From Bacteroidales bacterium UBA3623 (GTDB taxonomy: Bacteria > Bacteroidota > Bacteroidia > Bacteroidales > UBA932): DNA of 64,000 bases. The stretch is taken from positions 35,797-99,796 of the forward strand of contig DFLI01000051.1 of assembly GCA_002373715.1 (NCBI GenBank), written 5' to 3'. The translations under genes and the position numbers were made by a program. The notes below the pieces were generated by a model. That model ran no database searches, was not told the DNA's origin, and saw nothing but the letters and a program-made list of their open reading frames with translations. Below, piece after piece: positions 1 through 64,000 of this stretch (the stretch's first letter is position 1; the number at the start of each line of letters is the position of its first letter).

Positions 1-1
1 C

Positions 2-421
2 GTGCATGAGCTGGGCAAGAAAGTGAGCGTGGACGTGTTCCCCGGCCCCAATTCCTATGCAGAGCACATGGTGCGTCAGCAGTGGAACCAGTGGACGGTG
101 GATATGTTCTTCCCCATGAACTATAATGAATTCTACGGAGAAGGCCTGGACTGGCTGAACACCGTGGTAGCAGAAGAAGTGGAAGGCGCCGGCAACATTC
201 CCGTGATGAGCACCCTCCGTACCACGCTGCATAAAAACCAGGAAGGCCAGAAGGTGGAAGCCCGTAACTTTGGCCTCTCGCCCGAGGAAATGAAAACAGC
301 CATTCGCAACTCCCTGAGCAGCGGCGCCAAAGGCATCTGCCTTTACAGGGCCACCCGCATGAGCGAAGAACACTGGGACGCGCTGGAGGAGGTCTTAAAA
401 GAATTTGGTAGTTCCAAATAA
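2..421 (+). CDS. C-terminal part of a glycoside hydrolase-like TIM-barrel protein (GHL10/DUF187-like), 5' truncated by window edge
   Basis: Frame open from window start; VFPGP...VRQQW..W..D.FFPMNY..FY and GAKGICLY motifs typical of this family. Confidence 0.55.
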   Translation: MHELGKKVSVDVFPGPNSYAEHMVRQQWNQWTVDMFFPMNYNEFYGEGLDWLNTVVAEEVEGAGNIPVMSTLRTTLHKNQEGQKVEARNFGLSPEEMKTAIRNSLSSGAKGICLYRATRMSEEHWDALEEVLKEFGSSK

Positions 422-435
422 AATCAGTACATTTG
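404..435 (+). promoter_or_regulatory. Bacteroidota sigma-A promoter for rpsO
   Basis: TTTG at 404-407 and TACATTTG (TAnnTTTG) at 428-435, 20 bp apart. Confidence 0.65.
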
Positions 436-474
436 CGGGCTTAAAAATTTTAATAACTAAAAACTCATTGCATC

Positions 475-750
475 ATGGCAGAATATTTACAGCCTGAGAA
501 AAAGCAAGAGATTTTCGCGAAGTACGGGAAGTCCAATAAGGACACCGGCTCTCCTGAGAGTCAGGTTGCTTTATTTTCCTACCGTATCGCTCACCTCACT
601 GAGCATGTGAAGAAGAACAAGAAAGACGTGGTAACGCGTCGCAGCCTTCTCCGCCTGGTTAGTAAGCGTCGTCAGCTTCTGAACTACCTTCAGAACGTAG
701 ACATCGAGAGATACAGGGCTATCGTGAAGGAGCTGGGTCTCCGCCGATAA
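475..750 (+). CDS. rpsO: 30S ribosomal protein S15
   Basis: [11 protein letters not shown]...LTEH...[18 protein letters not shown]...[12 protein letters not shown]; 91 aa; upstream of pnp. Confidence 0.98.
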
Positions 751-770
751 GCAAAAGGATAGGGAAAAAC

Positions 771-805
771 GGGGGTACGGATGCAAGGCATCCTGCCCCT
801 TTTTT
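771..805 (+). terminator. Intrinsic terminator after rpsO
   Basis: GGGGTACGGATGC-aag-GCATCCTGCCCC stem followed by T6. Confidence 0.7.
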
Positions 806-814
806 AGTAAAAAA

Positions 815-856
815 GGAACGTAGTGACCCAGGGTGTCTGGGGGATTAAGCCCCCGG
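815..856. repeat. Dispersed ~42 bp hairpin repeat (copy 1; copy 2 at 58787-58828)
   Basis: ggaacgtagtgacccagggtgtctgggggattaagcccccgg matches 58787-58828 at 32/42 positions. Confidence 0.7.
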
Positions 857-928
857 TCGTTAAAAAGATTTCGGACGATGAAATCGTCCCAATGGGGGAC
901 AGACGAAATAGACGTAATAAAAGAAGAA

Positions 929-3280
929 ATGAACATTATCAAGAAGACCATTGAATTACCCGACGGTCGGGTAATCGAGATCGAGACCGGAAAACTGGCC
1001 AAACAGGCTGCCGGTTCTGCCGTTGTGAAAATGGGTGGCACCATGCTGCTGGCCACCGTCACCTGCGCCACGGAGGTGAAAGAGGGTACCGACTTCATGC
1101 CCCTCACCGTGGATTACCGAGAGAAATACTATGCCGCCGGCCGTTTCCCCGGAGGCTTCCTCAAGCGCGAGAGCCGTCCCTCCGACTACGAGGTGCTCAT
1201 CGCCCGCCTGGTGGACCGTCCCATCCGTCCCCTCTGGCCCTCCGACTTCCACCTGGAAGTTTTCGTAAACGTTATGCTCATATCGGCCGAGAAAGACATC
1301 CAGCCGGATGCTCTCGCCGGTCTGGCCGCATCGGCCGCCCTCGCCACTTCCGACCTCCCCTTCGGCGGCCCTGTGTCTGAGGTGCGCGTAGCCCGTATCG
1401 ACGGTCAGTTCGTGATTAACCCCGGTTTCGAGGACAACAAGAGGGCCGATCTGGACCTGATGGTGGCCGCTACCGAGGAGAACATCATGATGGTGGAAGG
1501 CGAAATGAACGAGGTTTCCGAGCACGACATGCTGGAGGCCATCAAGTTCGCCCACGAAGAAATCAAGAAGCACTGCCGCGTACAGAAGGAGCTCATGAAG
1601 GAGCTGGGTACCGACGTGAACAAGCGCGACTATCCTCACGATGAGGAGGATGAGGCCCTGAAGACCGCCGTCCACGAGGCTTGCTATAACAAGTGCTACG
1701 AGCTGGCTAAGAGCGCCAAGCCCAAGCACGAGCGCGAAGACGGCTTCAACGCCATCCGCGACGAATTCAAGGCCCAGTTCTCCGAAGAAGACCTGGAGCT
1801 GAAAGGTGCCATGATTGACCGCTACTACCATGACGTGGAGAAAGAGGCCATGCGCAACCTGGTGCTGGACGAGGGCAAGCGCCTGGACGGCCGTGCCACC
1901 AACGAGGTGCGTCCCATTTGGTGCGAGGTAGATTATCTGCCCTGCGCACACGGCAGCGCCATCTTCACCCGCGGTGAAACCCAGTCCCTGGCCACCGTTA
2001 CCCTGGGCACCAAGATGGACATGAAGGAGATGGACGAGGTTCTCATCCAGGACGACCAGCAGTTTGTCCTGCACTACAACTTCCCTCCTTTCGCCACCGG
2101 CGAAGCCAAGCCCCAGCGCAGCACCGGCCGTCGTGAAATCGGCCATGGTAACCTGGCTATGCGCGCCCTCAAGCCCGTGATTCCCACGGCTCCCGAATTC
2201 CCCTACGCCGTACGCGTAGTTTCCGATATCCTGGAATCCAACGGTTCCTCTTCCATGGCTTCCGTCTGCGGCGGCTGCCTGGCTCTGATGGATGCCGGTG
2301 TTAAGATCAAGAAGCCCGTTGCCGGTGTGGCCATGGGTCTGATTACCGACGCCGAGCGCCCCAACGACCGCTACGCCATCCTCACCGATATCCTCGGTGA
2401 CGAAGACCACCTGGGAGACATGGACTTCAAGGTAACCGGTACCAAGGACGGTATCACCGCCACCCAGATGGATATTAAGGTGGACGGCCTGTCCTACGAA
2501 GTGCTGGAGAAGGCCCTGGAGCAGGCCCGTCAGGGACGTCTGCACATCATGGGCGAAATGCTCAAGACCATCCCCGAGCCTCGTGAAGACTACAAGCCCT
2601 TCGTTCCCCGCATGGTTCAGATTGAAGTGGCTGCCGAATTCATCGGTGCCATCATTGGTAAGGGTGGTGAAACCATCCAGGGCATGCAGAAGGAATTCGG
2701 CACCACCATCACCATCGACGAGGTGGACAACGGTGACGGCACCACCAAGGGTGTTGTAGATATCTTCGGTACCGACAAGGCTGCCATGGACGCTACCCTG
2801 GAGAAGATCAAGGGTATCTGCGCCGTGCCCGAGGCCGGTCAGGTATACCACGGCAAGGTGGTGAGCATCCTGGAATTCGGCGCCTTCATCGAGATCCTGC
2901 CCGGTAAGGAAGGCCTCCTCCATGTGAGCGAGATTGCCTGGGGCAAGACCGACAAGGTGGAAGACGTGCTGAAGGTGGGAGACGAGGTAGATGTGAAGCT
3001 CCTCGAGATCGATCCCAAGACCGGCAAGATGCGCCTGTCCATGCGCGCCCTCACCGAGAAGCCCGAAGGCTATGTGGAGCCCAAGCGCGAAGGCCGCGGC
3101 CCTCGTCGTGAGGGTGGTGACCGTGGTCCCCGCCGCGAGGGAGACCGTCGCGAAGGCCGTGGCCCGCGCCGTGACGGAGATCGTGGCCCGCGCCGCGAAG
3201 GTGACCGCCACGATGGCCCCCGCAAGCCCCGCTTCGAGAATAACGAAGAGCCCAAAAACAACGAGCCCGACGTTTTCTAA
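929..3280 (+). CDS. pnp: Polyribonucleotide nucleotidyltransferase (PNPase)
   Basis: Two RNase PH domains (RLVDRPIRP; RREIGHG; SNGSSSMAS; DFKVTGT), KH and S1 domains; start reassigned to ATG 929 ([10 protein letters not shown]). Confidence 0.98.
3085..3225 (+). repeat. Degenerate coding tandem repeat (RGPRREGD-type) in PNPase C-terminal tail
   Basis: [47 protein letters not shown]. Confidence 0.8.
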
Positions 3281-3298
3281 CGAATTATAAAAATTTTT

Positions 3299-3329
3299 AG
3301 CCAGCTCTGATAAAGGGCTGGCTTTTTTT
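3299..3329 (+). terminator. Intrinsic terminator after pnp
   Basis: AGCCAGCTCT...AGGGCTGGCT stem followed by T run. Confidence 0.8.
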
Positions 3330-3343
3330 GTTATATTTGAGGT

Positions 3344-4294
3344 ATGAAAAGACTGACCACTTCTCTCGTAGCTATCTTTTGCTGCCTCAGCGCCATTTGC
3401 CAGGAGTATGGCGTAGTGAATATTTCCGTATGCAATATGCGCCGCACGGCAGATTTTGACGCCGAAATGGTTTCCCAGGCCCTTCTGGGCACGCCGGTGC
3501 ATGTGCTGCAAATAAGCGACAACAGCAATGCCTGGCCGCAGGTGCAAACGCCGGACAACTACACCGGCTGGGTGCACTACGCCGGCATCAAGCGCATGAG
3601 CTATGAGGAGTACCACGCCTGGAACGTGGCCCCGAAGGTCATAGTCACAGAGCTTACCGGCCTGGTGTACAAGGACGCATCGGCCAAAAGTGCCGTGGTG
3701 TCAGACGTTGTGGCCGGAGACCGCCTGAAGTTCCTGGGCAGGAAAGGCAGTTGGCTCAAGGTGGGTTTCCCCGACGGCCGCACGGGCTACGTGAGCAAGA
3801 AGATTGCAAAGACGGAGGCCGATTGGCGCAAGACCCTGGATCAGAGCCCCGAAGCCATCCTTAAAACCGCTCAGGGCATGCTGGGTTTCCCCTACCTCTG
3901 GGCCGGCATGTCTCCTAAGGGCATGGACTGCAGCGGCTTCGTGCGCACTACCCTTTACATGCACGACATCATTACCCCGCGTGACTGCAGCCAGATTTAC
4001 CTGACCGGCGAACGCATCACAGACCGCAGCCAGCTGGTACCCGGAGACCTCGTGTTCTTTGGCCGCGTCCGGGAAGACGGCACTCCCCGCCCCTCTCATG
4101 TGGGCTTTTACATTGGCAATGGGCGCTTCCTCCATTCCATGGGCCTGGTGCAAATTGGCAGCTTCAACCCCGAAGACCCCCTGTACGACGCCTACAATAC
4201 GGGCCGATACCTCTTCGGAGACCGCATACTTCCTTACATTAATAAGATGGAAGGACTTAACACGACACTAACCAATCCCTACTATGCAGAATAG
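3344..4294 (+). CDS. SH3b + NlpC/P60 (C40) peptidase, YkfC/dipeptidyl-peptidase VI-like gamma-D-Glu endopeptidase
   Basis: Signal peptide; two SH3b-like repeats; PYLWAG..KGMDCSGF, PGDLVFF, HVGFY motifs; overlaps epimerase gene. Confidence 0.9.
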   Translation: MKRLTTSLVAIFCCLSAICQEYGVVNISVCNMRRTADFDAEMVSQALLGTPVHVLQISDNSNAWPQVQTPDNYTGWVHYAGIKRMSYEEYHAWNVAPKVIVTELTGLVYKDASAKSAVVSDVVAGDRLKFLGRKGSWLKVGFPDGRTGYVSKKIAKTEADWRKTLDQSPEAILKTAQGMLGFPYLWAGMSPKGMDCSGFVRTTLYMHDIITPRDCSQIYLTGERITDRSQLVPGDLVFFGRVREDGTPRPSHVGFYIGNGRFLHSMGLVQIGSFNPEDPLYDAYNTGRYLFGDRILPYINKMEGLNTTLTNPYYAE

Positions 4295-5414
4295 ACGCGA
4301 CTTTCTGAAAACAGCAGGCCTGGCAGCCGTAGGCGCCGGCCTCATGGGTTGCACCAGCGGCCCCCAAAAGTTCAACATTGTCAAAGGCGACGGAAAACTT
4401 CACATGAAGTTTTTCCCCTACGAGCTGAAACTGGCACACGTATTCACCGTGGCCTCCTACAGCCGTACCACCACGCCGGACGTGCAGGTAGAGATTGAGT
4501 GGGAAGGAGTTGTGGGTTACGGAGAGGCTTCCATGCCCCCGTACCTGGGCCAGAGCGTAGAAACGGTTACTACCTTCCTCAATAAGGTAGACCTTTCCCA
4601 GTTCACAGACCCCTTCCAGATGGAAGACATCCTCACCTACGTGGACAGCCTCTCCCCGGGAGACGCCGCCGCCAAGTGCGCCATAGATATAGCCCTGCAC
4701 GACCTCGTGGGCAAGCTCATGGGCCAGCCCTGGTACCGCATCTGGGGCCTGGATGCCGCCAAGGCTCCTTCCACCACCTTCACCATCGGCATAGATACTC
4801 CTGAAGTGGTGAAGGAGAAAACCCTGGAGGCTGTGGGCAAGTTCAATATCCTTAAGGTAAAGGTAGGTCTTGACACGGATGTGGAGATGATTGAAACCAT
4901 CCGCACCGTAACGGATGTGCCGCTGGCTGTGGACGCCAACCAAGGCTGGAAAGACCGCAGCAAGGCCCTGGACGAGATTTTCTGGCTCAAGGAGCACGGC
5001 ATTGTAATGGTAGAGCAGCCCATGCCCAAGGAAATGCTGGACGACATTGCCTGGCTCACGGAGCGCAGCCCGCTGCCCATCTTTGCCGATGAAAGCATCC
5101 AGCGCATGAAGGACATCCCTTCGCTGGTGGGCGCCTACAACGGCATCAACATCAAGCTGATGAAGTGCACCGGCATGCGCGAGGGCTGGAGAATGGCCAC
5201 CATGGCCCGTGCCCTGGGCATGAAGGTGATGGTGGGCTGCATGACGGAAACCTCCTGCGCTGTGAGCGCCGCCGCCCAGTTCTCCCCCTACGTAGATTTT
5301 GCCGATTTGGACGGCAACCTGCTCATAGCCAACGACCGCTTTGACGGCGTAAAGGTGGTGAATGGCAAGCTCACGCTGCCGGACCGCCCGGGTATCGGCG
5401 TTATTCCGCTTTAA
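4284..5414 (+). CDS. L-Ala-D/L-Glu (dipeptide) epimerase, enolase superfamily, with Tat/lipoprotein signal
   Basis: NRRDFLK twin-Arg and LMGC lipobox; KVKVG, DANQGW, EQP, ADES, NIKLMK, DLDG motifs. Confidence 0.92.
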   Translation: MQNRRDFLKTAGLAAVGAGLMGCTSGPQKFNIVKGDGKLHMKFFPYELKLAHVFTVASYSRTTTPDVQVEIEWEGVVGYGEASMPPYLGQSVETVTTFLNKVDLSQFTDPFQMEDILTYVDSLSPGDAAAKCAIDIALHDLVGKLMGQPWYRIWGLDAAKAPSTTFTIGIDTPEVVKEKTLEAVGKFNILKVKVGLDTDVEMIETIRTVTDVPLAVDANQGWKDRSKALDEIFWLKEHGIVMVEQPMPKEMLDDIAWLTERSPLPIFADESIQRMKDIPSLVGAYNGINIKLMKCTGMREGWRMATMARALGMKVMVGCMTETSCAVSAAAQFSPYVDFADLDGNLLIANDRFDGVKVVNGKLTLPDRPGIGVIPL

Positions 5415-5426
5415 TCTGTTGCATAC

Positions 5427-7145
5427 TTGACAAGACTTAAACTATTCCTCTCCTTCTTCCTGCTTCTATTTGCCCTGGGTAACGCATGGGCAGACAGCCA
5501 GCGGGTGCGCAGTCTCAAGTTGTATGTAGACCTCCAGAAAGACGGCACCGCCACCGTGTACGAGCGCTGGGACGCAAACACCGGCGATGACATTACCGAG
5601 TGGTACCTGGTGCGAGAGAATCTGGGAGACATAGTGATAGACAGCCTGGAAGTGACCGTGGACGAAGTTCCCTCCCATTTCGAGGGAGAATGGGACGTGC
5701 ACCGCACCCTGGAGCAGAAGGCCGGAAAGTGCGGAATAGTTCATAAGTCCAACGGAGTGGAACTGTGCTGGGGCATAGGCTCGCACGGAGACCATGTGTT
5801 TGAGGCCCTGTACAATATGCGCGGGGCCGTTAAGTCGCTGAACGACTATGACATGATGTTCCTGCAGCTGGTTTCCCCCGGGCTCTCCAGTCCGCCGGAA
5901 GATGTAAGAATCTTCATCGCATCCGACTATGTGCAGCTGGACACCACCGTGGCCCGCGTGTGGGGCTTCGGCTACGACGGCATCTGCATTTTCGAAAACG
6001 GCAAGGTAGTGGTAGAAAATGACTACGCCTTCGGTACGGACGACTCCGTGATTGTTCTCCTGCGCCTGGACAAAGGTTATCTGGAGCCCACCAGCGTGGA
6101 GGAAAAGGACTTCCAGGAAGTGCTGGACGGGGCCATGGAAGGGGCCGATTTCGGCAATTGGGAGCCTGAGGAAGAGGTGGACGATATTTACGGCATCGCA
6201 GCGCTGGGCATTTTCGCTGCCATCGGCTTTGCTTGGTGGCGCATCAAAAAATGGTGGACGACGCGAAAGAAAAAACCTGCCTATAAGATTAAAAAGCTTC
6301 TGGGCATCAAGGAAAACGAGATTGCCTGGTACCGGGACATCCCCTTCCGGGGCAATCTGCCCACGGCCAAATACGTGATGGGGCTGTTCGATGAGACCAA
6401 CCTGTGGGACGCTGTGCCCCTGACATCGGCCCTTATTCTCAGGATGGTGTACAACGGGTACCTGGAGGTGAGCCGCGAACTGGAGAAGAAGGATACTGAG
6501 ATTCGTTTTACGGATAAGGACCTGGGAGGGCTGGACAACCTTTCCCGCCGGCTGTACGACATGCTGAAAAGTGCCGCCGGAGAGAACCAGGTGCTGGAAA
6601 AGAACGAGTTTGACAGCTGGGCCCGCACCAACCACTCCACGGCATACGAATGGTCCACCAGTGCCCGCAATGAGGGACAGAACCAGCTTCAGGCCCAAGG
6701 CTGGAGCGGAAGCGACACCCAGACTCTCTCCCCTGCCGGGCAGGAAGAAGCCAAGCATCTGCTGGGCCTTAAGAAGTTCCTGCAGGAGTTCACCCTTACC
6801 AAAGACAGAGAGGCCTTCGAGGCCGGCCTGTGGAAGGAATACCTGGTGTATGGCGCCGTTCTGGGCGTGGCCGAAAGGGTGGCCAGGCAGCTCAAGGAGA
6901 TTGCGCCGCAGTATAGCATGGTAGACACCGTGCTGCGCATGTCCACGGATTTCTCCAAGGTTGTAAGGAGCGCCACCGCGCTGCATGTTTCCAAGAGCTA
7001 CTCCTACGGCAGCGGCTCTTCTTCCTACAGCGGCCGGAGCCACAGCTACAGCAGCTCCCACTCCCGCAGCGGCCACGGCGGCCGTTCTTCCCACAGTGGC
7101 GGCCATGGCCACAGCAGCGGAGGCCGCGGAGGAGGAGGAAGATAG
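5427..7145 (+). CDS. DUF2207-family membrane protein
   Basis: Signal peptide, one TM, WYRDIP, LLGLKKFL.EF, LWKEYLVYG..LGVAERV, Gly/Ser-rich tail; TTG start. Confidence 0.8.
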   Translation: MTRLKLFLSFFLLLFALGNAWADSQRVRSLKLYVDLQKDGTATVYERWDANTGDDITEWYLVRENLGDIVIDSLEVTVDEVPSHFEGEWDVHRTLEQKAGKCGIVHKSNGVELCWGIGSHGDHVFEALYNMRGAVKSLNDYDMMFLQLVSPGLSSPPEDVRIFIASDYVQLDTTVARVWGFGYDGICIFENGKVVVENDYAFGTDDSVIVLLRLDKGYLEPTSVEEKDFQEVLDGAMEGADFGNWEPEEEVDDIYGIAALGIFAAIGFAWWRIKKWWTTRKKKPAYKIKKLLGIKENEIAWYRDIPFRGNLPTAKYVMGLFDETNLWDAVPLTSALILRMVYNGYLEVSRELEKKDTEIRFTDKDLGGLDNLSRRLYDMLKSAAGENQVLEKNEFDSWARTNHSTAYEWSTSARNEGQNQLQAQGWSGSDTQTLSPAGQEEAKHLLGLKKFLQEFTLTKDREAFEAGLWKEYLVYGAVLGVAERVARQLKEIAPQYSMVDTVLRMSTDFSKVVRSATALHVSKSYSYGSGSSSYSGRSHSYSSSHSRSGHGGRSSHSGGHGHSSGGRGGGGR

Positions 7146-7197
7146 TTTGTTTCTGCGCTTTTTCCATTATATTTGCGTTTATAAAGACACGACTCTA

Positions 7198-8460
7198 ATG
7201 AAGAAAGCACTAAAAATAGCCGGCATCACGCTGGCCTCCCTCGTCGGAATTGTAATCGTTGCCGAGCTCATTTTCGTGAACACGGTTGCATCACCGCAGC
7301 GACTGACCAGGCTATTGAAGCAAATCGCTCCACAATACATCAACTGCAACCTGGAACTGGAAAAGGCCAGTATGTCTTTGTTCAAGACCTTTCCCAATTT
7401 TGGCGTGGACATTGAGCACGTGGCACTTATTAACCCGATGGAGGGGTCGCCTTCCGACACCTTGGCCAGCATAGACCAGCTCACGGTGGCAGTGGATATC
7501 AAAAAACTGCTGAAGGAAAAGGAGATTGAGCTTAAGGAATGTTCCCTTGAGAATGCCCTCGTCAATATATTCATAGATCCGGAAGGGAAAAGCAACCTTA
7601 ATGTCTTCAAGGCTCAGGAAAAGGCCGATTCTTCCGCCGGCAATTTTGACTATCTTGTTAACATTGAGCAGATTAAGCTTAAAAACACTCGTCTGAAATT
7701 TACCGACAGACCCAGCCATTTCTCTATTCAATTTGAGGGGATAGACATGGACCTCAACGGTGCCTTCCAGAACAACGACATCCAGGCAGAGCTTAAGTTG
7801 AAGGTAGGATATTTCAGTTTGCTAAATTATGCCACCTCTTTCGCAATGGGAAACATAAGCCTGGGTTTTGTGGGCAGCATAAAGCAATTTGACAAGATTG
7901 AAGGACAGTTAACCGGATATAAGCCAGACCTTCAGCTGGTACCTTCCAAGATTGATCCGGTGAGCGTCACATTTCCTTTTGAATTTAGCCTGAAGACCTT
8001 GTCCGGACACTACGAGAAGGCCGTAGCCAAGATGAATGATTTTCGTTTCTACGTTAACGGCAATGCCAAGGTCAAGAACGGGAATATTATCTTTGGATTT
8101 GTCGTAAAGTCCAACGAAATGGCCCTCAAGAGCCTGTTGGCATACCTGCCGGAAGACAAGGGGAAAAAGCTGGGGCTCAATAAAAAGAAAGACAAAGTGA
8201 AACTGACGGTGGATAATGCGGGAGTAACCATCAACCCTACCCGGGTTCCCATCCTCCAACTCGGATTCCGGGCCGATGATGTAGCCCTTACAGTAGTGGG
8301 ACATCACACCCCGCATATCAAGCTCGGTTTTGACGCTCAGCTCACCCAAGACCTTCGCAAGGTATCGAAGGAGGGTATGAAGGTGAATAAGATGGAGGTC
8401 AAGCTGAACAACAGTTCCTTGGACTTAAAACGCATCCTGGATCGCCACGGAGAGGATTAG
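7198..8460 (+). CDS. AsmA-family protein (short, N-terminal AsmA region only)
   Basis: N-terminal TM; SLFKTFPNFGV...DTLASIDQL...GKSNLNVF pattern; start ATG 7198 after TATATTTG promoter. Confidence 0.65.
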   Translation: MKKALKIAGITLASLVGIVIVAELIFVNTVASPQRLTRLLKQIAPQYINCNLELEKASMSLFKTFPNFGVDIEHVALINPMEGSPSDTLASIDQLTVAVDIKKLLKEKEIELKECSLENALVNIFIDPEGKSNLNVFKAQEKADSSAGNFDYLVNIEQIKLKNTRLKFTDRPSHFSIQFEGIDMDLNGAFQNNDIQAELKLKVGYFSLLNYATSFAMGNISLGFVGSIKQFDKIEGQLTGYKPDLQLVPSKIDPVSVTFPFEFSLKTLSGHYEKAVAKMNDFRFYVNGNAKVKNGNIIFGFVVKSNEMALKSLLAYLPEDKGKKLGLNKKKDKVKLTVDNAGVTINPTRVPILQLGFRADDVALTVVGHHTPHIKLGFDAQLTQDLRKVSKEGMKVNKMEVKLNNSSLDLKRILDRHGED

Positions 8461-8504
8461 GACAGCATTCAAAAGACCAAGAAATTACGCGAAAAGCGCT
8501 AAAC

Positions 8505-10340
8505 CTACCAGATATAGGTGCGCTCGTCCTCGTCAAGGTAGAGGACGTTGTTACGGTTAACTCCGTAGAGTTCGTACCAGAGGTCCGTATTCATCACTAC
8601 ACCGTTCACCCTAAGTCGGGCAACGGAGTGGACATCGCTCTTCATCAAATCCGAGAGCTTTTCGTCGCTATATTTTACACACCAGAAATCGGCATAGGAT
8701 TCATAGAACTTCCGTAACTGCGCATTGTAATTATCCCCGGTATAACCCTCCTGCACAAGTTTCTTTTTGTACACATCCAGTACTGTAAGAAAGCCACCAA
8801 GGTCTGCAATATTCTCTCCAAGGGTACGGGTGCCGTCGCTAAAGACGGTGGGCTGACGCTCAGGGTCGTATTCCATGTGACCGTAGCAGTTTATAAGGTT
8901 ATTCTGCTTCCGTTCGAAGGCCAACTTGTCGGCAACCGTCCACCAGTTCTTCTTGCCCCCAATCTCGTCGTAAAGTGCTCCATTCTGGTCGAATCCGTGG
9001 GTGATCTCATGACCGATCAGAACAAACTCGGCATAGGTATGGGCCTCCGTAATACCCTCTCTTGCGACCGGGCTCATCATCATGGCAGGATAGATCATGA
9101 TGCTGTTGGAGGCAGGATCATACATGGCATTTACCAGCGTAAGGTCTGTGGGCACTATACCTTCGTGGTCGGTAAGGACATAGAGCAAAATATGCTGCGT
9201 GAAAGAGTCCCTGCTCCCCTTCAGGCAGCCCTGCAGCTTGTTTTTTGCCGCAGACAGCCTGTGGTAGATTTCAACAAAAGTATCGCAGTCTTCAATCTTG
9301 GGGATACCGTCCATGCACCACTCGTCGGGGTAGCCAACAAACAGCTGCATTGCATCAATCTTCTTGATGGCGTTGCTCTTTGTAGTTTCACTCATCCAAT
9401 CCAAGGTCATGAGGCGCTCCCTGAACGCCTCCACTACTTCCTTGGTCATTACAAGGTACTTTTCCTTTATGGAAGCCGGGAAATACTTCTGCACAAGGTG
9501 GTAGGATATGGGATATGCAAACTTCATGCGTGCATTTAGCTTGGCGAATTCTTCGGTAAGCGGGGTAGGTTTCCAGCTATTGCTTTCCTCCAACGCCTCA
9601 CTGCTCACATATGGATACAGATGACGTTTCACACCCATAACTAGGGATTGATACAAATCTTCCAGGCTCCAGGTACTGAATGACTCAAAGGTAGAGACGA
9701 CAGAAGGTGCAACGTATATGTTTTCCATGTCGAGACCCATTCCCTTAACAATTTGGGAAATAACTCCGTCTTCACCGGATTTAGTCTGAGTGACGGGAAC
9801 CAAATCTTCCAGTGCCTCCGTGGCCGATGGCTTTATAGGCTTATCGGTAGCGGGGAATACGGAACAAACGTTTTTTCCATCCTGCCATACCAGTAACATT
9901 TCCACTATAGTTGGCACTCCTTCCATGAGCAGTTTTCCAGCATAGCGGAACGCCTCTTCATGGTTTTGAGGCACCGGTATAGCATCCACCAGTTTCTGCA
10001 CATAGGCCATGGAGGCTTCCGGGGTGTCCCACATGTGATCCATGCACTCGAAGAAACGACGAACTTCCGGCACGTCTTTTTTCATTTCCTCCACCCTTTG
10101 GACCATGGCCCTTTCGGCATCGTAAACTCCTCCCACAGTTCCCGTTGCCGGTGTAGGAGTATTCTTGTACCATGTACCGTTGCAGTAAGAGAAGAAATCG
10201 TCACCGGGCGACACGGACAGGTCCTTGTTATCGTCCATCGGGAACGGAAGCGGATCTGTTTTCCCTCCCGTGTCATCTTTACGGCAAGATATCACCGTAA
10301 ACGTAAGGCACATGGCCATAAATACAAAAACCTTCTTCAT
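8505..10340 (-). CDS. M13 (neprilysin/PepO) metalloendopeptidase lipoprotein
   Basis: VISC lipobox; PGDDFFSYCNG, VNAMY, GHEITHGFD (HExxH), GENIADLGG, DVHS..RLRVNG. Confidence 0.93.
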   Translation of the reverse strand: MKKVFVFMAMCLTFTVISCRKDDTGGKTDPLPFPMDDNKDLSVSPGDDFFSYCNGTWYKNTPTPATGTVGGVYDAERAMVQRVEEMKKDVPEVRRFFECMDHMWDTPEASMAYVQKLVDAIPVPQNHEEAFRYAGKLLMEGVPTIVEMLLVWQDGKNVCSVFPATDKPIKPSATEALEDLVPVTQTKSGEDGVISQIVKGMGLDMENIYVAPSVVSTFESFSTWSLEDLYQSLVMGVKRHLYPYVSSEALEESNSWKPTPLTEEFAKLNARMKFAYPISYHLVQKYFPASIKEKYLVMTKEVVEAFRERLMTLDWMSETTKSNAIKKIDAMQLFVGYPDEWCMDGIPKIEDCDTFVEIYHRLSAAKNKLQGCLKGSRDSFTQHILLYVLTDHEGIVPTDLTLVNAMYDPASNSIMIYPAMMMSPVAREGITEAHTYAEFVLIGHEITHGFDQNGALYDEIGGKKNWWTVADKLAFERKQNNLINCYGHMEYDPERQPTVFSDGTRTLGENIADLGGFLTVLDVYKKKLVQEGYTGDNYNAQLRKFYESYADFWCVKYSDEKLSDLMKSDVHSVARLRVNGVVMNTDLWYELYGVNRNNVLYLDEDERTYIW

Positions 10341-10445
10341 CGTCTCTTAGTTGATTACCTCCGCAAATATAGAAATAAAATCTCAGTTTTGCACAGCCGC
10401 GAGGCCCTGAAAAGGAGGAACGAAGCGACGAACGGCGCCTTCTGG

Positions 10446-10470
10446 CGGGGGTTCGAATCCCTCACTCACC
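10446..10470 (+). repeat. Inverted 25-bp copy of the tRNA-Ser(CGA) 3' end
   Basis: CGGGGGTTCGAATCCCTCACTCACC is the exact reverse complement of 10619-10643. Confidence 0.92.
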
Positions 10471-10473
10471 TGA

Positions 10474-10584
10474 TGGATTTCGCCTACGGAGACATCCCGC
10501 CGCTTCTGCGGCGGAGCCCCTCTCCCGAGGAGAGGGGTTTGGGGAGAGGGTAACGTGGGCGTATGTTCGAATCACGAACGATAC
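10474..10584. repeat. Cluster of REP-like palindromes (GGATTTCG..GACATCCC hairpin, CCGCCGC/GCGGCGG, CCCCTCTCC/GGAGAGGGG with G-rich tail, GTATGTTCG/CGAACGATAC)
   Basis: Four back-to-back stem-loops read directly from sequence. Confidence 0.7.
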
Positions 10585-10587
10585 GCG

Positions 10588-10613
10588 AAAAGCGCCTGCG
10601 AAGCAGACGCTTT
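10588..10613 (-). terminator. Terminator downstream of tRNA-Ser(CGA)
   Basis: AAAAGCG-CTGC-GAA-GCAG-CGCTTT hairpin. Confidence 0.65.
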
Positions 10614-10617
10614 GATG

Positions 10618-10704
10618 CGGTGAGTGAGGGATTCGAACCCCCGTTGCGCTCGCACGCAAACCTGTTTTCGAGGCAGGCTCCTTCAACCACTCGGACAACT
10701 CACC
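10618..10704 (-). tRNA. tRNA-Ser(CGA)
   Basis: GGTGAGTTGTCCGAGTGGTTGAAGGAGCCTGCCTCGAAAACAGG...GGGGGTTCGAATCCCTCACTCACCG; long variable arm; upstream TAACTTTG promoter. Confidence 0.95.
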
Positions 10705-10801
10705 GTTTGGGGGATGCAAAGTTACGAAATTATTCCGAATGTACAAGTTTGTCATATTTTCCGTACCTTAGCGCCTAAGAACTCCCCAAAGGTATACTGA
10801 G

Positions 10802-11764
10802 ATGAAAAAACGGAAAAGTTGGATTATCGTTCTTGCCGTCGTGCTTGGCTGCTTGGCTGGCATAGGGGTTCTCGTAGAACTGGGCGGCATTAAGATTACT
10901 AAGCCCATGCTCCGGCTCTTTATGGCCAGCAGCAATAAGTTAAACGAGACTGTAACCTATGCCGATTCCTGCGATAGCCGGATAGGTATTCCTTATGTGC
11001 AGAATGGAACCCCGGCACAGGTTCTGGATGTGTATTACGCCAAAGAAAAGCGGAAAGATGCTGTCGTCATAGACATACACGGAGGATTTTACGTGGCAGG
11101 TATGCGCCAGAATTACCGTCCCATAGCCTCTGTATTCTTAAAAGAGGGCTACGACGTGGTTCTTATAGAATATAGGCTCAACGATGGAACTACGGATGTT
11201 TCCGACGAGCTCCAGGACTGCGCCGCAGCGATGGATTACCTTACCCTGCAGGCAGAGGAACTGGGCCTGAACAAAGAGCGGATGTTCCTTACCGGAGACT
11301 CCGCAGGCGGACATTTGGCCCTCTACATGGCAGAAGGGGCCGAGGACAGGACGCTTCCCATCCACACAGACTACTTTACCACCAAGGGCGTCCTCCTCAA
11401 CTGTCCCTCCTACGACTTTGCCAGCTTTGCAAACCCGCGTCTGTTCACCAAAAGCGCCATGGAATGGTTCATCGGCCCGCGATATGAAGACCAGGAATGG
11501 ACCGCGTCCATTTCCCCCCGAACCTTCTTCCGCAGTTACAGCGGGCCCCTTTTCGTGTCTACCAGCAGATATGATTTCATCCGCTTCCAGTCCCTCCTGT
11601 TAAAGGCCGACTGCGATTCCCTGGGCCGCCCCGTGGAGTTTATTGACATAGCATCGACCAGTATGAAAGTGGGACATATCCACAATGTACTGAACCCGGG
11701 CCTCAATGAATCCAAGGAGGTTAACTCCAGAATGATCCAATTCCTGAATAATTGCCTGCCATGA
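10802..11764 (+). CDS. Alpha/beta hydrolase (HSL-family esterase/lipase)
   Basis: N-terminal anchor; HGGFY oxyanion motif, GDSAGG nucleophile elbow. Confidence 0.88.
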   Translation: MKKRKSWIIVLAVVLGCLAGIGVLVELGGIKITKPMLRLFMASSNKLNETVTYADSCDSRIGIPYVQNGTPAQVLDVYYAKEKRKDAVVIDIHGGFYVAGMRQNYRPIASVFLKEGYDVVLIEYRLNDGTTDVSDELQDCAAAMDYLTLQAEELGLNKERMFLTGDSAGGHLALYMAEGAEDRTLPIHTDYFTTKGVLLNCPSYDFASFANPRLFTKSAMEWFIGPRYEDQEWTASISPRTFFRSYSGPLFVSTSRYDFIRFQSLLLKADCDSLGRPVEFIDIASTSMKVGHIHNVLNPGLNESKEVNSRMIQFLNNCLP

Positions 11765-11819
11765 AAAAAGACGGCTCCCGTAAGAGTCTTTGTGAAAAAT
11801 ACGGACTAGTTTACGCCTA

Positions 11820-12236
11820 CTAGATATAAACCTGCGGCTGGGTAGATTCCTCCACGCTGTTCACATCCAACTGGGCCGCCACGGGCCAAAGGTTCTTGAA
11901 CTGTTTGGCCTGAATGAAGATGGGGGCGTAGCGCACCGTTCCATTGGCATCCTTGTACTCATAAACGCCTCCCCGCACAAACTTATCCTTGATTTTCTGG
12001 CCATCCTTGTAGCGAACGAAGTCGTATACGATGCAGATGGTGCCGCCGCCATCGGCCTCAAAAAAAGCTGCCAGCGGTTGGGAGGGAATTTGCCCCGCCG
12101 TAACGCCGGAAATGGTCACCTTTTCCCCGGGAGTAAGATTGCTCAGAGCCACCGCCGTTAGGGCCAGGGTGGTAAAACAGGCCGTGCAAACGCACAGGAC
12201 AGCAATAAGCGATACGGTTCGAAGGAGGGTTTTCAT
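11820..12236 (-). CDS. Hypothetical lipoprotein
   Basis: 138 aa; signal peptide with CTAC lipobox; follows SDR gene on same strand. Confidence 0.65.
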   Translation of the reverse strand: MKTLLRTVSLIAVLCVCTACFTTLALTAVALSNLTPGEKVTISGVTAGQIPSQPLAAFFEADGGGTICIVYDFVRYKDGQKIKDKFVRGGVYEYKDANGTVRYAPIFIQAKQFKNLWPVAAQLDVNSVEESTQPQVYI

Positions 12237-12247
12237 ATACTTGGTGT

Positions 12248-13000
12248 CTAGTTTTTAATAAAGGTAAGGCGCTCCCAGATGCAGCGCGGGATAAGACGCC
12301 ATAGGGCGGTGATAAGACGGAAACGCCCGTCAAAAATGATAATGCGCCTCTTGCGGCGAAGACCTTTTAGGATATATTCTGCCGCTTTTTCTGCCGATAT
12401 AAGGCGGGGATATTTCCGGTCCATATTCAGGATCTCGGTCTCTACGAAGCCCGGGCGAATGTCGGAAAAAAGAATGGGCCACTTCTGCATATGTGCCAGT
12501 TGGGAAAGGGCCGACAGGTAAGTAATCTGCATTTTCTTGGAAGCAGAATAGGAGGCCGATACACCCAGCCCTGCCGTTCCTGCCACAGAGGTAACCACGC
12601 CTATGAGCGCTTTGTGCTTGGCATCATAAGCGCCGGAAGCCAGCACATAACGGATGAAATGGGAAACCATCCTGGCCATGCCCACGCAATTGGTTTCCAT
12701 GGTCCAGGTTTCTATTACCTCGTTCATGTCCGGGTTCTGGCGCCCCACGCCGGAAACGTGCAGGAAAAGGTCTGGAGTGCCGGTTTTGGCCAGCAACGCA
12801 TCCAGGGCCTCCGTGGCCTCCGGCTTGGTGATATCCATAACCTGCGGAAAAATAGTTCCCTCGGGAAATTGGGCCGATAATTCTTGCAACAGCGCCTCCC
12901 GCCTTCCGGCGGCGCCCACCACCCATCCATCCCGGGCCAGCCTTTCGGCCAACGCCCTTCCGATGCCCGAGGTGGCTCCTATGATGATGGCGGTTTTCAT
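12248..13000 (-). CDS. SDR family NAD(P)-dependent oxidoreductase
   Basis: IIIGATSGIG Rossmann motif, YSASK catalytic motif, IRPGFVET. Confidence 0.92.
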   Translation of the reverse strand: MKTAIIIGATSGIGRALAERLARDGWVVGAAGRREALLQELSAQFPEGTIFPQVMDITKPEATEALDALLAKTGTPDLFLHVSGVGRQNPDMNEVIETWTMETNCVGMARMVSHFIRYVLASGAYDAKHKALIGVVTSVAGTAGLGVSASYSASKKMQITYLSALSQLAHMQKWPILFSDIRPGFVETEILNMDRKYPRLISAEKAAEYILKGLRRKRRIIIFDGRFRLITALWRLIPRCIWERLTFIKN

Positions 13001-13090
13001 TCCGTTCAAGCGTTATCTGCTGGCAAATATACTTCTTTTATTCAAAAATGTTATGTCGGTACGGAATAATGATTATCTTTGGGATAAATA

Positions 13091-14239
13091 ATGACCTCGG
13101 TGAATATCATATTCCATTATAAGGCCGAAATTCGCTTTGCCGTCATACTCACCGTCATTGTGGCGCTGAGCATTTGGGCGTCCCACTTTATTCCGGAAGA
13201 ATACTTCGACAGCGCCATCACGCCCATTCTTATGTCGGCCTCCACGGCTGTGGCCCTTTGTTGTGCCTGGATTTCTTTCCGGCATACGGAGGGATACCGC
13301 ATGCGGCGAATCTGGGGCTGGACGCTTCTTCTGTGGGGCATTCTGGATGGACTATATGTTATTTCCTGGCTGTTCATGGGCAAGCCCGTAATGAATATGG
13401 GCGCCTATGAGCTTACAACCATAGAGCTTGCGCTGGGCAATCTGCTGGGCTGGTCGCTGCTTATGTTTCCCACAGAGGCGCTCCGCCCGGGTTGGCTCAA
13501 TGTCCGGCGTGCCCTGTATCAACTCCTCCCCATGTTCGCACTGGTTGCGCTGGACTATTTCCTTCCTGTCAACCTGCGGCTCCTGGTTGCCTTGTATCCG
13601 GTCTTCCTGCTTGCGCTTTTGTTCACGCACGTGCGCGAGTACCGGCTCTGGTGTGAAGATAATTTCTCCTCTCTGGAGGACATTGACGAGAAGAGTATCC
13701 TCCGTTACATGAGCTTAGGGTTGCTGGTGGGTTTGGTTTACTTCTATATGTGCGTTTCCCATGACCATGCTCGCGGATTCACCCAGCAGTGGCTGGCCAT
13801 CTTTGCCCTGGCATACGGGACAGACCTGGTTCTGTTCCGCCGTGACCCTTGGGAGCAGGTGATGCAGTCCATCAAGAGTGAAACTACCAAGGAAGATGTT
13901 CAGTCCCAGCCCAATGAGGAGTACCGCCGGGCATTGGAAGAATGGATGGAAAAAGAGAAGCCTTATCGGAATCCGAATTTCAAGCTGGTAGACCTTCAGG
14001 GCGTACTGCCCATGAACCGTACCTACCTTTCGCAGTTTATCCACTCGGAATACGACTGCAGTTTTTATCTTTTCGTAAACCGCTACCGAGTAGAGGAAGC
14101 CAAGCGTCTGATGAAAGAGGATCCAGATATAAAGATGGCCGATGTTTCATTATCCTGCGGCTTCTCTTCGCCCTCGGTATTCAGCCGTACCTTCACGGCC
14201 ATCGCGGGTCTGTCCCCCAGTGAGTGGCAAAAAATTTGA
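13091..14239 (+). CDS. Membrane-embedded AraC-family transcriptional regulator
   Basis: About 7 hydrophobic segments, then EKPYRNP.F...NRTYLS...VNRYRVEEAK...GFSSPSVFSRTF AraC HTH. Confidence 0.9.
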   Translation: MTSVNIIFHYKAEIRFAVILTVIVALSIWASHFIPEEYFDSAITPILMSASTAVALCCAWISFRHTEGYRMRRIWGWTLLLWGILDGLYVISWLFMGKPVMNMGAYELTTIELALGNLLGWSLLMFPTEALRPGWLNVRRALYQLLPMFALVALDYFLPVNLRLLVALYPVFLLALLFTHVREYRLWCEDNFSSLEDIDEKSILRYMSLGLLVGLVYFYMCVSHDHARGFTQQWLAIFALAYGTDLVLFRRDPWEQVMQSIKSETTKEDVQSQPNEEYRRALEEWMEKEKPYRNPNFKLVDLQGVLPMNRTYLSQFIHSEYDCSFYLFVNRYRVEEAKRLMKEDPDIKMADVSLSCGFSSPSVFSRTFTAIAGLSPSEWQKI

Positions 14240-14254
14240 TTATTATAACTCTAT

Positions 14255-15880
14255 ATGAGATTCCGATCATTACCCATAGTTGCTGTTCTGTTCATTGCCG
14301 CGGCAATGCTGGCTCAATTTGGCATCTTATCCTCCATTGAGAAGAATCACATGAAGGAAGTGGTAGAATACAAGATGCAGTTGGCGCAGAAGGACTTCTA
14401 TCATGAGTTGGTAGGGTTCCATTTCGCCGCCGACGAAATGCGGAGGTATGTCCTTGAGCACCGTGATAATGAGCAGGAGATATTGAAAGAAACCCGTAAG
14501 ATGCTGGAGCGGTATCCGGACATTGACAATATGTTCGTCAAGCTTGCCCCGGGCGTCTATCACGGCCAGGTAAATAATTATTTTCCACGTTCGTATCGTT
14601 ACGACGGTCAAACTATCACCACAGCACAAGGGGCGGAGGGGCTGGATTACTACGCGCGTGATTGGTACACCGGTGCGCTCCGGTGCGATGGCGATGGCTA
14701 CTGGTCGGAGCCGTATATTGGTGCCAGCACTCAGACACAGATTGCTTCCCATTCCATTAAAATTGAGGACGGACAGGGACAGTTGACAGGTGTTGTTGGT
14801 GTTGACTTTACGATTAAGTGGATGGAAGCCATTCTAAAGGAAATCAAGCCTTTTGACGAAGCCGTCTGTCTCATTTATGGAACTAACGGTTCGCTTATCG
14901 CTTCCTCCGACAGCGGGAATCCGGAGGATGGAATACAGTATAAGGATGACAAGAAGCACTGGCGTGTCTATTCGCAGACGATGTCCCCGATGCAGATGCA
15001 GTTAATGATTGCCGTGCCCAATCACATCATCTGGCAAAGCATTAAAGGAAGAAGCCTCTTCACGCTCTTCATCCTGATTCTCGGAATCGCGATCCTGATT
15101 TATCTGTTCCGTAGGATTGAGAAAAACGGGAAAGCATTTCTGCAGGTTCAGAATGAGCAAAAACTCGTACAGAAAGAGATGCAGATGGCTACTAATATCC
15201 AGACCGGCATCCTGGTGCACGATTTTATAGATGATGACCAGCTCGCACTCCACGCCATGCTGGTGCCGATGCAGAGTGTGGGAGGAGACCTGTATGATTT
15301 CTACAGGGACGGCGATGTTGTCACCTTCATTATCGGTGACGTCAGCGGGAAAGGCATGCCCGCCGCCATGTTCATGTCCGCTGCCGTGACGCTTTTCCGC
15401 TCTGCGGTGAAGCATCACCAGTCCCCCAAAGCTATTATGGAGGAGATAAATGCGACACTCTCGCAAAACAACAGTTCGATGATGTTCGTTACTGCATGGA
15501 TTGGCCAGCTCCATCCGTCCACGGGACAGCTGACGTACTGCAACGCCGGTCACTTGCCGCCTATCCTGGTCAAGGACGGCCAGTGCCGTTGGCTGGAACT
15601 GAAGGAAACGAATACGCTGCTAGGAATAGATGGAGATTATCACTTCTCCGAGCAATCCATCACGATTGACCATGGCGAGCAGATTATCATCTTCACCGAT
15701 GGCGTTTCCGAAGCAGAAAATGCCCAAAAAGAGCTGCTGGGCTTTGATCATCTTATGGAACAGTTGCAAAAGTGTCAACATCCTATAGATGACCTTACGG
15801 TGTATAATGCCGTTCGCCAATTCGCCTCCGGGGCCGAACAGGCCGACGATATCGCCATCATGAACGTCACGAGGAAATGA
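14255..15880 (+). CDS. dCache-sensor SpoIIE/PP2C protein phosphatase
   Basis: TM - Cache (DYYARDWY..WSEPY, GVVGVD) - TM - SpoIIE (VGGDLYD, IGDVSGKG, NAGH, FTDGVSEA, DDIAI). Confidence 0.9.
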   Translation: MRFRSLPIVAVLFIAAAMLAQFGILSSIEKNHMKEVVEYKMQLAQKDFYHELVGFHFAADEMRRYVLEHRDNEQEILKETRKMLERYPDIDNMFVKLAPGVYHGQVNNYFPRSYRYDGQTITTAQGAEGLDYYARDWYTGALRCDGDGYWSEPYIGASTQTQIASHSIKIEDGQGQLTGVVGVDFTIKWMEAILKEIKPFDEAVCLIYGTNGSLIASSDSGNPEDGIQYKDDKKHWRVYSQTMSPMQMQLMIAVPNHIIWQSIKGRSLFTLFILILGIAILIYLFRRIEKNGKAFLQVQNEQKLVQKEMQMATNIQTGILVHDFIDDDQLALHAMLVPMQSVGGDLYDFYRDGDVVTFIIGDVSGKGMPAAMFMSAAVTLFRSAVKHHQSPKAIMEEINATLSQNNSSMMFVTAWIGQLHPSTGQLTYCNAGHLPPILVKDGQCRWLELKETNTLLGIDGDYHFSEQSITIDHGEQIIIFTDGVSEAENAQKELLGFDHLMEQLQKCQHPIDDLTVYNAVRQFASGAEQADDIAIMNVTRK

Positions 15881-15911
15881 GAAGTCAGTCACCCAAAGAA
15901 TGAGTGAAAAT

Positions 15912-15962
15912 TTGATTCTGCGTCAATTTTTGCCCCTTTTTTCTTGATTCTGCGTAAATTTT
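15912..15962. promoter_or_regulatory. Direct repeat TTGATTCTGCGT(C/A)AATTTT x2, 32-bp period; putative regulator site
   Basis: Copies at 15912 and 15944, 18/19 identical. Confidence 0.55.
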
Positions 15963-15963
15963 A

Positions 15964-15994
15964 AACCCCGGCTAATGCCGGGGTTAATTTTTTT
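15964..15994 (+). terminator. Intrinsic terminator after AraC-SpoIIE operon
   Basis: AACCCCGGC-taat-GCCGGGGTT followed by T-rich tract. Confidence 0.65.
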
Positions 15995-16056
15995 ATTAAA
16001 TTGCACTTTTAACTATAACCAATTTACTTTCGCTACTGATTTAAGCTTTTGAAGGC

Positions 16057-16113
16057 TTTTTACAAACAATTGTTGGAGTTTTACTCGAATACGAAATAAA
16101 GCCCCCACCTTTG
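16057..16113 (+). promoter_or_regulatory. Putative activator site plus -7 box, shared with 26240-26296
   Basis: TTTTTACAAACAATTGT..GGAGTTTTAC, with CACCTTTG at 16106. Confidence 0.5.
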
Positions 16114-16140
16114 TGCAAAGCTGACGAACGATTTTAAGTC

Positions 16141-17163
16141 ATGAAAACGAGAATCGGAATATGGCTTCTCGCCCTGGCGGTTTTCCTTCCGGCTTGTCAT
16201 CAAAAAGACAATCCTGAAGAAAGCGGCAAGGACCTTACCGTCATCTTTGCCACCACCACCGGTCTGGCCGGCGACGGATACAATGAGCCCATTCTCAAAG
16301 CATTGATGGAGAGTGTGTCGGCGCAGCCCGGCATGACGATCCACATGCTCAAGCCCGACAACATCTCCGAGGCCCGCAGCCAGTTTGACGAGTGGCTCTC
16401 CGGCGCCGACGAGCGCAAGGCCCTGGTCCTCTGCGGCCCGGAATTCGAGCCTCTGGTGGAAGAAGTTGCCCTTGAAAAAGGCCGTATCCTGCTGCTGGAC
16501 AGCGACAAGACATACGGCGAGGGCATCTGCTCGGTACAGCTCAAGCGTTACGGCGGCGCCTGGCTGGCCGGGGCCATCATGAAAGATTTCGAGCCTGTGC
16601 TCCTCAAAGGCCTGGACGGCGACCGTATCATCGACGAGATCTCCCAGGGCATCGAGGACGGTTACCAAGAGAACGGAGGAGCGTATCTCCAGAAATGCGT
16701 CCTTTCCACGGGCTATGAGGGCCTGGATATGGCGGACGAGCTTTACAGCATCCTGTGGGAGCAGGAAGGAGTGGAATTAGACATGTACTACCGCACAATC
16801 ATCGCCCCGGTGTGCGGGACCTCCCGCCTGGGCGCATTCGATTTCTCCTGGAGGTATTATGCTACTATTGGCGTCGGGGATGATTGCAGTCCTTATACCG
16901 ACATCCTGCCTTTCTCCCTGATCCTGGATCTGGGAGGCATCGTGAAAGAATATGTGTCCGGGTGGGCGCAGAACAGCCCCTGGCCGGCGCATGCAGACTA
17001 TGGCATGTCCACCGGGCATGTGTACATCAGCTTCAACGGGCGTTTCTTCCATCATCCCATGAGCCAGGGCGTGGATTGGCCGTTATCGCTGGATGCCTGG
17101 ACCGCGCTGGAAAAACAATATAAGGATAAAGCTTTGGAAAAGGAGGCCGGCTATGCGTATTGA
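16141..17163 (+). CDS. BMP-family (basic membrane protein) solute-binding lipoprotein
   Basis: LPAC lipobox; GLAGDGYNEPIL, RYGGAWLAG, IGVG motifs. Confidence 0.72.
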   Translation: MKTRIGIWLLALAVFLPACHQKDNPEESGKDLTVIFATTTGLAGDGYNEPILKALMESVSAQPGMTIHMLKPDNISEARSQFDEWLSGADERKALVLCGPEFEPLVEEVALEKGRILLLDSDKTYGEGICSVQLKRYGGAWLAGAIMKDFEPVLLKGLDGDRIIDEISQGIEDGYQENGGAYLQKCVLSTGYEGLDMADELYSILWEQEGVELDMYYRTIIAPVCGTSRLGAFDFSWRYYATIGVGDDCSPYTDILPFSLILDLGGIVKEYVSGWAQNSPWPAHADYGMSTGHVYISFNGRFFHHPMSQGVDWPLSLDAWTALEKQYKDKALEKEAGYAY

Positions 17164-19333
17164 CAGAGTTCTCCGGCTGCTTGCAGTCTCCCTGATTCTG
17201 CTTTCCTGCGGCCAGGAAATTCCCGTGCCGCAGGACGAGGTCAACACCTACAAGGTGGCCGTGGTGATGCCCCGGTCCCAGTGGGACAGCGAAAAACTCC
17301 TGGTGCAAGGGGCGCTTGCCACCATCGACCAGGCCCAGGAGGGCCTCCGGCAGCGCGTGAAGCTGGAGCTGGAATGGATTGACGAGGATGGCGCCAATAT
17401 TGAGGACGAAGTCTATCGCATCACCCACGACGACTCCTATGCCGCCGTCGTCGGGCCGAAATACAGCCGACATGCGCGGATGCTGGCCCGTGAGAGCCTG
17501 AGCTCCCGCATCCCGGTCATCATGCCCAGCGTCACCTCGGCCGAGATCCAGCGCATCTACGGTGGCAGCAACAAGGCCGCCCCCAATATCTTCTGCATGA
17601 GCGAGAGCGACCTGGCCCAGACCCAGGCCATGCTGAACGTCCTTCGGAAGCAGCCTCTTCCAGGGCACATCATCATGCTGTCGCGAGGCAGGGACGCGGA
17701 CGACTATGTCTATTCCTTTGCCTCCTATGCGAAATACTTTGCCACCGAGCTGAGGTATGAGTCCTACAAAGAATACATATTCACCGACAAGGAAAGCCTG
17801 CGCTCCCTCATCAGACAGATCAAGGACAGTATGTCCTCGTATTTCCTCATTCTTCCCATCATTATTTATGTTCCTTCGTCTTTGGAGGATATGCTGATGC
17901 TGAACGAGGTGATTGACGAAGAGGGCATCTCCTTGGGCATGGAGGCGGTGGATGATGGCATCATTAACGTCAATGATTACTTCCCCGAAGTTTACTGTAC
18001 CGACATTGGCTGCAACCCGCTGCTGGAAGGGAAACTGACCCACGAATTCCAGGGCATCGCCCTTTGCGGTGACCCTGAAAGCGGATTCCCCGCCGCCCGC
18101 AAAGCCATTACAGGCCGCGAGATTCAGAACGGCTACGCGCAGCTTTACGACAGCTTCACCCTGCTGGCGCTCTCGCTCGCTCACAAGGAGACGGCTCAGC
18201 TGGAGACGGTCCGCGAGGCCATCGTGGCCGTGATGGACGCCTGCGACGGCGACGCCGACGAATTGTCCTGGACGCCCGACGGCCTCCGCCATGGCTTCCA
18301 GTCCATCCGTAACGGTCACATTCCCAGTATGTCAGGCGCGTCCGGCAGCTGGATTTTTGACCGGGAGACGCATATCAGCCAGCTGGGCACCTGGTACGGC
18401 CATTGGCGCTATTACGACGGGCAGTACCACCTGGCGGGTTACCTGACCCGCAGCGACCACGCGCGGAAGAGCAGCATGGACCAGATGTGGGATTTCGTGG
18501 CGGACGAGCTGATGAAGTTCGACAAGAACATCAAGGGCGTCTCCTACGAGCCGCTCACCGACCGCTGCGCCGTGGTGATGGCCACCTCCACCGGCTGGAT
18601 CAACTACCGCCACCAGGCGGATGCGCTGGAATTCTACCGGATGCTCAAGAACGCCGGCTATGACGACGACCACATCGTCCTGATTGTTGAGGATGATATC
18701 GCAAACAATCCCGAGAACCCGCATCCTGGCGTAGTGCATGTAACCCCCGACGGAGAGAATCTGCACACCGGCATCCAGGTGGACTACAAGATCAGCGAGC
18801 TCACTCCGGCGGACTTCGGGAATATCCTGAAGGGCAACGTCACCGAACGCACGCCTCAGGTGGTCAAGGGCAGCAAGGGCACCAACGTCCTGCTGTTCTG
18901 GAGCGGCCACGGCTACTACAACAACAAGATTAACTGGGGAGAGGAAGCATACATCAGTTCGGCAGAAATACACAGCATTCTGCAGAACGCGCAGGACAAC
19001 TTCCGCAAACTCCTCTTCGTGATGGAGACTTGCTACAGCGGCTCCGTCGGCGAGGACATGCCGGGCATCCCCGGCGTGCTGCTGCTCACCGCCGCCGCCC
19101 CCGGCGAGACCTCGCACGCGGACGTGCTGGAAGGCAACATCTACCTCTCCAACGCCTTCACGCGCGTGTTCCGCGAGGAAGTGGAGGCGAACCCCCACAT
19201 CAACCTCTATGAACTGTATTCGAAGGTGGCGCGGCACACCACCGCCAGCCACGCCATGATTTACAATTACGAATGGTACGGCAGCGTGTACTACAATACC
19301 ATGAGTGAATATTTTCAACCGATCAATAACTAA
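17153..19333 (+). CDS. Lipoprotein: LIVBP/ANF-type periplasmic binding domain fused to C13 (legumain/GPI8-like) cysteine peptidase
   Basis: LLSC lipobox; AVVGP.YS and YAQLYDS Venus-flytrap motifs; NYRHQAD, DDIA.NPENP.PG, WSGHG (His) and ETCYSGS (Cys) C13 motifs; start ATG 17153. Confidence 0.88.
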   Translation: MRIDRVLRLLAVSLILLSCGQEIPVPQDEVNTYKVAVVMPRSQWDSEKLLVQGALATIDQAQEGLRQRVKLELEWIDEDGANIEDEVYRITHDDSYAAVVGPKYSRHARMLARESLSSRIPVIMPSVTSAEIQRIYGGSNKAAPNIFCMSESDLAQTQAMLNVLRKQPLPGHIIMLSRGRDADDYVYSFASYAKYFATELRYESYKEYIFTDKESLRSLIRQIKDSMSSYFLILPIIIYVPSSLEDMLMLNEVIDEEGISLGMEAVDDGIINVNDYFPEVYCTDIGCNPLLEGKLTHEFQGIALCGDPESGFPAARKAITGREIQNGYAQLYDSFTLLALSLAHKETAQLETVREAIVAVMDACDGDADELSWTPDGLRHGFQSIRNGHIPSMSGASGSWIFDRETHISQLGTWYGHWRYYDGQYHLAGYLTRSDHARKSSMDQMWDFVADELMKFDKNIKGVSYEPLTDRCAVVMATSTGWINYRHQADALEFYRMLKNAGYDDDHIVLIVEDDIANNPENPHPGVVHVTPDGENLHTGIQVDYKISELTPADFGNILKGNVTERTPQVVKGSKGTNVLLFWSGHGYYNNKINWGEEAYISSAEIHSILQNAQDNFRKLLFVMETCYSGSVGEDMPGIPGVLLLTAAAPGETSHADVLEGNIYLSNAFTRVFREEVEANPHINLYELYSKVARHTTASHAMIYNYEWYGSVYYNTMSEYFQPINN

Positions 19334-19345
19334 AACGAAAGCAAT

Positions 19346-20791
19346 ATGAAAAGGAAACTGATCACCGCGCTGGCGCTCATCCTGGCAGTAGCCTGTGGAA
19401 AGACTCCTGACCCCGATCCCATTCCCGACAACAAGGACGACGGATTGTATGACCTTTCGCAAGTGACTGTCATGGACTCCGGCACCATCTCTCTTGAGCA
19501 GTTCTATCAGGGACTGCTGCAAGAGTCTTCATCCTCCAACGATGATTACGACCCCGCCCTGTACGACTATTATTCCAGCCTGCTGAAACAAGCGCAAGGC
19601 ACCCAGACCAAGGCAGAGAGCGGCAGCATGAGCTATGCCTGGACCATTCTCCGTTACACTACAAAGGATGTTTCCGGCAAAAACATAGAGTGCTCCGAAG
19701 CGCTGGTGTGGCCTATCAGCTCGAACGGTTCACAGCAAGCAAGAAACGTACTGATTGGCTGTCATGTCACCATCACCGGAGACGAGCAGCGCCCCAGCAA
19801 TTTTACCAACGGGGGCGTTTCCAATGACGTAAATTTGCTGGCCACCTTTGCCAGCCCGCTCTCCCAGAGCGCGTTGGTGATCCTGCCCGACTACGAAGGG
19901 TACGGTGCCACCCGCAACCACCATCATCCCTATTGCAACCGCGAAGTAACATCCCTACAGGTAGTGGATGGTGCCAAGGCGGGCATTGCCTGGTATGAGA
20001 AAGAAAAGAATAAACTGGCCGATGGCTGGAAGTCGGTGGCTGTTGGCTATTCTCAGGGTGGCGCAGCAGCGGCCGGAGTGTATCGCTATTGCCGCGAACA
20101 TAGCGAGAGCGGCCTTCGCCTGGCCGGTGCCATCTGCGCAGACGGGCCGTACGACCTTATGGCAACGCTGACTGAATACGCCCATAGCGGACAGTTGTAT
20201 ATGCCCATTGCCGCTGCCCTTATCCTGAAGGGTGCAATAGATACCAACCCCCGCCTCAAGGAGTTGGGCTGCACTTATGCAGACTTCTGCTCACCGGAGT
20301 TCATAAGAACGGGAATCTTCGACTGGCTTAAGGACAAGGAGGTAGCCGGGAACAAAATGAACAAACAACTGCTCAGCGCCCTTGGCTTGGATCCGCAGGG
20401 ATACGCTCCCATTGAGATGTGCTTCAAGCCTTCCCTGCTGGCCTATTTCAAGGACGGCAGCGTGGACGGAGATATATCGGCCGATAAACTCCAGGCCCTC
20501 CGGCAGTGCCTGGAGGAGAATTCCCTCTCCTACGGCGGATGGATGCCCCCGCAGGCCTCCGGCCTCACCTTCTTCCATTCAACCACAGACGATGTGGTGC
20601 CCCCGATTAACCTCTACACCATGGATGACCAGTGGGCCAGCCAGAGCGACCATTATAGCACCTACCTTTACACCTCCTCCGCCCTGGGCTCCCATACCAC
20701 TACCGGCAACATGTTCTTTATCCAGTTCTGTTCCGGTTACATTGACGACATCCTGAACGGCAAATGGTCTTCCCAGCATAAGAAATTATAA
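19346..20791 (+). CDS. Secretory lipase-like alpha/beta hydrolase lipoprotein
   Basis: AVAC lipobox; PDYEGYG, HPY, GYSQGG, GPYD, HSTTDDVVP. Confidence 0.82.
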   Translation: MKRKLITALALILAVACGKTPDPDPIPDNKDDGLYDLSQVTVMDSGTISLEQFYQGLLQESSSSNDDYDPALYDYYSSLLKQAQGTQTKAESGSMSYAWTILRYTTKDVSGKNIECSEALVWPISSNGSQQARNVLIGCHVTITGDEQRPSNFTNGGVSNDVNLLATFASPLSQSALVILPDYEGYGATRNHHHPYCNREVTSLQVVDGAKAGIAWYEKEKNKLADGWKSVAVGYSQGGAAAAGVYRYCREHSESGLRLAGAICADGPYDLMATLTEYAHSGQLYMPIAAALILKGAIDTNPRLKELGCTYADFCSPEFIRTGIFDWLKDKEVAGNKMNKQLLSALGLDPQGYAPIEMCFKPSLLAYFKDGSVDGDISADKLQALRQCLEENSLSYGGWMPPQASGLTFFHSTTDDVVPPINLYTMDDQWASQSDHYSTYLYTSSALGSHTTTGNMFFIQFCSGYIDDILNGKWSSQHKKL

Positions 20792-20805
20792 TGATCACAA
20801 AGAAT

Positions 20806-21804
20806 ATGAAAAAGAACTTTTTTGGCAAAGCATTGATTCTTGCCGCAACAGCGCTGATGGCGCTTGCATGTACAAAGGATAACACCCAGAAGAAAGTAGC
20901 GGTACTGCTTCCGGACGCCAACACAATAGACCGTTGGGCCACCGACAAGGCCAATCTGGAGACGGTAATGGGTAAGTACGGCTTCCAAACCACTTTCTAC
21001 ATTGCCCCGGAAACAGCCGCCGGAGCAGAGAAGCAGGTGGAACAGCTTCGGGAAGCCCTCCGCGCCGGAGCCAAGTACATTGTGCTAACGGCCATTGACT
21101 ATCAGAAGATTAACGAGTCCGGGCTGCTTGAGCAGTATCCCGACGTAAAGGTAGTTTGCCACGACCGTTTTGTTCTTGACAACTCCCGCATAGCTTATAT
21201 TTCTTCCACCGACACCAAGGAAATCGGCCGTATGCAGGCCATGTTCCTGCTCAATCATTTCCATTCCTCCGGTGCGGCTACCATGACCATCGAATTCCTG
21301 GAGGGCCCCGAGACCGACATCAACGCCAAGGATTACTTCGAGGGCGCCATGGAGCTTCTCAAGAAATACATCGACAACAATCAACTGGTAGTCAAGAGTG
21401 GCAAGAAAACATATGCTCAGGTAAAGGCCGACAGCTGGGACACTGCCGACGGCCGCAAAGCCATGCAGGACCGCCTTACCAGTTATGGACTTGGTGAACG
21501 CCCGGATATGATTCTTGCCGCCATCGACAACCTGGCTCAGGGAGCCATTGAGGCGCTGGAAGAAGCAGGAATAACGGACATGCCGGTGATCACCGGTCAG
21601 GACAACACCGCCATGGCACAGAGTAATATCAAGCACGGCAAACAGGCCATGACCATAGACAAGAACCTGCAGGATATGGCCTACAACACAGGCCTGATTG
21701 TTAACAACCTAGTCTCCCATTCCCCCATCCAAACCAGCCAGAGCATCTCCGGAATCCCGGTACTCTACTCCAAGATTACCCTGATGACCGTAGACAGCTA
21801 TTAA
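20806..21804 (+). CDS. Sugar-binding periplasmic lipoprotein (XylF/ChvE-like)
   Basis: ALAC lipobox; DRWATD, HDR, GRMQA, GPETDINA, ITGQD, QAMTIDK; alternative start 20791. Confidence 0.85.
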   Translation: MKKNFFGKALILAATALMALACTKDNTQKKVAVLLPDANTIDRWATDKANLETVMGKYGFQTTFYIAPETAAGAEKQVEQLREALRAGAKYIVLTAIDYQKINESGLLEQYPDVKVVCHDRFVLDNSRIAYISSTDTKEIGRMQAMFLLNHFHSSGAATMTIEFLEGPETDINAKDYFEGAMELLKKYIDNNQLVVKSGKKTYAQVKADSWDTADGRKAMQDRLTSYGLGERPDMILAAIDNLAQGAIEALEEAGITDMPVITGQDNTAMAQSNIKHGKQAMTIDKNLQDMAYNTGLIVNNLVSHSPIQTSQSISGIPVLYSKITLMTVDSY

Positions 21805-21823
21805 AAATCAACAGTGTACGCAC

Positions 21824-21967
21824 ATGAACAAAGAAAAGATAAACAAATTGGATTATGAGTCCCCACAGCTAATTGTGATGGAAATCCAACCGGGCCATTC
21901 GTTGCTGCAGGCCAGCAAAGACGATTATATCGACGGCGGGGACGATACCTGGGGAATAACTGTATAG
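21824..21967 (+). CDS. 47-aa small peptide with YxxP leader (candidate RiPP-like precursor); not in ORF track
   Basis: MNKEKINKLDYESPQLIVMEIQPGHSLLQASKDDYIDGGDDTWGITV*; fills intergenic gap and stops 7 bp before next gene. Confidence 0.75.
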   Translation: MNKEKINKLDYESPQLIVMEIQPGHSLLQASKDDYIDGGDDTWGITV

Positions 21968-21974
21968 GGAGGGA

Positions 21975-22826
21975 ATGAAGATGAGAAAGAATAATCTGTT
22001 TGTGCTACTTGCCGCCGCCATGTCGGCCGGCACTGTCTTCTACTCTTGCAACCGATTTGAAGAACAACTGCAGCCGCAAGAGCCACAGGAGCAGGGAACA
22101 TCTGCGTACACCCTGAAGGTGAAAGCCGAAAAAGGAACGGCCACCAAAGCCTTGACCGATGAAGGGGTTACCTTGAAAGCCTCCTGGGCAGCGGGAGATG
22201 ATGTAGAAGTGTACAATGTGGGTGGGGATCACCTTGGAACGCTGGTTCCTGCAGTGAGCAGTACCTCTTCGACAACCTTGTCGGGCAACTTGACAACAGC
22301 CCCTGCGATGGATGAAGTCCTAACGCTCAAATTCCGTTCGAACAACTATGCCACCCAGCAGGGAACTTTGGAGTATATAGCAGCCAACTGCGACTACGCT
22401 ACGGCAGAGGTCACCGTGACGGCGGTTAGTGGTAATAGCATTGAAACCACTCCGGCCCATTTCGTGAGCCAGCAGGCCATTGTGAAATTTACGCTCAGGA
22501 ATTCCGGCGATACGGGCGATTTGAACGTAACTCAGTTGCTGGTTAATGATGGCACCAACACCTATACCATAACCCCGGTCTCTGCAACCCCCAGTGTGCT
22601 CTATGTGGCCATTGAGGGTTTCTCTGAGCAAACCGTCACCATGACGGCCAACACCGGGAGCGCATATTATGACAGGACCAAGGCCGATGTCACGTTCGAG
22701 AATGGAAAATTCTATCGGATAAAAGCCCTGATGACGCAACGAACGTTGAAAAGTATCTCCATCAGTGGACTTGAACCGGTTCCCATGTATTACTATGGCG
22801 GGGCTCTTCAGATTAATGCACGCTAA
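21975..22826 (+). CDS. Fimbrillin/Mfa1-like (type V pilin) lipoprotein, possibly C-terminally truncated
   Basis: FYSC lipobox; ATKAL processing motif, WAAGDDVEVY, Y..Q.GTL.YI...CDYATA, QAIVKFTL, ENGKFY. Confidence 0.7.
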   Translation: MKMRKNNLFVLLAAAMSAGTVFYSCNRFEEQLQPQEPQEQGTSAYTLKVKAEKGTATKALTDEGVTLKASWAAGDDVEVYNVGGDHLGTLVPAVSSTSSTTLSGNLTTAPAMDEVLTLKFRSNNYATQQGTLEYIAANCDYATAEVTVTAVSGNSIETTPAHFVSQQAIVKFTLRNSGDTGDLNVTQLLVNDGTNTYTITPVSATPSVLYVAIEGFSEQTVTMTANTGSAYYDRTKADVTFENGKFYRIKALMTQRTLKSISISGLEPVPMYYYGGALQINAR

Positions 22827-22852
22827 AACGTGAAACTTTGAGTGAACGAAAG

Positions 22853-25800
22853 ATGAAAAAGATAAAATTCATTCTTGCTGCATTGCTCTTTTTGGTGGGA
22901 GCACAGTTGGGACAGGCCTATACCATCAACGACCGCGGTATCAAAGGCAGCGGCACGCTTGAAGACCCCTATCTTATCAATTCGGCTGAGGACTGGAAAA
23001 TTATGTCCATTTTTCAGTCCGGCAATGTGGCTGGAGCCAGCGATATAAACCTTACGGGCAAATATGTCAAGCTTACGGCCGATATCAGCGTTGGGGAATA
23101 TATGTTGGGTGCAGATAACCCGTTCCGGGGCATTTTTGACGGAAACGGCCACACGGTCACGTACCGGTTCAAAATCCCTACAGACCATGTGCCGGTATTA
23201 TATGATTATAGGGCCCCCTTCCGTTTTCTGGGGGATGGCGCCGTCATCAAGAATCTGCACGTCACGGGCCTTATAGAGTCCTATCAAAAATACAACGCCG
23301 GCTTGGTGAGTGAGGTGAAAGAGGATGCCACGGTGACCATCAGCAACTGTTGGGTGAGTATGACACTTGACGAATATGGCCCCAGGGACGCTGACGCCAC
23401 CAACGGCGGAATTGTCGCCCACACGTGCAAGGGGTCCGTTACAACCATTACGGACTGCCTCTTTGATGGCGTATTTAAGACGGGCGGTGGTAATTACAGT
23501 GACTATTGCGGCGGCCTGGTGGGTTATAAAAACGGGAAACTGGTCCTGATCAATTGCCTTTTCAGACCTTCCAGCATAGACATCACAACCACCAGCCATT
23601 GCAAGACATTGGCCCGCTATAACGACACCAAGAACCTGGTTTTCGAAAACTGCTACTATACCCAGACCTTTGGCGAGGCCCAAGGTAGGGACGCCAGCGG
23701 TATGGCCGAAAACGAGTTGTTGGGAAGACTGGGCAGCAACTGGCAGATGTCCGCCGGGGGCAAGGTGGTCCCGGCTACAATTGTAGTGAACCCGTTCTAT
23801 GGAAGCGGTGACTCGGAGTCGGATCCCTATCTCATCTCGTCGCCCGGCAACTGGAACTATCTGGCCGAAAAGGTGAGGACGGGAAGCACTTACAGCGGTA
23901 AATTCTTCAAACTGGTCACGGACATTACGGTCAATACCATGGTGGGCGTGAGCAACAGCAAGTACTTTGGCGGCACCTTTGACGGTGGCGGGAACACGCT
24001 TGTCTTCAACTATACTTCCGTGCAGGAGTATTGCGCTCCGTTCCGGTACATCCACGGTGCCACCATCAAGAACCTGCAAACTGCCGGCATCATCAATGCC
24101 TCGGCCAAGTATGCCGCAGGTATTGCCGGCTATGCCCAGAATATAAACCATATTACTTCCTGCAGGAGCAGTGTTGTCATCATGAGCAGCATCGATGGCG
24201 ACGGAAGTCACGGTGGCCTGGTGGGTGAAGTGGTGAAGGGAAACACGGACGTTTATTTTGAAGATTGCCTTTTCGACGGTATCTTCTCAGGAGCGAAGAC
24301 CGAGAAGTGGGGCGGCTTCGTGGGCTGGAACGAGAATGGGCCGGACAGCCATTTCTATCATTGCCTGTTCAATCCTTCCTCCGTGGGTGTTGACACGGAC
24401 GGCTGCTATACGTATGCCCGGAGAAGTGATTCTGATGACATTCACTTCTACGAGAACAAAAAGAGTTACTATACGTACCTGCTGAATAATGCGCAGGGCT
24501 GGGATGGTGGGGGGAAGACTGCCGCAGAGCTGGTTGCTCTCCTCGGCGCCAACTGGGAAGTGGTTGCCGATCGCGCGGTGCCCAAGTTTACCAAATCACA
24601 AGACATCAAGAATTTCCCGGGCAATGGTACGCCGGAAGACCCGTATCTCATCGCAGAACCGGCCCATTGGCTTAAGCTTGAATCTGAGTTGGCGAAAGGA
24701 TTCACTTATGACGGATATTACTTCAAGCTGGTGGCGGATTTGACCATCAGCCGAATGGCGGGTCTTGATACGAAGCCTTTCTCCGGAGTATTTGATGGAG
24801 ACGGGCATATCCTCACCCTGAACCTTACCGGGACCAGCGAGATCAAATATGTCGCTCTCTTCGGCTGTCTGGACGGTGCTACCATCAAGAACCTTCACTT
24901 GGCTGGAAACGTGACGTCCGATCAGTATCCTGCGGCAGTGGCAGCCTATGTCAGCAGCAATGGTACTCACAGGTCCAGTACCATTGTAAACTGCGAAAAC
25001 TCGGCCGCCATCCATTCCACCTCTTCCGGTAATGTTTACGCCGGGTCCTATGTGGGGCGTGTTGTAGCTATGAACTATGATGCGGATCTCATCATTGACG
25101 CTTGTTCTTTTCTGGGAAGCATTGATCTGAGTGCGGGGAAAAGCGGAGGTGGTTTTATTGGAAAGGTTGAATCAAGTGGCTCCGTCCGTGTGAAATACTG
25201 CCTGTTTACCCCGTCTTCCCTTTCCATCAAAGAAATTGATGACAGCGATGGAAAGTTTTATATGTTTGGACCTAATCTGAGTGCCAGCAGCAGTTGCTAT
25301 AATTCGCTGGCGCTCGATTATCGGTCTCCGACCGGCAATAAGCCGTTGGTCACTTCTCAGCAGGGTCAATTAATTCGTACGGTCAGCGGTGGAGATTATA
25401 TTACCGTGGCCATAGATGGAACGCCAACGGAACACAACGTCAGCGGAATTACCACCTATAAGAACGGAAATGATGATCGTCCAGGCTTCGTTTATGGTAA
25501 TGAGATCTGTGGTGGAGAAAACTTCTATTTGTATCTTCTCCTGAGCTATGGGGGCGATAAGGAAACCTTCTACGAGTACGTTGCCAATCACGGCACCCTT
25601 TCGGGCTCTGAGAAGACCTGTATCAATGATCACTATGAACATCGTATGGCTGATGCTAATACAGTGATCAGCGCCTCCGGTGTTGTGGTCCTCCGGGATG
25701 ATGTGAACAACAGTGAGGTCATAACGCAGATGGCCGGGCAGTCCAAAAACGTGACGGTTGGCCGTACGTTTGTCCACGGTGCGTGGAACAGCATCTGTTT

Positions 25801-26218
25801 GCCGTTCAACGTTTCTGCCGCTACTGTCAGTAAGGTATTTGGGGACGCTACTCAGCTGAGACGATTGAGCAGTTCTGAATTTACGGATGGGGCACTTTCC
25901 CTTTCTTTTGAAAGTATTGAGGTGTCGCTGGCAGGTACTATCATCATAGAGGCCGGAAAACCTTACATTATCAAGCCTTCCAAAGCTGCAGACGTAGTGA
26001 ATCCTGTCTTCGGGGGTGTAACCATCGTGAACAGTTCCACGCCCACTGTAACAGACGTGGCAACCTTCACTCCGGTTATCAATGTGAAGACCCTCCCTGC
26101 GCGCGATATGACCATCCTCTTCATTACAGGTGACGGGCAGTTGTCCTTCCCGCTCAATAACGAGAGCATCAAGGGCTTCCGCGCGTACATCCTGCTCACC
26201 GGCGCCGCCGCCCAATAG
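22853..26218 (+). CDS. Large secreted repeat protein (GLUG/ZmpB-like beta-helical repeats), putative adhesin
   Basis: Signal peptide; three repeats starting GSG...DPYLI...W..L...G.Y.KL..DI...F.G.FDG.G; C-terminal WNSICLPF/EAGKPYII/KGFRAY domain; start ATG 22853. Confidence 0.75.
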   Translation: MKKIKFILAALLFLVGAQLGQAYTINDRGIKGSGTLEDPYLINSAEDWKIMSIFQSGNVAGASDINLTGKYVKLTADISVGEYMLGADNPFRGIFDGNGHTVTYRFKIPTDHVPVLYDYRAPFRFLGDGAVIKNLHVTGLIESYQKYNAGLVSEVKEDATVTISNCWVSMTLDEYGPRDADATNGGIVAHTCKGSVTTITDCLFDGVFKTGGGNYSDYCGGLVGYKNGKLVLINCLFRPSSIDITTTSHCKTLARYNDTKNLVFENCYYTQTFGEAQGRDASGMAENELLGRLGSNWQMSAGGKVVPATIVVNPFYGSGDSESDPYLISSPGNWNYLAEKVRTGSTYSGKFFKLVTDITVNTMVGVSNSKYFGGTFDGGGNTLVFNYTSVQEYCAPFRYIHGATIKNLQTAGIINASAKYAAGIAGYAQNINHITSCRSSVVIMSSIDGDGSHGGLVGEVVKGNTDVYFEDCLFDGIFSGAKTEKWGGFVGWNENGPDSHFYHCLFNPSSVGVDTDGCYTYARRSDSDDIHFYENKKSYYTYLLNNAQGWDGGGKTAAELVALLGANWEVVADRAVPKFTKSQDIKNFPGNGTPEDPYLIAEPAHWLKLESELAKGFTYDGYYFKLVADLTISRMAGLDTKPFSGVFDGDGHILTLNLTGTSEIKYVALFGCLDGATIKNLHLAGNVTSDQYPAAVAAYVSSNGTHRSSTIVNCENSAAIHSTSSGNVYAGSYVGRVVAMNYDADLIIDACSFLGSIDLSAGKSGGGFIGKVESSGSVRVKYCLFTPSSLSIKEIDDSDGKFYMFGPNLSASSSCYNSLALDYRSPTGNKPLVTSQQGQLIRTVSGGDYITVAIDGTPTEHNVSGITTYKNGNDDRPGFVYGNEICGGENFYLYLLLSYGGDKETFYEYVANHGTLSGSEKTCINDHYEHRMADANTVISASGVVVLRDDVNNSEVITQMAGQSKNVTVGRTFVHGAWNSICLPFNVSAATVSKVFGDATQLRRLSSSEFTDGALSLSFESIEVSLAGTIIIEAGKPYIIKPSKAADVVNPVFGGVTIVNSSTPTVTDVATFTPVINVKTLPARDMTILFITGDGQLSFPLNNESIKGFRAYILLTGAAAQ

Positions 26219-26239
26219 CGATTCAATTGTTTTTACCAG

Positions 26240-26296
26240 TTTTTACAAACATTTGTGGCGTTTTGACAGAAGGATAGATAGGAGTATATATCTTTG
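26240..26296 (+). promoter_or_regulatory. Putative activator site plus -7 box, shared with 16057-16113
   Basis: TTTTTACAAACATTTGT.GGCGTTTTGAC, with TATCTTTG at 26289. Confidence 0.5.
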
Positions 26297-26327
26297 CCTC
26301 AGAAAGAAACCACAAGCATAAAGAGAT

Positions 26328-27401
26328 ATGAAAAAGAAAAGCATCATCGTCCTGGCTAGCATAGTTGCCGTCTGTGCCATCGGCCTTCTTGCTTCCTATC
26401 TGTTCAGCTGGCCCGTCAGCAACGACAATGCCAGCGGCAATATAGGCAAGTCTTCCCGCTTCTCGCGCAAAACCGCTACCGAGCGCATAGATAATATGGA
26501 GGAGCTCCTCAGGGCCGATGAAGACTACAAGAACAGCATCGTTCTGGCCTATTCGGTTATGCAGGCCCGCGCCATTCAGTTTGGCAATCTAGTGGATATG
26601 TCCAACCAGGTAGCCGGAGACATCCCTGAATTTGAAGGCGTGCTCAAGGACATGAACGACATGGCTCCCATCTTTACCAATGTAGCCAACGCCCTGGTAG
26701 AAGCCGGTAATAACCTTAATACTGTTCTGGCAGGCAATTCCTGCCCCGATGTAACCCAGAGCACCATCAACGCTTCCCTGTCTTACACCACTCTCCAGAA
26801 ACAGAATCACCTGGCCAACCGCTTCATCGACACCACGGACAGGTACGTCAAGAAGGCCGATGCCACCGAGCAGCTCATGCTGGTGCGTGACCTGTGGCTG
26901 GAATACCAGCAGATGACCGCCGCCCTGGAAGGAGACAAAAAAGCCGCCAAAGAGCTGGATAAGAAGGGCGTGCTCCTGACTGCCGAACAGGCATTAAAAG
27001 CCAGCGAATCCTTTAATGTAGTAAATCTGGCAGGCATCGTTACCAGCAATGATATGCTCGGCGGACTTGTGCCCATGGCGATTTTCGATCCGCTCCGTAA
27101 CGTTGAAATCAGCCCTGATATCTTGAACAGTCAAACCACTGACTTGCTTGGATTCTCGGTTTCCAATCCCGCAAATATTTACTTCGGCCGGCTTTTTTAC
27201 TTCAACGAAGGTGTTGATAATCTCGTTAAGAACAGTTTGAACCAGCCGGAACTTTTTGTTAATGGGCGACCCAGAATCCTTGATGAGAGAGTCAAAATCC
27301 TTAATGCCGGGCCCAAGATCATTAATATGACGCAAATCAACGATGTCATCTGCCAAACCGCCAATGGCAACGTAGAACGCCTGGAGCTCAAACACAGATA
27401 A
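26328..27401 (+). CDS. Hypothetical N-terminally anchored helical protein
   Basis: 357-aa ORF with one N-terminal TM and own promoter; no recognised motif. Confidence 0.7.
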   Translation: MKKKSIIVLASIVAVCAIGLLASYLFSWPVSNDNASGNIGKSSRFSRKTATERIDNMEELLRADEDYKNSIVLAYSVMQARAIQFGNLVDMSNQVAGDIPEFEGVLKDMNDMAPIFTNVANALVEAGNNLNTVLAGNSCPDVTQSTINASLSYTTLQKQNHLANRFIDTTDRYVKKADATEQLMLVRDLWLEYQQMTAALEGDKKAAKELDKKGVLLTAEQALKASESFNVVNLAGIVTSNDMLGGLVPMAIFDPLRNVEISPDILNSQTTDLLGFSVSNPANIYFGRLFYFNEGVDNLVKNSLNQPELFVNGRPRILDERVKILNAGPKIINMTQINDVICQTANGNVERLELKHR

Positions 27402-27413
27402 TTCTTCGGGGAT

Positions 27414-28052
27414 TTATTTTAGTAGCTGGGCAAAATCATCTATAACAGAATCGGCTCCGGCGGCCAGGAGTTCTGCGCGATTGGAATTGCCGTAGCTTAC
27501 GCCGCAGGTGCGGGCCCCGGCGCCGGCACCCATTCTAATGTCTACAGGCATATCCCCTACTACCAGGGCTTCATCGGCCTGATAGCCCAATTCGCGAAGA
27601 GTTTTTAGCACGGGCTCCGGGTCCGGCTTGGCCTTGCTCACATTGTCTCCTCCCAGCACATAGGAGAAGTACTGCGCCACGCCCATTTCCTGCAGGAATT
27701 CGTTCAGGGACTGGTTGGAGCGGGAAGAAGCTACGGTGAGTACATAGCCTTTTTCATGCAGCACCGCCAGTGTTTCCTTTACATGCGGGAACAGCACGGG
27801 TAAATACTTATCCTTAAGGGAATAGAACACTTCCCGGCATTTGACGGCCCAGGCGGGAATTTCTTCCTCCTGCACTCCCGGGAACAGCGTGCGGATGCAG
27901 CCCGCCATGGGAAGGCCAATCACAGCCGTAATCTGTTCCGGAGTAGGCACGGGATATTGCATCTGCCGGGCCAGTTCCTGGTTGGTTTCTACAATGAGGC
28001 GGTTGGTGTCGGCCAGGGTGCCGTCAAAGTCAAAGATATAGAGCTTAATCAT
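27414..28052 (-). CDS. HAD-family phosphatase (Gph-like)
   Basis: FDFDGTLAD, KPDPEP, VGDMPVDI motifs; 6 bp downstream of ABC gene. Confidence 0.92.
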   Translation of the reverse strand: MIKLYIFDFDGTLADTNRLIVETNQELARQMQYPVPTPEQITAVIGLPMAGCIRTLFPGVQEEEIPAWAVKCREVFYSLKDKYLPVLFPHVKETLAVLHEKGYVLTVASSRSNQSLNEFLQEMGVAQYFSYVLGGDNVSKAKPDPEPVLKTLRELGYQADEALVVGDMPVDIRMGAGAGARTCGVSYGNSNRAELLAAGADSVIDDFAQLLK

Positions 28053-28058
28053 AGATTT

Positions 28059-29678
28059 TCAAACCTTTACCACGTGGTCTGTGAAGCTGGCCGTGGCCTC
28101 CCGGTGGGAGATAATGAGGATGGTTTTGCTGCCGTGATAACGGGAGTGGATGTTCTTCAGCATGCGCTCTTCAGTGTTGGCATCCAGGGCCGATGTGCTC
28201 TCGTCCATGAGTAGCACGGTGCCGGGGTGCAGCAGGGCGCGGGCCACGGCAATTCGCTGAGCCTGGCCTTCGGAAAGGCCGCTGCCCACTTCCCCGCAAG
28301 GGGTGTCCAGTCCTTTGGGCAGCTTGAAGACAAAATCGGCCACAGCGGTTTCCAGGGCTTCCCGCATCTGCTCTTCGGTAGCCGATGGCGCCGCCAGCTG
28401 CAGGTTGCTGCGGATGGTGCCGCTAAGGAGGCTGTTCCCCTGCGGAACATAGAGGAAATTGCCGCGCAGCGCCACCCCGCTGGGCTGTCCGTCCAGGGTT
28501 ACTGTGCCCTCGGAGGGCTGAAGAAGTCCCATAACCAGCCTTAGGAGCGTACTCTTACCAATGCCCGTAGGGCCGGCAATGAGGGTGGTGGCGCCCGCCG
28601 GGAAAGTGCAGGAGAAATCCTTCAGAATGATTCTTTCACTGCCCGGGTAGCTATAGGTTACGTGAGAGACTTCAATTTGAGGGGCCTTATCCAGCAGCAC
28701 CGGCGGCACGCTGGGTTCCTCTTCCAGTTCCTGCAGTTCCTGCAGACGCTCTATGGAGGTGAGGGCGGTAATAACGGCAGGCACCTGGCGGCCAAATTCG
28801 GCTATGGGCCGCTGCACCTGACCCACCAGCTGCAGGAAGGCTGTCATCATACCATAAGTAACCGTTCCGTGCAGGATGCCGAATACACCCCAGAGGAAAG
28901 CGGCGGCGTGGCCGGCCTGGAAACCCAGGAACATGCATCCGCGCGCCACGGCGTTAAAATTGAGACGTTTGCGGGTATTGTCTTCTACGTCTTTCTGCAG
29001 CCAGCCAAACTTCTCCAGCACGCGTTCTACATTGGTGAGCGTGAGCACCAGCACGCGGTGCTGCAGGCTCTCCTGCATAACCTGCTGGAGTTCGCTCTCG
29101 CGGGCGCGAATGGCAGCCATAATCTTGCGAAGCTGCTTGAAAAAGAGTTTGGAGCCAAACACGGCCGAGAACATGAGGATGAGCAGCACCCACAACAGAT
29201 TCGGCGCCAGCATAAGCAGATAAGTGGAGGCGGCCACCAGCTGTAGCAGGGTTACCACCAGCCCGGGAATACGGGCCGATAGCAGCTCTGCCACCACGCG
29301 GATGTCTTCCTCCAGACGGTTCACCGTGTCTCCGGAGAGGAAACGGTCACGGCCGTCCCAGCGGCTTCTTAAAACATGGCCGAAGAGCTGGGCGCGAAGG
29401 ATGTTCTGGGTTTTTACCTGGCAGTAGCTCTCCCACCAGCCGGAAACCAGGAAGGCGGCCACTTGCAGCACCAGCACCCCCACGAAAATCCAGATAGCGG
29501 GCCAGAGCGGGAAGCTGCTTTGCCCCGTGGCAATGTCCACCAGCTGTTTACTGGCCCATACGAAAGCCAGGGAAGCGGCAATGCGGACCAGGCCCACGGC
29601 CAGGCTCACTACCATCCTCCATCGGACGGGAGCGCTCATGCCCCAGAGGGCTTTCATGCTTTCCCTGAAGCTAATCAT
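28059..29678 (-). CDS. ABC exporter, fused permease/ATPase
   Basis: About 6 TMs; GPTGIGKST Walker A, LSEGQAQR signature, LLMDE Walker B, SHR H-loop. Confidence 0.93.
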   Translation of the reverse strand: MISFRESMKALWGMSAPVRWRMVVSLAVGLVRIAASLAFVWASKQLVDIATGQSSFPLWPAIWIFVGVLVLQVAAFLVSGWWESYCQVKTQNILRAQLFGHVLRSRWDGRDRFLSGDTVNRLEEDIRVVAELLSARIPGLVVTLLQLVAASTYLLMLAPNLLWVLLILMFSAVFGSKLFFKQLRKIMAAIRARESELQQVMQESLQHRVLVLTLTNVERVLEKFGWLQKDVEDNTRKRLNFNAVARGCMFLGFQAGHAAAFLWGVFGILHGTVTYGMMTAFLQLVGQVQRPIAEFGRQVPAVITALTSIERLQELQELEEEPSVPPVLLDKAPQIEVSHVTYSYPGSERIILKDFSCTFPAGATTLIAGPTGIGKSTLLRLVMGLLQPSEGTVTLDGQPSGVALRGNFLYVPQGNSLLSGTIRSNLQLAAPSATEEQMREALETAVADFVFKLPKGLDTPCGEVGSGLSEGQAQRIAVARALLHPGTVLLMDESTSALDANTEERMLKNIHSRYHGSKTILIISHREATASFTDHVVKV

Positions 29679-29941
29679 TCCGCTACGCCTTGTTCTTTCC
29701 AGCTGTCGGCCAACTTTTGAGAATCGGCCAATGCTACATCGGCCGATACGTCATATTTTTCCTGCAGGAGGGCGGCCAGGTCTTCCACCATGAAGTCTTT
29801 CCCCTTCACCTGTTCCCACAGCCAGGCAGCACTGGCATTGAGGGATAGCAGTTTGTTAAAGTTCACCTGGGCCAGGCCTTCGCCCACCACCACGTTTTCT
29901 CCGCAAATGGTGCGGAGGATGAATCCATCTTTAATTCTCAT
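29675..29941 (-). CDS. PqqD-family protein / RiPP recognition element (RRE)
   Basis: 88 aa: MRIKDGFILRTICGE.VVV...LNASAAWLWE...EDLAALL.EKYDV...A..D...L..W...G; start ATG 29941. Confidence 0.88.
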   Translation of the reverse strand: MRIKDGFILRTICGENVVVGEGLAQVNFNKLLSLNASAAWLWEQVKGKDFMVEDLAALLQEKYDVSADVALADSQKLADSWKEQGVAE

Positions 29942-30357
29942 TGTATTCTTCTGTATATACCCAGCAGGATGCGCCTGAGGGGCAGCAGGTGCTTCCACAC
30001 CTTTCCCTTGGAGGGTTTAAACGTTTTATCTCCTCTTACTATGGCCACCACCGTACCTATCACGTCTGCCTTTCCGCAGGTTTCCAGCTGGTCCAGGTTG
30101 CCGTCTCCCATGAGGGTGAGGCGGTTGCGGTTTTCCAGCATAACGCGGTGCATTACATATCGGTCTTCTAAGCGGGCCAGCACTATGTCTCCCTCTTCCA
30201 CGTCCGGCAGCCAGCGCAGCACCACGCTGTCTCTGCCTTCCTTGATAAAGGGCAGCATGCTGTTTCCTTTGGGGGCCAGGGTTACGTCCCGGCCTTCTGC
30301 TAACAGGGAGGCTGCTTCTTCCAGCAGCACTTCGTTGGGGAGGGTTAGCTTAGTCAT
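29938..30357 (-). CDS. S24/S26-family peptidase (Ser-His variant)
   Basis: KGNSMLPF, GDIVLA, YVMHRV, MGDGN motifs; start ATG 30357 overlapping upstream stop. Confidence 0.85.
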   Translation of the reverse strand: MTKLTLPNEVLLEEAASLLAEGRDVTLAPKGNSMLPFIKEGRDSVVLRWLPDVEEGDIVLARLEDRYVMHRVMLENRNRLTLMGDGNLDQLETCGKADVIGTVVAIVRGDKTFKPSKGKVWKHLLPLRRILLGIYRRIQ

Positions 30358-31234
30358 GGACGGTTTGGTAGCATAAGTGGGCGGCCTCCGCGTTGGGGAG
30401 GCAGTCCAGGGAATAGCAAGGGACGGTGGCCACCAAAGCTTCCAGCGTGCGGTGCCAGCCGTCGGATAATTGTTTAAAAGGCCGGAAGGCCGATGCGGAA
30501 GCCATGAGCGAAGCATAGGCTTCCAGCTTGTTCAGCCGCCGGATGGCGTTATGAGGGGCCTGCTGCAGGCGCACCACGGCCCCAACAGGGACGTCTTTGG
30601 CCTTGTAACAAGGGGTTTTCCCGCTCCAGGGACTGCCGTACACGCGGATGCTGCCATCTGGCAGAAGGCGCAGGATGGGGTTGTCGTCGTTCAAGAGTTC
30701 CGTTTCCGGGATGTTTTCCAGCCAAAGGCGGCTGTGGGTGCTTTTGCCCGTTCCGCTGCGGCCCAGGAAAAGGTATCCCTTCCCTGCCTGCATAACCACG
30801 GAGGAATGCATTTCCAACGCACCCTGATGGGCGGTGGAAAAGGCAAACAGCAGCATAAGGGCATTGTTAAGTCCGAATTGAGGGTCTGTTCCGGTGAGGA
30901 AAAGCTGTGCCTCAGAAAAGTCTTTCTGCGCCTTGAGCCATGCGGCTACGGGCGCTTCGGGCAGCGGACGCATGCGGAAGACATAGCCTTCCGCCAGATC
31001 CCAGATGGCAATCTCCGGAAAACCGGGGCCATCCTGCGTACAGAAGAGCGGCGCTCCCGCCGGCTCTTCCCACTTCCCTACCTGCTCTATGCTAAAGAGA
31101 GGCCCCCGATCAAGCCGGGGGTGACGGTCGCCGTCCTGCATCTCAAATGGCCGAAGATTCTCCATGCCTTCCAGCAGGGCTTCATCGGCCCTTATCCGGA
31201 ATGCGAATCCCGCCACTTGATAGCACTTTAGCAT
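30350..31234 (-). CDS. HPr-kinase/PEPCK-type P-loop kinase-like protein
   Basis: MHSS, FLGRSGTGKST Walker A, LLNDD, YGSPWSGK; start ATG 31234. Confidence 0.8.
   Translation of the reverse strand: MLKCYQVAGFAFRIRADEALLEGMENLRPFEMQDGDRHPRLDRGPLFSIEQVGKWEEPAGAPLFCTQDGPGFPEIAIWDLAEGYVFRMRPLPEAPVAAWLKAQKDFSEAQLFLTGTDPQFGLNNALMLLFAFSTAHQGALEMHSSVVMQAGKGYLFLGRSGTGKSTHSRLWLENIPETELLNDDNPILRLLPDGSIRVYGSPWSGKTPCYKAKDVPVGAVVRLQQAPHNAIRRLNKLEAYASLMASASAFRPFKQLSDGWHRTLEALVATVPCYSLDCLPNAEAAHLCYQTVHD
31096..31126 (-). repeat. CGTC-type REP palindrome inserted in frame in kinase gene
   Basis: Minus strand cgtcacccccggcttgatcgggggcctctct; 25/31 identical to 59224-59254; encodes RHPRLDRGPL. Confidence 0.75.
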
Positions 31235-31302
31235 TTTTTTTAAACTTTTATACAAAGATAACACATTTTCTTTTGTATATTTGTCAAGATTCACAGCACG
31301 TT

Positions 31303-31722
31303 ATGAAGAAAATCGTTTCGTCCCTGCTTCTTCTGGCCCTGCTTCTTCCCCAGGCAAGGCTTCACGCGCAACAATTGCACAAGATCACCTTTACTCCCCA
31401 ATGGACGGCCCAGTCCCAATTTGCCGGCTATTACATAGCCCTGGGCATGATGGACGGCATGGTATTCCAGGGAGAAAGCATCGACAACATTCGCGAGTGG
31501 CAGTTCCTGGCCTACACCGACGGCCTCAACGAAGCTGAGAACCCGGAGTACGAGCTCTTCGGCAACGACCGCCTCATTGAGATTATGGACACCCTGGGCA
31601 GCGAAAATTCTGCCACCGTAATCCGGGTGCTGCAGGAAGAAGTGGAGAAGCACCGTAACGGCGCCACTCCCAGCGACGACCTCACTCTCCTTTGCCTCAG
31701 ACTAACCAAAAATAAGAAATAA
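31303..31722 (+). pseudogene. Chimeric deletion remnant: NMT1/THI5-like solute-binding N-terminus fused to SpoIIE phosphatase C-terminus
   Basis: Signal peptide + FTPQWTAQSQFAGYYIA joined at ALG to LGMMDG...YTDGLNEAEN...FG.DRL...SDDLTLL. Confidence 0.75.
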
Positions 31723-31724
31723 CT

Positions 31725-32585
31725 ATGAAACTGGACGGAAGACGGGAAAGTACCCACGTAGAAGACCGCAGAGGCATGAGCGGCAAGACCGCCGGCCTGG
31801 GCATAGGCGGCATTGCCATTGTTGCCATCCTTACCCTCCTGATGGGAGGAGACCTGGGAGACGTAATTAACGTGGTGTCCCAGTCGGGCGGCGTGGGCCA
31901 AACCGTAACCAATTACGAACCCACTCCCGAGAACGAGGCCCTGGCCAAGTTCTCCCGCCAGATTCTGGCCTCTACCGAAGATGTCTGGACCCAGTATTTC
32001 GCAGAAAACGGCCTGGGTAACTACAAGGCCCCTACCCTGGTGCTCTATACCGGCAGCACCAGCACTTCCTGCGGCCAGGGACAGGCTGCCATGGGCCCCT
32101 TCTACTGTAGTGCCGATGAAAACCTGTACATAGACCTCTCCTTCTTCTCCAGCATGCGGCAGCAGCTGGGGGCCGACGGAGACTTTGCCTACGCCTACGT
32201 GATTGCCCACGAGGTGGGTCATCACGTGCAGCACCTGCTGGGCACGCTGGACCAGGCCCACAGCCAGATGGCCCGCATGTCCAAGGCCGATGCCAACAAG
32301 GTGAGCGTACGGATTGAACTGCAGGCAGATTTCTATGCCGGTGTATGGGGCCACTACGAGAGCGCCCTCTTTGGCTCCCTGGAAGAGGGAGACCTGGAGG
32401 AAGCCATCAACTGCGCCTCGGTAATTGGAGACGATTACTTGCAGAAAAAGGCCCAGGGCTATGCCGTAGAAGAGTCTTTCACCCACGGCACCGCCGCCCA
32501 GCGCATGCGCTGGCTCAAGAAGGGACTATCTACGGGAGATGTAAGGCAGGGAGACACTTTCAGCGTACCTGAAAGCCAGCTCTAA
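31725..32585 (+). CDS. Neutral zinc metallopeptidase (YpfJ-like)
   Basis: RESTHVEDRRG, MGPFYC..D, AHEVGHHVQ, ELQADFYAG, SFTHG...QR..W. Confidence 0.92.
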   Translation: MKLDGRRESTHVEDRRGMSGKTAGLGIGGIAIVAILTLLMGGDLGDVINVVSQSGGVGQTVTNYEPTPENEALAKFSRQILASTEDVWTQYFAENGLGNYKAPTLVLYTGSTSTSCGQGQAAMGPFYCSADENLYIDLSFFSSMRQQLGADGDFAYAYVIAHEVGHHVQHLLGTLDQAHSQMARMSKADANKVSVRIELQADFYAGVWGHYESALFGSLEEGDLEEAINCASVIGDDYLQKKAQGYAVEESFTHGTAAQRMRWLKKGLSTGDVRQGDTFSVPESQL

Positions 32586-33514
32586 CCTTTACGGTACTCG
32601 GAAGGCGTCATGCCCGTGTGGGCTTTGAAGAACTTGTAGAAGACCGACTGGTTGGGGAAATGCAGTGCGTACACTATTTCCTTAATGGTTTTGTCGGAGT
32701 ATTTGAGCATGTTCTTGGCCTCCAGAATTACGAATGAATCTATCCAGGCGGGCGCACTGCGTCCGCTTGCCTGTTTTACCAGCTTGGACAAATACTTGGG
32801 AGTGAGGCAGAGTTTATCGGCATAAAAGGCCATGCCGCGCTCTGTGTTGTGGTACTCCGTAACCAGAGCAATGAAACGCTCGAACAGCTGGTTCACCCGG
32901 GCCGATGAGGGCGTCTGCGCCTTGCGAGCCTCGTTGAGCGCGCGCGTGCACACGTCCATAGCCATATAGGTAAAGGAGGTAACCAGCGAGCCCAGCATCT
33001 CCTTTTTGTTTTCTTTGTCACTCAGCACCACCTCGCGGGCCAGGGTGAAGTAGCCCTCGGCCAGGGCTACATCGGCCTCATTCAAAGTGATGCAGGGGTT
33101 TTTCAGGAGGCTCAGGCTTTCCTGGAATACTTTGTTAAAGTCGAAGCGGATGCCGCTCATGAATTCCCTGGAGGCCAGCACAAAGTACAGTTGGGCGTCT
33201 CCGATATGATCCTCTTCATAGGAGGTAAGCTTGATGATATTACCCGGCACGTTCACCAGCAGGGACTGGGGCTTTACCTCGTAGCTGTTCAGGTTCAGGT
33301 CTATGGTGAAGTGACCGCTGCGGAGGAAAAAGATAATATAGCCGTCAAAGCGCACGGGGTATTTGAGCATGGACAGGACGGCCTGGCTCTTTTCTACCCG
33401 CTTACCACTCACCTCTCCCAGGATAAAGTCTGTTCCCAGGGAATATTCGTCAATGACCGGAGCCAGCGAGAGGATGCGCCGGATATCTATGGTCTGTAAA
33501 GCTTCATTCTCCAT
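32582..33514 (-). CDS. AraC-family transcriptional regulator
   Basis: FYADKLCLTPKYLS..VK..SG...F.NQS.F.KFFK.HTG.TP.EYR; divergent from efflux operon; start ATG 33514. Confidence 0.93.
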   Translation of the reverse strand: MENEALQTIDIRRILSLAPVIDEYSLGTDFILGEVSGKRVEKSQAVLSMLKYPVRFDGYIIFFLRSGHFTIDLNLNSYEVKPQSLLVNVPGNIIKLTSYEEDHIGDAQLYFVLASREFMSGIRFDFNKVFQESLSLLKNPCITLNEADVALAEGYFTLAREVVLSDKENKKEMLGSLVTSFTYMAMDVCTRALNEARKAQTPSSARVNQLFERFIALVTEYHNTERGMAFYADKLCLTPKYLSKLVKQASGRSAPAWIDSFVILEAKNMLKYSDKTIKEIVYALHFPNQSVFYKFFKAHTGMTPSEYRKG

Positions 33515-33705
33515 AAGGATGCGAATTTTTGACAAAGGTAGGCATTTTTTCTTAAAATTCGCAATTTTTCTCAATTTTCGACCTTTTGAATAATTTCAAG
33601 GCCAGAAGGCTCTCGTATCAGTCCAAAATTGGCAGTATTTTTGCAATCCCAAACGGTGCATCCCGCCAAAAGGGAATATATGACAATATGACAAAAAACG
33701 ACCAT

Positions 33706-35298
33706 ATGAAAAAAATCATCCTTCTCAGTATCCTGGCTATGGGCACTTTGACGGCCGCAGCCCAGGAGAACGTTTCTTACAACGGGCAAGCCCTTACCCT
33801 GGACGACTGCCGCCAGATGGCCATCCAGCAGAGCAAGGAGCTCCAGCAGGCCCGTACCCAGATTGAAATGGCCTCTTACGACCGCAAGATTGCCCTGGCC
33901 AATTATTTCCCGTCTGTAAGCGCTACCGGCGCCTACCTATATAATAACAGGGATATCGCCCTCATTTCCGATGAGCAGAGCGCCATCCTTCAAAACGCAG
34001 GTACCCTGGTGCAGGGTCAGATGGATGCCTACATGGCCGGCGTATCCCAGCAGATGGGAACCGCCATGCAGCAGAAAATGACCCAGCTGATGACGGCCAT
34101 CCAGACCAACCCGGCCCTGGCCGCCGAATACATGGGCAGCCCCATGTGGCAAACCGTGCTGAAGATGCTTCAGGGCGTGGATCCGTCTTCCCTGGCAGGT
34201 CTGGTCCCGAACATCGCCGACCCGGTGAACGCCATTGGGGCCGACATTGACAAGTCCCTGCACCCGGACCTGCACAATATCTGGGTAGGGGCCGTTACCG
34301 TGCAGCAGCCGCTGTTCGTGGGCGGAAAGATTATCTACTCCAACCAGATGGCCGCCCTGGCAGAAGACCTGGCCCAGTCCAAGTACGATATGAAGTATGC
34401 CGACGTTGTGGTGGATGTGGACCAGGCATACTGGCAAATTATCTCCATTGCCAATAAGAAGAAGCTGGCCGAGAGCTACGTGGACCTCCTGCACCAGATG
34501 GAGCAGGAAGTAGATGCCGCCATTGCCGCCGGCGTAGCCACCGACAGCGACGCCCTGCAGGTGAAGGTAAAGGCCAACGAGGCCGAGATGATGCTTACCA
34601 AGGCCTCCAACGGCCTCACCCTCTCCAAGATGCTGCTTTGCAAGCGCATCGGCCTTCCCCTGGAAAGTGAAATAACCCTGGCCGATGAGAACCTGGAAGT
34701 GATTCCCGAGCCCGTGAGCCCCGTGGAAAAAAGCATGGAAGACATTTACGCCTCCCGTCCTGAAACCCGCAGCCTCACCCTGGCCTCCCAGATTTATGAC
34801 AAGAAAGCCAAAGTGGTAAGGGCCGATATGATGCCCAAGGTAGCCCTCACGGCCAACTACCTGGTATCCAACCCCAATGCCTTCAACGGCATCCAGAACA
34901 CCTGGAACGGAGGCATGTTCACCGCCGGCGTGATGGTGAACGTTCCCATCTTCCACGGCCTGGAGAATGTGAACCGCTACAAGAAGGCCAAGGCCGAGGC
35001 CACGCTGTACCAAAGCCAGCTGGCCGATGCCAAAGAGCTGATTGGCCTGCAGGTAACCCAGCAGCGCAAGCTCTTCGGAGAAGCCCGGGAGAAGCTATCC
35101 ATGACCGAATCCAACCTGGAAAGCGCCGAGGAGAACCTGCGCAAAGCTACTGTTGGTTTTGAAGCCGGCGTGGTCTCCACCAACACCGTACTGGGCGCCC
35201 AGACCGCCTGGCTCAGCGCCCACAGCGAATACATAGACGCCGGCATAGAACTCCAGATGGCCGCCGCCAACCTGAACAAAGCCGAAGGTCTTAACTAA
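33706..35298 (+). CDS. TolC-family outer membrane efflux protein
   Basis: Signal peptide; LTLDDCRQMA, NYFP, QPLFVGGKI, VDQAYW, AEENLR.A..GFEAG. Confidence 0.92.
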   Translation: MKKIILLSILAMGTLTAAAQENVSYNGQALTLDDCRQMAIQQSKELQQARTQIEMASYDRKIALANYFPSVSATGAYLYNNRDIALISDEQSAILQNAGTLVQGQMDAYMAGVSQQMGTAMQQKMTQLMTAIQTNPALAAEYMGSPMWQTVLKMLQGVDPSSLAGLVPNIADPVNAIGADIDKSLHPDLHNIWVGAVTVQQPLFVGGKIIYSNQMAALAEDLAQSKYDMKYADVVVDVDQAYWQIISIANKKKLAESYVDLLHQMEQEVDAAIAAGVATDSDALQVKVKANEAEMMLTKASNGLTLSKMLLCKRIGLPLESEITLADENLEVIPEPVSPVEKSMEDIYASRPETRSLTLASQIYDKKAKVVRADMMPKVALTANYLVSNPNAFNGIQNTWNGGMFTAGVMVNVPIFHGLENVNRYKKAKAEATLYQSQLADAKELIGLQVTQQRKLFGEAREKLSMTESNLESAEENLRKATVGFEAGVVSTNTVLGAQTAWLSAHSEYIDAGIELQMAAANLNKAEGLN

Positions 35299-35321
35299 GA
35301 ATTAATTAAAGAATACATATT

Positions 35322-36314
35322 ATGGCAAAGAAGAATTACAACCTCCTCATTGGAGTGACGGCCCTCGTGGGCATTATCCTCAGTGTTTCCATCATTGGCT
35401 ATGTGGTTTCCCGTCCTAAGGATATCGTGATCCAGGGCGAGGCCGAGGCCACCGAATACCGCGTTTCCGGTAAGGTGCCGGGCCGTATTGAAGCGTTCCG
35501 CGCCGGCGAGGGCGAGCAGGTTCACAAAGGTGACACGCTGGTGCTGATTGACTCCCCGGAAATCCGTTCCAAGATTGCCGAGGCCAACGCCGCCAAGGCC
35601 GCTGCCGTGGCCCAGCGCAACAAGGCCTACAACGGCGCCCAGCAGGAGCAGATTACCGGTGCCTACGAGATGTGGCAGAAAGCCCTGGTGGGCGAAGATG
35701 TCATGCGCAAGAGCTACGAGCGCATGCAGAAGCTACACGAGCAGAAAGTGGTGTCCGACCAGAAATTCGATGAGGTGGAGGCCCAGTACAATGCTGCCGT
35801 AGCCACTGCCAAGGCTGCCAAGAGCCAGTACGACCTGGCCGTGAAGGGCGCCCGTCAGGAAGACAAGGATGCTGCCGTGGCTCTGGTGGAGCGTGCCAAC
35901 GCTGCCGTAGAGCTGGTGAACTCCTACCTGGACGAGATTACCCTCACCGCTCCCGCCGACGGTATTATATCGGCCCGTTATCCCAAGGTGGGCGAACTGG
36001 TGGGCCAGGGCTCCCCTATTATGACCATCCAGGATTTGGACGACATGTGGTTCACCTTCAACATCCGTGAAGACCGCCTGCACAAGATGCAGCAGGGAGA
36101 CAAGGTTACCCTTACCATCCCGGCCCTGGACAACGCCCAGGTTACCGCTACCGTATACTATATGGCCGTTCGTGAGTCTTACGCCACCTGGCGTGCCACC
36201 AAGGAAATGGGCGAATTTGACACCCGCACCTTCGAGGTGCGTGCCCGGCCCGACACCCGCGTGGAAGGTCTCCGTCCCGGTATGAGTGTGATTCTTATTT
36301 CCAAGGAAAAATGA
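35322..36314 (+). CDS. HlyD-family membrane fusion protein
   Basis: VSGKVPGRI..EGEQV.KGDTL, APADG.I..GELVG.GSP, LRPGMSV. Confidence 0.93.
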   Translation: MAKKNYNLLIGVTALVGIILSVSIIGYVVSRPKDIVIQGEAEATEYRVSGKVPGRIEAFRAGEGEQVHKGDTLVLIDSPEIRSKIAEANAAKAAAVAQRNKAYNGAQQEQITGAYEMWQKALVGEDVMRKSYERMQKLHEQKVVSDQKFDEVEAQYNAAVATAKAAKSQYDLAVKGARQEDKDAAVALVERANAAVELVNSYLDEITLTAPADGIISARYPKVGELVGQGSPIMTIQDLDDMWFTFNIREDRLHKMQQGDKVTLTIPALDNAQVTATVYYMAVRESYATWRATKEMGEFDTRTFEVRARPDTRVEGLRPGMSVILISKEK

Positions 36315-37483
36315 GTTGGCTTAATCAGTGGTACCAGGTTGTCCGCCGCGAAGTGCGCATTATGTACAGCCGCCCCATCTATTTGCTGGGGTCGGTAGGT
36401 GTGATGGCGGCATCGGCCCTGTTCTTCCTTACTTTCATGGGAGAAGGGCTGCCCCAAAAACTGCGCATTGGCGTAGTGGACCTGGACCAGACTTCTACCT
36501 CCCGGAACTTCCGGGAGCAGCTGGACGCCACCCAGCTGGGCAGCGTAGTGGACTTTGAGTCTGTGAGCGACGCCAGCCGGGAACTGGAAACCGGCCGCAT
36601 CTATGGATATGTGGTGGTTCCCCGCCATTTTGACGAGGATGTGCAAAGCTTCCGCAGCCCCAAGATGGAGGTGTATGTAAACACGCTGTATCCGGTGATT
36701 GGTGGTGCCCTGGCCTACAAGGATATCCTGTACATGGTGAACCTGACCAACGGTGCCGTGCAGCGGGAAGTGCTTCGGGCCAAAGGCATGAACGACCACG
36801 AGATTATGGCCTCCATCCAGCCCGTGAACATAGATGCCCACACCGTGGGAAATGCCCCCACCAACTACAGCTATTACCTGGTGAACATGATTCTGATGGG
36901 CGTGCTGGCCATGTGCATCACCCTCATCACCGCCTACGCCGTGGGCTCCGAGCTCAAGTACGGCACCTCCAAGCACCTGCTGGAGGCTTCCGGAGACTCC
37001 ATCTTCACCGCCATCCTGGGCAAACTGGCCCCCTACACCCTCCTGTTCGAGGTACTGGGCGTGGTGTTGCAACTGCTGCTGTACGGCCCGCTGCACTACC
37101 CCATGAACGGCTGCATGGGCTGGCTCATTCTGGCCACGCTGGTGTTTGTGATGGCCTACGAAGCCGTGGGCGTGTTCATTGTGGCCATGGTACCCACCCT
37201 GCGTCTGGGCGTTTGCATCAGCGCTCTGTACAGCGTGCTGGGCTTCTCCTTCGCCGGTTTCACCCTGCCGGTGAGTTCGCTGCCCGCAGCCCTCCAGGGC
37301 ATGAGTGCCATCTTCCCGCTGCGCTTCTACTATCAACTGTATGTGCGCGAAGTGCTGTACGGCACCGGTTTCGCCGGCTGGTGGTGCTACCTGGTGTATA
37401 TGCTGCTCTTCCTGCTTATCCCCTTCCTGGGAGCCAGGAGGCTCCACAATGCCTACCGCTACCAGAATTATCCCCGTAACTAA
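36311..37483 (+). CDS. ABC-2 type transporter permease
   Basis: IGVVDLDQTSTSR periplasmic domain, multiple TMs, FAGFTLP. Confidence 0.9.
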   Translation: MSWLNQWYQVVRREVRIMYSRPIYLLGSVGVMAASALFFLTFMGEGLPQKLRIGVVDLDQTSTSRNFREQLDATQLGSVVDFESVSDASRELETGRIYGYVVVPRHFDEDVQSFRSPKMEVYVNTLYPVIGGALAYKDILYMVNLTNGAVQREVLRAKGMNDHEIMASIQPVNIDAHTVGNAPTNYSYYLVNMILMGVLAMCITLITAYAVGSELKYGTSKHLLEASGDSIFTAILGKLAPYTLLFEVLGVVLQLLLYGPLHYPMNGCMGWLILATLVFVMAYEAVGVFIVAMVPTLRLGVCISALYSVLGFSFAGFTLPVSSLPAALQGMSAIFPLRFYYQLYVREVLYGTGFAGWWCYLVYMLLFLLIPFLGARRLHNAYRYQNYPRN

Positions 37484-37485
37484 CT

Positions 37486-38667
37486 ATGTCCTATATTAGC
37501 AAATGGTTCCACGATATGTGGAACATCTTTACCCAGGAACTCAGGCTCATCGGCCGGGACAATGGCGTTATGCTCATCTTCTGTTTCGCCGGCCTGGTGT
37601 ACCCGCTGCTGTACAACTGGATTTACCACGACGGTGTGGTGGACGAAATGCCCGTAGCCGTGGTGGACAACTCCCGGGGCAGCTACAGCCGCCGCTATGT
37701 GCAGAAGTTTGACGCTACCCGCGAGTGTGCCGTGGCCTACGACTGCGTGTCCATGGCCGAGGCCGAGGAGCTGATGAAAGAGCAGAAGGTGCACGGCATC
37801 CTGTACATCCCCTCCGACTTTGACAGCCGTCTGGCATTAGGAGAACAGGCATTCCTGTCCACCTATGCCGACATGTCCACCTTCCTCTATTACAAGAACA
37901 TGACCCTTGCCTCCAACCTGGTCATGCTGGACGAGGTGCACCAGATTCAAGCCGAGCACTACGCCGCCAAGGGTTTCACCGGGCAGGACGCCGTGCAGCT
38001 CATAGAGCCGGTGCAGTACGACGACGCCCGTCTGTACAACCCCAACATCTCCTTCACCATGTTTTTCATTTACATGGCGCTCATGATGATTCTGCAACAG
38101 GTGATGTTCTATGGCTCCAGCACCCTGGCAGGCACCCTTCGTGAAGAAGGCCGTAGCTTTGCCAACCTGGTGGAAGGCGGACACGGAATGGGCCGCATTG
38201 TGCTGGGCCGGGGCGCTGCCTATTTCCTGGTATTCCTCTTCCTGGGAGCCTACGGTGCCGTGCTGGTGCCGCACCTCTTCCACCTGCCCATACATGCCGC
38301 CTGGTGGGACATGATGTTGTTCCTGGCTTTCTTCGTGGCCGATATCATCGTGTTCAGCTTCACCTGGTCTTCGGGTATCTACAAGAGGGAAACGGTGCTG
38401 GTGCTGCTACTCTTCGTAACCCCTATTGCCGTGTTCCTCACGGGCTTCACCTGGCCCACGGAGAACTTCCCGGTGTTCTGGAGAATGGTTTCCTACGTGT
38501 TCCCCACCACCTTCGGCTGCCGCGCCTACATGACGCTAACCCAAACCGGCAGTCTCAGCGCCATCGCTCCCCAGCTCCAGGCCATGACCATCCAGACGGT
38601 AGTCTACTACGTGCTAGCTTCTGCCGCGGTGTTTGTGGAGAATAAGATTGGGGTGAGGGAGGCGTGA
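37486..38667 (+). CDS. ABC-2 type transporter permease
   Basis: PVAVVDNS...SR, LYNP, multiple TMs, LTGFTWP. Confidence 0.9.
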   Translation: MSYISKWFHDMWNIFTQELRLIGRDNGVMLIFCFAGLVYPLLYNWIYHDGVVDEMPVAVVDNSRGSYSRRYVQKFDATRECAVAYDCVSMAEAEELMKEQKVHGILYIPSDFDSRLALGEQAFLSTYADMSTFLYYKNMTLASNLVMLDEVHQIQAEHYAAKGFTGQDAVQLIEPVQYDDARLYNPNISFTMFFIYMALMMILQQVMFYGSSTLAGTLREEGRSFANLVEGGHGMGRIVLGRGAAYFLVFLFLGAYGAVLVPHLFHLPIHAAWWDMMLFLAFFVADIIVFSFTWSSGIYKRETVLVLLLFVTPIAVFLTGFTWPTENFPVFWRMVSYVFPTTFGCRAYMTLTQTGSLSAIAPQLQAMTIQTVVYYVLASAAVFVENKIGVREA

Positions 38668-38827
38668 GGGATTTCGCTTCGCGACATCCCTTGGATGGAG
38701 AAGCTTAAATGAAATAGCATCAGGCCATAGGCCAGAGTGCATTTTCATTGGATAGTCCTTAAGAGCAAGCTCTAAGGACTATCCAACAAAAAAGCACCGC
38801 AGCAAAAGCTGCGATGCTATTTCATTT
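38668..38827. repeat. Palindrome cluster downstream of tRNA-Ser(TGA): GGGATTTCGCTTCGCGACATCCC hairpin, 15-bp inverted repeat (38707-38721 / 38813-38827), long hairpin 38748-38786
   Basis: aaatgaaatagcatc / gatgctatttcattt; ttggatagtcctt...aaggactatccaa. Confidence 0.8.
38788..38818 (-). terminator. Terminator downstream of tRNA-Ser(TGA)
   Basis: AGCA-CGCAGC-aaaa-GCTGCG-TGCT hairpin preceded by A6 on + strand. Confidence 0.65.
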
Positions 38828-38828
38828 G

Positions 38829-38913
38829 CGGAGGCGGAGGGATTCGAACCCCCGGAACCTTTCAGTTCAACAGTTTTCAAGACTGCCGCCATCGACCACT
38901 CGGCCACACCTCC
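38829..38913 (-). tRNA. tRNA-Ser(TGA)
   Basis: GGAGGTGTGGCCGAGTGGTCGATGGCGGCAGTCTTGAAAACTG...GGGGGTTCGAATCCCTCCGCCTCCG; upstream TAACTTTG promoter. Confidence 0.95.
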
Positions 38914-38981
38914 GGATGCGGGTGCAAAGTTACGAAAAAATTGTTTGTATTTCTCCTGATTATTCGTACTTTTGTAATGGT

Positions 38982-40205
38982 ATGCGTAGATTCCTCATTA
39001 TCATATCGTTACTATTTGTTACCCTGGCATCCTGGGGCCAGACAGACTCCGTGCGGCTGGGGTATGTGGTCAGGGGAATAGTGAGAGATGCGCAAACCGG
39101 CCGTGCGCTGGAGTCGGTGCACGTATCCGTACCTGGGCGCAATTATGCCAGTGTCACCAATGCAGACGGAGAGTTTATCCTCAAGAGCGACCGCCGCATA
39201 GATGCCGTGCTTTGCACCTTTGTGGGTTATAAATCCCAGTGGGTGGCTGCGTCGGAATATATTAAGGTAAAACTGGTTAGAGAATCCATTGAACTTCAGG
39301 AAGCTTCCATCATCTCCGGAGACCCTATGGCCATTGTACTGGCCGCTGCCTCTCGGCTCAAAGAGACGTATTGTCCGGAGCCCGAACTGCTGGAATGCTT
39401 CTACCGGGAAACGGTGCAGAAAAGAAACCGCTATACCTATGTGGCAGAGGCCGTGGCCCGGCTATACCGGGAAAAGAACGACGGCCGCTTCTTCTACAAC
39501 GATGTATCGGCCGTGGAAAAGAGCCGCCTGCTGGTAAGCCAGCGCAAGAAAGATACCCTTAGTGTGAAAACGCAGGGCGGTCCCCAGATGGCCCTCAATT
39601 GCGATTTCTTGAAGATCCCGGCCCTTCTGTTGGCAGAAGATGAACTGGCCCTCTACCGCTTTGATATGGAACTCCCGGCCTATATTGGAGACCGCCTGCA
39701 GTTTGTTATCAAGCTAACGCCGAACAGGGATGCAGAATATCCTCTGTACTTCGCCAAGCTTTACATAGATAGGGAAAGGCTCACTTTCACCCGCATTGAA
39801 GCTTCTCTGGATATGAGGGACCGCGCCAAGGCCATTCACGCCATCCTGGTTTCCAAGCCCCTGAGCCTTCGCTTCTTCCCCGAGGAAGCCACCGTGGTGC
39901 TCAACTATCGGCCCGTTGGAGAAGATGGAGAGCGCGTGCGCCTGGAGTATTTCCGCTCTACCATCCGCTTTGCCTGCGACTGGAAAAAGCGCCTGTTCAA
40001 AACGCGCTACACCGCTGTCAACGAACTGGTGGTTACAGATGTACGCCCGGAAGCCATTCCTATCCCCCGCAAGGAGCGCTTCCGCAGCTCAGATTATCTG
40101 AACGACAAAGCCCAAGAGTTCCAGGATCCGGATTTCTGGGCCGATTATAACATCATCGAACCTTCCGAGAGCCTGGAGCACGCCATCGGCCGATTAAGGA
40201 AATAA
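38982..40205 (+). CDS. Carboxypeptidase-regulatory-like domain exported protein
   Basis: Signal peptide; GIVRD..TG..L..V.V...TNADGEF; FYRE; DPDFW..YNIIEP C-terminus; start ATG 38982. Confidence 0.8.
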   Translation: MRRFLIIISLLFVTLASWGQTDSVRLGYVVRGIVRDAQTGRALESVHVSVPGRNYASVTNADGEFILKSDRRIDAVLCTFVGYKSQWVAASEYIKVKLVRESIELQEASIISGDPMAIVLAAASRLKETYCPEPELLECFYRETVQKRNRYTYVAEAVARLYREKNDGRFFYNDVSAVEKSRLLVSQRKKDTLSVKTQGGPQMALNCDFLKIPALLLAEDELALYRFDMELPAYIGDRLQFVIKLTPNRDAEYPLYFAKLYIDRERLTFTRIEASLDMRDRAKAIHAILVSKPLSLRFFPEEATVVLNYRPVGEDGERVRLEYFRSTIRFACDWKKRLFKTRYTAVNELVVTDVRPEAIPIPRKERFRSSDYLNDKAQEFQDPDFWADYNIIEPSESLEHAIGRLRK

Positions 40206-40268
40206 AAATAGGTGCTAAAATATTTTGCACGGAAGATTTTTTTTCCTACCTTTGCAGTCCCCAATCAT

Positions 40269-40343
40269 AGGGGCGTAGCTCAGCTGGTTTAGAGCGCTTC
40301 AGTCACATTGAAGAGGTCATCGGTTCGAATCCGATCGTCCCTA
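40269..40343 (+). tRNA. tRNA-Val(CAC)
   Basis: AGGGGCGTAGCTCAGCTGGTTTAGAGCG CTTCA-GTCACAT-TGAAG AGGTCATCGGTTCGAATCCGATCGTCCCTA; TACCTTTG promoter upstream. Confidence 0.9.
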
Positions 40344-40345
40344 CT

Positions 40346-40382
40346 AAAAACAAGACCTGGCCATTTGGCCGGGTCTTTTTTG
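40346..40382. terminator. Bidirectional intrinsic terminator
   Basis: A5..AAGACCTGGCCA-tt-TGGCCGGGTCTT..T6 between convergent units. Confidence 0.8.
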
Positions 40383-40455
40383 TATAGGGTGATCGGGTTG
40401 TCGAACCGGCAGGTTCGACCCGACGCAGCAGGTGAGCGCAATCAAGGTTGCGGGA

Positions 40456-41193
40456 TTACAGCTCCTGCAGGAATTCTTCTGCCTGGGCCAGTGTGTCCAG
40501 TTTGCCTACATCCACCAGTTTGAGGTCCCTTGCCATTACTCCGTAGATGGGGTAGTTCTTGCATTCCTGGATGTAGAAATCCATGATGGGGAAACGGCCA
40601 CTGAAACCGGCCTTCTCAAAGGCCTCGAAGATGGCCGGAGACACATTGTGAATGCCGGAGAAAGCCAACTTGTGGTAATGGTCCGGATTCAGATTCGGAT
40701 ACGGGGAACGGACTTCTCCGGTGGCCACATTGGTCCAGCCCACCAGGCGCATTTCTCCGTCGAAGAGCAGGTAGCGGGAGGTTTCCCGCTGGCTCACCAG
40801 CAGCGTGGAAAGGGCCTCGGGGCGCGTTTGGGAGCGCAGCCAGGCAATATCCAGATTGGACAGGATATCTACGTTATGGATGAGGAACGGTTCCCCGGTG
40901 GGCAGGATCAAATCCTTGGCGTGGGCTATGCCACCGCCGGTTTCCAGAAGCTCATCGGTCTCGTCAGAAATGGAGATGGGCAGACCGAAATCGTGGGTGG
41001 CCAGGTATTCGCGGATTTGCCCGGCGAAATGATGCACATTTATCACCAGTTCCGTATAGCCGGCGGCTTTGAGCTTGGTAATAACGTGATACAGGAGCGG
41101 TTCTCCGCCTACGGGCACCAGCGCCTTGGGCAGGGTGTCGGTGATGGGCTTCAGGCGGGTTCCCAGACCCGCCGCAAAGATCATCGCCTTCAT
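40456..41193 (-). CDS. Sugar-phosphate nucleotidyltransferase (MurU-like)
   Basis: MKAMIFAAGLGTRLKP.T...PKALV, LLETGGG, HNVDI, DVGK; adjacent to AmgK-like kinase. Confidence 0.88.
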   Translation of the reverse strand: MKAMIFAAGLGTRLKPITDTLPKALVPVGGEPLLYHVITKLKAAGYTELVINVHHFAGQIREYLATHDFGLPISISDETDELLETGGGIAHAKDLILPTGEPFLIHNVDILSNLDIAWLRSQTRPEALSTLLVSQRETSRYLLFDGEMRLVGWTNVATGEVRSPYPNLNPDHYHKLAFSGIHNVSPAIFEAFEKAGFSGRFPIMDFYIQECKNYPIYGVMARDLKLVDVGKLDTLAQAEEFLQEL

Positions 41194-41195
41194 GG

Positions 41196-42617
41196 CTAGA
41201 GCATTTTTTCGATGTTGAGTTCCCGGTGGGTAACCGTGACCTTGACGTCAAACTTGTCCATAAGGTGACGGGCCAGGTGCTCGGCGCTGTAAACGGAGCG
41301 GTGCTGGCCGCCGGTGCAGCCGAAGCACACCTGCAGGTTGGTGAACTTGCGCTCGATAAAGCGCTTGACGTGAGCGTCCACCAGGTTGTACACGCTGTCC
41401 AGGAATACCTTGATTTCCCCGTCGTCTTCCAGGAACTTGATCACTTCCGGATCCATTCCGTTGAACTGGCGGTAGTACTCGTACTTGCCGGGATTGTTGA
41501 CGCTGCGGCAGTCAAAGACGTAGCCGCCGCCGTTGCCGGTGGTATCGGCCGGAACACCTTTCTTATAGGCAAAACTGTAGATGTGCACGGACAGACGGTG
41601 GTCCTGGGCAATTTCGTTGAGCTCCGGCAGGGAGGCCATCTTGCTCAGGAGGTCGTTCATGTACGGATAGGCCGAGAAGGGCGTCTGCAGCAGTTTGCGA
41701 AGATTGCTGAGGGCGTAAGGAACGCTGGCCAGGAAGTGGGGTTTCTTTTCGAAGTAGCCGCGGAAACCGTAGGCTCCCAGCACCTGCATGGTGCGGAACA
41801 GCACAAACAGGCGCAGACGGCTGCGGAAGTGGGCCTCGTCCACTTTCTTGTACTGCTGAAGGGCTTCCAGATAAGTGCCGATAAGCTCCTGCTTCATATC
41901 TTCCGGGAAACGGGAGCGGGCCTGCCAGATGAAGGAGGCCACGTCGTAGTAGATGGGACCGCGGCGGCCGCCCTGGAAATCGATGAACCACGGGGCGCCG
42001 TCCTTCACCATCACATTGCGGGCCTGGAAGTCCCTGTACATGAAAGTGTTGTCTTCTTCCTGAAGCAAGTCGGCCTTGAACTTCTCGAAATCGTCCTGCA
42101 GCAGGACTTCGTTGAATTCCAGACCGGTGGCCTTGAGGAAGCAGTATTTGAAGTAGTTAAGGTCGAAGTCCACCATGCGGGCGTCGAACGCCTCCTGGGG
42201 GTAGCAGTTCTTCCATTCCAGGCCTTCGGCCCCCACAAACTGGATTTTGGGAAGTTCGGCGATGGCGCTCTTCAGAAGGGCGGTTTCTTCGGGGCTGTAA
42301 AAGCCACTCTCACGGCCCTGGGCTACCATCCCGAAGAGAACCTGGTCTCCCAGGTCTTCCTGGATGTAGGCGCTGCCGTCTTCGCTTACGGCTAGCACCG
42401 TAGGAACCCGCAGGCCCTTCTCCTTGAAGTGCTTGGCCAGATAGATGAAACTGTGGTTCTCCTGCAGATTGGTGCCCACGGCGCCAATGAGCGAGAGTCC
42501 GTCACTCTTTAAGCGAAAGTACCGACGGTTGCTGCCCGAAGCGGGAAGCTCCAGGATTTCCGTCAGTTTCTGTCCGGTATAGGATTCAAATAAGGGTCTG
42601 AGTATCTGTTCCGACAT
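41196..42617 (-). CDS. AmgK-like anomeric sugar kinase (APH fold) fused to RapZ C-terminal domain
   Basis: SGSNRRYFR, EDLGD, YRDFQARN, IDFQG..GP..YDVAS; C-terminal SFAYKKG, FDCR...NPG, GCTGGQHRSVY. Confidence 0.88.
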   Translation of the reverse strand: MSEQILRPLFESYTGQKLTEILELPASGSNRRYFRLKSDGLSLIGAVGTNLQENHSFIYLAKHFKEKGLRVPTVLAVSEDGSAYIQEDLGDQVLFGMVAQGRESGFYSPEETALLKSAIAELPKIQFVGAEGLEWKNCYPQEAFDARMVDFDLNYFKYCFLKATGLEFNEVLLQDDFEKFKADLLQEEDNTFMYRDFQARNVMVKDGAPWFIDFQGGRRGPIYYDVASFIWQARSRFPEDMKQELIGTYLEALQQYKKVDEAHFRSRLRLFVLFRTMQVLGAYGFRGYFEKKPHFLASVPYALSNLRKLLQTPFSAYPYMNDLLSKMASLPELNEIAQDHRLSVHIYSFAYKKGVPADTTGNGGGYVFDCRSVNNPGKYEYYRQFNGMDPEVIKFLEDDGEIKVFLDSVYNLVDAHVKRFIERKFTNLQVCFGCTGGQHRSVYSAEHLARHLMDKFDVKVTVTHRELNIEKML

Positions 42618-42627
42618 AGTGGAAAGT

Positions 42628-45069
42628 TTATACGTTATTCAAGAAGTAGTTCACAATGGTATCCTTACTCTCTTGGGTAATGAGGAACTGGTTGTGGTTG
42701 GTAGGATGATGGATAATCTCACAGTCGGGATAACGGTTCTTCCAACGTTGCTCGTTGGTGGCAAACTCCGCTTTCTCCCGCGCCTTCACATCGGCCGGTT
42801 TCACATAGCCGGCACTAACGGCGCTTTCCTCTGCGTAGTGGGTGGAAACGATGGATGTGACCGGTCCATTGTAGGTTTCCTCGGGCATGGTGGCCATCAA
42901 CTTGATGTCCAGGTCCGCCCTTCGGTTGTTTCTCTCATCATTCAGGTGGGGGAAGAAGTAGGCAGGACGGAGGAGTTCCTGGAGGGCGATGTCGCGGTCC
43001 AGTTCTCCATCCAGGACCACCACGTGGGGCTTTTCGGCCTTGTCATTATAAAGACGTGCGGCCAGGGCCAGAGCCTGCTCACCTCCGGCGCAGAAACCGG
43101 TGATGCACACAACGTGGCGCTTTTTGACAATGTCCTGTACATACTGTTCATAAACATCTACCAGGCCCTTGACATCTGTCAGTTGGTCCTGCATGACGGT
43201 ATGATAGGATTCAATGGCGAAGATGGCGAACTTATGGCAAATCTCCTGGGCCCATTCGCCAAAGAGAAAATCAAAGCTTGTATATCCGCTGATAACGATG
43301 ATGACCGGTTTTTCCGTTTCCACCTCTCCTTTTCCATACCAGAATGCATTCGGGTGCTTCTCGGCCGACATGATTCCCCGAATGGTCCTCCGCGTATAGA
43401 AATCGTTGGCGGTCAGATGAAAGCCGGATATTCCCATCAGGACGATGAGTTGCATGATATGGAGAGACGTGATGCCTACATCGTTCATGAGATCCGCATT
43501 GACATTGATGCCGGGCAGGCCGATAAGCCCGGCGGCAGCCTGAATGAGCAGTTCCTCAGAGGGCGTTACGGGCGTATCATTGGTAATGACCGGATCCAGG
43601 GCTTCGTTCACCAGGGTAGACTTGTCAATCTTTCCGTTCATGGTGAGCTTGAACTCCTTGACGCGGTTCCAGAACGTAGGAACCATGTAGGCAGGGAGCA
43701 GCCTGGCCACGGCTTCCTTGACAGGGGCAAGATCCTCAAATCCCTCCTCCGTCATCACATAAGCTACGATATATTTCTCAGTACCAACTTGTTCTAGGTG
43801 CACGAACGCACGCACCACCCCTTCCTGCCTTTCGATGCAGGCGCAGATCTCGCCCAATTCAATGCGGAAGCTGCGCAACTTGATCTGGGAATCTTTCCGG
43901 CCGATATAATTGAAACTGCCGTCCTCGTTCAGGACAACCAGGTCTCCGCTTCGATAAAGCCTTGACACATCTATTCCGTCATGTTCTTTCTCGTACGGAT
44001 TGTCTATAAACACTTCAGCATTCAAGTCCGGACGGTTCCAGTAACCGTTGGTGACCTGGTTTCCGCCAATGAGCAGCTCTCCCTGCTCCCCGGGGGCAAC
44101 CAGCTTTCCTTCCTCATCGGCCACATAGCACACCACACCGGGGGAAGGCGCGCCGATATTCTGCCAGTCGTCCACTCCCTGGATTTCATGGGTAGTGACC
44201 ACCACGCAGGTTTCGGTGGGGCCGTATCCGTTCACAAAACGGTAAGGTCGCTTTCCGGCTATCTTTCGGGTGAGGCTATGCGGAATGGCCTCGCCACCGG
44301 CAGACAGGGTATCCATGGCCGGGAAATCGTAATCCGGGAAGATGGCCAGAAGAGACGGGGGCATGAAGGTAAAAGTAATGCCCTTGTCTTTCAGAAGCTT
44401 ATGAAGAAGCCATGCATTGTGTCGCTCTTCGTTTTGGGCGATGACCAGGGTGCCGCCATAGCAAAGCGAGGAATAAATCTCTAGGACGGAAGCGTCAAAG
44501 CTGATGCTGGCAAACTGGAGAATGACAGAGTTTTCGCTGATATTGAAATTGTGCGGCAGGCAAACTGTCTGCGAATAACTGTAAAGCGCCTTGTAGGGAA
44601 CCGACACTCCCTTGGGCTCTCCTGTAGTGCCGGACGTATAAATCATATAGACCTCCGAGAACCCTCGCTTCAGAAGCGGCAGCGGGTCCATGATGGGGCT
44701 GGAGAGCAACTCCCGGATATTGTCGGCAGTAATGAGGAAGCTCACTCCGGCATCCCGGCAGATATAATCCCTGCGGTCAACGGGCGTTTCCGCGTCAATG
44801 GGGATATATGAACAACCCAGTTTGATGGACGCCAACATGCAAGGCAGATAATGCTGGTCCCGGCCAAGGTATATGCCGATCCGTACCGGAACATCGCCGG
44901 CGGCAGGAGTCCCTATCTTCCCGACCAGGCCCGACGCTATATGGCAAGCCATTTCATCCATCCGGGCATAGGTAACCTTCTCATCGCCCAGGATGTATGC
45001 CACCTTGTCCTTATGAGCGGCAACAACCGATTGTAGCCTTTCCGAGAGCTTTTCGAAATAAACGTCCAT
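42628..45069 (-). CDS. Stand-alone NRPS-like enzyme: adenylation - carrier (T) - thioesterase
   Basis: YTSGTTGEPKG, FDASV, NGYGPTE, GELLIGG, YRSGD, RIELGEI, LPAYMVP, NGKID; T motif GITSL; TE motif GFCAGG. Confidence 0.9.
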   Translation of the reverse strand: MDVYFEKLSERLQSVVAAHKDKVAYILGDEKVTYARMDEMACHIASGLVGKIGTPAAGDVPVRIGIYLGRDQHYLPCMLASIKLGCSYIPIDAETPVDRRDYICRDAGVSFLITADNIRELLSSPIMDPLPLLKRGFSEVYMIYTSGTTGEPKGVSVPYKALYSYSQTVCLPHNFNISENSVILQFASISFDASVLEIYSSLCYGGTLVIAQNEERHNAWLLHKLLKDKGITFTFMPPSLLAIFPDYDFPAMDTLSAGGEAIPHSLTRKIAGKRPYRFVNGYGPTETCVVVTTHEIQGVDDWQNIGAPSPGVVCYVADEEGKLVAPGEQGELLIGGNQVTNGYWNRPDLNAEVFIDNPYEKEHDGIDVSRLYRSGDLVVLNEDGSFNYIGRKDSQIKLRSFRIELGEICACIERQEGVVRAFVHLEQVGTEKYIVAYVMTEEGFEDLAPVKEAVARLLPAYMVPTFWNRVKEFKLTMNGKIDKSTLVNEALDPVITNDTPVTPSEELLIQAAAGLIGLPGINVNADLMNDVGITSLHIMQLIVLMGISGFHLTANDFYTRRTIRGIMSAEKHPNAFWYGKGEVETEKPVIIVISGYTSFDFLFGEWAQEICHKFAIFAIESYHTVMQDQLTDVKGLVDVYEQYVQDIVKKRHVVCITGFCAGGEQALALAARLYNDKAEKPHVVVLDGELDRDIALQELLRPAYFFPHLNDERNNRRADLDIKLMATMPEETYNGPVTSIVSTHYAEESAVSAGYVKPADVKAREKAEFATNEQRWKNRYPDCEIIHHPTNHNQFLITQESKDTIVNYFLNNV

Positions 45070-45087
45070 ATACTACTACTGACTAAT

Positions 45088-47442
45088 CTAGAACTTGACG
45101 GCCACATGACCCAGCAGCCAAAGGCCTGCCTGACGCAAGGGGGCTACACTGGAACCGCCCTGCATGTAGGCCGTATTGGCTACGTTATATACATTGATGC
45201 CCAGTTCCACCATCTTAATCCGATAACTGGCGCCCAAATCCACCAGAGCCCGGGCGGGAATGTCAATCTCCATCTCCGGTGCGCCCGGCAGGGTGTACAG
45301 CGATTTCTGTTTGGATACAAAAATGGTATGGGCGCTCACCTTGAGGCCGGAAATGATTTCATAGGAAGCCGCCAGGTTGGCCTGGAAATCCGGAATATTG
45401 TAAAGCCCATGGCCGATGGTGAGGTAGTTCTGGGAAGAAAGCACTCTCTGCCAGGTAATGTTCGCGTCTACCGTGAAGCGGGAGATGGTATAGCTGGCCG
45501 CCGTCTCCACGCCGGCGTTGGTAAGCTGACCGGCATTGACGTTACCCGTTTCGCTCTGGATGATGAAATTATCGGCCTTGTTCACAAAACCGCTCAGCTC
45601 CATCTTCAGGCCGGGCACCAGTTTGCCGTCACTGTAGAAGGACAGCTGCCAGGAATTCAGGTACTCGGGCGCCAGGTCTGCGTCTCCGGAGTTGATGTCA
45701 AAGGTGTTGTTGCGGTAGAAATAAGGCGAATCAACGAAAGCTTTGGAATAGCTGAGCTTAGCACTCCACTTGGGCCGGGAATAGATGAGGGCGATACGGG
45801 GCGAGAGCACGTGCATCTTCTTGAGGTTGGACCTCATCTTGAAGTCGTAGCGCAGGCCGGCGTTCAGCACAAGCCCTATGTTCCAGGTATGCTTGAGCTG
45901 GAAATAAGCATCGGCACTGGTTTCCTTGCCCGTATACAGTACCTTTTCGTCGTTGAACGCCTTCAGGATTACCTTGTAATCCCTGCCTTCCAGATAGTTG
46001 GCGTCGGTGAGCTGGAAACGGTTGGCGTGACCGCCTATCATCATAACGCCGGAATGATTGTCCCCAATGGTATAATTGTAGATGCCCTGAGCCGATACGC
46101 CGTAGGTATACTCTTTCCAATTGGCGCTCTGGAACACGCCGTTATAGAGTTTGAGGATAATATCTTCCGCTCCGTTGGGATGTACGTCATTGGCTCCCAC
46201 TTCCGGAATTTCATCGCCTCCCACCTGATAACGCTGCTGGTCCTGCGAGTCAAAAATGGCAATAACCTGCCAGGCAAAATGGCCCTTGCTGTCCGAATAG
46301 CCCAGTTCTGCATGCTGGGAAGTGATGGCATAGCCCGGGGCATTACCATTATACAGGCGATACTGCGAGTAACTGTAGGGTGTAAAGAAGTAGCTCAGAC
46401 TCATGGGTGCCACGGTCTTGGAGAAACGGCGGTTGTACAGAAGATGCATCTTTTCCCACTTCAGCGACATTCCCAGGTCGTAGGACGGGGCCTTGTTGTA
46501 GCCCCCTATGATCATGTCTCCTTCTATGGGCATAACGGCATAGGGCTGTGCCTCCGGGGTGGCATCATAATGAACCTTCTGGCCGGTGGCATTATAGATG
46601 CTGGCCCAGGCCAGGATATCCAGCGAAAGATAGCGTTTGCCAAAAAGGAGGTCTCCTCTCACCTGGCCATAGTTGCCTGCGCCCGCCTTCAGCTTGAAGC
46701 CGTCCACGTCTGAGCCTTCTTTGGTAATGATATTCACCACGCCCGTAAGAGCCACGCCGCCATACAGGGACGAAGCCGGGCCTCGCAGCACCTCTATCTG
46801 CTTCACTTTCTCCAGACTGATGGAATAGTCCGGGCTGGCCGTATTGGTGGAATAACTGTTTAGGCGATGGCCGTCCAGCATGATGAGAATCTTCTCCTGT
46901 CCCGAGGAATAAATGCCTCGCATAGCCACGTTCATCTCCTCGTTGCAGGCAATGTCCGTCATACCGGGAACGTAGGCTATGAGGGCGTCCTTGAGGGTAC
47001 GGGCACCTACGCGTTCTATCATCTCTTCCGTAATAAGGGAGACCGGCACGGGAGCCTCTTCGATGGATTCCGCCTGCTGGGAAGCTGTGGTAATGGTAGC
47101 CGATTTGCCGGCCTTGATTCTGTTCACCATTTCGGTGAAACGCGGGGAGTCATTATAGGCCCTGTAATAAGGATCAACGGCCAACAGCCGGGTCACCCAC
47201 GCCTCCGCCACTTCGGGCTTGTCCATATTCAGGTTGCTCAGGGCCAGAAGCCTGAACATGTTAATCTGAGTTTCTCCCTTGAAATTGTTGACAGAGTTGC
47301 TCAGCAGGGAGTCTGCCTGCTGGAACAAGCCGTACTCGTATGCCTCCTGGGCCAGCTCGTACAGATGGATATCTTCCTGTGCCCTGGCTGTGTATGAGAA
47401 GCAAAGGACGATGAGGGCGAATATGTATCTTTTGATTCTCAT
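45088..47442 (-). CDS. TonB-dependent receptor with N-terminal TPR-like domain
   Basis: Signal peptide; helical N-domain; plug (ITTAS..E...APVPV, IEVLRGPASSLYG, GVVNIITK); beta-barrel ending in F. Confidence 0.9.
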   Translation of the reverse strand: MRIKRYIFALIVLCFSYTARAQEDIHLYELAQEAYEYGLFQQADSLLSNSVNNFKGETQINMFRLLALSNLNMDKPEVAEAWVTRLLAVDPYYRAYNDSPRFTEMVNRIKAGKSATITTASQQAESIEEAPVPVSLITEEMIERVGARTLKDALIAYVPGMTDIACNEEMNVAMRGIYSSGQEKILIMLDGHRLNSYSTNTASPDYSISLEKVKQIEVLRGPASSLYGGVALTGVVNIITKEGSDVDGFKLKAGAGNYGQVRGDLLFGKRYLSLDILAWASIYNATGQKVHYDATPEAQPYAVMPIEGDMIIGGYNKAPSYDLGMSLKWEKMHLLYNRRFSKTVAPMSLSYFFTPYSYSQYRLYNGNAPGYAITSQHAELGYSDSKGHFAWQVIAIFDSQDQQRYQVGGDEIPEVGANDVHPNGAEDIILKLYNGVFQSANWKEYTYGVSAQGIYNYTIGDNHSGVMMIGGHANRFQLTDANYLEGRDYKVILKAFNDEKVLYTGKETSADAYFQLKHTWNIGLVLNAGLRYDFKMRSNLKKMHVLSPRIALIYSRPKWSAKLSYSKAFVDSPYFYRNNTFDINSGDADLAPEYLNSWQLSFYSDGKLVPGLKMELSGFVNKADNFIIQSETGNVNAGQLTNAGVETAASYTISRFTVDANITWQRVLSSQNYLTIGHGLYNIPDFQANLAASYEIISGLKVSAHTIFVSKQKSLYTLPGAPEMEIDIPARALVDLGASYRIKMVELGINVYNVANTAYMQGGSSVAPLRQAGLWLLGHVAVKF

Positions 47443-48302
47443 TTTACAATTGTGACAGGGATGAGGAAGGTAAAGGTAGTGCCCACCATGGGCTCGGATT
47501 CCAAAAGCAGCTTGCCGCTATGGTTCTTGGTAATGATATCGTGGGTGATGCTCAGTCCCAGGCCCGTACCCTGTCCGGCCGGTTTGGTGGTAAAGAAAAC
47601 TTCAAAGATCTTTTCCCTGATCTCCGGAGTCATTCCCATACCGTTGTCCGTAATGCTCACCTGCAGCTCACCTGCCTTGCCATCCTTGGAGTCCAGGGAC
47701 ACCTTCACGTCAATAGTGGGCTGGTAGTCCGGTCCTTCCTGGGCTGCCCTCTCCTTCACGGTGTAGCAGGCATTGTTCATCACATTGAGCACAGCCCGGC
47801 TAAGATCCTGCGGAATAACCATGACCTTGGGCATATTCTCCTGTATGTCTTCCTTGATGGTCAGGTTGAAGCTCTTGTCGTTGGCGCGCATGGCATGGTA
47901 GCTGAGCCACACGTATTCGTGTACCAGCTGTCCCACATCGGTGGGAAGCATCTCCCCCGCCTTGCCGCGGCTGAACAGCAGGATGCCCCGGATAATGCTG
48001 ATGGCACGTTCTCCGTGCTCCTGAATCTTGGCAAGGTTTTCCTTGAGGTCGGCCGATATGTCCTCCAGATCGGCAGCGTCGTCTTCTCCCAGTTTGTCGG
48101 CGCAGTCGTCCAGTACATCCTTCAAATCATCCAGCAATTTGACCGACATCTTGCTGAAATTAATGACAAAATTCAGAGGATTCTGTATTTCATGGGCGAT
48201 GCCGGCGCTCAGAAGCCCCAGGGAGGCCATCTTTTCCTGCTTGTGCAGCTGCTCCTGCAACTCTTCTACCTGTTTTTTCAGGTTTTCAGTTTCTTCTACC
48301 AT
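47439..48302 (-). CDS. Cytoplasmic histidine kinase (HisKA + HATPase only, no sensor)
   Basis: EKMASLG...GIAHEIQNPLNF H-box, N, DNGMGM, FFTTKP.GQGTGLGL. Confidence 0.92.
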   Translation of the reverse strand: MVEETENLKKQVEELQEQLHKQEKMASLGLLSAGIAHEIQNPLNFVINFSKMSVKLLDDLKDVLDDCADKLGEDDAADLEDISADLKENLAKIQEHGERAISIIRGILLFSRGKAGEMLPTDVGQLVHEYVWLSYHAMRANDKSFNLTIKEDIQENMPKVMVIPQDLSRAVLNVMNNACYTVKERAAQEGPDYQPTIDVKVSLDSKDGKAGELQVSITDNGMGMTPEIREKIFEVFFTTKPAGQGTGLGLSITHDIITKNHSGKLLLESEPMVGTTFTFLIPVTIVK

Positions 48303-48314
48303 AATTACAGTATC

Positions 48315-50888
48315 TTAAGCCAGTGACATTACAAATTCGGTATACTCATCCTTGACGGAGTCTACGGTGATATGGCCGCCGCAGTCGTGCAGGATCTGCT
48401 GACTGAGGTAAAGGCCCACGCCAGGTGCTTCGCCCGTGGGTTTGGTGGTAAAGAAGGGATCAAAGACCTTGTCCAGAATACTGCTCTCAATGCCTATACC
48501 ATTGTCGTAGATCTTGATCTGGACAGGACCGGCGGCCTCCTGCAAAACAGTGACGCGGAGGACGGGCTTGTATTCCACTCCCTTATCGGCCTTCTTCTTG
48601 ATGGCGTATATGCTGTTGCCCAGCATGGACATGACAGCCTTGCCCATCTGATCTGCCACCACGTTCCGCATGACGGGCTTGTCCGGTTTGATGAACTCAA
48701 CCTGGATTCCGAGGGCAGTGATGTCATCGGCATAATACGTCTTGAACTTATCTATGCACTGTTGGCACAAAAGGGTCAAATCCGTGGATTCGAACTTGGT
48801 GGAACGCTCCTTGAGCATCTCCTCCATGGCCTTCAGGGTACGCGTGGTGGAGATTCCGTGCTGCTCAATCTTCTCCAGATTGGTCTTCATCATATCCATC
48901 ACATCCATGGAATCCTCGAAGTTGTCCGGATCCATTGCATCTTTCTCATCCTCAACGTTCTGTCGCAATTCCCCGGACAGGCCCAAGGTAAGATGGGCAA
49001 AATTGTTGATGTAGTTCATGGGGTTCAGGATACGGTCTATGAGGCCCTTGGTAAGCTTACCGATAGCGGCCGCACGCTCCTGCCTGAGCAGTTTGTCCTG
49101 GGCCTTGCGCAGCTCCTTGGTACGCTCGTCCACAATGGCCTCCAGGCGTTGCTGTTCCTCTGCCATGCGACGCATGCGGTACCGGAAAAGCAAATAAACA
49201 AGGAAGACGATGATAATCAGGTACAACAGGAGGGAATACCAGCGTACGAACACAGGATAGGGCTTCTTGAAATCTAAGGGGCCGATTTCGCTCAACTGCC
49301 CGAAGGCATCCTTCGATCGCACAGACACCTGGTAAGAACCATAACCGAGGTTGGCAAACAGGTACTCCTGCTCGTCGTCCCATTTGGACCAGGCGTTGTC
49401 TGCATGCATGCGGTAACTGTAAAGCGTCTGGCCGATAGGGTCCGTCTTGTCGTTGGAGAAGCTGAGGGTAAGGTCTCCGTTCTCCATGCTGAAATGGCGT
49501 ACGTACAGCTGAGGCAGGTCCCGCTGGGTGGCAAGGCTTTGCTCCATATTGAACCGGACCAACTGCACATTGTCTCCAATCCATACCAGGCCATCCTCTA
49601 CCAGCATGGCCTGGACATTGAAGTCAGAGAAGGGCTCAAACCACGCTTTCAGCTTTTCCGGCATGTTCTCATAATAAATGCCCAAGCCGTTGTCGTAGCT
49701 GCGCCAGATGTTGCAGGCCTTGTCTTCGTATTCAAAGAGTCGGGACAAAGGGCTTTCCTCCTTCTTCTCAAATGTATTCTCACCAGGATCCATATAGAAG
49801 GCATCGCCCGAAAGCGTCATGGCCCACACTCCGCCCGCGCGGTCTTTCTTGAAACGGGTGATGTTGGGAATTTGGCCTATCGGCCTTATTCCTTCACCGG
49901 GCCGGAAGCGGCATACGCGCTCCAGTTCCCCTACCAGATAGGAGCCATCGTCCATGGCCAGTATGGAAAGGGCAAACTGGTTGGTCTGCTGCCGTGCCGT
50001 GCCGTTGCTATATTGATACACACCGTCCGATGTGGCCACGTAAAGAGTTCCGCCGGAGCCCTGGGCCATCTGCCAGCAGGGGTGGGTCACATTGCTCACC
50101 TGGGTGAAGCGCTGTCCTTCCTGACGATACAGGCCCTGGAAGGTTCCCACCATGATGGTGGATCCTAGCTGGGTTATGCAGGAGATCTGGCCTCGGAGGC
50201 CTTCCTTCTCTGTAAAGTGCGTGTAAATCTCCGAGACCGAGATGCTGAAAACGCCATTGTCCGTGGCTCCCCAGACCGTGCCTTTGCCGTCGTAAGCGAG
50301 TTTGGTAATGCTGTTGGAGCACAGTCCGTTGTCCACATTGATGCGCCAGATTTCCCGGCCCTCGCGGTCCACCGCAACGACGCCTTCCGTAGCCGTAGCC
50401 AGGAGGGTGCGGTTGTCTTCCAGCTTCAGGCGCTGATAGACCTCAATGTCATTCCAGCGGTCCACTGCGGTTTCGCTGATGCGCTCGCCGCCAGCCAGTG
50501 CGCTGGCATTCTCCCCCGCGCGCCGGACATATGCCACCTGGATAGAATCCCCGTCAACGGACAGAACCTGCCCAGTCATAGTGATACCTTCGAAGACCAC
50601 ATTCCCGTCCTGATCCCGGCTCACGCTCACAACGCGGGAGATATCCGGCGTATGAACGATCCTCCACTCCACGTTGTCGTACACGAGAAGTCCTTCGAAA
50701 TTGGCAAAGAAGGTATGCCCCTCACCGTCACAGAGGACGTCAAAGTTACGGTTGTGGGCATTGTACTGGCTGGCCGAGTAGTTTCTGAAGAACGGAACGC
50801 CCATGTGGGCTCCGTCCTGAGCGGCAGCCTGCACCGTGCAAAACGCCACGGCGACTATCCAACTGATATGATACAGAAACTTTCTCAT
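48315..50888 (-). CDS. Beta-propeller/Y_Y_Y sensor histidine kinase-like protein lacking phospho-acceptor His
   Basis: Signal peptide, Reg_prop repeats, YSYR...NLGYGSY Y_Y_Y, TM, coiled coil, H-box reads GLIDRILNP, HATPase; start ATG 50888. Confidence 0.85.
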   Translation of the reverse strand: MRKFLYHISWIVAVAFCTVQAAAQDGAHMGVPFFRNYSASQYNAHNRNFDVLCDGEGHTFFANFEGLLVYDNVEWRIVHTPDISRVVSVSRDQDGNVVFEGITMTGQVLSVDGDSIQVAYVRRAGENASALAGGERISETAVDRWNDIEVYQRLKLEDNRTLLATATEGVVAVDREGREIWRINVDNGLCSNSITKLAYDGKGTVWGATDNGVFSISVSEIYTHFTEKEGLRGQISCITQLGSTIMVGTFQGLYRQEGQRFTQVSNVTHPCWQMAQGSGGTLYVATSDGVYQYSNGTARQQTNQFALSILAMDDGSYLVGELERVCRFRPGEGIRPIGQIPNITRFKKDRAGGVWAMTLSGDAFYMDPGENTFEKKEESPLSRLFEYEDKACNIWRSYDNGLGIYYENMPEKLKAWFEPFSDFNVQAMLVEDGLVWIGDNVQLVRFNMEQSLATQRDLPQLYVRHFSMENGDLTLSFSNDKTDPIGQTLYSYRMHADNAWSKWDDEQEYLFANLGYGSYQVSVRSKDAFGQLSEIGPLDFKKPYPVFVRWYSLLLYLIIIVFLVYLLFRYRMRRMAEEQQRLEAIVDERTKELRKAQDKLLRQERAAAIGKLTKGLIDRILNPMNYINNFAHLTLGLSGELRQNVEDEKDAMDPDNFEDSMDVMDMMKTNLEKIEQHGISTTRTLKAMEEMLKERSTKFESTDLTLLCQQCIDKFKTYYADDITALGIQVEFIKPDKPVMRNVVADQMGKAVMSMLGNSIYAIKKKADKGVEYKPVLRVTVLQEAAGPVQIKIYDNGIGIESSILDKVFDPFFTTKPTGEAPGVGLYLSQQILHDCGGHITVDSVKDEYTEFVMSLA

Positions 50889-52543
50889 TTGAACGTCATA
50901 TAGGGGATGGATACGCCCACATAGCGGGTCCATTCCTGTTGGGTGAGATTACGCTTAAGTTTATTGTGCAGCTGCTGAGCCATGTCATCGGCCGATGCAT
51001 TCAGCAGCATCACATTTCCGGAGGACGTGCCAATCCATACCGATTTTCCATCCTCGTCCCCGCACACGGCCAGCGTCCATCCGTCAAAGGTATAATCCAC
51101 GGGCACCAGCCACTCGGTAGGGACTTCCTGGCTGCCGGACACACGCTTTTCCACCTTTTCCTTCTGCAGCTCTTCGCGGAAGGACAAACCGCTCTCGAAC
51201 AGCAGATTATCCATGTTCCAGATATACGCTGTCTTGTCATAGCCACCCGTCACAACAACGGGGCCTAGCATGGTGATATCCATGCACTTGGCCTTATGGG
51301 CCGCCATGGTTTCCATCACGCGGTCGTATTGGTTTACGGGATATACCGTTCCGTCTTCCACGCCCAGCAGCAGGCACTTGCTGGCCTTGTCGTAGTAGGC
51401 GGCCGTAACCACGCCTTTGAGCAAAGGGGCCTTTTCCACGATCCTGCCCGCCACATCCATCTCGGCGTAACCTCCGTCCGTAAAGAAAAGACAGGTGACG
51501 CCTTCCCTCTCTACAATGGCCGACAGCGTCCCAGGCAGTTCCTCGCTGCCGGTTATCTTTCCGTCCGAATACCAGCTTAAACTCTTTCGCCCTGCTACTA
51601 GCAGGCCGTCTCCAATGGGGACCAGTTTGAAATAGTTGTCTTCCGGCAGCTGAACTTCTACATGGTTTCCTTCAAAATCCAGGACGCAAAGGGGGCCTTT
51701 GAGGGAAAGGGCATAGATACTGTTATCCTTGATAAGTACATCCCTGAAATCGAACAAGGAATTGAAAAGTAAGGCATTGGAAGAAATCCTCTTTCCTCCC
51801 TGGCTCGCGTTCACGGTGAGCCGTTCCACTTCTCCGAAATTGGAAACGGCCACACATTGTCCGGGGCGGCCGGGAACCTTGGCAAGGGCGTTCACGGCAC
51901 CGCCTTCCTTCATCTTGTAGCGAAGGATACCGTCGGTGGCCTGGGTCAACGACTTGAAAGTCTCGGAATAATACTGGTTACCCCGGTTGTTTTTCAGGAA
52001 ATACCAGCTGGCATATGCCAGAAGATCTGCCACCTCCGGTTCACCGGCTTCCCTTCTCACCTGGGAGCTCACGGCCAGGCTCCTGGCCTGGGTGCGGCGG
52101 TTCAGCGTATCGGCCACATTCTTGGCGTGGGTGGCTTCGTCCCTCTGTTCAACGGCAATTTCCTGCTGCCGTTCGGCATTGGCGCGCTCCCGCTCCGCCA
52201 CCTGGGCGGCCGATTGGGCCTTGAGCTCTGCCTCATGGGCGGCGCGGCTTTCCATCTCGGCCCTATAGGCATTCTGGGTGGCCAGGATGGACTGTTCCTC
52301 GGCCCTGTCCCGTTGCTGGTCTGAAATAGCTTTCTGCTGATAGGCGATATCCTCCATCTGCTGGCTCACCCGCTTCACAATGGCGGCATCCTTCTCGGCG
52401 GCCTCCATCTGCTCCATCTCCTCCTTCAGCGAGGCCAGTTCCGTCCTGGACCGGTTGTAACCCATACGATAAGCGAGCGCCGCCACACCGGCTACGACTG
52501 CCAGTGCTATCAGGCTCATCCATATGTATGTACGGTTTTTCAC
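50885..52543 (-). CDS. Membrane-anchored coiled-coil + WD40 beta-propeller protein
   Basis: N-terminal TM, long A/E/Q-rich coiled coil, ARSLA, WD-like repeats (AHKAK..TGGYDKTAYIWN), C-terminal RNLTQQEW.RY; GTG start. Confidence 0.75.
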   Translation of the reverse strand: MKNRTYIWMSLIALAVVAGVAALAYRMGYNRSRTELASLKEEMEQMEAAEKDAAIVKRVSQQMEDIAYQQKAISDQQRDRAEEQSILATQNAYRAEMESRAAHEAELKAQSAAQVAERERANAERQQEIAVEQRDEATHAKNVADTLNRRTQARSLAVSSQVRREAGEPEVADLLAYASWYFLKNNRGNQYYSETFKSLTQATDGILRYKMKEGGAVNALAKVPGRPGQCVAVSNFGEVERLTVNASQGGKRISSNALLFNSLFDFRDVLIKDNSIYALSLKGPLCVLDFEGNHVEVQLPEDNYFKLVPIGDGLLVAGRKSLSWYSDGKITGSEELPGTLSAIVEREGVTCLFFTDGGYAEMDVAGRIVEKAPLLKGVVTAAYYDKASKCLLLGVEDGTVYPVNQYDRVMETMAAHKAKCMDITMLGPVVVTGGYDKTAYIWNMDNLLFESGLSFREELQKEKVEKRVSGSQEVPTEWLVPVDYTFDGWTLAVCGDEDGKSVWIGTSSGNVMLLNASADDMAQQLHNKLKRNLTQQEWTRYVGVSIPYMTFK

Positions 52544-53703
52544 TTTCTGCGGATTACTAATTGGGTAATATCATCGCTCTGGGCAGCACCGGCTACGAAT
52601 TCCTTCACTTTGGCGTTGACCGTGTCCACTATCTGTTTGCTTTCGGCCCCCTTCAGTTCTGCCAGGGCAGCCTCCAGCCTTGCTTCTCCGAATTGTTCGT
52701 GATCTTTGTTCTCGGCCTCCGTAACGCCGTCCGTATACATGACAAGGGCGTCTCCGGGGTTCAGCCGAAGCGATTCATTCTTGAATGTCATGCCTTCTAT
52801 TGCACCCAGGACCAGGTTGCATTCGGATTTCAACATTTCCACCGTACCGTCAGCATGGAGAATGTAAGGCGGGTTGTGTCCGGCGTTTGTGAAATCAATC
52901 TCTCCGGTCTTCAGGTCATATATTCCGTAGAAAACGGTGACAAACATGGATTCCACGCTTTCTCCGCACAGCATGTCGTTCACCATCTGGATGCACACGT
53001 TGGATGCCACGTCACGCAGACCCGTGGCTTTAAGGAGCGTACGGCTCACCGCCATGAAGATGGCCGCCGGCACACCCTTGCCGCTGACATCCGCTATGGT
53101 AAAACCTATGCGGTGGTCGTCAATGGGGAAGAACTCATAGAAATCACCTCCCACATCCTTGGCCGCCACCATGCTGGCATAGATGTCCACCAAATCGGCG
53201 TCTTCCATCTTGAGCTTGAACGAGCGGGGCAGGATGGCGTGCTGGATTTCACGGGCCACGGAGAGGTCTCCCTGGATATCCACCAGCTGGGCATGTTCCT
53301 TCTGGGCGCTCTTGACATATTCAATCTGCTCCACCGCCTTGTCAATGGTTACCTGGAGGTCGTCCAGGTCTATCGGCTTGGTGGCAAAATCGAAAGCGCC
53401 GTTGTTCATGGCATGACGAATATTCTCCATGTCTCCGTAGGCGCTTACCATGATGCACTTGAGGGAGGGATTGCGCATCTCGTTCACCTTGGTCAGAAGC
53501 GTGAGACCGTCCATTTCGGGCATGTTGATGTCCGAAAGGATGATGGCGATGTCCGGATGCTTCAACAGGACCTTAAGGGCTTCCAGTCCGTTGTGGGCAA
53601 AGAAGAACTCGTACTCGCCCTTTCTTATCTTTCTGCGGAAAAATTGCGTCAACAACAATTCGAGATCGGTTTCGTCATCAACGCTGAGAATTTTTACTGC
53701 CAT
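52540..53703 (-). CDS. Response regulator receiver - SpoIIE/PP2C phosphatase (RsbU-like)
   Basis: VDDE, SDINMPEMDG, SAYGD, TKP; VGGDFY, ADVSGKG, NAGHNPP, YTDGVTEA, SDDIT. Confidence 0.93.
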   Translation of the reverse strand: MAVKILSVDDETDLELLLTQFFRRKIRKGEYEFFFAHNGLEALKVLLKHPDIAIILSDINMPEMDGLTLLTKVNEMRNPSLKCIMVSAYGDMENIRHAMNNGAFDFATKPIDLDDLQVTIDKAVEQIEYVKSAQKEHAQLVDIQGDLSVAREIQHAILPRSFKLKMEDADLVDIYASMVAAKDVGGDFYEFFPIDDHRIGFTIADVSGKGVPAAIFMAVSRTLLKATGLRDVASNVCIQMVNDMLCGESVESMFVTVFYGIYDLKTGEIDFTNAGHNPPYILHADGTVEMLKSECNLVLGAIEGMTFKNESLRLNPGDALVMYTDGVTEAENKDHEQFGEARLEAALAELKGAESKQIVDTVNAKVKEFVAGAAQSDDITQLVIRRK

Positions 53704-53764
53704 GGTATATTATAAAAACTGTTTATCAAGTAGAAGACGAAAGGCTGCCCCGGAAGTGCGGGTG

Positions 53765-54364
53765 TTATTCCTTTGCAAAAAACTTCCAGTGGAAGAGAAT
53801 GAGATAGATAGCGCCGCAAGTGACGCAACTGTCGGCAAAATTGAATACCGGTTCAAAGAAAATGTGACCGCCCAGGCCCGGCACCCAGTCTGGCCAGGTC
53901 CAGAGGGGGAAGTAGAACATATCTACCACCTTTCCCTGCATGAACGGCGCATAGGAGCCTAGCGTTGCCACTGTGTCGTAAGTGGATTCGCTGAAGATGA
54001 GGCCGTAGAAGAGGCAGTCTATAATGTTTCCGAAAGCGCCGGCCGTAATGAGAGTAAGGCCTACCAGTACCCCGGTGGGAATGCTTTCCTTCTTAATGAG
54101 GGTGGCAATCCACCAGCAGAGGGCGCCAAAGAGGATGAGGCGGAAGACCGTGAGGATATACTTGCCCACAACCCCGCCGAAGGCCATACCAAAGGCCATA
54201 CCCTTGTTCTCTACGAACAGGATCTGGAACCAGTTTCCTATGACGAAAATATGCTCTCCCAAGGTCATGTTGGTTTTGACCAGGACCTTGATGACCTGAT
54301 CAATCACAACCAGCAGGATACCAAGGAGCAGCAGCCAGGAGCCTTTGGAAAGACGCCTCGCCAT
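53765..54364 (-). CDS. lspA: Lipoprotein signal peptidase II
   Basis: DQVIK, NKGMAFG, AGAFGNIID, GKVVDM, FNFADS. Confidence 0.95.
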   Translation of the reverse strand: MARRLSKGSWLLLLGILLVVIDQVIKVLVKTNMTLGEHIFVIGNWFQILFVENKGMAFGMAFGGVVGKYILTVFRLILFGALCWWIATLIKKESIPTGVLVGLTLITAGAFGNIIDCLFYGLIFSESTYDTVATLGSYAPFMQGKVVDMFYFPLWTWPDWVPGLGGHIFFEPVFNFADSCVTCGAIYLILFHWKFFAKE

Positions 54365-54765
54365 TACTTCTTGCCGCTCTTTTCCAGGATGGCCTTACCT
54401 TCCACCGTGGTGGTAGCGTGGGGAACCAGACGCAGGCGCTCCTTGGGAATGAGCTTGCCCGTAACACGGCAGATGCCGTAGGTCTTGTTCTCGATGCGCA
54501 CCAGAGCGGCTTCCAGGTTCTGGATGAACTTGTACTGACGCTGAGCCAAAGTTCCGGCCTCTTCCTTGGAAAGCTGGAAGGCACCGTCGTCCTCTACCGT
54601 CTTGAAGGTAGGGGCGGTGTCCAGAATGTCGTTTCCGCCGGCGTGGGTAACCACCTCGCGAAGGGTGGAATACTCTGCACGGGCCTTCTCCAACATCTCG
54701 TTGATAATGCCGCGGAACTCCTCGAGCTCCTCGTCAGAATAGCGGGTTTTGTTGTTCTCTTCCAT
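54364..54765 (-). CDS. dksA: TraR/DksA-family transcription factor
   Basis: RYSDEELEEF, coiled coil, ALVRIENKTYGICRVTGKLIPKERL..VPHAT; ileS-dksA-lspA order. Confidence 0.85.
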   Translation of the reverse strand: MEENNKTRYSDEELEEFRGIINEMLEKARAEYSTLREVVTHAGGNDILDTAPTFKTVEDDGAFQLSKEEAGTLAQRQYKFIQNLEAALVRIENKTYGICRVTGKLIPKERLRLVPHATTTVEGKAILEKSGKK

Positions 54766-54769
54766 ATAG

Positions 54770-57700
54770 TTAGCGTTTTATAGTTAGCTTGATTGTACCT
54801 TCGGTCCATTCTACCTCTGCCGCATTTGCCGGAGCATTTTCAAAGGGCTCCAGGCCGATGGACAGGGAGAGGGTTTGTGCCTTCACATATTCGGCATACT
54901 CCTGCAGGGCATCTGCCAGGCCGGCGTCTGCCGAATACACCACGGTGTGGATGCGGTCTGTTACCTCGAAGCCGGAGCTCTTGCGCAGATTCTGGATGCG
55001 GTTCACCAGTTCGCGGGCCAGGCCTTCGCGGCGAAGTTCAGGAGTAACCTCCACGTCCAGGGCCACGGTAAGGGAGCCTTCAGAGGCCACCTGCCAGCCT
55101 TCCACATCTTCGGAAGAAATGGCATAGTCTCCGGGGTTCAGTACCACTTCCCCGGCAGGAAGGTTTAAGGTATAGGATTCGCCTGCCGTTTCGGCCTTCT
55201 GGATGGCGGCAATGGTGGCCTGGTCCAGCTGCCCGAAGGCAGCGGCAATTTCTTTCATGCGGGCACCGTACGTCTTGCCCAGGACTTTGAAGTTAGGCTT
55301 GATACGCAGCGTCATGATGCCGCTGGTATCTTCCACAAACTCCATTTCTTTTACGTTCACCTCCGACAGCACGATTCCCTTTACGGCCTCCAGTGCAGCA
55401 CGCACTTTCTCCGAAATGACGGGAATCATTACCTTCTGCAGCGGCTGGCGAACGGGAATATTCACCTTCTTGCGAATTCCCAGGATGAGGGAGGTGGCCA
55501 GCTGAGCCAGGGCCATACGCTCTTCCAGGGCAGCGTCAATTACCTTCTCATCGGCCTGAGGCATAAGCGTAAAGTGAACGCTTTCTGCTTCGGGGACCAA
55601 GTCGCAGTAGAGGCGGTCCATGTAGAAGGGAGCGATGGGAGCGCCCAGGATGGCGATGTCCTTGAGCACCAAGTACAGGGTGCTGTAGGCGGCCTTCTTA
55701 TCTTCCGTCATTTCTCCGGCCCAGAAACGGGCGCGGTTCAGACGCACGTACCAGTTGGAGACATCGTCGCATACAAAGTTTTCCAGAATGCGGCCTGCCG
55801 ATTTGACGTCGTAGTCTTCGTAGGCGGCGCGCACATCCCGGATAACGGTATTGAGCTTGGAGATAATCCACTTGTCCAGCTCCGTGACGGGAGCATGCTC
55901 TTCCGGCTGCCAGCCATCTATATTGGCGTAGCGGGCAAAGAAGGCGTAGGTATTGTAGAGAGTGCCGAAGAACTTGCGGCGAACGTCGGCCACTCCGCTT
56001 TCGTCAAACTTGAGGTTGTCCCAAGGTTCTGCGTTAGTGAGCATGTACCAGCGAAGGGCATCTGCGCCGTAGGTATCCAGGGCCCAGAACGGGTCTACTG
56101 CATTGCCCAGACGCTTACTCATCTTGTTGCCGTTCTTGTCCAGCACCAGACCGTTGGAAATGACACGCTTGAAGGCGGGGGTTCCGGAAATCATGGTGTG
56201 GATGGCATGCAGGGTATAGAACCAGCCGCGGGTTTGGTCCACGCCCTCGGCAATGAAGTCTGCCGTGGCACCAAAGGCAGGCGTGCCCAAATTGCGGAGA
56301 CCTTCCTGGGCATAAGGCATGGCACCGGAATCGAACCACACGTCAATGAGGTCCGTTTCCCTGATCATCTTCTTGCCGGAAGGGCTCACCAGGAAGATTC
56401 CGTCTACATACGGGCGGTGGAGGTCTATCTTATTGTAGTTCTCCAGGCTCATATCGGCCGGGTTGAAGCCCTTGTCCTTGAGCGGGTTGGAGGGCATGAT
56501 GCCGGCGGCAACGGCCTTCTCTATCTGGTCATACAGCTCTTTTACGGAGCCGATGCAAATTTCTTCCTTGCCGTCTTCGGTGCGCCAGATGGGCAGCGGA
56601 GTGCCCCAGTAGCGGGAACGGCTCAGGTTCCAGTCCTGGATGTTTTCCAGCCACTGGCCAAAGCGGCCGGTGCCGGTGGAGGCGGGTTTCCAGGTGATTT
56701 GCTTGTTCAGGGCCACCATCTGGTCTTTCACGGCCGATGCCTTGATGAACCAGCTGTCCAGCGGGTAGTACAGGACCGGGAGGTCTGTGCGCCAGCTGTG
56801 AGGGTAGCTGTGGACGTGTTTCTGCACCTTGAAGGCGCGGCCATCGGCCTTCATCATGACGCAGAGGTCTATATCCAGGGTGCCTTCTTCCTCTACATGC
56901 TCGAAGTACTGCTTGTAGCCGGCTTTTACGTAGCGGCCGGAGTACTCCTTGTAGGAAGGGTCTACGGTGGCGGCATAGGCGGGATCCATGTCTTCCAGGC
57001 GCATGAAGCGGCCCTGGCGGTCTACCTGGGCCTGGGGGTTGCCGTCCTTGTCCAGGGGCATAATGGCGCCAATGCCGGCAGCTGCGGCCACGCGCTTATC
57101 GTCTGCGCCGAAGGTGGGGGCAATGTGAACGATACCCGTACCGTCAGAAGTAGTTACATAGTCTCCGGGGATTACGCGGAAAGCGTCTCCGTTGGGCTTG
57201 AACCAGGGAATGAGCTGGTGGTAACGGATGCCTACGAGCTCCGAACCCTTCCAGCTGCCGCCCAACTGCTTCCAGGGGACCACTTTGTCTCCGGGCTGGT
57301 AAGATTCCAGGGACTGGTTCTCTCCCTTGGGATTGAACCAGGTGCTTACCAAATCCTTGGCCAGCACATAGATGGCCGGCTGTCCGGAATAGGGATTGAA
57401 GGAAAGAACCCGTACGTACTCAATATCCGGGCCCACGCACAGCGCCGTGTTGGACGGAAGTGTCCAGGGCGTGGTGGTCCAGGCCAGGAAGTATACCGGG
57501 AAGGCATAGGTGCCGTAGAGCGGCTGGGAAGTGCCGTCCTTGATTACCTCGAACTGTACCGTGGCGGTGGTGTCACTGACGTCCTTGTAGCAGCCGGGCT
57601 GGTTGAGTTCGTGGGAACTCAGGCCCGTGCCGTCTGTGGGCGAATAGGGCTGAATGGTGTAGCCCTTGTACAGCAGTCCCTTGTTGTAGATTTGCTTAAG

Positions 57701-58186
57701 CAGATACCAAAGGGTTTCTATGTAGCGGTTGTCGTAGGTGATGTAAGGGTCCAGCATGTCTACCCAATAACCCACGCGCTCTGTCATATTCACCCATTCG
57801 GCGGTATATTTCATCACCTCCTTACGGCAGGTGGCATTATACTCTTCCACACTCACCTTGGTGCCGATATCGGCCTTGGTGATGCCCAGTTTCTTCTCTA
57901 CTCCCAGTTCCACGGGAAGGCCGTGGGTATCCCAGCCGGCGCGGCGGTTTACCTTGTAGCCGGTTTGGGTTTTGTAGCGGCAGATGGCGTCTTTGATGGA
58001 ACGGGCCATCACATGGTGGATGCCCGGCATGCCATTGGCGCTGGGGGGACCTTCGAAGAAAATGAACGCAGGGGCCCCTTCACGCAGTTCCAGCGAACGT
58101 TCGAAAGCATGCTTGCGCTTCCACTGCTCAAGCACGGCATTTCCACATTCGGTCAAATCCAACCCCTTGTATTCTTTGAATGTCAT
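54770..58186 (-). CDS. ileS: Isoleucine--tRNA ligase
   Basis: EGPPSANGMPGIHH, GWDTHGLP, WTTTPWTLP, DWNLSRSRYWG, EGVDQTRGWF, KMSKR. Confidence 0.98.
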   Translation of the reverse strand: MTFKEYKGLDLTECGNAVLEQWKRKHAFERSLELREGAPAFIFFEGPPSANGMPGIHHVMARSIKDAICRYKTQTGYKVNRRAGWDTHGLPVELGVEKKLGITKADIGTKVSVEEYNATCRKEVMKYTAEWVNMTERVGYWVDMLDPYITYDNRYIETLWYLLKQIYNKGLLYKGYTIQPYSPTDGTGLSSHELNQPGCYKDVSDTTATVQFEVIKDGTSQPLYGTYAFPVYFLAWTTTPWTLPSNTALCVGPDIEYVRVLSFNPYSGQPAIYVLAKDLVSTWFNPKGENQSLESYQPGDKVVPWKQLGGSWKGSELVGIRYHQLIPWFKPNGDAFRVIPGDYVTTSDGTGIVHIAPTFGADDKRVAAAAGIGAIMPLDKDGNPQAQVDRQGRFMRLEDMDPAYAATVDPSYKEYSGRYVKAGYKQYFEHVEEEGTLDIDLCVMMKADGRAFKVQKHVHSYPHSWRTDLPVLYYPLDSWFIKASAVKDQMVALNKQITWKPASTGTGRFGQWLENIQDWNLSRSRYWGTPLPIWRTEDGKEEICIGSVKELYDQIEKAVAAGIMPSNPLKDKGFNPADMSLENYNKIDLHRPYVDGIFLVSPSGKKMIRETDLIDVWFDSGAMPYAQEGLRNLGTPAFGATADFIAEGVDQTRGWFYTLHAIHTMISGTPAFKRVISNGLVLDKNGNKMSKRLGNAVDPFWALDTYGADALRWYMLTNAEPWDNLKFDESGVADVRRKFFGTLYNTYAFFARYANIDGWQPEEHAPVTELDKWIISKLNTVIRDVRAAYEDYDVKSAGRILENFVCDDVSNWYVRLNRARFWAGEMTEDKKAAYSTLYLVLKDIAILGAPIAPFYMDRLYCDLVPEAESVHFTLMPQADEKVIDAALEERMALAQLATSLILGIRKKVNIPVRQPLQKVMIPVISEKVRAALEAVKGIVLSEVNVKEMEFVEDTSGIMTLRIKPNFKVLGKTYGARMKEIAAAFGQLDQATIAAIQKAETAGESYTLNLPAGEVVLNPGDYAISSEDVEGWQVASEGSLTVALDVEVTPELRREGLARELVNRIQNLRKSSGFEVTDRIHTVVYSADAGLADALQEYAEYVKAQTLSLSIGLEPFENAPANAAEVEWTEGTIKLTIKR

Positions 58187-58252
58187 TTTTTTATTATTTT
58201 TGTGCTCTTAATAGTCCACAAAGTTAAAAATAAATACTGACTTCAGCAAGCC

Positions 58253-58750
58253 ATGAACACGCTGGATATCATTATCCTCATCCTCTTCATTCCCGGCATC
58301 CTCCGAGGCATCTCCAAGGGCTTTGTAGAGCAGGCTATCTCCTTGATAGGCATTATTTTAAGCGTGTACCTGGCTTTTCGCTTCTCCGGCGCCGCCAGCG
58401 CCTGGCTCCAGAATTACATCACCGTTTCCCAAACCGTGCTCAATGTAATGGGCTTCGCCCTGGTGCTGGTGGGGGTGCTGCTGGTGGTCCTGTTCGTTGC
58501 CAAACTGGTAACCGCGGCGGTGGAAAAAGCCTCCCTGGGCTGGATTAACAAGGTACTTGGGCTGGTGTTCAGCATTGCCGTATCGGCCCTTCTGATAGCC
58601 ATCATCATTATCCTTTTCGACACCATCAACCTCAAGTTCGGGCTAGTAAAAAGCCCCATATTGCAGGATTCCTTGCTCTATGGAGCTCTCAAAGATTTTG
58701 GCTACCTGTCCTTCCCCTACCTGAAGCAGTTGCTGGCTATTGCCTCTTAA
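58253..58750 (+). CDS. CvpA (colicin V production) family membrane protein
   Basis: MNTLDIIIL...RG..KGFV, four TMs, LGWINKVLG. Confidence 0.88.
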   Translation: MNTLDIIILILFIPGILRGISKGFVEQAISLIGIILSVYLAFRFSGAASAWLQNYITVSQTVLNVMGFALVLVGVLLVVLFVAKLVTAAVEKASLGWINKVLGLVFSIAVSALLIAIIIILFDTINLKFGLVKSPILQDSLLYGALKDFGYLSFPYLKQLLAIAS

Positions 58751-58786
58751 CCCTGCCCAACGTCCCACCGAGTTTGGTATGACTAT

Positions 58787-58828
58787 GGAGCGAAGCGACC
58801 CAGGGGGCTTGGGGGATTAGTCCCCCAA
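58787..58828. repeat. Dispersed ~42 bp hairpin repeat (copy 2; copy 1 at 815-856)
   Basis: ggagcgaagcgacccagggggcttgggggattagtcccccaa. Confidence 0.7.
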
Positions 58829-58842
58829 TACGTGAAAACGTC

Positions 58843-59571
58843 CTATAGCCACAATTTCTTTTTTGAAATTGTGGCTATAAAGTCCTTCAAGTAGAAAGGT
58901 TCAAAGTAGGCCAGATTTTCGAATTTATCTTCATCGAAGGCCTTCTGGGCCAGCTTGGCCATATGCCGGGCCAGCGGAAAAGCCTCCTGGAAACGGGCAT
59001 TCGGATGCGTAATCACATCCTTGCACTTGAGGGCGCCGTCTCCCACAAAGAGCACCTCTCCCTTAGCCAACTCATCGGCAAAAGATTCCGGGCCGATAAT
59101 CTTAGACTCCACCTCGGTGAGCCGCTGGCCTTCCCCACTGTAGACAGCCGTGTACACCTCCATGCGGCGGGCGTCGATCATGGGGACAAGATGCCCGGTC
59201 GACGCCGGGCATGACGCCTCTTCCGTCATTCCCGGCTTGACCGGGAATCTCTCTTCCAGCGCTCCGGCCACAAGAATGTCCAGCGTGCCGATGGCGATGA
59301 GGGGTATGCCGGCGCCGAAGGCCAGGCCCTTGGCGGTGGATACTCCCACGCGCAGGCCGGTGTAGGAACCCGGTCCCGAGCTTACGCAGACGGCATCGCA
59401 GTCTTTCACGCTAAGGCCTGCCTGGTCCAGCACTTCCTTCACCAGCGGAGCGGTGAGGGAGGCCTGCATACGGGGCTGCGTGCATACGCGTTCATGGGCA
59501 ACGGTCCCATCCTGGGCCAAAGCCACGGACAGGACCGATGTCGAAGTTTCAATGAGGAGGATGCGGGCCAT
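58843..59571 (-). CDS. tsaB: tRNA threonylcarbamoyladenosine biosynthesis protein TsaB
   Basis: IETST, GPGSYTGLRVG...AKGL, MIDARRMEVY, EPFYLK. Confidence 0.95.
   Translation of the reverse strand: MARILLIETSTSVLSVALAQDGTVAHERVCTQPRMQASLTAPLVKEVLDQAGLSVKDCDAVCVSSGPGSYTGLRVGVSTAKGLAFGAGIPLIAIGTLDILVAGALEERFPVKPGMTEEASCPASTGHLVPMIDARRMEVYTAVYSGEGQRLTEVESKIIGPESFADELAKGEVLFVGDGALKCKDVITHPNARFQEAFPLARHMAKLAQKAFDEDKFENLAYFEPFYLKDFIATISKKKLWL
59189..59250. repeat. Inverted pair of CGTC-type REP palindromes inside tsaB
   Basis: agatgcccggtcgacgccgggcatgacg (59189-59216) and cgtcattcccggcttgaccgggaatct (59224-59250); encode RFPVKPGMTEEASCPASTGHL. Confidence 0.85.
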
Positions 59572-60680
59572 TACAGCTTCTTGCGAAGGTATTCCTTGAT
59601 ATCGGCGGCGTTGCTCACGCGGGCCTCATTGTCTATGTTGCCGTCCACGATGAACCACACCATAGGCAGGCTGCCGATGCCGTACGAAGTTACGTAAGGA
59701 GACTGGGCGCCGCGGGTGTCGCACACGTTCACCCAAGGGAGCTGCTGGTTCTTAACGGCAGCGGCCCAGGCGCTCTTGTCGCTGTCCAGAGACACGGCAT
59801 ACACCTCAAAGCCCTTCTTGTGATACTGCTCGTAAATGGGCACCAGGGCGTCTATGTTGAAGAGTTTCTGTTCGGCCGTGGCCTGCCAGAAATACACCAT
59901 GGTAACATCTCCCAGCTTCTCGGAAAGGGTAACCTTGTTACCGTCAATACCCGGGAGGGTAATGTCAATGTAACCCACTTCCTCCGCGTTCTGGAGCTTG
60001 TTGCTCACTTCCAGGGTGGAGATGCGGCGCTGGGCCTCTTTCTCCAGGGCCTTTACGTACCGGGATTCGGGATAGACCGTCTTGAGGGAATCTGCCACAG
60101 CCTGCATCATAATGCCGTCAGTGGGCTGGCTGAACACCGGGAAGGTGGGATTCACCTGCTGGAACAATACAGGAACCACGGTGAGGGACTTGGTGTTACT
60201 CATTACATAAGACATGCGGTCTCTGTAATAGTTCACATAGCAGCGGCTCAGCTGGGCCTGAGGGTCGTATTCCTTGGCCAGAATGCGGTTCATCTCGCTC
60301 ACGAAGGCGTTGTAATCCTTCTCTACCTTCTGCAGTTTGAGGGACTCTTCCGAGCCTTCTACGGTGTAGACTCCCAGGGTGTCGGTTTCCACCTTCACCT
60401 TGTCTCCTTTCTGGAGCAGGAGGGAGGCAATCTGACGCTCTCCGTAGTACAGATACACGAATTCCGGCTGGGCCTTCTTCAGATCCAGCTTATAGGAGAA
60501 ACGGCCTTTGGCATCTGTTTTTACACTGTCCAGCACCTGGAAACGGTTCACGTCCAGGAGCTTCACAATGACCTGACTGTCAGGGGTTTCGTAGAGGGTA
60601 CCCTCAATTTGGGTATTTTTACCGCAGGCGGCAGCCAGAACAAGCAAGGCTGCTGCGGCTACGGGCTTAAAGCTTTTCAT
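59571..60680 (-). CDS. DUF4369/TlpA-like thioredoxin-fold lipoprotein (no CxxC)
   Basis: AAAC lipobox; DITLPG.DG..V.LS, YFW, GFEVYAVSLD...W, LPWVNV.D, YGI.SLP. Confidence 0.8.
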   Translation of the reverse strand: MKSFKPVAAAALLVLAAACGKNTQIEGTLYETPDSQVIVKLLDVNRFQVLDSVKTDAKGRFSYKLDLKKAQPEFVYLYYGERQIASLLLQKGDKVKVETDTLGVYTVEGSEESLKLQKVEKDYNAFVSEMNRILAKEYDPQAQLSRCYVNYYRDRMSYVMSNTKSLTVVPVLFQQVNPTFPVFSQPTDGIMMQAVADSLKTVYPESRYVKALEKEAQRRISTLEVSNKLQNAEEVGYIDITLPGIDGNKVTLSEKLGDVTMVYFWQATAEQKLFNIDALVPIYEQYHKKGFEVYAVSLDSDKSAWAAAVKNQQLPWVNVCDTRGAQSPYVTSYGIGSLPMVWFIVDGNIDNEARVSNAADIKEYLRKKL

Positions 60681-61071
60681 ACTCTTCCAGAATTTTATTG
60701 GCTATACTTTTCATCTCATCGGCCTCCAGCTGCAGCTTGGCCTTGCGGAAATCCATGTCTCCTTCCGTTTGAAGGGGTACCAGATGGATGTGCGTGTGGG
60801 GCACTTCCATTCCCAGTACGGCCACGCCCACACGCTTGCAGGGCACGGCGGCCTTTAGGGCCTGGGCCACCTTGCGGGCGAAAGCCCACAACTCCGTGTA
60901 GGTTTTCTCGTCCAGGTGGAAGATATAATCGTCTTCTACGTGTTTAGGAATGACCAGCGTGTGCCCTTTGGCCAGGGGAGAAATATCCAGGAAAGCATAG
61001 AAATCCTTGCTTTCTGCGCACTTGTAGGAAGGAATCTCGCCGTTGGCGATTTTGGTGAAAATGGTAGCCAT
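60667..61071 (-). CDS. HIT-family nucleotide hydrolase
   Basis: TIFTKI..GEIPSY, GHTLVIPK, VPHTHIHL. Confidence 0.95.
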   Translation of the reverse strand: MATIFTKIANGEIPSYKCAESKDFYAFLDISPLAKGHTLVIPKHVEDDYIFHLDEKTYTELWAFARKVAQALKAAVPCKRVGVAVLGMEVPHTHIHLVPLQTEGDMDFRKAKLQLEADEMKSIANKILEEYEKL

Positions 61072-61072
61072 C

Positions 61073-61540
61073 TTAGAGGGAAATTTCCATTATTTCAAAC
61101 TTCATAACACCGCTGGGAACCTTGGCTTCCACCGTCTCTCCCTTGCCATGGCCCATAAGAGCCTTGCCGATGGGCGTGGTGGCGGCCAGCAGACCCTTGG
61201 AGAAATCTGCCTCGCTCTCGGGAACAATCTGGAAGTTCATTACCATCTTGTTGGCAACGTTCTTCACCTTCACCTTGGACAGCAGCTGCACCGTGTCTGC
61301 CGAGAGCTTGCTCTCGTCAATGACGCGGGCGTTGGCCACTTTTTCCTTCAGGCGGGCAATCTTCACCTCCAGCAAACCCTGCGCATCTCGCGCAGCGTCG
61401 TACTCGGCGTTCTCGGAGAGGTCTCCCTTCTCACGGGCTTCTGCGATAGCAGCGGAAATCACCGGCCGCTGGGCCAGTGCTTCGGCGAGCTCCTGTTTGA
61501 GTTTGTCCAGGCCCGCCTGGGTCATCATTTCTATTGCCAT
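61073..61540 (-). CDS. greA: Transcription elongation factor GreA
   Basis: AREKGDLSENAEYDAA, TPIGKALMG, VPSG...EI. Confidence 0.96.
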   Translation of the reverse strand: MAIEMMTQAGLDKLKQELAEALAQRPVISAAIAEAREKGDLSENAEYDAARDAQGLLEVKIARLKEKVANARVIDESKLSADTVQLLSKVKVKNVANKMVMNFQIVPESEADFSKGLLAATTPIGKALMGHGKGETVEAKVPSGVMKFEIMEISL

Positions 61541-61563
61541 TATGTATACTTTTAAGCTTTGTC

Positions 61564-61619
61564 AAAAAAACAGCCGACGACCGGTTAAGGCCGTCGAGCT
61601 ATATGTCACTACAAAGGTA
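61564..61619 (-). promoter_or_regulatory. greA promoter (-7 box) followed by terminator-like hairpin in 5' leader
   Basis: TACCTTTG at 61619-61612; AGC-CGACG-GCC...GGT-CGTCG-GCT stem then T7 before start codon. Confidence 0.6.
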
Positions 61620-61633
61620 ACAATTAATTTTGA

Positions 61634-62266
61634 TTATTTGTTACGCTCGTCAACAATCTTTGCGTTGGGATAACGGGAGATATCGAAGGTAACGTCCTCT
61701 TCCTTAACGCCTATGCTCATGTCATAGATGGTAATGGTTACGCCGGACATGGAGGCCTGGAACCGATTCAGAGCATAGGTGCCCTTTTTCACCGAAACAT
61801 TCATCTTCTTGGGCGCATCCTTGTCCTTGTTGGTCTTCTGCTTTTTGCACAGGAAATACCAGACATCGGCCGTTTCCTTCTCCAGAACCACGTCATAGCC
61901 GTCGGTAATGCCGTCCATCATGCTCAAGCCGTCGTCGGCATCAGACGAGGCGTCCGGCTTTTCGTTCTTGATGGTAATCTCGTTATTCTTGGAATTGTAC
62001 GACCAGCTGGTTTTGCCGTCTTCCCAGTCAATTATTATTATCCCCTTGGCCTCCATCTCCAGGCGGGTTTTCTGCCCCAGCTCGCTCACACGGGTGGAGA
62101 AGGTACCCAGGATGGGAATCTTCATGTCCATGGTCATGGACAGGCCCTCAGTTTCGGCTCTGTCCATCCAGGCATCCAGCTTATTCAAGATTTGCTCGGG
62201 CGTTTCCTGGGCCCAGAGGGCGACGGCGCATAGCAGACCGGCCAGCAGGGTGACAATCTTTCTCAT
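61634..62266 (-). CDS. Exported LolA-like fold protein
   Basis: Signal peptide; WEDGKTSWSY....NEITI; C-terminal FDISRYPNAKIVDER. Confidence 0.65.
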   Translation of the reverse strand: MRKIVTLLAGLLCAVALWAQETPEQILNKLDAWMDRAETEGLSMTMDMKIPILGTFSTRVSELGQKTRLEMEAKGIIIIDWEDGKTSWSYNSKNNEITIKNEKPDASSDADDGLSMMDGITDGYDVVLEKETADVWYFLCKKQKTNKDKDAPKKMNVSVKKGTYALNRFQASMSGVTITIYDMSIGVKEEDVTFDISRYPNAKIVDERNK

Positions 62267-62267
62267 A

Positions 62268-63185
62268 TTAAATACACTCTAATCTGTCTTTTTCCAACTG
62301 CTCCCGCAACGCTTCCAGCGAGGGGAACTTGCGTTCGTCGCGAATTCTTTTCAAAAAGCGGACCTTGAGCGGCAAACCGTAAATATCTTCGTCAAAATCC
62401 AGAATATGCGTTTCAATGGTTCTGGTCTTTCCGTCCACCGTAGGACGCACACCAATGTTGCACATGCCCTTATACGTTCCGCCAAGTACCTCAACCTCAA
62501 CGGCATACACGCCATTGAAAGGCACCAGCTTCAGCGGCTCATACAACTGCATATTAGCCGTAGGAAAACCGATAGTCCGGCCCATTCGGTTACCGGCCAC
62601 CACCACCCCATATAGCTCATAGCTATACCCCAGCATGGCATTGGCATCCCCTATTCTCCCCTCCTCCAGCGCCTGACGTACCTGAGTAGAAGAAATGTGC
62701 GTAGGCGTTGCGATGGCTGAAGAAAATTGGTTTTTCGGGCACCGTCCCGAAAAATAATTTTTTTCAGCCGTGGGTAACTCATCCACAACAAGAATATTGC
62801 TTTCAGGAAGCTCAGAGGCCGTCTTCCTGTCAGAGCCTATGCGGTTGTCATAGCCCATCACCACAAGGCTGGCGTCAAAGCGCTCACGGAGGAGCTGCAG
62901 GTATTCATTGGCCTTGAGGGCGGCGAATTCCCGGGTGAACGGGATTACCTCCACGCGGTCCACTCCGCAGGAGAGAAGCCGGGCCTTCTTTTCCTCTATG
63001 GAATTGAGAAGGCGGAACTCTCGGGCGTCTTGCTGCAATACGGCGCGGGGATGCGGCCAGAACGTGACCACAATGGCCTCCTCTCCCCTTTCGCGGGCAG
63101 AGGAGACCAATGTCTCCAGCACGTGACGGTGGCCCAGATGGACCCCGTCAAAAAAGCCTGTGGTTACTACAGCCACTTCACGCAT
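62268..63185 (-). CDS. ribF: Bifunctional FAD synthetase / riboflavin kinase
   Basis: GFFDGVHLGH, ISST.VR, GRTIGFPTAN, NIGVRPT, IETHILDF, IRDERKF. Confidence 0.96.
   Translation of the reverse strand: MREVAVVTTGFFDGVHLGHRHVLETLVSSARERGEEAIVVTFWPHPRAVLQQDAREFRLLNSIEEKKARLLSCGVDRVEVIPFTREFAALKANEYLQLLRERFDASLVVMGYDNRIGSDRKTASELPESNILVVDELPTAEKNYFSGRCPKNQFSSAIATPTHISSTQVRQALEEGRIGDANAMLGYSYELYGVVVAGNRMGRTIGFPTANMQLYEPLKLVPFNGVYAVEVEVLGGTYKGMCNIGVRPTVDGKTRTIETHILDFDEDIYGLPLKVRFLKRIRDERKFPSLEALREQLEKDRLECI
62700..62774. repeat. AT-rich long palindrome inserted in frame in ribF
   Basis: Arms 62713-62739 / 62746-62771, bracketed by cgtagg/cgtggg 69 bp apart. Confidence 0.75.
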
Positions 63186-64000
63186 TCAAAGCTCTGGCGA
63201 TGGGCCAGGAGCGGATTCTTGGCAAAGACGCGGGCGCCCACCTGGTAGGCACCGGTCTTCTCTGGCAACATGCTCACCTCATAAGTGGCCTCACCGTCCT
63301 TACAGGAGACAAACTTGAACGGCTGAACCTCCACAATATGCAGTTTGCCGTGTTTGTCCGTCTGGGCGAATACCACCTCTGCGCCCACATCTTCGGGCTT
63401 CAGGCCACCCAGCTGCAATTTCATGGAAGCCGTATACGGCTTGGACTGAGTGATGTCGTAGGATGTTTCCGGGTCGGAACGCCAGGTCTGCTGCACGTTC
63501 TCCCACTCGCGGCGCACATGCGTTTTCCAGGCAGCCAGCTCGCGGGCCTTGGCGAAATCCTTGGCCATCATGTTCCTGGCATCCTTGGACTGGGGCTCGT
63601 AGTACTGGTTGATGTAGTCTGTGAGCATCCGGTTGGTGGTGAAGTTGCAGGCCACCTGGGCGATGGTATTTTTGATGTAGCCAATCCACTCGGAGCTTCT
63701 TCCGGTGGTACGGTCTACATTATAATAGGCGGGAGCGATGTCGTTCTCCAGGATCTGGTAGATGGTGGCGGCATCCAGCTCGTTCTGGAAGTTGTCGTCT
63801 TCGTAGGCCTGCTCGATGGGAAGGGCCCAGCCGGCGCCTTCCTTGTAGCCTTCCACCCACCAGCCGTCCAGCACGGAGAAGTGCATGGTTCCGTTCATCG
63901 CGGCCTTTTCACCGGAGGTGCCGGAAGCTTCCTGGGGACGGGTAGGGTTGTTCATCCACACATCCACGCCCTGCACCATGCGCTTGGCGAGCGTGATGTC
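63167..64000 (-). CDS. glgP: Alpha-glucan (glycogen/maltodextrin) phosphorylase, C-terminal part; 5' end beyond window
   Basis: GVDVWMNNPTRPQEASGTSGEKAAMNG (PLP-Lys motif), SVLDGWW.EG, FTTNRML.DY. Confidence 0.93.
   Translation of the reverse strand, partial: DITLAKRMVQGVDVWMNNPTRPQEASGTSGEKAAMNGTMHFSVLDGWWVEGYKEGAGWALPIEQAYEDDNFQNELDAATIYQILENDIAPAYYNVDRTTGRSSEWIGYIKNTIAQVACNFTTNRMLTDYINQYYEPQSKDARNMMAKDFAKARELAAWKTHVRREWENVQQTWRSDPETSYDITQSKPYTASMKLQLGGLKPEDVGAEVVFAQTDKHGKLHIVEVQPFKFVSCKDGEATYEVSMLPEKTGAYQVGARVFAKNPLLAHRQSFECVKWL

Follow-up and report, generated by a model that had tools for sequence, protein, structure and literature searches.

The window (the whole 64,000-nucleotide stretch of DNA analysed here) carries on its plus strand, 19 nt past the stop of a Peripla_BP_4 gene, a 47-codon frame preceded by a same-strand run of genes (AraC, Cache-SpoIIE, PBP-C13 peptidase fusion, lipase-like and Peripla_BP_4) and followed by the genes of a lipoprotein and of a large secreted protein. 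The original prediction had described this frame as an unannotated YxxP-leader peptide gene coupled to a fimbrillin-like gene, and had proposed its product as a substrate of an RRE/S26/kinase/ABC operon 5.4 kb away. That operon exists, on the minus strand at 28059-31234, and the features that bear on the proposal are the following.

21824-21967, plus strand: 47-aa peptide gene, with a leader of about residues 1-28 followed by an acidic tail
21968-21980, plus strand: junction between peptide stop and lipoprotein start, with the Shine-Dalgarno (SD)-like GGAGGGA (21968-21974)
21975-22826, plus strand: p283, a 283-aa lipoprotein with a signal peptide, Cys25 and a predicted type V pilin-like two-domain fold
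22838-26218, plus strand: p1126, about 1120 aa, secreted (signal peptide but no lipobox), without a match in Pfam; third gene of the cassette
27414-28052, minus strand: HAD phosphatase, 6 nt past the exporter gene
28059-29678, minus strand: MsbA-like ABC exporter (ABC_membrane and ABC_tran) with no peptidase domain
29675-29941, minus strand: discrete RRE (PqqD-like) of 88 aa, with a profile match to a lasso RRE and a weak NCBIfam PqqD match
29938-30357, minus strand: S24/S26-like (SipW/SEC11-like) serine peptidase with invariant Ser34, His71 and Asp86
30350-31234, minus strand: HprK-like kinase with the P-loop GRSGTGKS; first gene of the operon

The peptide gene and the cassette behind it

The translation of 21824-21967 is, letter for letter, the peptide originally predicted. 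It is devoid of a signal peptide and consists of a Lys-rich N-terminus, Y11-E-S-P14 (21854-21865), the strand QLIVMEI, the motif LLQAS, whose Ser31 is encoded at 21914-21916, and an acidic tail, KDDYIDGGDDTWGITV, that includes Trp43. Since the Bacteroidetes -7 box (TAnnTTTG) is absent from the plus strand from 19837 to 25261, the peptide gene lacks a canonical promoter of its own. The same box is over-represented in the window as a whole (39 occurrences vs 23 expected), and two of its plus-strand copies, at 13074-13081 and 26289-26296, lie just upstream of the AraC gene (13091) and of a gene for a 357-aa protein (26328).

The peptide stop codon (TAG, 21965-21967) is separated from the nearest ATG, at 21975, by the 7 nt given in the original prediction. 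The lipoprotein may start at this ATG or, more likely, at 21981, 13 nt past the peptide stop, because orthologous junctions keep GGAGGGA about 9 nt ahead of the latter position; the heptamer is retained in the junctions of L105 and L107, whose flanking sequences differ. Such tight coupling recurs throughout the family. Among 37 distinct members with sufficient downstream DNA, an ORF invariably starts between -20 and +39 nt from the peptide stop (37/37), and in 36 instances this ORF, starting within 40 nt of the stop, has the signal-plus-Cys N-terminus of a lipoprotein; only one downstream ORF does not encode a lipoprotein. A strict lipobox was passed by 33 of the 37, and three more have signal peptides ending in FYSC (this window) or TNC, against a background in which a loose lipobox pattern is found in 16% of the long ORFs of the home genome. 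An SD-like 5-mer is present in about 12 of the 37 junctions vs 8.6% of the long ORFs of the home genome, an approximately fourfold enrichment. Ribosomes of this bacterial group largely ignore Shine-Dalgarno-like sites.

The description of the downstream neighbour as fimbrillin-like is supported by its signal peptide, by Cys25 and by structural comparison. The AlphaFold2 model of p283 (pLDDT 78.6) gave as first Foldseek matches 3r4r, 4eps, 4jg5, 4h40 and Mfa3 (5nf4), with a probability of 1.00 and TM-scores of only 0.3-0.38, and all top matches belong to the type V pilin family of Bacteroidales; no Pfam match was found for p283. Among p283 homologues, T57, A59 and L60 are invariant and K58 nearly so; T57-K58-A59-L60, which follows the first strand, is by analogy a candidate maturation cut site. 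With a lipoprotein signal, a predicted two-domain fold and a Lys site after the first strand, p283 has the features expected of a type V pilin and in this resembles the type V pilus subunits (FimA/Mfa; 3r4r, 4eps, 5nf4). The locus differs from type V pilus loci by its upstream peptide gene: we know of no described type V pilus locus with such a gene, and full-text searching of the literature retrieved no article dealing with small ORFs upstream of genes for type V pilins.

The cassette made up of the peptide, p283 and p1126 genes recurs in three other contigs, each time in different surroundings. Homologues of p1126 (about 90% identity in L105 and in L106, 37-41% for that of L107) invariably come after a p283 homologue. 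We note that, between the contigs in which p1126 is about 90% identical (window vs L105 and L106), p283 is 68-74% and the peptide 53% identical, such that the peptide and p283 genes evolve much faster than p1126.

In the family, the lipoproteins share an N-terminal region with the pattern ...T[KR][TA]...W..GD.[IV], and their C-terminal parts vary, consisting of LRR_5, Metallophos plus Laminin_G_3, DUF4886 or no recognizable domain; one of them matches Mfa_like_1 (E 5.9e-6). The peptide tail NLEPIDGGDDPDIDW is always paired with lipoproteins that start with ...ASCSIQE.DF...FYASFEQP. Tail and lipoprotein family thus travel together, a pattern that linkage alone could account for.

Two other arrangements deserve mention. 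In L022 (10001-18854), three successive peptide-lipoprotein pairs, whose lipoproteins carry Metallophos, Laminin_G_3 and DUF4886 domains, directly follow the SusC/SusD genes of a polysaccharide-utilisation locus. In L101 (24-4201, plus strand; genome G270), a 1336-aa protein combining Peptidase_C10 and T9SS sorting domains is encoded directly before a peptide gene, after which there is no lipoprotein gene.

A family of small acidic peptides and the selection acting on it

The 47-codon frame is a real gene, belonging to a large family of small acidic peptides of ruminant-gut Bacteroidales. Homologous ORFs, which the original prediction had proposed to seek upstream of fimbrillin genes, are abundant: a profile built from 24 family members (A2) matched 95 of the 121 genomes of the genus, with a maximum of 16 matches per genome and three places in the home genome (C84, C56 and C36). 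In a library of 1.84 billion proteins, the same profile retrieved 394 clusters (50% identity) at E<=0.001. The best 150 of these 394 clusters are all 36-126 aa long and include no fused forms, indicating that the peptide is not part of a larger protein. Those members named in the sources are entered as 'hypothetical protein' of Bacteroidales MAGs, their loci coming from buffalo and cattle gut, and the five loci retrieved by a locus search with a narrow alignment all belong to ruminant Bacteroidales MAGs. Pfam and NCBIfam scans of the 24 members found no model, no PDB chain was matched by the A2 profile, and a literature search returned no paper describing this peptide family or system in Bacteroidales. 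Searching 60 relatives with the single peptide yielded mostly marginal matches and some small frames with the same layout; about half of these matches were false (lipoyl synthase and other long frames), leaving the profile search as the only informative one.

The shared motif consists of Y-x-x-P, a beta-strand, Glu, h-L-x-Ser and an acidic tail that usually ends in Trp. In an alignment of 202 members numbered from the Tyr as position 1, Tyr is found in 97%, Pro at position 4 in 100% and Glu at position 14 in 81%; positions 6-10 alternate between V/I and E/R, position 17 is F or L, and position 18 is L, C or A. Ser occupies position 20 in 80% of the members and is found somewhere in positions 19-22 in 196 of the 202. 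The tail has a median length of 14 residues, 31% of which are Asp or Glu and 1% Lys or Arg, and an aromatic residue occurs among the last five in 189 of the 202 members (Trp in 162). Across the whole family the conserved portion is the leader and not the tail; in the largest subfamily, the tail SFL[QA]SNLEPIDGGDDPDIDW is nearly invariant and the head variable. Two other readings of the motif were dropped: that of a double-glycine leader (IDGG|DD), since GG is not conserved family-wide, and that of h-L-C-x-S as a lipobox, since Cys is found in only 28% of the members and the -1 residue is wrong.

Selection on the tail codons, together with the size of the family and the exact translation, confirms the peptide gene as predicted. 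Across 21 tail codons, comparisons between four members revealed 9-12 synonymous vs 3-4 replacement differences (about 3 to 1), an excess that denotes constraint on the amino acids and led us to reject an overlapping DNA or RNA signal as the cause of tail conservation. In the L105 orthologue, which sits beside a p283 homologue of 73% identity, the frame persists although only 60% of the nucleotides are identical, and YExPQ, LLQAS, DY..GG and the W are retained, as they are in the 51%-identity orthologue of L107.

The minus-strand operon and its association with peptide genes

The operon genes are joined by overlaps of 4-8 nt (4 nt between the exporter and RRE genes), and a TAnnTTTG box at 31253-31260 on the minus strand lies just upstream of the kinase start (31234). 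The kinase displays weak matches to ScmC, HprK_rel_A and the P-loop region of PEPCK_ATP. In 24 orthologues of the peptidase, Ser34, His71 and Asp86 are invariant and no Lys is, a pattern characteristic of signal peptidases of the SipW/SEC11 type; the predicted structure adopts a clan SF fold matching LexA, lambda cI, UmuD and human SEC11C (7p2q), and, judged by spacing, the His falls roughly at the place of the catalytic Lys of LexA (37 residues from Ser to His, and 37 from Ser119 to Lys156). A profile of 27 RRE orthologues matched the lasso RRE TfuB1 (6jx3) with an E-value of 1.3e-5, with no match to LppB in the PDB; the single RRE and single peptidase sequences gave no useful PDB match. None of the operon genes of the window matched cyclase or B2 peptidase families in library scans, and no gene of either kind was identified by inspection of the gene content of operons elsewhere. 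The HAD phosphatase gene was considered as a member of the system and dropped, since in the other inspected genomes of the genus it does not adjoin the operon; its product probably has no part in the system. A 191-aa frame (31147-31722, plus strand), oriented divergently from the kinase operon, encodes a signal peptide and, of a SpoIIE/PP2C domain, just the C-terminal half; it may represent a truncated gene or a wrong start.

This gene content recalls the LPP clusters of Bacillota, which encode a precursor (LppA), an RRE (LppB), an HprK-like kinase (LppK), an SpI-like peptidase (LppS), an NTP transferase (LppN) and an exporter (LppD) and were described as restricted to that phylum (Popov et al. 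2026, PMC13381572). Four of the five core genes are present here, namely those of the HprK-like kinase, the discrete lasso-type RRE, the signal-peptidase-like Ser/His/Asp peptidase and the MsbA-like pump, and both systems are without a lasso cyclase; the peptidase is likened to LppS through its triad and clan SF fold. The fifth, NTP_transf_5 (PF14907), was not found in the home genome (84% complete) but is present in many Bacteroidales operons, including those of other families. Throughout the genus the genes are arranged as kinase, peptidase, RRE, (NTP_transf_5), ABC, with the kinase gene beside that of the peptidase, and LPP-like operons in which the order varies occur in many families of Bacteroidales (L115-L127, L100, L101). 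Some kinase matches are paralogues without the other operon genes. Two of these, in G130 and G139, lie 0.25-2.8 kb from a divergent peptide-lipoprotein cassette (L095 6211-6369, minus strand; L096 10561-10812, plus strand), with no peptidase, RRE or ABC genes nearby.

The co-occurrence of peptide and operon that was anticipated in the original prediction is apparent in the genus, where 84 genomes have both the peptide and the peptidase, 11 the peptide only, 12 the peptidase only and 14 neither (odds ratio 8.9; Fisher 1.6e-5, a p-value overstated by the kinship of the genomes); the 11 peptide-positive genomes with no S26-like match, and the 12 with the peptidase only, do not conform to it. In an order-wide sample of 201 genomes, with at most two per family, the peptidase was found in 24 (12%) and the peptide in six, five of which have the peptidase; with the genus itself set aside, the peptidase is present in three of four peptide-positive genomes, vs 11%. 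The two kinds of genes also tend to be neighbours. The surroundings of 40 kinase genes (749 kb) contain seven peptide genes vs about one expected from a genome-wide density of about 1.4 per Mb; one of the 40 loci had been picked with its peptide gene known, and five peptide genes vs about one remain when it is left out.

The closest association was found in a genome of another family, G224, where two peptide-lipoprotein pairs are followed by the kinase, peptidase, RRE, NTP_transf_5 and ABC genes, contiguously and on one strand, and where both profile matches of the genome sit in this locus. The sole profile match of G270 lies about 7-10 kb from the operon, and in G317 and G265 a peptide gene is found 5-9 kb from it. 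The peptide genes near the operons of these last three genomes have no lipoprotein gene behind them, which fits an ordinary precursor that was later coupled to lipoprotein genes in some lineages. Conversely, the operons of the genus appear to have no precursor of their own: a search of the operon strand over about 1.5 kb on either side of 21 of them brought up no small ORF with a YxxP motif, and a six-frame profile scan revealed no family member immediately adjacent to a full operon. Co-occurrence, proximity, the contiguity in G224 and operons without their own precursor are all consistent with the peptide being a substrate of the RRE operon, as originally proposed; the 5.4-kb spacing seen in the window is not general, most peptide genes being far from any operon. 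G083 (91% complete), one of the 11 genomes with the peptide only, has 16 peptide genes and a lone RRE gene (L109 8956-9222, minus strand) flanked by glycoside-hydrolase genes; at this completeness, neither the kinase nor the S26-type peptidase gave a match in it.

The original prediction had further called for a model of the peptide with the RRE and the peptidase. A fold model of the peptide and RRE only reached an ipSAE of 0.41 vs 0.02 for the best of three controls, with contacts that agree between runs to at least 93% and a partner pLDDT of at least 51. Of 80 solved complexes, 58 attained the ipSAE mark applied, as did two of 110 mismatched pairs, but at an ipSAE of 0.60 or below the calibration includes only seven of the 80 solved complexes and both of the mismatches. 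The model therefore lends weak support to binding between RRE and peptide, and its pass may only reflect likeness to solved RRE-leader complexes.

A proposed precursor pathway, alternative readings and known systems

We propose, with a probability of roughly 0.6, that the peptide is a trans-encoded precursor of an LPP-like pathway operating in a new phylum, in which dispersed precursors each head a pilin-like lipoprotein operon. The discrete RRE would bind the YxxP motif of the leader and the strand that follows; the HprK-like kinase would phosphorylate the conserved Ser of the family (Ser31 here); the S26-type peptidase, through its Ser/His/Asp residues, would cut off the leader a few residues before that Ser; and the MsbA-like pump would export the core, which is short and acidic and contains Trp, through the inner membrane. 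A single set of enzymes would serve numerous precursors whose genes are dispersed across the genome. Each of these genes would, in this lineage, form the first cistron of a surface-lipoprotein operon (here that of the peptide, p283 and p1126), with a few bases, often including an SD-like site, between it and the lipoprotein gene. The conserved Ser as phosphate acceptor is suggested by the largest subfamily, whose tail NLEPIDGGDDPDIDW is free of Ser, Thr and Tyr, leaving this Ser as the sole candidate acceptor within the tail or adjoining it.

The precursor itself supports the comparison with LPP. The LppA leader reads YxxPxVLxHQxIxFETxxS, with the Ser at position 19 from the Tyr; the SpI-like peptidase cleaves it after T-1, and does so only if the RRE presents it, and the kinase places several phosphates on Ser3 of the core (PMC13381572). 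Likewise, the peptides described here have an N-terminal YxxP, a strand, a conserved Ser about 19-20 residues past the Tyr and a variable C-terminus. A cut at LLQA|S, releasing a Ser-initiated core of 17 aa as originally envisaged, would differ from that of LppA, which keeps the Ser as core residue 3. If the kinase acts on these peptides, the conserved Ser probably stays on the product, with the cut falling before it; since the residues preceding the Ser differ (E-x-x-[FL]-[LC]-[QA]-S here vs F-E-T-x-x-S in LppA), the exact bond cut in LppA is not transferable.

Other differences from LPP lie in the phylum (Bacteroidota here vs Bacillota) and in the precursors. The YxxP precursor of LPP is encoded in its cluster, whereas the gene described here is 5.4 kb off on the other strand, and peptide and operon genes are contiguous only in G224; here, most precursor genes lie in trans to the operon, numbering as many as 16 per genome, each heading a surface-lipoprotein operon. 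The core would be about 15-25 aa long, very acidic and end in Trp, as opposed to the 45-aa core of LPP. What is probably new, then, is an LPP-like system in another phylum with a genomic arrangement of its own, that of dispersed, lipoprotein-coupled precursors.

Because the tail varies with the lipoprotein family, we infer that the exported core would act on or with its own lipoprotein. One tentative and rather doubtful extension of this idea is that the phosphorylated core is a matched ligand of the co-encoded pilin-like lipoprotein, perhaps a removable cap or donor-strand mimic that times maturation or polymerisation. Were this to be the case, the way in which gut Bacteroidales assemble their pili and surface enzymes would be under the control of a RiPP pathway.

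Other explanations of the small gene need to be weighed against the precursor reading. That it is a chance open frame in an operon spacer, as its shortness and missing annotation might suggest, has a negligible probability and was ruled out on account of hundreds of homologues, the preservation of the frame, the synonymous excess and the fixed place before lipoprotein genes. A cis-acting role deserves more attention: the level of the lipoprotein could be set, through coupled re-initiation at the SD-like site, by translating the small ORF or by a stall at the conserved acidic ...W-stop end, with no link to the RRE operon. Such a leader cistron would be in keeping with the -20 to +39 nt gap found in all 37 junctions, with the fourfold enrichment in SD-like motifs and the conservation of GGAGGGA among orthologues, with the lack of a canonical promoter box directly upstream of the peptide gene, and with the conserved C-terminal ends of the known arrest peptides SecM, TnaC and MifM. 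It accounts poorly, however, for constraint at the peptide level over the whole length, including an RRE-type YxxP that stalling does not need, and for the members near operons of other families that have no lipoprotein gene downstream, and it leaves co-occurrence and contiguity with the operon unexplained; we consider it improbable, and it could in any event coexist with a precursor role.

A role of the peptide as an unmodified small partner (assembly factor, cap or donor-strand mimic) that binds the co-encoded pilin-like lipoprotein independently of the kinase, RRE and peptidase appears unlikely as well. The pairing of tail subfamilies with homologous lipoproteins, the prediction of the leader as a beta-hairpin-like pair of strands and the 16 copies in G083, a genome with no kinase or peptidase match, are all compatible with this scenario. 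Yet with the lipoprotein folding outside the cytoplasm, a peptide devoid of a signal peptide would require a dedicated exporter; moreover, the part conserved family-wide is the leader rather than the tail, and there are stand-alone members without a lipoprotein. Neither this reading nor that of a leader cistron excludes the precursor reading, with which both are compatible.

Two further classes of peptides invite comparison with the proposed precursors. The original prediction had assigned the YxxP motif to a lasso-type leader; the motif is indeed present and the RRE profile matches TfuB1, but the closest model is the linear LPP precursor. A lasso precursor would have a Thr at the penultimate position of its leader; the family logo (202 members) shows no conserved Thr ahead of the Ser, and lasso_cyano gave a marginal match in only one of the 24 members (E 0.23). 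Phosphorylated lasso peptides of the paeninodin type have an ABC exporter in common with the present system, in whose inspected operons neither a macrolactam cyclase nor a B2 cysteine peptidase came to light; the product here would be linear. In prochlorosins, one maturase acts on the products of many dispersed precursor genes with a conserved leader and a variable core, and the chemistry is that of a lanthionine synthetase. The system described here shares with them the single enzyme set, the scattered precursor genes and the leader-core layout, and differs from them by the coupling of each precursor to a partner gene and by its enzymes.

If the precursor reading is correct, a class of RiPPs described in 2026 as limited to Bacillota is widespread in Bacteroidales (peptidase gene in 24 of 201 genomes), with precursors wired one-to-one to surface lipoproteins that include pilin-like proteins and enzymes of polysaccharide-utilisation loci. 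This wiring would provide a first concrete lead to the purpose of such peptides, extend the gene inventory of rumen and gut genomes by hundreds of unannotated members, and point to an unusual use of SD-like sites in a group that largely ignores them.

Finally, we note that in L124 a 61-aa ORF (12253-12438, minus strand) containing DYHKPQIRKIRL and a proline-rich tail directly follows the ABC gene, and may be a cis-encoded precursor of a different type.

Follow-up and report, generated by a model that had tools for sequence, protein, structure and literature searches.

The four minus-strand genes at 28059-31234 of the 64,000-nucleotide stretch of DNA analyzed here (the window) probably form a RiPP maturation and export cassette that parallels the linear polyphosphorylated peptide (LPP) pathway known from Bacillota. 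The genes run in the order kinase, peptidase, RRE, ABC exporter, with overlaps of 8, 4 and 4 nt between neighbors; a HAD gene lies 6 bp downstream of the exporter. These five packed genes, their overlaps and the 6-bp gap are all present as an earlier note on this DNA had described them, and its statement that the operon encodes neither a precursor nor a cyclase, B2 protease or radical SAM enzyme was confirmed. The features referred to below are as follows.

30350-31234, minus strand: ScmC/HprK-like P-loop kinase, ATG at 31234, 294 aa (NCBIfam/Pfam, AF2/Foldseek)
29938-30357, minus strand: signal-peptidase-I-like soluble peptidase of the ER/archaeal type, 139 aa (Pfam, family profile, AF2)
29675-29941, minus strand: stand-alone PqqD-like RiPP recognition element (RRE), 88 aa (Pfam PqqD, family profile)
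28059-29678, minus strand: MsbA-like ABC half-transporter, 539 aa (ABC_membrane and ABC_tran)
27414-28052, minus strand: HAD-IA phosphatase, PpaX/phosphoglycolate-phosphatase-like, 212 aa (HAD_2, 3e-44)
21824-21967, plus strand: candidate precursor peptide, 47 aa (translation, family alignments, peptide HMM)
21975-22826, plus strand: lipoprotein gene, 283 aa, starting 7 nt past the peptide gene

A longer GTG frame extends the kinase to 31294 as an alternative start. Contigs from metatranscriptome libraries span all of the genes, which does not prove transcription.

The LPP system of Bacillota was published in May 2026 as the lppA-K-B-S-D-N cluster of Paenibacillus alginolyticus, and its gene logic was demonstrated experimentally in that phylum (Popov et al., Nat Commun; PMC13381572). 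LppK adds phosphate to core Ser3 one to four times, and leader cleavage by LppS (S29/H68/D93) depends on the RRE LppB; the Pfam/TIGR labels in the data are PqqD, NTP_transf_5, TIGR02228 and TIGR02203 (PMC13381572). The window cassette resembles this system in its HprK-like kinase, discrete PqqD RRE, MsbA-like exporter, lack of a cyclase and small leader peptidase, a signal-peptidase-I-like Ser-His-Asp enzyme that has an N-terminal helix; many related Bacteroidales cassettes also carry NTP_transf_5. The candidate precursors are alike as well, with YxxP leaders, a conserved Ser ∼19 residues on and acidic, Gly-rich cores that often have an aromatic residue close to the C terminus. The differences are that the Bacteroidales host is a diderm of another phylum; the gene order in the window is K-S-B-D; the host genome and most close relatives lack NTP_transf_5; the HQxIxFET part of the LPP logo is missing from the leader; the precursor genes mostly lie away from the cassette and pair with lipoprotein genes; the RRE is no closer to the presumed LppB entry than to lasso RREs; the window cassette has no capsule-locus context; and the chemistry of the Bacteroidales system is a prediction. 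The cyclase-less, RRE-guided pathway to linear phosphopeptides proposed in the earlier note stands as far as the sequence reaches (conserved cassette, link to YxxP peptides, LPP precedent); by analogy it appears to be a Bacteroidales variant of an LPP-like family, and is not without precedent.

On the LPP model, the 88-aa PqqD-like RRE would bind small precursor peptides at their YxxP leader, and the ScmC/HprK-like kinase would phosphorylate a serine of the core, perhaps more than once; as phosphosite, the best candidate is the family-conserved Ser 19-20 residues past the Tyr, which corresponds to Ser31 in the 21824 peptide. The Ser33-His70-Asp85 enzyme would dock on the RRE-leader complex via its N-terminal helix and then cut the leader off, and the MsbA-like ABC half-transporter would move the product over the inner membrane. 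As the host genome lacks the optional NTP_transf_5 (LppN-type), no further phosphate decoration is expected. This lack, the lack of a precursor in the window operon itself and the fact that no step past the outer membrane, needed in a diderm host, is encoded here all count against the LPP-like reading.

The kinase-peptidase-RRE(-exporter) cassette has a wide distribution in Bacteroidales, with the kinase in 58 of 401 sampled species genomes of the order and in 47 of 60 genomes of the host genus. The conservation of the neighborhood across Bacteroidales, which the earlier note had singled out as a check, was borne out: the peptidase lies beside the kinase at 18/20, 8/8 and 73/80 loci and the RRE at 17/20, 8/8 and 68/80. 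The exporter follows the RRE, in the order kinase-peptidase-RRE-exporter, at 33 of 80 related loci; NTP_transf_5, the LppN equivalent, is present at 22 of 80 and also in eight checked loci. The arrangement is not due to chance: dozens of other genomes share the gene order. It could still be supposed that no peptide pathway exists here, the kinase acting on a small metabolite or HPr beside unrelated neighbors, and the weak sequence likeness of the kinase to characterized enzymes would fit. Conservation already disfavors this idea, to which we give hardly any credence: kinase, peptidase and RRE are neighbors in many families, including some from other classes of the phylum, fusions occur in some genomes and the genes co-occur with the YxxP peptide family. 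LPP had been declared restricted to Bacillota (PMC13381572); an LPP-type kit turns up commonly in gut and rumen Bacteroidales.

The HAD gene, adjacent to the cassette and probably co-transcribed with it, is a neighbor and no conserved component of the system. In three samples of related loci, none has a HAD gene next to the cassette (0/20, 0/8 and 0/80; 108 in total); in the closest relative the HAD ortholog (63% identical) is on another contig, and a 52% identical ortholog also occurs in a genome without a kinase match. Membership in the system was ruled out on these grounds, and the suggestion that the enzyme is a phosphate "eraser" falls with the absence of the gene from all 108 loci.

Family matches of the kinase are weak (ScmC TIGR04249, 5e-6; PEPCK_ATP, 4e-5; HprK-related kinase A, 5e-3; NCBIfam, Pfam). 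The ScmC match reaches 26 bits against a model cut-off of 125 bits, the Atlas clusters nearest to the kinase are labeled ScmC (Pfam 38.1, PF27840), and Hpr_kinase_C gave no match at all in the profile search. The AF2 model (pLDDT 92.9) retrieves PEPCK (2.8e-7) and the HPr kinase/phosphatases 1knx and 1ko7 (∼1e-4) in Foldseek; 21 relatives keep the Walker A motif SGTGKST, H143 and NDD182-184 without change. We propose that the enzyme phosphorylates Ser in the precursor core. In another reading, which we judge unlikely, the pathway is RRE-guided but the ScmC-like protein has a role other than that of a Ser kinase: it might activate the peptide, by adenylylation or in some other way, or be an ATP-dependent scaffold, giving a product chemically unlike LPP. 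The weak ScmC and PEPCK matches, the missing Hpr_kinase_C match, leader and core motifs unlike those of LPP and the assignment of ScmC, by its NCBIfam name, to a radical-SAM cassette speak for it; however, the Walker A and acidic motifs are intact, the fold fits PEPCK/HprK kinases, the only characterized enzymes of such a gene context (PadeK and LppK) are Ser kinases, and the conserved Ser lies at nearly the LppA Ser3 distance from YxxP. The SynChlorMet (SCM) cassette, whose ScmC is the best named family match of the window kinase, differs in that none of the five window-operon genes has a radical SAM/SPASM domain.

The peptidase matches Pfam Peptidase_S24 (E = 2.5e-6), and its family profile places human SEC11C and SEC11A at the top (2.4e-5), with SpsB and LexA behind. 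The GNSM...HR motif read earlier is present as GNSM...MHRV, and all 20 relatives compared retain S33, H70, R71, G84, D85 and N87. An AF2 model (pLDDT 90.2) has a clan SF beta core and an N-terminal helix at residues 8-20; this helix is charged, and there is no N-terminal membrane anchor. Natural kinase-peptidase fusion proteins exist in other genomes. By analogy with LppS, we propose that the enzyme is an RRE-dependent leader peptidase.

The claim that 29675-29941 encodes a PqqD/RRE protein is upheld by Pfam (PqqD, E = 1.3e-12) and by matches of the family profile to the lasso B1 proteins TfuB1 (6jx3; 2e-5) and TbiB1 (0.017). Further matches are 9x8z_B, a "PqqD family protein" that we presume to be LppB (0.067), and 9x90_B (0.073); that the actinobacterial lasso TfuB1 outscores 9x8z_B counts against the LPP-like reading. 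It is the one PqqD gene found in the assembly and would be the equivalent of LppB or of lasso B1. The transporter (ABC_membrane, 2.6e-26; ABC_tran, 4e-25; Pfam) has no C39 peptidase domain and matches MsbA, CydC and type I secretion models at 1e-61 to 1e-68, yet under their cut-offs; this MsbA-like half-transporter is the proposed exporter, equivalent to LppD.

The paeninodin lasso system (PadeK, B1, B2, C, D and a nucleotidyltransferase) likewise has an RRE, an HprK-like Ser kinase, an ABC exporter, an optional NTP_transf_5 and [Y/W]xxP leader recognition; the window system differs in lacking a macrolactam synthetase and a transglutaminase-like B2 protease. Its product must be linear, because there is no macrolactam synthetase and a serine peptidase takes the place of the cysteine protease. 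The genome search for a lasso cyclase or nucleotidyltransferase that the earlier note had called for returned neither from the host assembly (84% complete), in which the sole Asn_synthase match is MnmA and no NTP_transf_5 was found; nor was Transglut_core3. A paeninodin-type cluster that has decayed, losing its cyclase and B2 protease and remaining non- or partly functional, would account for these absences, for an RRE profile nearest to lasso B1 proteins and for the HprK-like kinase, NTP_transf_5 and ABC exporter that paeninodin-type clusters also hold (PMC13381572). We consider such decay very improbable, as dozens of species in many families share the cyclase-less layout and have invariant catalytic residues, and the protease slot is filled by a dedicated peptidase, which belongs to a different class and in some cases is fused to the kinase; the metatranscriptome-library contigs, which cover all the genes without proving transcription, also tell against it.

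The earlier note had placed the precursors elsewhere. This was partly right: two of the three candidates in the host genome are on other contigs (C56 and C36), but the third, the sole match of the peptide HMM in the window (21824-21967), is 5.4 kb away from the operon and convergent with it, and other genomes have a precursor beside the cassette. The 21824 peptide has a YxxP leader (Y11, P14), a conserved Ser31 (Tyr+20) and a core that is acidic and rich in Gly, with a Trp close to the C terminus. Its family shares Y-x-x-P, a beta-strand-like stretch and a Ser at Tyr+19/20, compared with Tyr+18 for the phosphorylated Ser3 of LppA. At 14 of 80 loci a family peptide either precedes the kinase by 21-153 nt or comes right after the NTP gene, and members adjoin cassettes in genomes G109, G158, G258 and G460; within 7 kb of the cassette, no recognizable peptide was found at 66 of 80 loci, which counts against the LPP-like reading. 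The putative small peptide substrates in Bacteroidales are usually encoded elsewhere in the genome. The kinase is present in 11 of 15 peptide-positive genomes vs. 47 of 386 others (Fisher p = 2e-7, a value that is too favorable, since related genomes do not count as independent). The peptide family is shown to be physically and phyletically linked to the cassette.

Complex prediction for the RRE with the 21824 peptide gave a score of 0.40 (best control 0.00), graded as weak support, with at least 83% contact agreement between runs and a partner pLDDT of at least 51; the pass may reflect memory, because RRE-leader complexes are already solved. Among solved complexes, 58 of 80 attained this mark, as did 2 of 110 mismatched pairs, and scores of 0.60 or below comprise 7 of the 80 solved complexes and both mismatches that passed.

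A gene with a lipoprotein signal lies 5-60 nt behind most family peptides, so that the pairing at 21824/21975 is typical of the family; the LPP-like model leaves this tight pairing unexplained. The window lipoprotein has no Pfam match, and the partner in G109 has a weak Mfa_like_1 (fimbrillin-like) match (2.9e-4). The enzymes might process or phosphorylate the adjacent, pilin-like lipoproteins or other envelope proteins, with the peptides as regulators or chaperone-like partners instead of substrates. Although the near-universal pairing, the fimbrillin-like match and the signal-peptidase fold of the peptidase agree with this, it seems quite improbable: the peptidase, with its charged helix, is unanchored, the peptides bear the RRE-binding YxxP motif and RREs bind short leaders (PMC13381572), and in several genomes the peptide lies in the cassette, 21-153 nt upstream of the kinase, with no lipoprotein between.

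The published survey also holds "SpI + other RRE" groups, SSN clusters 4 and 9 from Clostridia, 6 from Brocadiales and 8 from two Bacteroidales whose peptidase is fused to an ABC transporter, which its Supplementary Data 1 enters as "RRE others" with no kinase, precursor or function reported (PMC13381572). These groups resemble the window cassette in having a small S24/S26-like peptidase (G-x-SM-x-P, HR) beside a stand-alone RRE, and the clostridial "RRE others" start MKIKEGF..., the window RRE MRIKDGF.... The window peptidase and transporter, unlike those of cluster 8, are separate genes, but a peptidase-ABC fusion of this ∼750-aa type was also met here, as a 762-aa frame after the kinase in genome G295.

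The five tightly packed minus-strand genes proposed in the earlier note are upheld on reanalysis, with successive overlaps of 8, 4 (peptidase and RRE genes) and 4 nt and a 6-bp gap before the HAD gene:

30350-31234, minus strand: ScmC/HprK-like kinase gene (weak NCBIfam/Pfam matches)
29938-30357, minus strand: peptidase gene (Peptidase_S24, 2.5e-6)
29675-29941, minus strand: PqqD/RRE gene (PqqD PF05402, 1.3e-12)
28059-29678, minus strand: ABC exporter gene (ABC_membrane and ABC_tran, without a C39 peptidase domain)
27414-28052, minus strand: HAD gene (HAD_2, 3e-44)

Domain searches, like the earlier reading, show the operon to lack a cyclase, a B2 protease, a radical SAM enzyme and a precursor. 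Searches of the whole assembly (2.07 Mb, 148 contigs, 84% complete) gave neither a lasso cyclase nor a nucleotidyltransferase: the sole match to Asn_synthase (PF00733) is MnmA, and Transglut_core3 (PF13471, for the B2 protease) and NTP_transf_5 (PF14907) have zero matches. As the assembly is incomplete, these searches leave the absence of a macrolactam synthetase or B2 protease unproven; in related loci neither a cyclase nor a B2 protease was noticed, by inspection of flanking genes alone. The operon's PqqD gene is the only one in the assembly.

The gene content invites comparison with the linear polyphosphorylated peptide (LPP) family, defined in 2026 in Bacillota by Popov et al. (PMC13381572). 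Its core comprises the precursor LppA, with leader YxxPxVLxHQxIxFETxxS, the HprK-like kinase LppK, the discrete RRE LppB, the SpI-like peptidase LppS, the MsbA-like pump LppD and the NTP_transf_5 protein LppN, with no cyclase (PMC13381572). LppK adds 1-4 phosphates to core Ser3 of LppA, which is Tyr+18; leader removal by LppS (S29/H68/D93) requires LppB and is poor on unphosphorylated peptide, and no activity was seen for LppN (PMC13381572). The discussion of that paper confines LPP and paeninodins to Bacillota, and its Supplementary Data 1 lists unanalysed SpI + RRE groups from Clostridia, Brocadiales, Acidobacteriota and two Bacteroidales, all classed as “RRE others”; the two Bacteroidales entries are fusions of the peptidase with an ABC transporter (PMC13381572). 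No other description of the Bacteroidales cassette (the kinase, peptidase, RRE and exporter genes) was found in the literature searched.

G31, S33, M34, P36, H70, R71, G84, D85 and N87 of the peptidase are invariant in an alignment with 20 relatives. The best matches of its family profile are the human ER signal peptidase subunits SEC11C and SEC11A (2.4e-5), with which the SM-x-P, HR and GD-x-N boxes align; bacterial SpsB and LexA rank lower. An AF2 model (pLDDT 90.2) has an N-terminal helix (8-20), a clan SF β core and C-terminal helices. Invariant residues, SEC11 match and model therefore point to a soluble Ser-His-Asp enzyme of the ER/archaeal signal peptidase type, which bears out and sharpens the Ser-His enzyme of signal-peptidase fold first suggested. 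Unlike housekeeping signal peptidase I (LepB / SipW), it has no N-terminal membrane anchor, helix 8-20 being charged rather than hydrophobic, it is 139 aa long, and its relatives sit beside a kinase and an RRE. Natural fusion proteins of ~430-500 aa (P0126-P0141; P0128 compared) join an N-terminal ScmC-like kinase to a C-terminal Ser-His-Asp peptidase, whereas in the window they are encoded by two genes with an 8-nt overlap.

The kinase has weak NCBIfam and Pfam matches only (ScmC TIGR04249, 5e-6; PEPCK_ATP, 4e-5; HprK-related kinase A, 5e-3); the newest Pfam places the family as ScmC (PF27840), the name also given by Atlas. The fold of its model (pLDDT 92.9) resembles PEPCK at 2.8e-7 and, at about 1e-4, HPr kinase/phosphatase. 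All of 21 relatives keep the Walker A motif SGTGKST, H143 and N182-D-D184 unchanged; profile and fold matches suggest an HprK-like enzyme at the superfamily level only. In SynChlorMet (SCM) systems the radical SAM/SPASM proteins ScmE and ScmF are present, whereas the operon proteins have no radical SAM domain, and the kinase scores 26 bits against the TIGR04249 cut-off of 125, below equivalog level. The exporter matches the MsbA model TIGR02203 at 1e-61, under the model cut-off; in the published data LppD carries this TIGR02203 label too (PMC13381572).

Single-sequence PDB searches with the RRE, peptidase and kinase were uninformative, and family profiles were required. The RRE profile matched the lasso RREs TfuB1 (2e-5) and TbiB1 (0.017), and also 9x8z_B (E = 0.067), which we take to be LppB, and 9x90_B (about 0.07); the two 2026 PDB entries that it matches are described as “PqqD family protein” and “lasso peptide biosynthesis PqqD family chaperone” (0.07). 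On these profile E-values the window RRE is not demonstrably a member of the LppB clade. Paeninodin-type lasso clusters carry a cyclase (C) and a B2 protease, neither of which was found in the 84%-complete assembly of this genome, and a lasso remnant was set aside as the main reading.

Sampling of the order gave the kinase in 58 of 401 species genomes (~1 in 7); within the genus, 47 of 60 genomes carry it, or 23 of 27 when only those of high quality are counted. All eight same-genus loci examined read kinase-peptidase-RRE-exporter, with NTP_transf_5 also present in two. At 20 loci drawn from many families, the peptidase was detected at 19 (directly beside the kinase at 18), the RRE at 17 and the ABC exporter at most, and a 370-aa gene at eight or more encodes NTP_transf_5, the Pfam family of LppN. 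A kinase motif scan of species-level genomes returned at least 555 relatives, of which the best 80 are without exception Bacteroidales MAGs of gut or rumen origin (Cryptobacteroides, Limimorpha, Paludibacteraceae, Prevotella, Muribaculaceae, Rikenellaceae and Bacteroidaceae). These best 80 of at least 555 have, no more than 7 kb from the kinase, the peptidase at 73 loci, the RRE at 68, the exporter at 52, NTP_transf_5 at 22 and HAD at 0; the window layout (K-S-B-D) is their commonest, with 33 loci. This check of neighborhood conservation shows kinase, peptidase and RRE genes co-occurring across many Bacteroidales families. In one Bacteroidales genome the kinase is followed by a 762-aa peptidase-ABC fusion that resembles a Paludibacter protein in the published table (PMC13381572).

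A second layout, exporter-peptidase-RRE-(NTP_transf_5)-kinase, occurs at L042, L043, L044 and L051 (genomes G258, G361, G138 and G135); its ABC protein matches the window exporter in the ATPase half only, so a different transporter subfamily seems to have been recruited. Among Bacteroidia other than Bacteroidales, the phylum sample gave only two hits. Outside the class, loci L186, L187, L189 and L192 (G536, G481, G640 and G483) have adjacent kinase-peptidase pairs with an RRE or ABC gene near. A contig titled Subdoligranulum sp. (Bacillota; L173) carries a 43%-identical kinase and a peptide of the Bacteroidales family, and may be mis-binned or transferred.

The HAD gene fares differently. It adjoins the cassette in 0 of 108 related loci (20 from many families, 8 same-genus and the best 80 of at least 555); in the closest relative, whose kinase is 68-70% identical, the HAD ortholog (63% identical) lies on a different contig, and an ortholog is also present in a same-genus genome with no kinase match. 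The role of phosphate “eraser” offered for it in the earlier note was rejected because HAD-cassette adjacency is never conserved. On the other side, the kinase is preceded by a 490-bp divergent region that holds a 139-aa frame (31303-31722, plus strand, within frame 31147-31722) with a signal-peptide-like N terminus and a partial SpoIIE/PP2C match (PF07228, 2e-13) covering profile positions 103-191 of 192, the C-terminal half only; it looks like a gene remnant or fusion. In G152 (L050), a genome of the same family, the cassette is preceded by an intact REC-PP2C gene and an M28 peptidase.

A peptide-HMM search found no precursor within the operon. A 47-aa candidate lies 5.4 kb away (21824-21967, plus strand), with Y11-x-x-P14, a strand-like stretch and Ser31. 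A word-based homolog search with this peptide returned only itself; weak same-genus matches proved real, and a profile search then gave more. Strict YxxP regular expressions missed most members of the family, which the HMM recovered. Members share [Y/F]-x-x-P, alternating hydrophobics and then h-[L/C]-x-x-S, whose Ser falls at Tyr+19 or +20; the cores, acidic or rich in Gly, often carry Trp or Phe close to the C terminus. This genome (G000) has three, the window peptide and two on other contigs (loci L079/L085):

Contig C56, ~4250-4384, minus strand: 44-aa YxxP-leader peptide, same family
Contig C36, ~1619-1753, minus strand: 44-aa YxxP-leader peptide, same family

A lipoprotein gene begins 12-15 nt after each of the C56 and C36 peptide genes, and nearly every trans-encoded peptide gene has one 5-60 nt behind it, in one case with a weak fimbrillin-like match. 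Across the order sample, the kinase is present in 11 of 15 peptide-profile-positive genomes compared with 47 of 386 others (Fisher p = 2e-7, related genomes not being independent); the 11 cover seven families, and two of the four peptide-positive genomes without a kinase are evident false matches. Some precursors are linked. G109 reads, on one strand, peptide-lipoprotein-peptide-lipoprotein-kinase-peptidase-RRE-NTP-exporter; in G158 the kinase has a peptide gene immediately 5′ of it, and the cassettes of G258 and G460 have peptides at a distance of 1.5-5 kb. Among the best 80 of at least 555 loci, 14 have a peptide within 7 kb of the kinase, including four peptides at three loci that are 21-153 nt upstream of it, and seven peptides directly follow NTP_transf_5.

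Complex prediction for the RRE and the window peptide gave a score of 0.40 against 0.00 for the best control. Of 80 solved complexes 58 attained the score mark used, as did 2 of 110 mismatched pairs; scores of 0.60 or below came from just 7 of the 80 solved complexes and from both mismatches that passed. Between runs at least 83% of contacts agree, with a partner pLDDT of at least 51. Since similar RRE-leader complexes had already been solved, the predictor may be drawing on memory, and the prediction weakly supports binding of the window peptide by the RRE.

Set against the LPP core, the window operon shares a Ser-His-Asp SpI-like peptidase (S33, H70, D85) beside a discrete PqqD-like RRE, a kinase that is HprK-like at the superfamily level, an MsbA-like exporter and, as far as an incomplete assembly tells, a lack of macrolactam synthetase and B2 protease. 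By sequence comparison, the Bacteroidales family appears to have five of the six LPP core components and this genome four. Two LPP features seem to be missing from the window system: an NTP_transf_5 gene, which the LPP core has as LppN and which occurs in 22 of the best 80 of at least 555 cassettes, and a clustered precursor with the full leader motif. The operon has no precursor of its own, and the window peptide has YxxPxLI and a Ser at Tyr+20 but not the HQxIxFET part. Because the match is partial and the RRE is not demonstrably of the LppB clade, we file the system as Bacteroidales LPP-like, with precursors mostly unlinked and coupled to lipoproteins.

The data show the protein families, their catalytic residues, conservation and linkage; phosphorylation, its site, cleavage and the order of steps we infer by analogy with LPP. 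The RRE would bind the YxxP leader, and the kinase would then phosphorylate a core Ser, the candidate being the conserved one at Tyr+19/20. The RRE-leader complex would recruit the Ser-His-Asp peptidase, which would cut off the leader, and the ABC half-transporter would export the product. We know of no biological role for LPPs. A speculative reading, to which we give a rather low probability, is that a sister branch of LPP is widespread in gut and rumen Bacteroidales, its phosphopeptides being encoded in trans before fimbrillin-like surface lipoprotein genes and exported to work with these lipoproteins (e.g., in pilus/adhesin assembly or surface signaling) and not as free antibiotics. The LPP-like assignment would extend LPP logic from Bacillota to a dominant gut/rumen phylum and add many and varied natural precursors that conserve a candidate phospho-serine; the peptide-lipoprotein linkage is a testable hint at function, and RiPP mining limited to clustered precursors would overlook such systems.

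Contigs from metatranscriptome libraries of three studies contain parts of all five genes and of the peptide gene at 95-100% identity; RNA libraries may hold DNA, so transcription is unproven by these contigs, and stretches without such cover are uninformative. Two of them from different studies, X4 and X17, start at 21818, 6 nt before the window peptide ATG, and share the same 9 unmatched letters ahead of it; either a junction between strains or a contig end common to both could account for this start. At 27399-27402, contig X15 (from a 95-99% identical strain) has 17 + 1 extra bases within the 12 bp that separate the convergent stop codons of a 357-aa gene and the HAD gene.

Follow-up and report, generated by a model that had tools for sequence, protein, structure and literature searches.

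Does a bacterium that encodes an outer-membrane receptor, a signalling relay and a peptide synthetase-like enzyme in one compact block of genes make the very ligand that it senses? The question is raised by g1 to g6, six packed minus-strand genes of a rumen Bacteroidales bacterium, located in a 64,000-nucleotide stretch of its DNA that was analysed as a whole (the window). A sequence-only reading had described six co-oriented genes that overlap by 4 bp or lie no more than 18 bp apart, and had proposed a trans-envelope circuit in which the product of the synthetase is a signal. The open reading frame listing and scans with Pfam and NCBIfam models confirmed this layout, and the domains assigned to the six genes agree with the scans. 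The features are as follows (window positions):

g1, 52540..53703, minus strand: receiver and SpoIIE/PP2C phosphatase, 387 aa
g2, 50885..52543, minus strand: inner-membrane anchor, helical stalk and 7-bladed WD40 propeller, 552 aa; predicted periplasmic
g3, 48315..50888, minus strand: Reg_prop/Y_Y_Y sensor, His-less DHp-like helix and HATPase_c, 857 aa; start set at Met16 of the longest frame, which extends to 50933
g4, 47439..48302, minus strand: soluble histidine kinase without a sensor domain, 287 aa
g5, whole, 45088..47442, minus strand: TonB-dependent receptor with Plug (residues 127-235) and barrel (340-754)
g5, conserved part (residues 1 to ~270), 46633..47442, minus strand: signal peptide, TPR-like domain, linker and plug
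g5, variable part (residues ~271-784), 45088..46632, minus strand: 22-strand barrel, first half of the exchangeable cassette
g6, 42628..45069, minus strand: one-module NRPS-like enzyme, 813 aa; second half of the exchangeable cassette
'amgK-like' downstream neighbour, 41196..42617, minus strand: APH-family kinase fused to a RapZ C-terminal domain (Pfam APH, PapZ_C)

Is the block a unit? The genes overlap by 4 bp at the g1/g2, g2/g3 and g4/g5 junctions, the gaps between g3 and g4 and between g5 and g6 are 12 and 18 bp, respectively, and no convincing minus-strand terminator was found inside the block. The gene order, starts and overlaps repeat across orthologous loci, well above chance expectation. 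As for the borders, lspA does lie upstream, ending 61 bp before g1, while the supposed amgK on the other side is the fusion listed above, to which AmgK models match weakly (58 bits, cut-off 550). Since this gene starts only 10 bp after g6, the transcription unit may exceed six genes, the 'amgK-like' gene being possibly co-transcribed with g1-g6; it lies outside the conserved block, which it adjoins only in the window and in loci L019, L020 (inverted) and L117. A literature search found no paper that describes the six-gene operon.

This order of six genes is shared by ~30 further species-level genomes of Bacteroidales from rumen and gut, and all six genes are visible in at least 22 of them, with identities for g2 and g3 that go down to 27-36%. 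The orthologs of g1 have 80-88% identity in loci of Cryptobacteroides type and 52-54% in those of Prevotella type; g2 and g3 of Prevotella type are only ~30-36% identical to the copies in the window. The block moves as one unit among differing genomic contexts: it was found in at least eight different flanking contexts, and collinearity between L028 and L039 spans exactly the operon and nowhere else. Whether the synthetase travels with the signalling genes, which the earlier reading had named as a check, can be answered from synteny: g6 accompanies the five of them in all loci whose contig reaches its position. A lack of linkage in other genomes, by which that reading would have been refuted, is not what is seen. 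Two distant versions lack a synthetase, namely L042 (from genome G333), with g2-g5, and L081 (from G658), with g1-g5; therefore, the signalling core can exist alone, the synthetase being an add-on within one branch of the family, and the receptor can serve another ligand.

Which parts of the block change together? We found that the beta-barrel of g5 and the entire g6 gene behave like one exchangeable cassette, a feature that is new here. Cassette types A, B and C, as well as a two-module form, replace one another in otherwise collinear loci, whereas g1-g4 and the TPR-like N-terminal domain and plug of g5 stay conserved across types; the conserved part of g5 is 65-90% identical between types, and identity drops to 15-45% in the barrel. 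DNA homology among such loci ends at g5 residue ~270-325; the left breakpoints lie inside g5, and the right breakpoint is at the g6 stop. Specifically, L028 matches L029 at 83-86% DNA identity in both flanks, in g1-g4 and in the first ~270 residues of g5, after which no homology can be detected until within ~20 nt of the g6 stop; in the L026/L036 pair the breakpoint is at g5 residue ~325. The window and RGIG1112 are 98-100% identical in g1-g4 and the start of g5, 64-81% in the barrel and g6, and 80-92% in the housekeeping flanks, a mosaic that, the loci being metagenome-assembled, could in principle be affected by assembly or binning, though every junction falls within a contig.

The exchange is also apparent from phylogeny and from distances. 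In the g1-g4 tree, carriers of type B fall into three separate, well-supported clades, and their monophyly is rejected by the AU test (delta lnL 987, p 2e-71). The pairwise identities of barrel and g6 are correlated at r 0.97, those of barrel and g1-g4 at r 0.39; with the core controlled for, the partial Mantel correlation of barrel and g6 is still 0.97 (0 of 5000 permutations as high), and within type A alone the partial r is 0.76. Every independent type change seen swaps barrel and synthetase jointly. Since the two are physically adjacent, part of their co-variation follows from a shared recombination history; co-variation and joint swapping are also how a receptor and its ligand should behave. 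The agr locus of staphylococci is a pherotype locus of this kind, and so is the quorum-sensing locus ComQXPA of Bacillus subtilis (PMC4008528). In these loci, as in the block, where g6 would be the synthesis gene, the signal-synthesis gene and the ligand part of the receptor are polymorphic and co-inherited, the signalling part and the downstream genes are conserved, and the types are spread over lineages by recombination; the pattern that defines pherotypes, a synthase and a receptor specificity region that are co-polymorphic and exchanged together, is what we observe here. The differences are in the parts employed, an NRPS instead of a ribosomal peptide and an outer-membrane barrel instead of a membrane histidine kinase.

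How could such a receptor report inward? In g5, Pfam finds Plug (1.3e-18) and TonB_dep_Rec_b-barrel (3.5e-30), the plug model matches Cir, FoxA, BtuB and FhuA, and the N-terminus is extended by ~110 residues that include a TPR-like helical domain (22-112). AlphaFold2 predicts helices at 23-112 (pLDDT 78-95), followed by a disordered linker (113-131) with a TonB-box-like ATITTAS; the domain aligns with TPR structures over ~70 residues (VIA-align, Z 10-11, rmsd 1.6-1.7 A), in support of the proposed TPR-TonB receptor. No STN domain (PF07660) was found in g5 by Pfam at E 0.01. As in FecA-FecR-FecI and FpvA-FpvR-PvdS/FpvI, a TonB-dependent receptor that carries an additional domain in the periplasm, ahead of its TonB box, would report its occupancy inward, and, as in the pyoverdine/FpvA case, where the ligand is a product of the cell's own NRPS, receptor and synthetase types co-vary. 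Unlike in FecA and FpvA, the extra domain is all-helical and TPR-like rather than STN, neither a FecR-type anti-sigma factor nor an ECF sigma factor was detected by domain scans in g1-g6 and their immediate neighbours, and the signal would pass through a WD40 protein on a stalk, a sensor that lacks the His together with a soluble kinase, and a receiver-PP2C protein. Unlike in the pyoverdine system, the synthetase has a single module and the uptake machinery stops at the outer membrane.

The next element, g2, shows an N-terminal membrane helix, a coiled coil and weak WD40 matches in Pfam; its AlphaFold2 model (mean pLDDT 87.6) comprises helices 3-58 and 74-165 and a 7-bladed propeller (206-515) that is matched by 7-bladed WD40 structures in Foldseek; the helical stalk measures ~18 nm. 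In residues 81-137, Ala occupies every 7th position and is invariant or nearly so. The protein is homologous to the C-terminal half of the widespread nSTAND1-TM-coiled-coil-WD40 proteins of ~1040 aa, in which a single membrane helix separates the cytoplasmic NTPase from the WD40 part; the homology extends over the full length of g2, from the membrane helix through the coiled coil and WD40 to a C-terminal RNLTxxEW motif. The neighbour is, likewise, an outer-membrane protein with a TPR-like domain: in 18 of 20 loci this domain, fused to a TonB receptor or a small OMP barrel, is encoded beside g2-like genes. The nSTAND1 NTPase domain (PF20703), present in the homolog P0271 (2e-95), is absent from g2 and, above the Pfam cut-off, from the whole genome (G000).

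The two kinase-like proteins divide the usual functions between them. Weak Reg_prop/Y_Y_Y matches in the periplasmic part of g3, taken with the propeller of g2, support the proposed envelope propellers; a membrane helix and an intact HATPase_c with the N, G1, F and G2 boxes follow. In the DHp-like helix, Asp replaces the phospho-acceptor His, and the altered H-box, GKLTxGLIDRILNP(M/L)NYI, recurs in every ortholog checked, including copies that are 33-42% identical overall, whereas the sensors of nSTAND1-type loci retain the His. According to Pfam and the H-box alignment, g3 has no such His, no receiver and no HTH. The missing residue is found in sensor-less g4 (HisKA 1.2e-9, HATPase_c 8e-22), with a canonical H-box, AHEIQNPLN, embedded in a motif, AGIAHE(I/V)QNPLNF, that is conserved across all g4 orthologs, and g4 always directly follows g3 in the loci compared. 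A split kinase, as suggested earlier, is well in line with this complementarity. DivL of Caulobacter is a His-less kinase-like regulator with Tyr at the His position; in g3, too, the His is replaced and the ATP-binding domain kept, and control of a partner kinase may be surmised, but the substitute is Asp, and the likely partner, g4, is small, dedicated and encoded 12 bp after g3. A TonB-dependent outer-membrane protein beside an inner-membrane sensor with Reg_prop/Y_Y_Y is also typical of Bacteroides polysaccharide loci (SusC-type), whose hybrid two-component sensors combine Reg_prop/Y_Y_Y, HisKA with its His, receiver and AraC output in a single protein, yet SusD, glycoside hydrolases and a receiver-AraC output in the sensor are all missing from the block. 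The periplasmic domain of g3 remains constant while the type of the receptor barrel changes, which makes it less likely that g3 senses the ligand directly.

The output appears to be a partner switch. In g1, Response_reg (5-120, E 3.6e-21) with the conserved Asp (DINMPEMDG) is joined to SpoIIE (195-387, E 3.6e-52) with PP2C metal-binding motifs, and related REC-PP2C genes of other Bacteroidales adjoin STAS and RsbW-like genes in L081, L082, L087, L090 and L091; both observations back the earlier reading of a partner-switching output. Elsewhere in the same genome, contig C140 encodes one small STAS protein (100 aa) beside a dCache-SpoIIE-HATPase_c_2 protein, and in L039, the only close relative with STAS genes adjoining the block, the orthologs of this pair lie directly upstream of g1. 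The C140 STAS is the candidate substrate of g1. The RsbK-RsbY-RsbV-RsbW system of Bacillus cereus is a partner switch fed by a two-component system; there, as would be expected here, a histidine kinase controls a receiver-PP2C protein that acts on a phosphorylated STAS protein of the anti-anti-sigma type. In the block, in contrast, two proteins share the kinase role, a His-less sensor and a kinase without a sensor, an outer-membrane receptor provides the input, and STAS and RsbW-like proteins are encoded at another place in the genome; we know of no sigma-B-type target in Bacteroidota.

What might g6 make? It consists of AMP-binding, PP-binding and a C-terminal domain of ~240 aa, in keeping with the one-module A-T-TE enzyme read from the sequence. 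TIGR01733 scores 318.2 (cut-off 317.4), the best PDB relatives of the adenylation domain are those of gramicidin and tyrocidine synthetases, and equivalents of Asp235 and Lys517 are present, along with FDAS and GKIDK motifs. The 10-residue specificity code, placed by motif anchoring on what we take to be the GrsA positions, is hydrophobic, without chelating-residue logic; it varies by type, with 32 code strings in 75 family members. The PP-binding match (507-566, E 0.0026) has 18.4 bits, under the 20.8 cut-off, and the carrier motif G(I/L)(T/S)S with the phosphopantetheine-attachment Ser is kept in all cassette types; the genome has an Sfp-size PPTase gene. In the thioesterase-like domain, the triad is Cys-Asp-His with invariant GxCxGG, Asp and His, the nucleophile being Cys and not Ser; GxCxGG and His are conserved among the 75 members. 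Type I thioesterase (PF00975) has no Pfam match in g6, the profile of the C-terminal domain retrieves weak PDB matches only (PKS thioesterase 7r0x, 0.005; Cys-type Dieckmann cyclase NcmC, 0.014), and its ESM-feature neighbours in the ESM Atlas are all Thioesterase clusters (0.95). This Cys-thioesterase end was found only in ~77 clusters of ~480-840 aa, nearly all ~810-840 aa, none with another annotated domain set; those with visible surroundings are all within this six-gene operon, and the domain was found in 0 of 400 other genomes of the order. In L041, a 1786-aa A-T-C-A-T-(Ser thioesterase) enzyme replaces g6. It is not obvious what a thioesterase would release from a single aminoacyl thioester, and the chemistry of g6 is guesswork.

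The proposed trans-envelope circuit draws support from synteny, block mobility, the co-swapping of barrel and synthetase and the readings of its parts, and all its predictions that could be tested computationally held; as a whole, the interpretation is partly supported. We put at roughly 55% the probability that the six genes are a self-contained 'make and sense' circuit that leads from a self-made ligand through a receptor to a partner switch, with pherotype-like polymorphism. Its operation can be envisaged as follows. The synthetase would activate an alpha-amino acid and load it on the carrier, and the Cys-type thioesterase would free a small amino-acid-derived product, at the simplest guess a homodimer or diketopiperazine, or an aminoacyl conjugate, because a dipeptide synthetase of two modules occupies this position in a sister locus. 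As co-inheritance suggests, the g5 barrel would recognise this product; judging from conservation and gene neighbourhood, occupancy would be passed through the plug to the TPR-like domain of g5, which may contact the propeller of g2 atop its inner-membrane-anchored stalk. In turn, g2 would act on g3, which might form a heteromeric kinase with His-bearing g4; by domain logic, g4 would phosphorylate the receiver of g1 and so control the phosphatase, which, as the neighbourhood in relatives indicates, would act on the phospho-STAS of a partner switch, with the C140 protein as a candidate. Two points count against this circuit: the block encodes no exporter, and the product of g6 is not obvious.

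The same parts could, however, be connected differently. The receptor might sense an exogenous compound, with the circuit controlling, or just accompanying, a synthetase that makes an antagonistic molecule or modifies an envelope component with an aminoacyl group; the co-variation of barrel and g6 would then stem only from their adjacency in a recombination hot spot, for instance under phage or bacteriocin pressure on the barrel. Cys-type alpha/beta-hydrolase domains can be aminoacyl transferases, as in SyrC and CmaE, receptor barrels are often under diversifying selection, and both the synthetase-less L042 and L081 and the nSTAND1-type relatives, which have the receptor without any NRPS, fit such an arrangement. 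We nonetheless consider it unlikely, given that every independent type change swaps barrel and synthetase with breakpoints inside g5 and at the g6 stop, that their correlation persists within type A, that the division of g5 is what a signalling part and a ligand part would look like, and that the Cys-thioesterase family was never apart from this receptor in the samples searched.

Rather more doubtful is a metallophore-like or nutrient-scavenging system, with g6 making a small secreted chelator or carrier, g5 taking up its loaded form and the signalling genes providing no more than ligand-dependent auto-regulation, as in pyoverdine-FpvA/FpvR/PvdS. The cassette pattern fits this scheme equally well, and the best NCBIfam matches of g5 are heme and siderophore receptor subfamilies, all under cut-off; co-diversification of synthetase and receptor is typical of siderophore loci (PMC11366639; Gu et al., PMC11734721, cited in PMC11444679). 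A single A-T-TE module without tailoring enzymes and with hydrophobic specificity positions is, however, hardly that of a chelator, the Pfam scan of the six genes shows no periplasmic binding protein, inner-membrane importer or permease, reductase or exporter, and the output is a phosphatase, not a transcription factor for uptake genes. The ancestry of g2 also invokes an immune sensor that watches the receptor as an entry gate of phages or bacteriocins and triggers a stress or abortive response, the synthetase making a decoy or blocker; the literature on conflict systems takes up the nSTAND1-WD40 family (PMC8195603), and the locus is strongly polymorphic and horizontally exchanged. This we hold to be very improbable: the NTPase domain is missing from g2 and, above the Pfam cut-off, from the genome, no effector or toxin domain was found by Pfam in or beside the block, and the circuit ends in a regulatory partner switch of the ordinary kind.

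We therefore favor the circuit in which these Bacteroidales would make and sense their own ligand. The joint swapping of receptor barrel and synthetase as alternative types would give such a system 'dialects', like the pherotypes of quorum sensing or the pyoverdine/FpvA types.

Six co-oriented minus-strand genes, as tightly packed as the sequence-only reading had described them, make up the operon (ORF listing): 4-bp overlaps join g1 to g2, g2 to g3 and g4 to g5, and gaps of 12 bp and 18 bp separate g3 from g4 and g5 from g6, respectively. Their positions and their Pfam and NCBIfam matches, together with the two flanking genes, are as follows.

53765-54364: lspA, upstream flank of g1
52540-53703, minus strand: g1, Response_reg receiver and SpoIIE/PP2C phosphatase
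50885-52543, minus strand: g2, weak WD40 matches only
48315-50888, minus strand: g3, Reg_prop/Y_Y_Y and HATPase_c
47439-48302, minus strand: g4, HisKA and HATPase_c
45088-47442, minus strand: g5, N-terminal extension of ~110 residues, then Plug and TonB barrel
42628-45069, minus strand: g6, AMP-binding and PP-binding, then a C-terminal domain of ~240 residues with no Pfam or NCBIfam assignment
41196-42617, minus strand: APH/RapZ_C kinase gene ("amgK"), downstream flank

Since the next gene begins 10 bp past g6, lspA ends 61 bp before g1, and a terminator scan of the minus strand found no convincing site inside the block, the transcription unit in the window genome may exceed six genes; a sigma-70 promoter scan of the block is uninformative for Bacteroidota. 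Of the two flanks named earlier, lspA stands and amgK does so in part: the downstream product is a 473-aa fusion of an APH-family kinase to a RapZ C-terminal domain, which AmgK models match weakly, at 58 bits against a cut-off of 550. The genome is a metagenome-assembled Bacteroidales of 2.07 Mb, 84% complete; the related genomes are MAGs from the rumen, including one named Candidatus Cryptobacteroides.

When considering the possibility that such a block is a functional unit, the key question is whether the synthetase travels with the five signalling genes, as had been proposed from the sequence alone. It does. In three scans, with one genome per species and loci mapped by tblastn, the six-gene block was found in ~30 further species-level genomes, the complete set being visible in at least 22 of them (every locus compared is a metagenome assembly). 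Wherever the contig extends far enough, the order g1-g2-g3-g4-g5-g6 is kept with the same overlaps and start codons, and it is unchanged in MAGs labelled Prevotella or Prevotellaceae (L131, L133, L134, L136, L140); the Prevotella-type loci share 27-31% identity with the window protein in g2 and 33-36% in g3. The flanks of the block represent at least eight unrelated contexts; loci L028 and L039 are collinear (78%) across exactly the operon and nowhere else. Inside the very large genus of the window the block is rare: of 400 species drawn, 6 have a close g2 ortholog, and the first 24 had none. Thus, the kept order, the varied flanks and the rarity within the genus identify the block as a discrete accessory unit to which the synthetase belongs, and synteny together with the varied contexts is reason to reject the idea that the six genes are associated by chance or by position alone.

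Conversely, the synthetase is tied to the block: its C-terminal domain, when searched for by itself among 5.8 billion proteins, yielded 77 clusters of roughly 480-840 aa, nearly all of ~810-840 aa and none with a different annotated domain set, and the profile of this domain had no match in 400 other genomes of the order. A deltaproteobacterial locus (L141) proved to be a spurious relative, recovered through a 40-residue match. Two distant loci carry signalling genes without a synthetase: in L042 (genome G333) a rhamnosidase gene comes after g2-g5, which are 33-63% identical, and in L081 (genome G658, of another family) a nitroreductase gene comes after g1-g5. One gene found downstream of the operon in L027 (18289-19527) lies upstream of it in L028 (5820-7044), at 74% identity, a sign of local rearrangement around the block.

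The barrel of g5 and the whole of g6 behave as an exchangeable cassette. Among the Cryptobacteroides-type loci, g1-g4 are 61-99% identical, and the identity matrices split g5 and g6 into the discrete types listed here.

Types of g5 and g6, with identity to type A
Type A: most loci; the reference for the identities
Type B: L026, L028, L037, L039; g5 50-61%, g6 36-42%
Type C: L040, L130; g5 63-65%, g6 about 46%
Two-module form: L041; g5 41%, g6 29%

The type B members are mutually 79-86% identical, and in L041 the place of g6 is taken by an A-T-C-A-T enzyme of 1786 aa whose thioesterase motif is of the Ser type. The edges of the exchange can be read directly from pairs of loci. Specifically, L028 (type B) and L029 (type A) share 83-86% DNA identity across the upstream flank, g1-g4 and g5 to residue ~270, no homology from there until ~20 nt from the g6 stop, and then 5 kb of flank at 83%; between L026 and L036, the breakpoint is at g5 residue ~325. 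The left breakpoint thus lies inside g5, not at a gene boundary: on one side of it the N-terminal domain and plug are 65-90% identical across types, on the other the barrel is 15-45% identical. The window itself is a mosaic when compared with the RGIG1112 locus (L024): identity is 80-92% in ileS-dksA-lspA, 98-100% from the g1 start into the N-terminal part of g5, 64-81% in the barrel and g6, 94-100% in the amgK-like gene and about 80% in murU. The contrast between the last two values places the amgK-like gene inside a recent recombination tract, and the overall pattern suggests that the signalling core (window 53703-47300 against L024) has recently moved between species by homologous recombination, the 98-100% identity of g1-g4 possibly being, alternatively, a metagenome-assembly effect.

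In the concatenated g1-g4 tree, the three type B carriers with complete cores fall in three separate starred clades, and forcing type B monophyly costs 987 log-likelihood units (AU p 2e-71), a very large margin for a test group that was chosen after the identity matrices had been seen. Across 17 loci, pairwise identities of barrel and g6 correlate at r 0.97, and those of either with the core at 0.39-0.40; given the core, the partial Mantel correlation of barrel and g6 is 0.97 (0 of 5000 permutations as high), and type A taken by itself gives a partial r of 0.76. Physical adjacency contributes to this correlation, although the exchange starts within g5 and not between genes.

The A domain of g6 is a regular amino-acid-activating NRPS domain: its TIGR01733 score is just above the cut-off, its best solved relatives are the gramicidin and tyrocidine synthetases, and it has the A10 Lys as well as the Asp for binding the alpha-amino group. 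The ten specificity positions were placed provisionally, by motif anchoring on GrsA; on that reading, the window and two relatives have the code DALFSGGVVK, most type A loci DVLFSGGIVK, type B DVLFCGGPIK and L040 DVMYAGGFYK. There are 32 code strings among 75 family members, all hydrophobic in character and a few due to an alignment gap, and they serve for differences between types alone, not for a substrate call. The A-T-TE architecture proposed earlier holds for A and T; the TE turns out to be a thioesterase-like domain of the Cys type, with no match to Pfam Thioesterase. In this domain GxCxGG, an Asp (LDGE) and a His are all invariant, its language-model neighbours are all Thioesterase-family clusters (0.95), and the hits of a solved-structure profile search were weak, a PKS thioesterase at 0.005 and NcmC, a Dieckmann cyclase of the Cys type, at 0.014, covering the surroundings of the nucleophile and the Asp; together these features point to an alpha/beta hydrolase with a Cys nucleophile. 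The window genome has one Sfp-size PPTase gene. A second, multi-module NRPS (contig C50, 3826-8496; open frame of 1993 aa) is unrelated to the operon.

The remaining domain calls of the sequence-only reading (REC-PP2C, WD40, pseudo-kinase sensor, orphan kinase and TPR-TonB receptor) are all supported by Pfam, models and alignments, and two envelope beta-propeller proteins are likewise predicted, g3 having Reg_prop/Y_Y_Y matches and g2 modelling as a 7-bladed propeller. The family of g2, with 122 clusters at 50% identity scoring below E 1e-30, is a diverse one, and 96 others in a 400-genome draw of the order have a match to g2, mostly to the C-terminal half of a ~1040-aa protein. One such homolog, P0271, consists of an nSTAND1 NTPase (2e-95), a single hydrophobic helix at ~505-528, a coiled coil and WD40 repeats, and shares with g2 the C-terminal RNLxxEEW motif. 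An ATPase domain has to be cytoplasmic; hence, with one membrane helix, the coiled coil and WD40 repeats of P0271 should be periplasmic, and by homology those of g2 as well. In the g2 model (mean pLDDT 87.6), the membrane helix extends to residue 58 and a 92-residue helix (74-165) leads to the propeller, so that ~120 helical residues beyond the membrane would span roughly 18 nm. At residues 81-137 every seventh residue (nine heptads) is an invariant or nearly invariant Ala, kept across a family with only about 25-60% identity, as expected of an alanine-zipper-like stalk.

The likely partner of the stalked propeller is the N-terminal domain of g5. Pfam finds neither STN nor TPR in the extension; its model shows five helices (23-112, pLDDT 78-95), a disordered linker with a TonB-box-like ATITTAS, and the plug. 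Comparison with TPR structures (Z 10-11; rmsd 1.6-1.7 Å over ~70 residues against a consensus TPR) is moderate evidence for a helical repeat. With an HMM of this region, the domain was found in the gene adjoining a g2-like gene in 18 of 20 loci across the order, fused to a TonB-dependent receptor in 12 and, in six (L088, L089, L095, L096, L098, L100), on an adjacent protein of ~345-370 aa; of three such proteins scanned, those of L088 and L100 contain the small barrel OMP_b-brl_2 and that of L096 has no Pfam match. This recurrence argues for a conserved partnership between the stalked propeller and the TPR-like domain that an outer-membrane barrel carries in the periplasm, a pairing that, like the cassette exchange, is new here. 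Neither the g5 N-terminal domain nor the periplasmic part of g3 changes with the barrel type, which places specificity in the barrel and implies that the state of the receptor, not the ligand itself, is passed inward. Direct ligand sensing by the periplasmic domain of g3 is disfavoured by the same constancy.

Inside the cell, the signal would meet a split kinase. The H-box region reads GKLTxGLIDRILNP(M/L)NYI in g3 against AGIAHE(I/V)QNPLNF in g4; the Asp at the His position of g3 is invariant in every ortholog checked, including copies 33-42% identical overall and those of the synthetase-less L081 and L042, and g3 retains intact N, G1, F and G2 boxes. As an ATP-binding sensor without an acceptor is followed, 12 bp on, by a sensor-less kinase with one, g3 and g4 are best read as a heteromeric kinase. 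The corresponding long sensors of nSTAND1-type loci retain the His, so a sensor lacking this His, a small kinase encoded separately and a g2 lacking the NTPase together define one derived branch.

Receiver and PP2C motifs of the usual kind are present in g1, the output. Its relatives elsewhere in the Bacteroidales have partner-switch genes as neighbours. In L091 a gene for an RsbW-like kinase and a STAS gene directly follow the receiver-PP2C gene, in L087 and L090 a 403-aa STAS-containing protein does, in L082 and L092 RsbW-like and STAS genes adjoin the g2-like gene, and in L081 the order is STAS, a 135-aa RsbW-like protein, a DJ-1 protein and then g1. The window genome has a single small STAS (100 aa), on contig C140 beside a dCache-SpoIIE-HATPase_c_2 protein. 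That 739-aa neighbour (L050, 4426-6954), a dCache sensor joined to a SpoIIE phosphatase and an RsbW-like kinase and followed by the STAS, looks like a one-protein partner-switch controller. In L039 the genes just upstream of g1 are the orthologs of this very pair (2e-233, 4e-37), which makes the C140 STAS the most likely candidate substrate of the g1 phosphatase.

In L053/L086, L087, L090-L094 and L097, the gene for a ~1040-aa nSTAND1 NTPase-TM-coiled coil-WD40 protein precedes that for an outer-membrane protein bearing the TPR-like N-terminal domain seen in g5; about one in four of the 400 genomes sampled from the order has the pair. Frequent neighbours are a formyltransferase-like gene, a ~970-aa HEAT/MFS-like protein, a Reg_prop sensor kinase, a small kinase, REC-PP2C, a 403-aa STAS-containing protein and a permease/ABC_sub_bind fusion. 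The set looks like an uncharacterised trans-envelope STAND system.

The operon is best read as a circuit in which a ligand made by the cell itself is sensed at the outer membrane and a partner switch forms the far end, with ligand and receptor coming in interchangeable types. Sensing of a self-made ligand at the outer membrane recalls TonB-dependent cell-surface signalling of the pyoverdine/FpvA type, from which the operon differs in having no STN domain, FecR or ECF sigma factor; tests of membership in that class were negative. The output operates in the manner of the RsbK-RsbY partner switch (Bacillus cereus), and the polymorphism resembles the pherotypes of ComQXPA (PMC4008528). It is also similar to the co-evolution of siderophore synthetases and receptors (PMC11366639; PMC11734721, the latter cited in PMC11444679), and a siderophore-like role of the system is possible, though less likely. 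So is a role of g6 as the output rather than the source of the ligand, to be considered beside the tight covariation of g6 with the barrel and the loci that have signalling genes and no synthetase. A conflict-sensor role is possible, too, for a system with nSTAND1 relatives, but improbable.

We nevertheless retain the circuit sensing its own ligand and, in its most specific form, give it a probability of about 0.35: a new kind of cell-cell recognition or quorum sensing in Bacteroidota, in which the product of a mini-NRPS would be read at the outer membrane by a cognate TonB-dependent receptor and the signal relayed across the periplasm by a stalked, STAND-derived WD40 protein to a heteromeric kinase of His-less and His-bearing subunits, which would turn it into control of a partner switch, with "pherotype" cassettes of barrel and synthetase circulating among co-resident rumen species. 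The literature search found no paper describing the six-gene arrangement, in line with the earlier impression that the combination is not a characterised one.

Gut and rumen communities are dominated by Bacteroidota, for which we know of no established self-made signalling molecule with a dedicated receptor. The locus is a compact and directly testable candidate, with one enzyme, one receptor and natural allelic types as built-in specificity controls. If the reading is true, a TonB-dependent receptor would signal to a two-component system and partner switch, not to an anti-sigma/ECF pair, and this route would be tied to the much larger uncharacterised family of nSTAND1-TM-WD40 proteins and TPR-bearing outer-membrane proteins found in about one quarter of the sampled genomes of the order.
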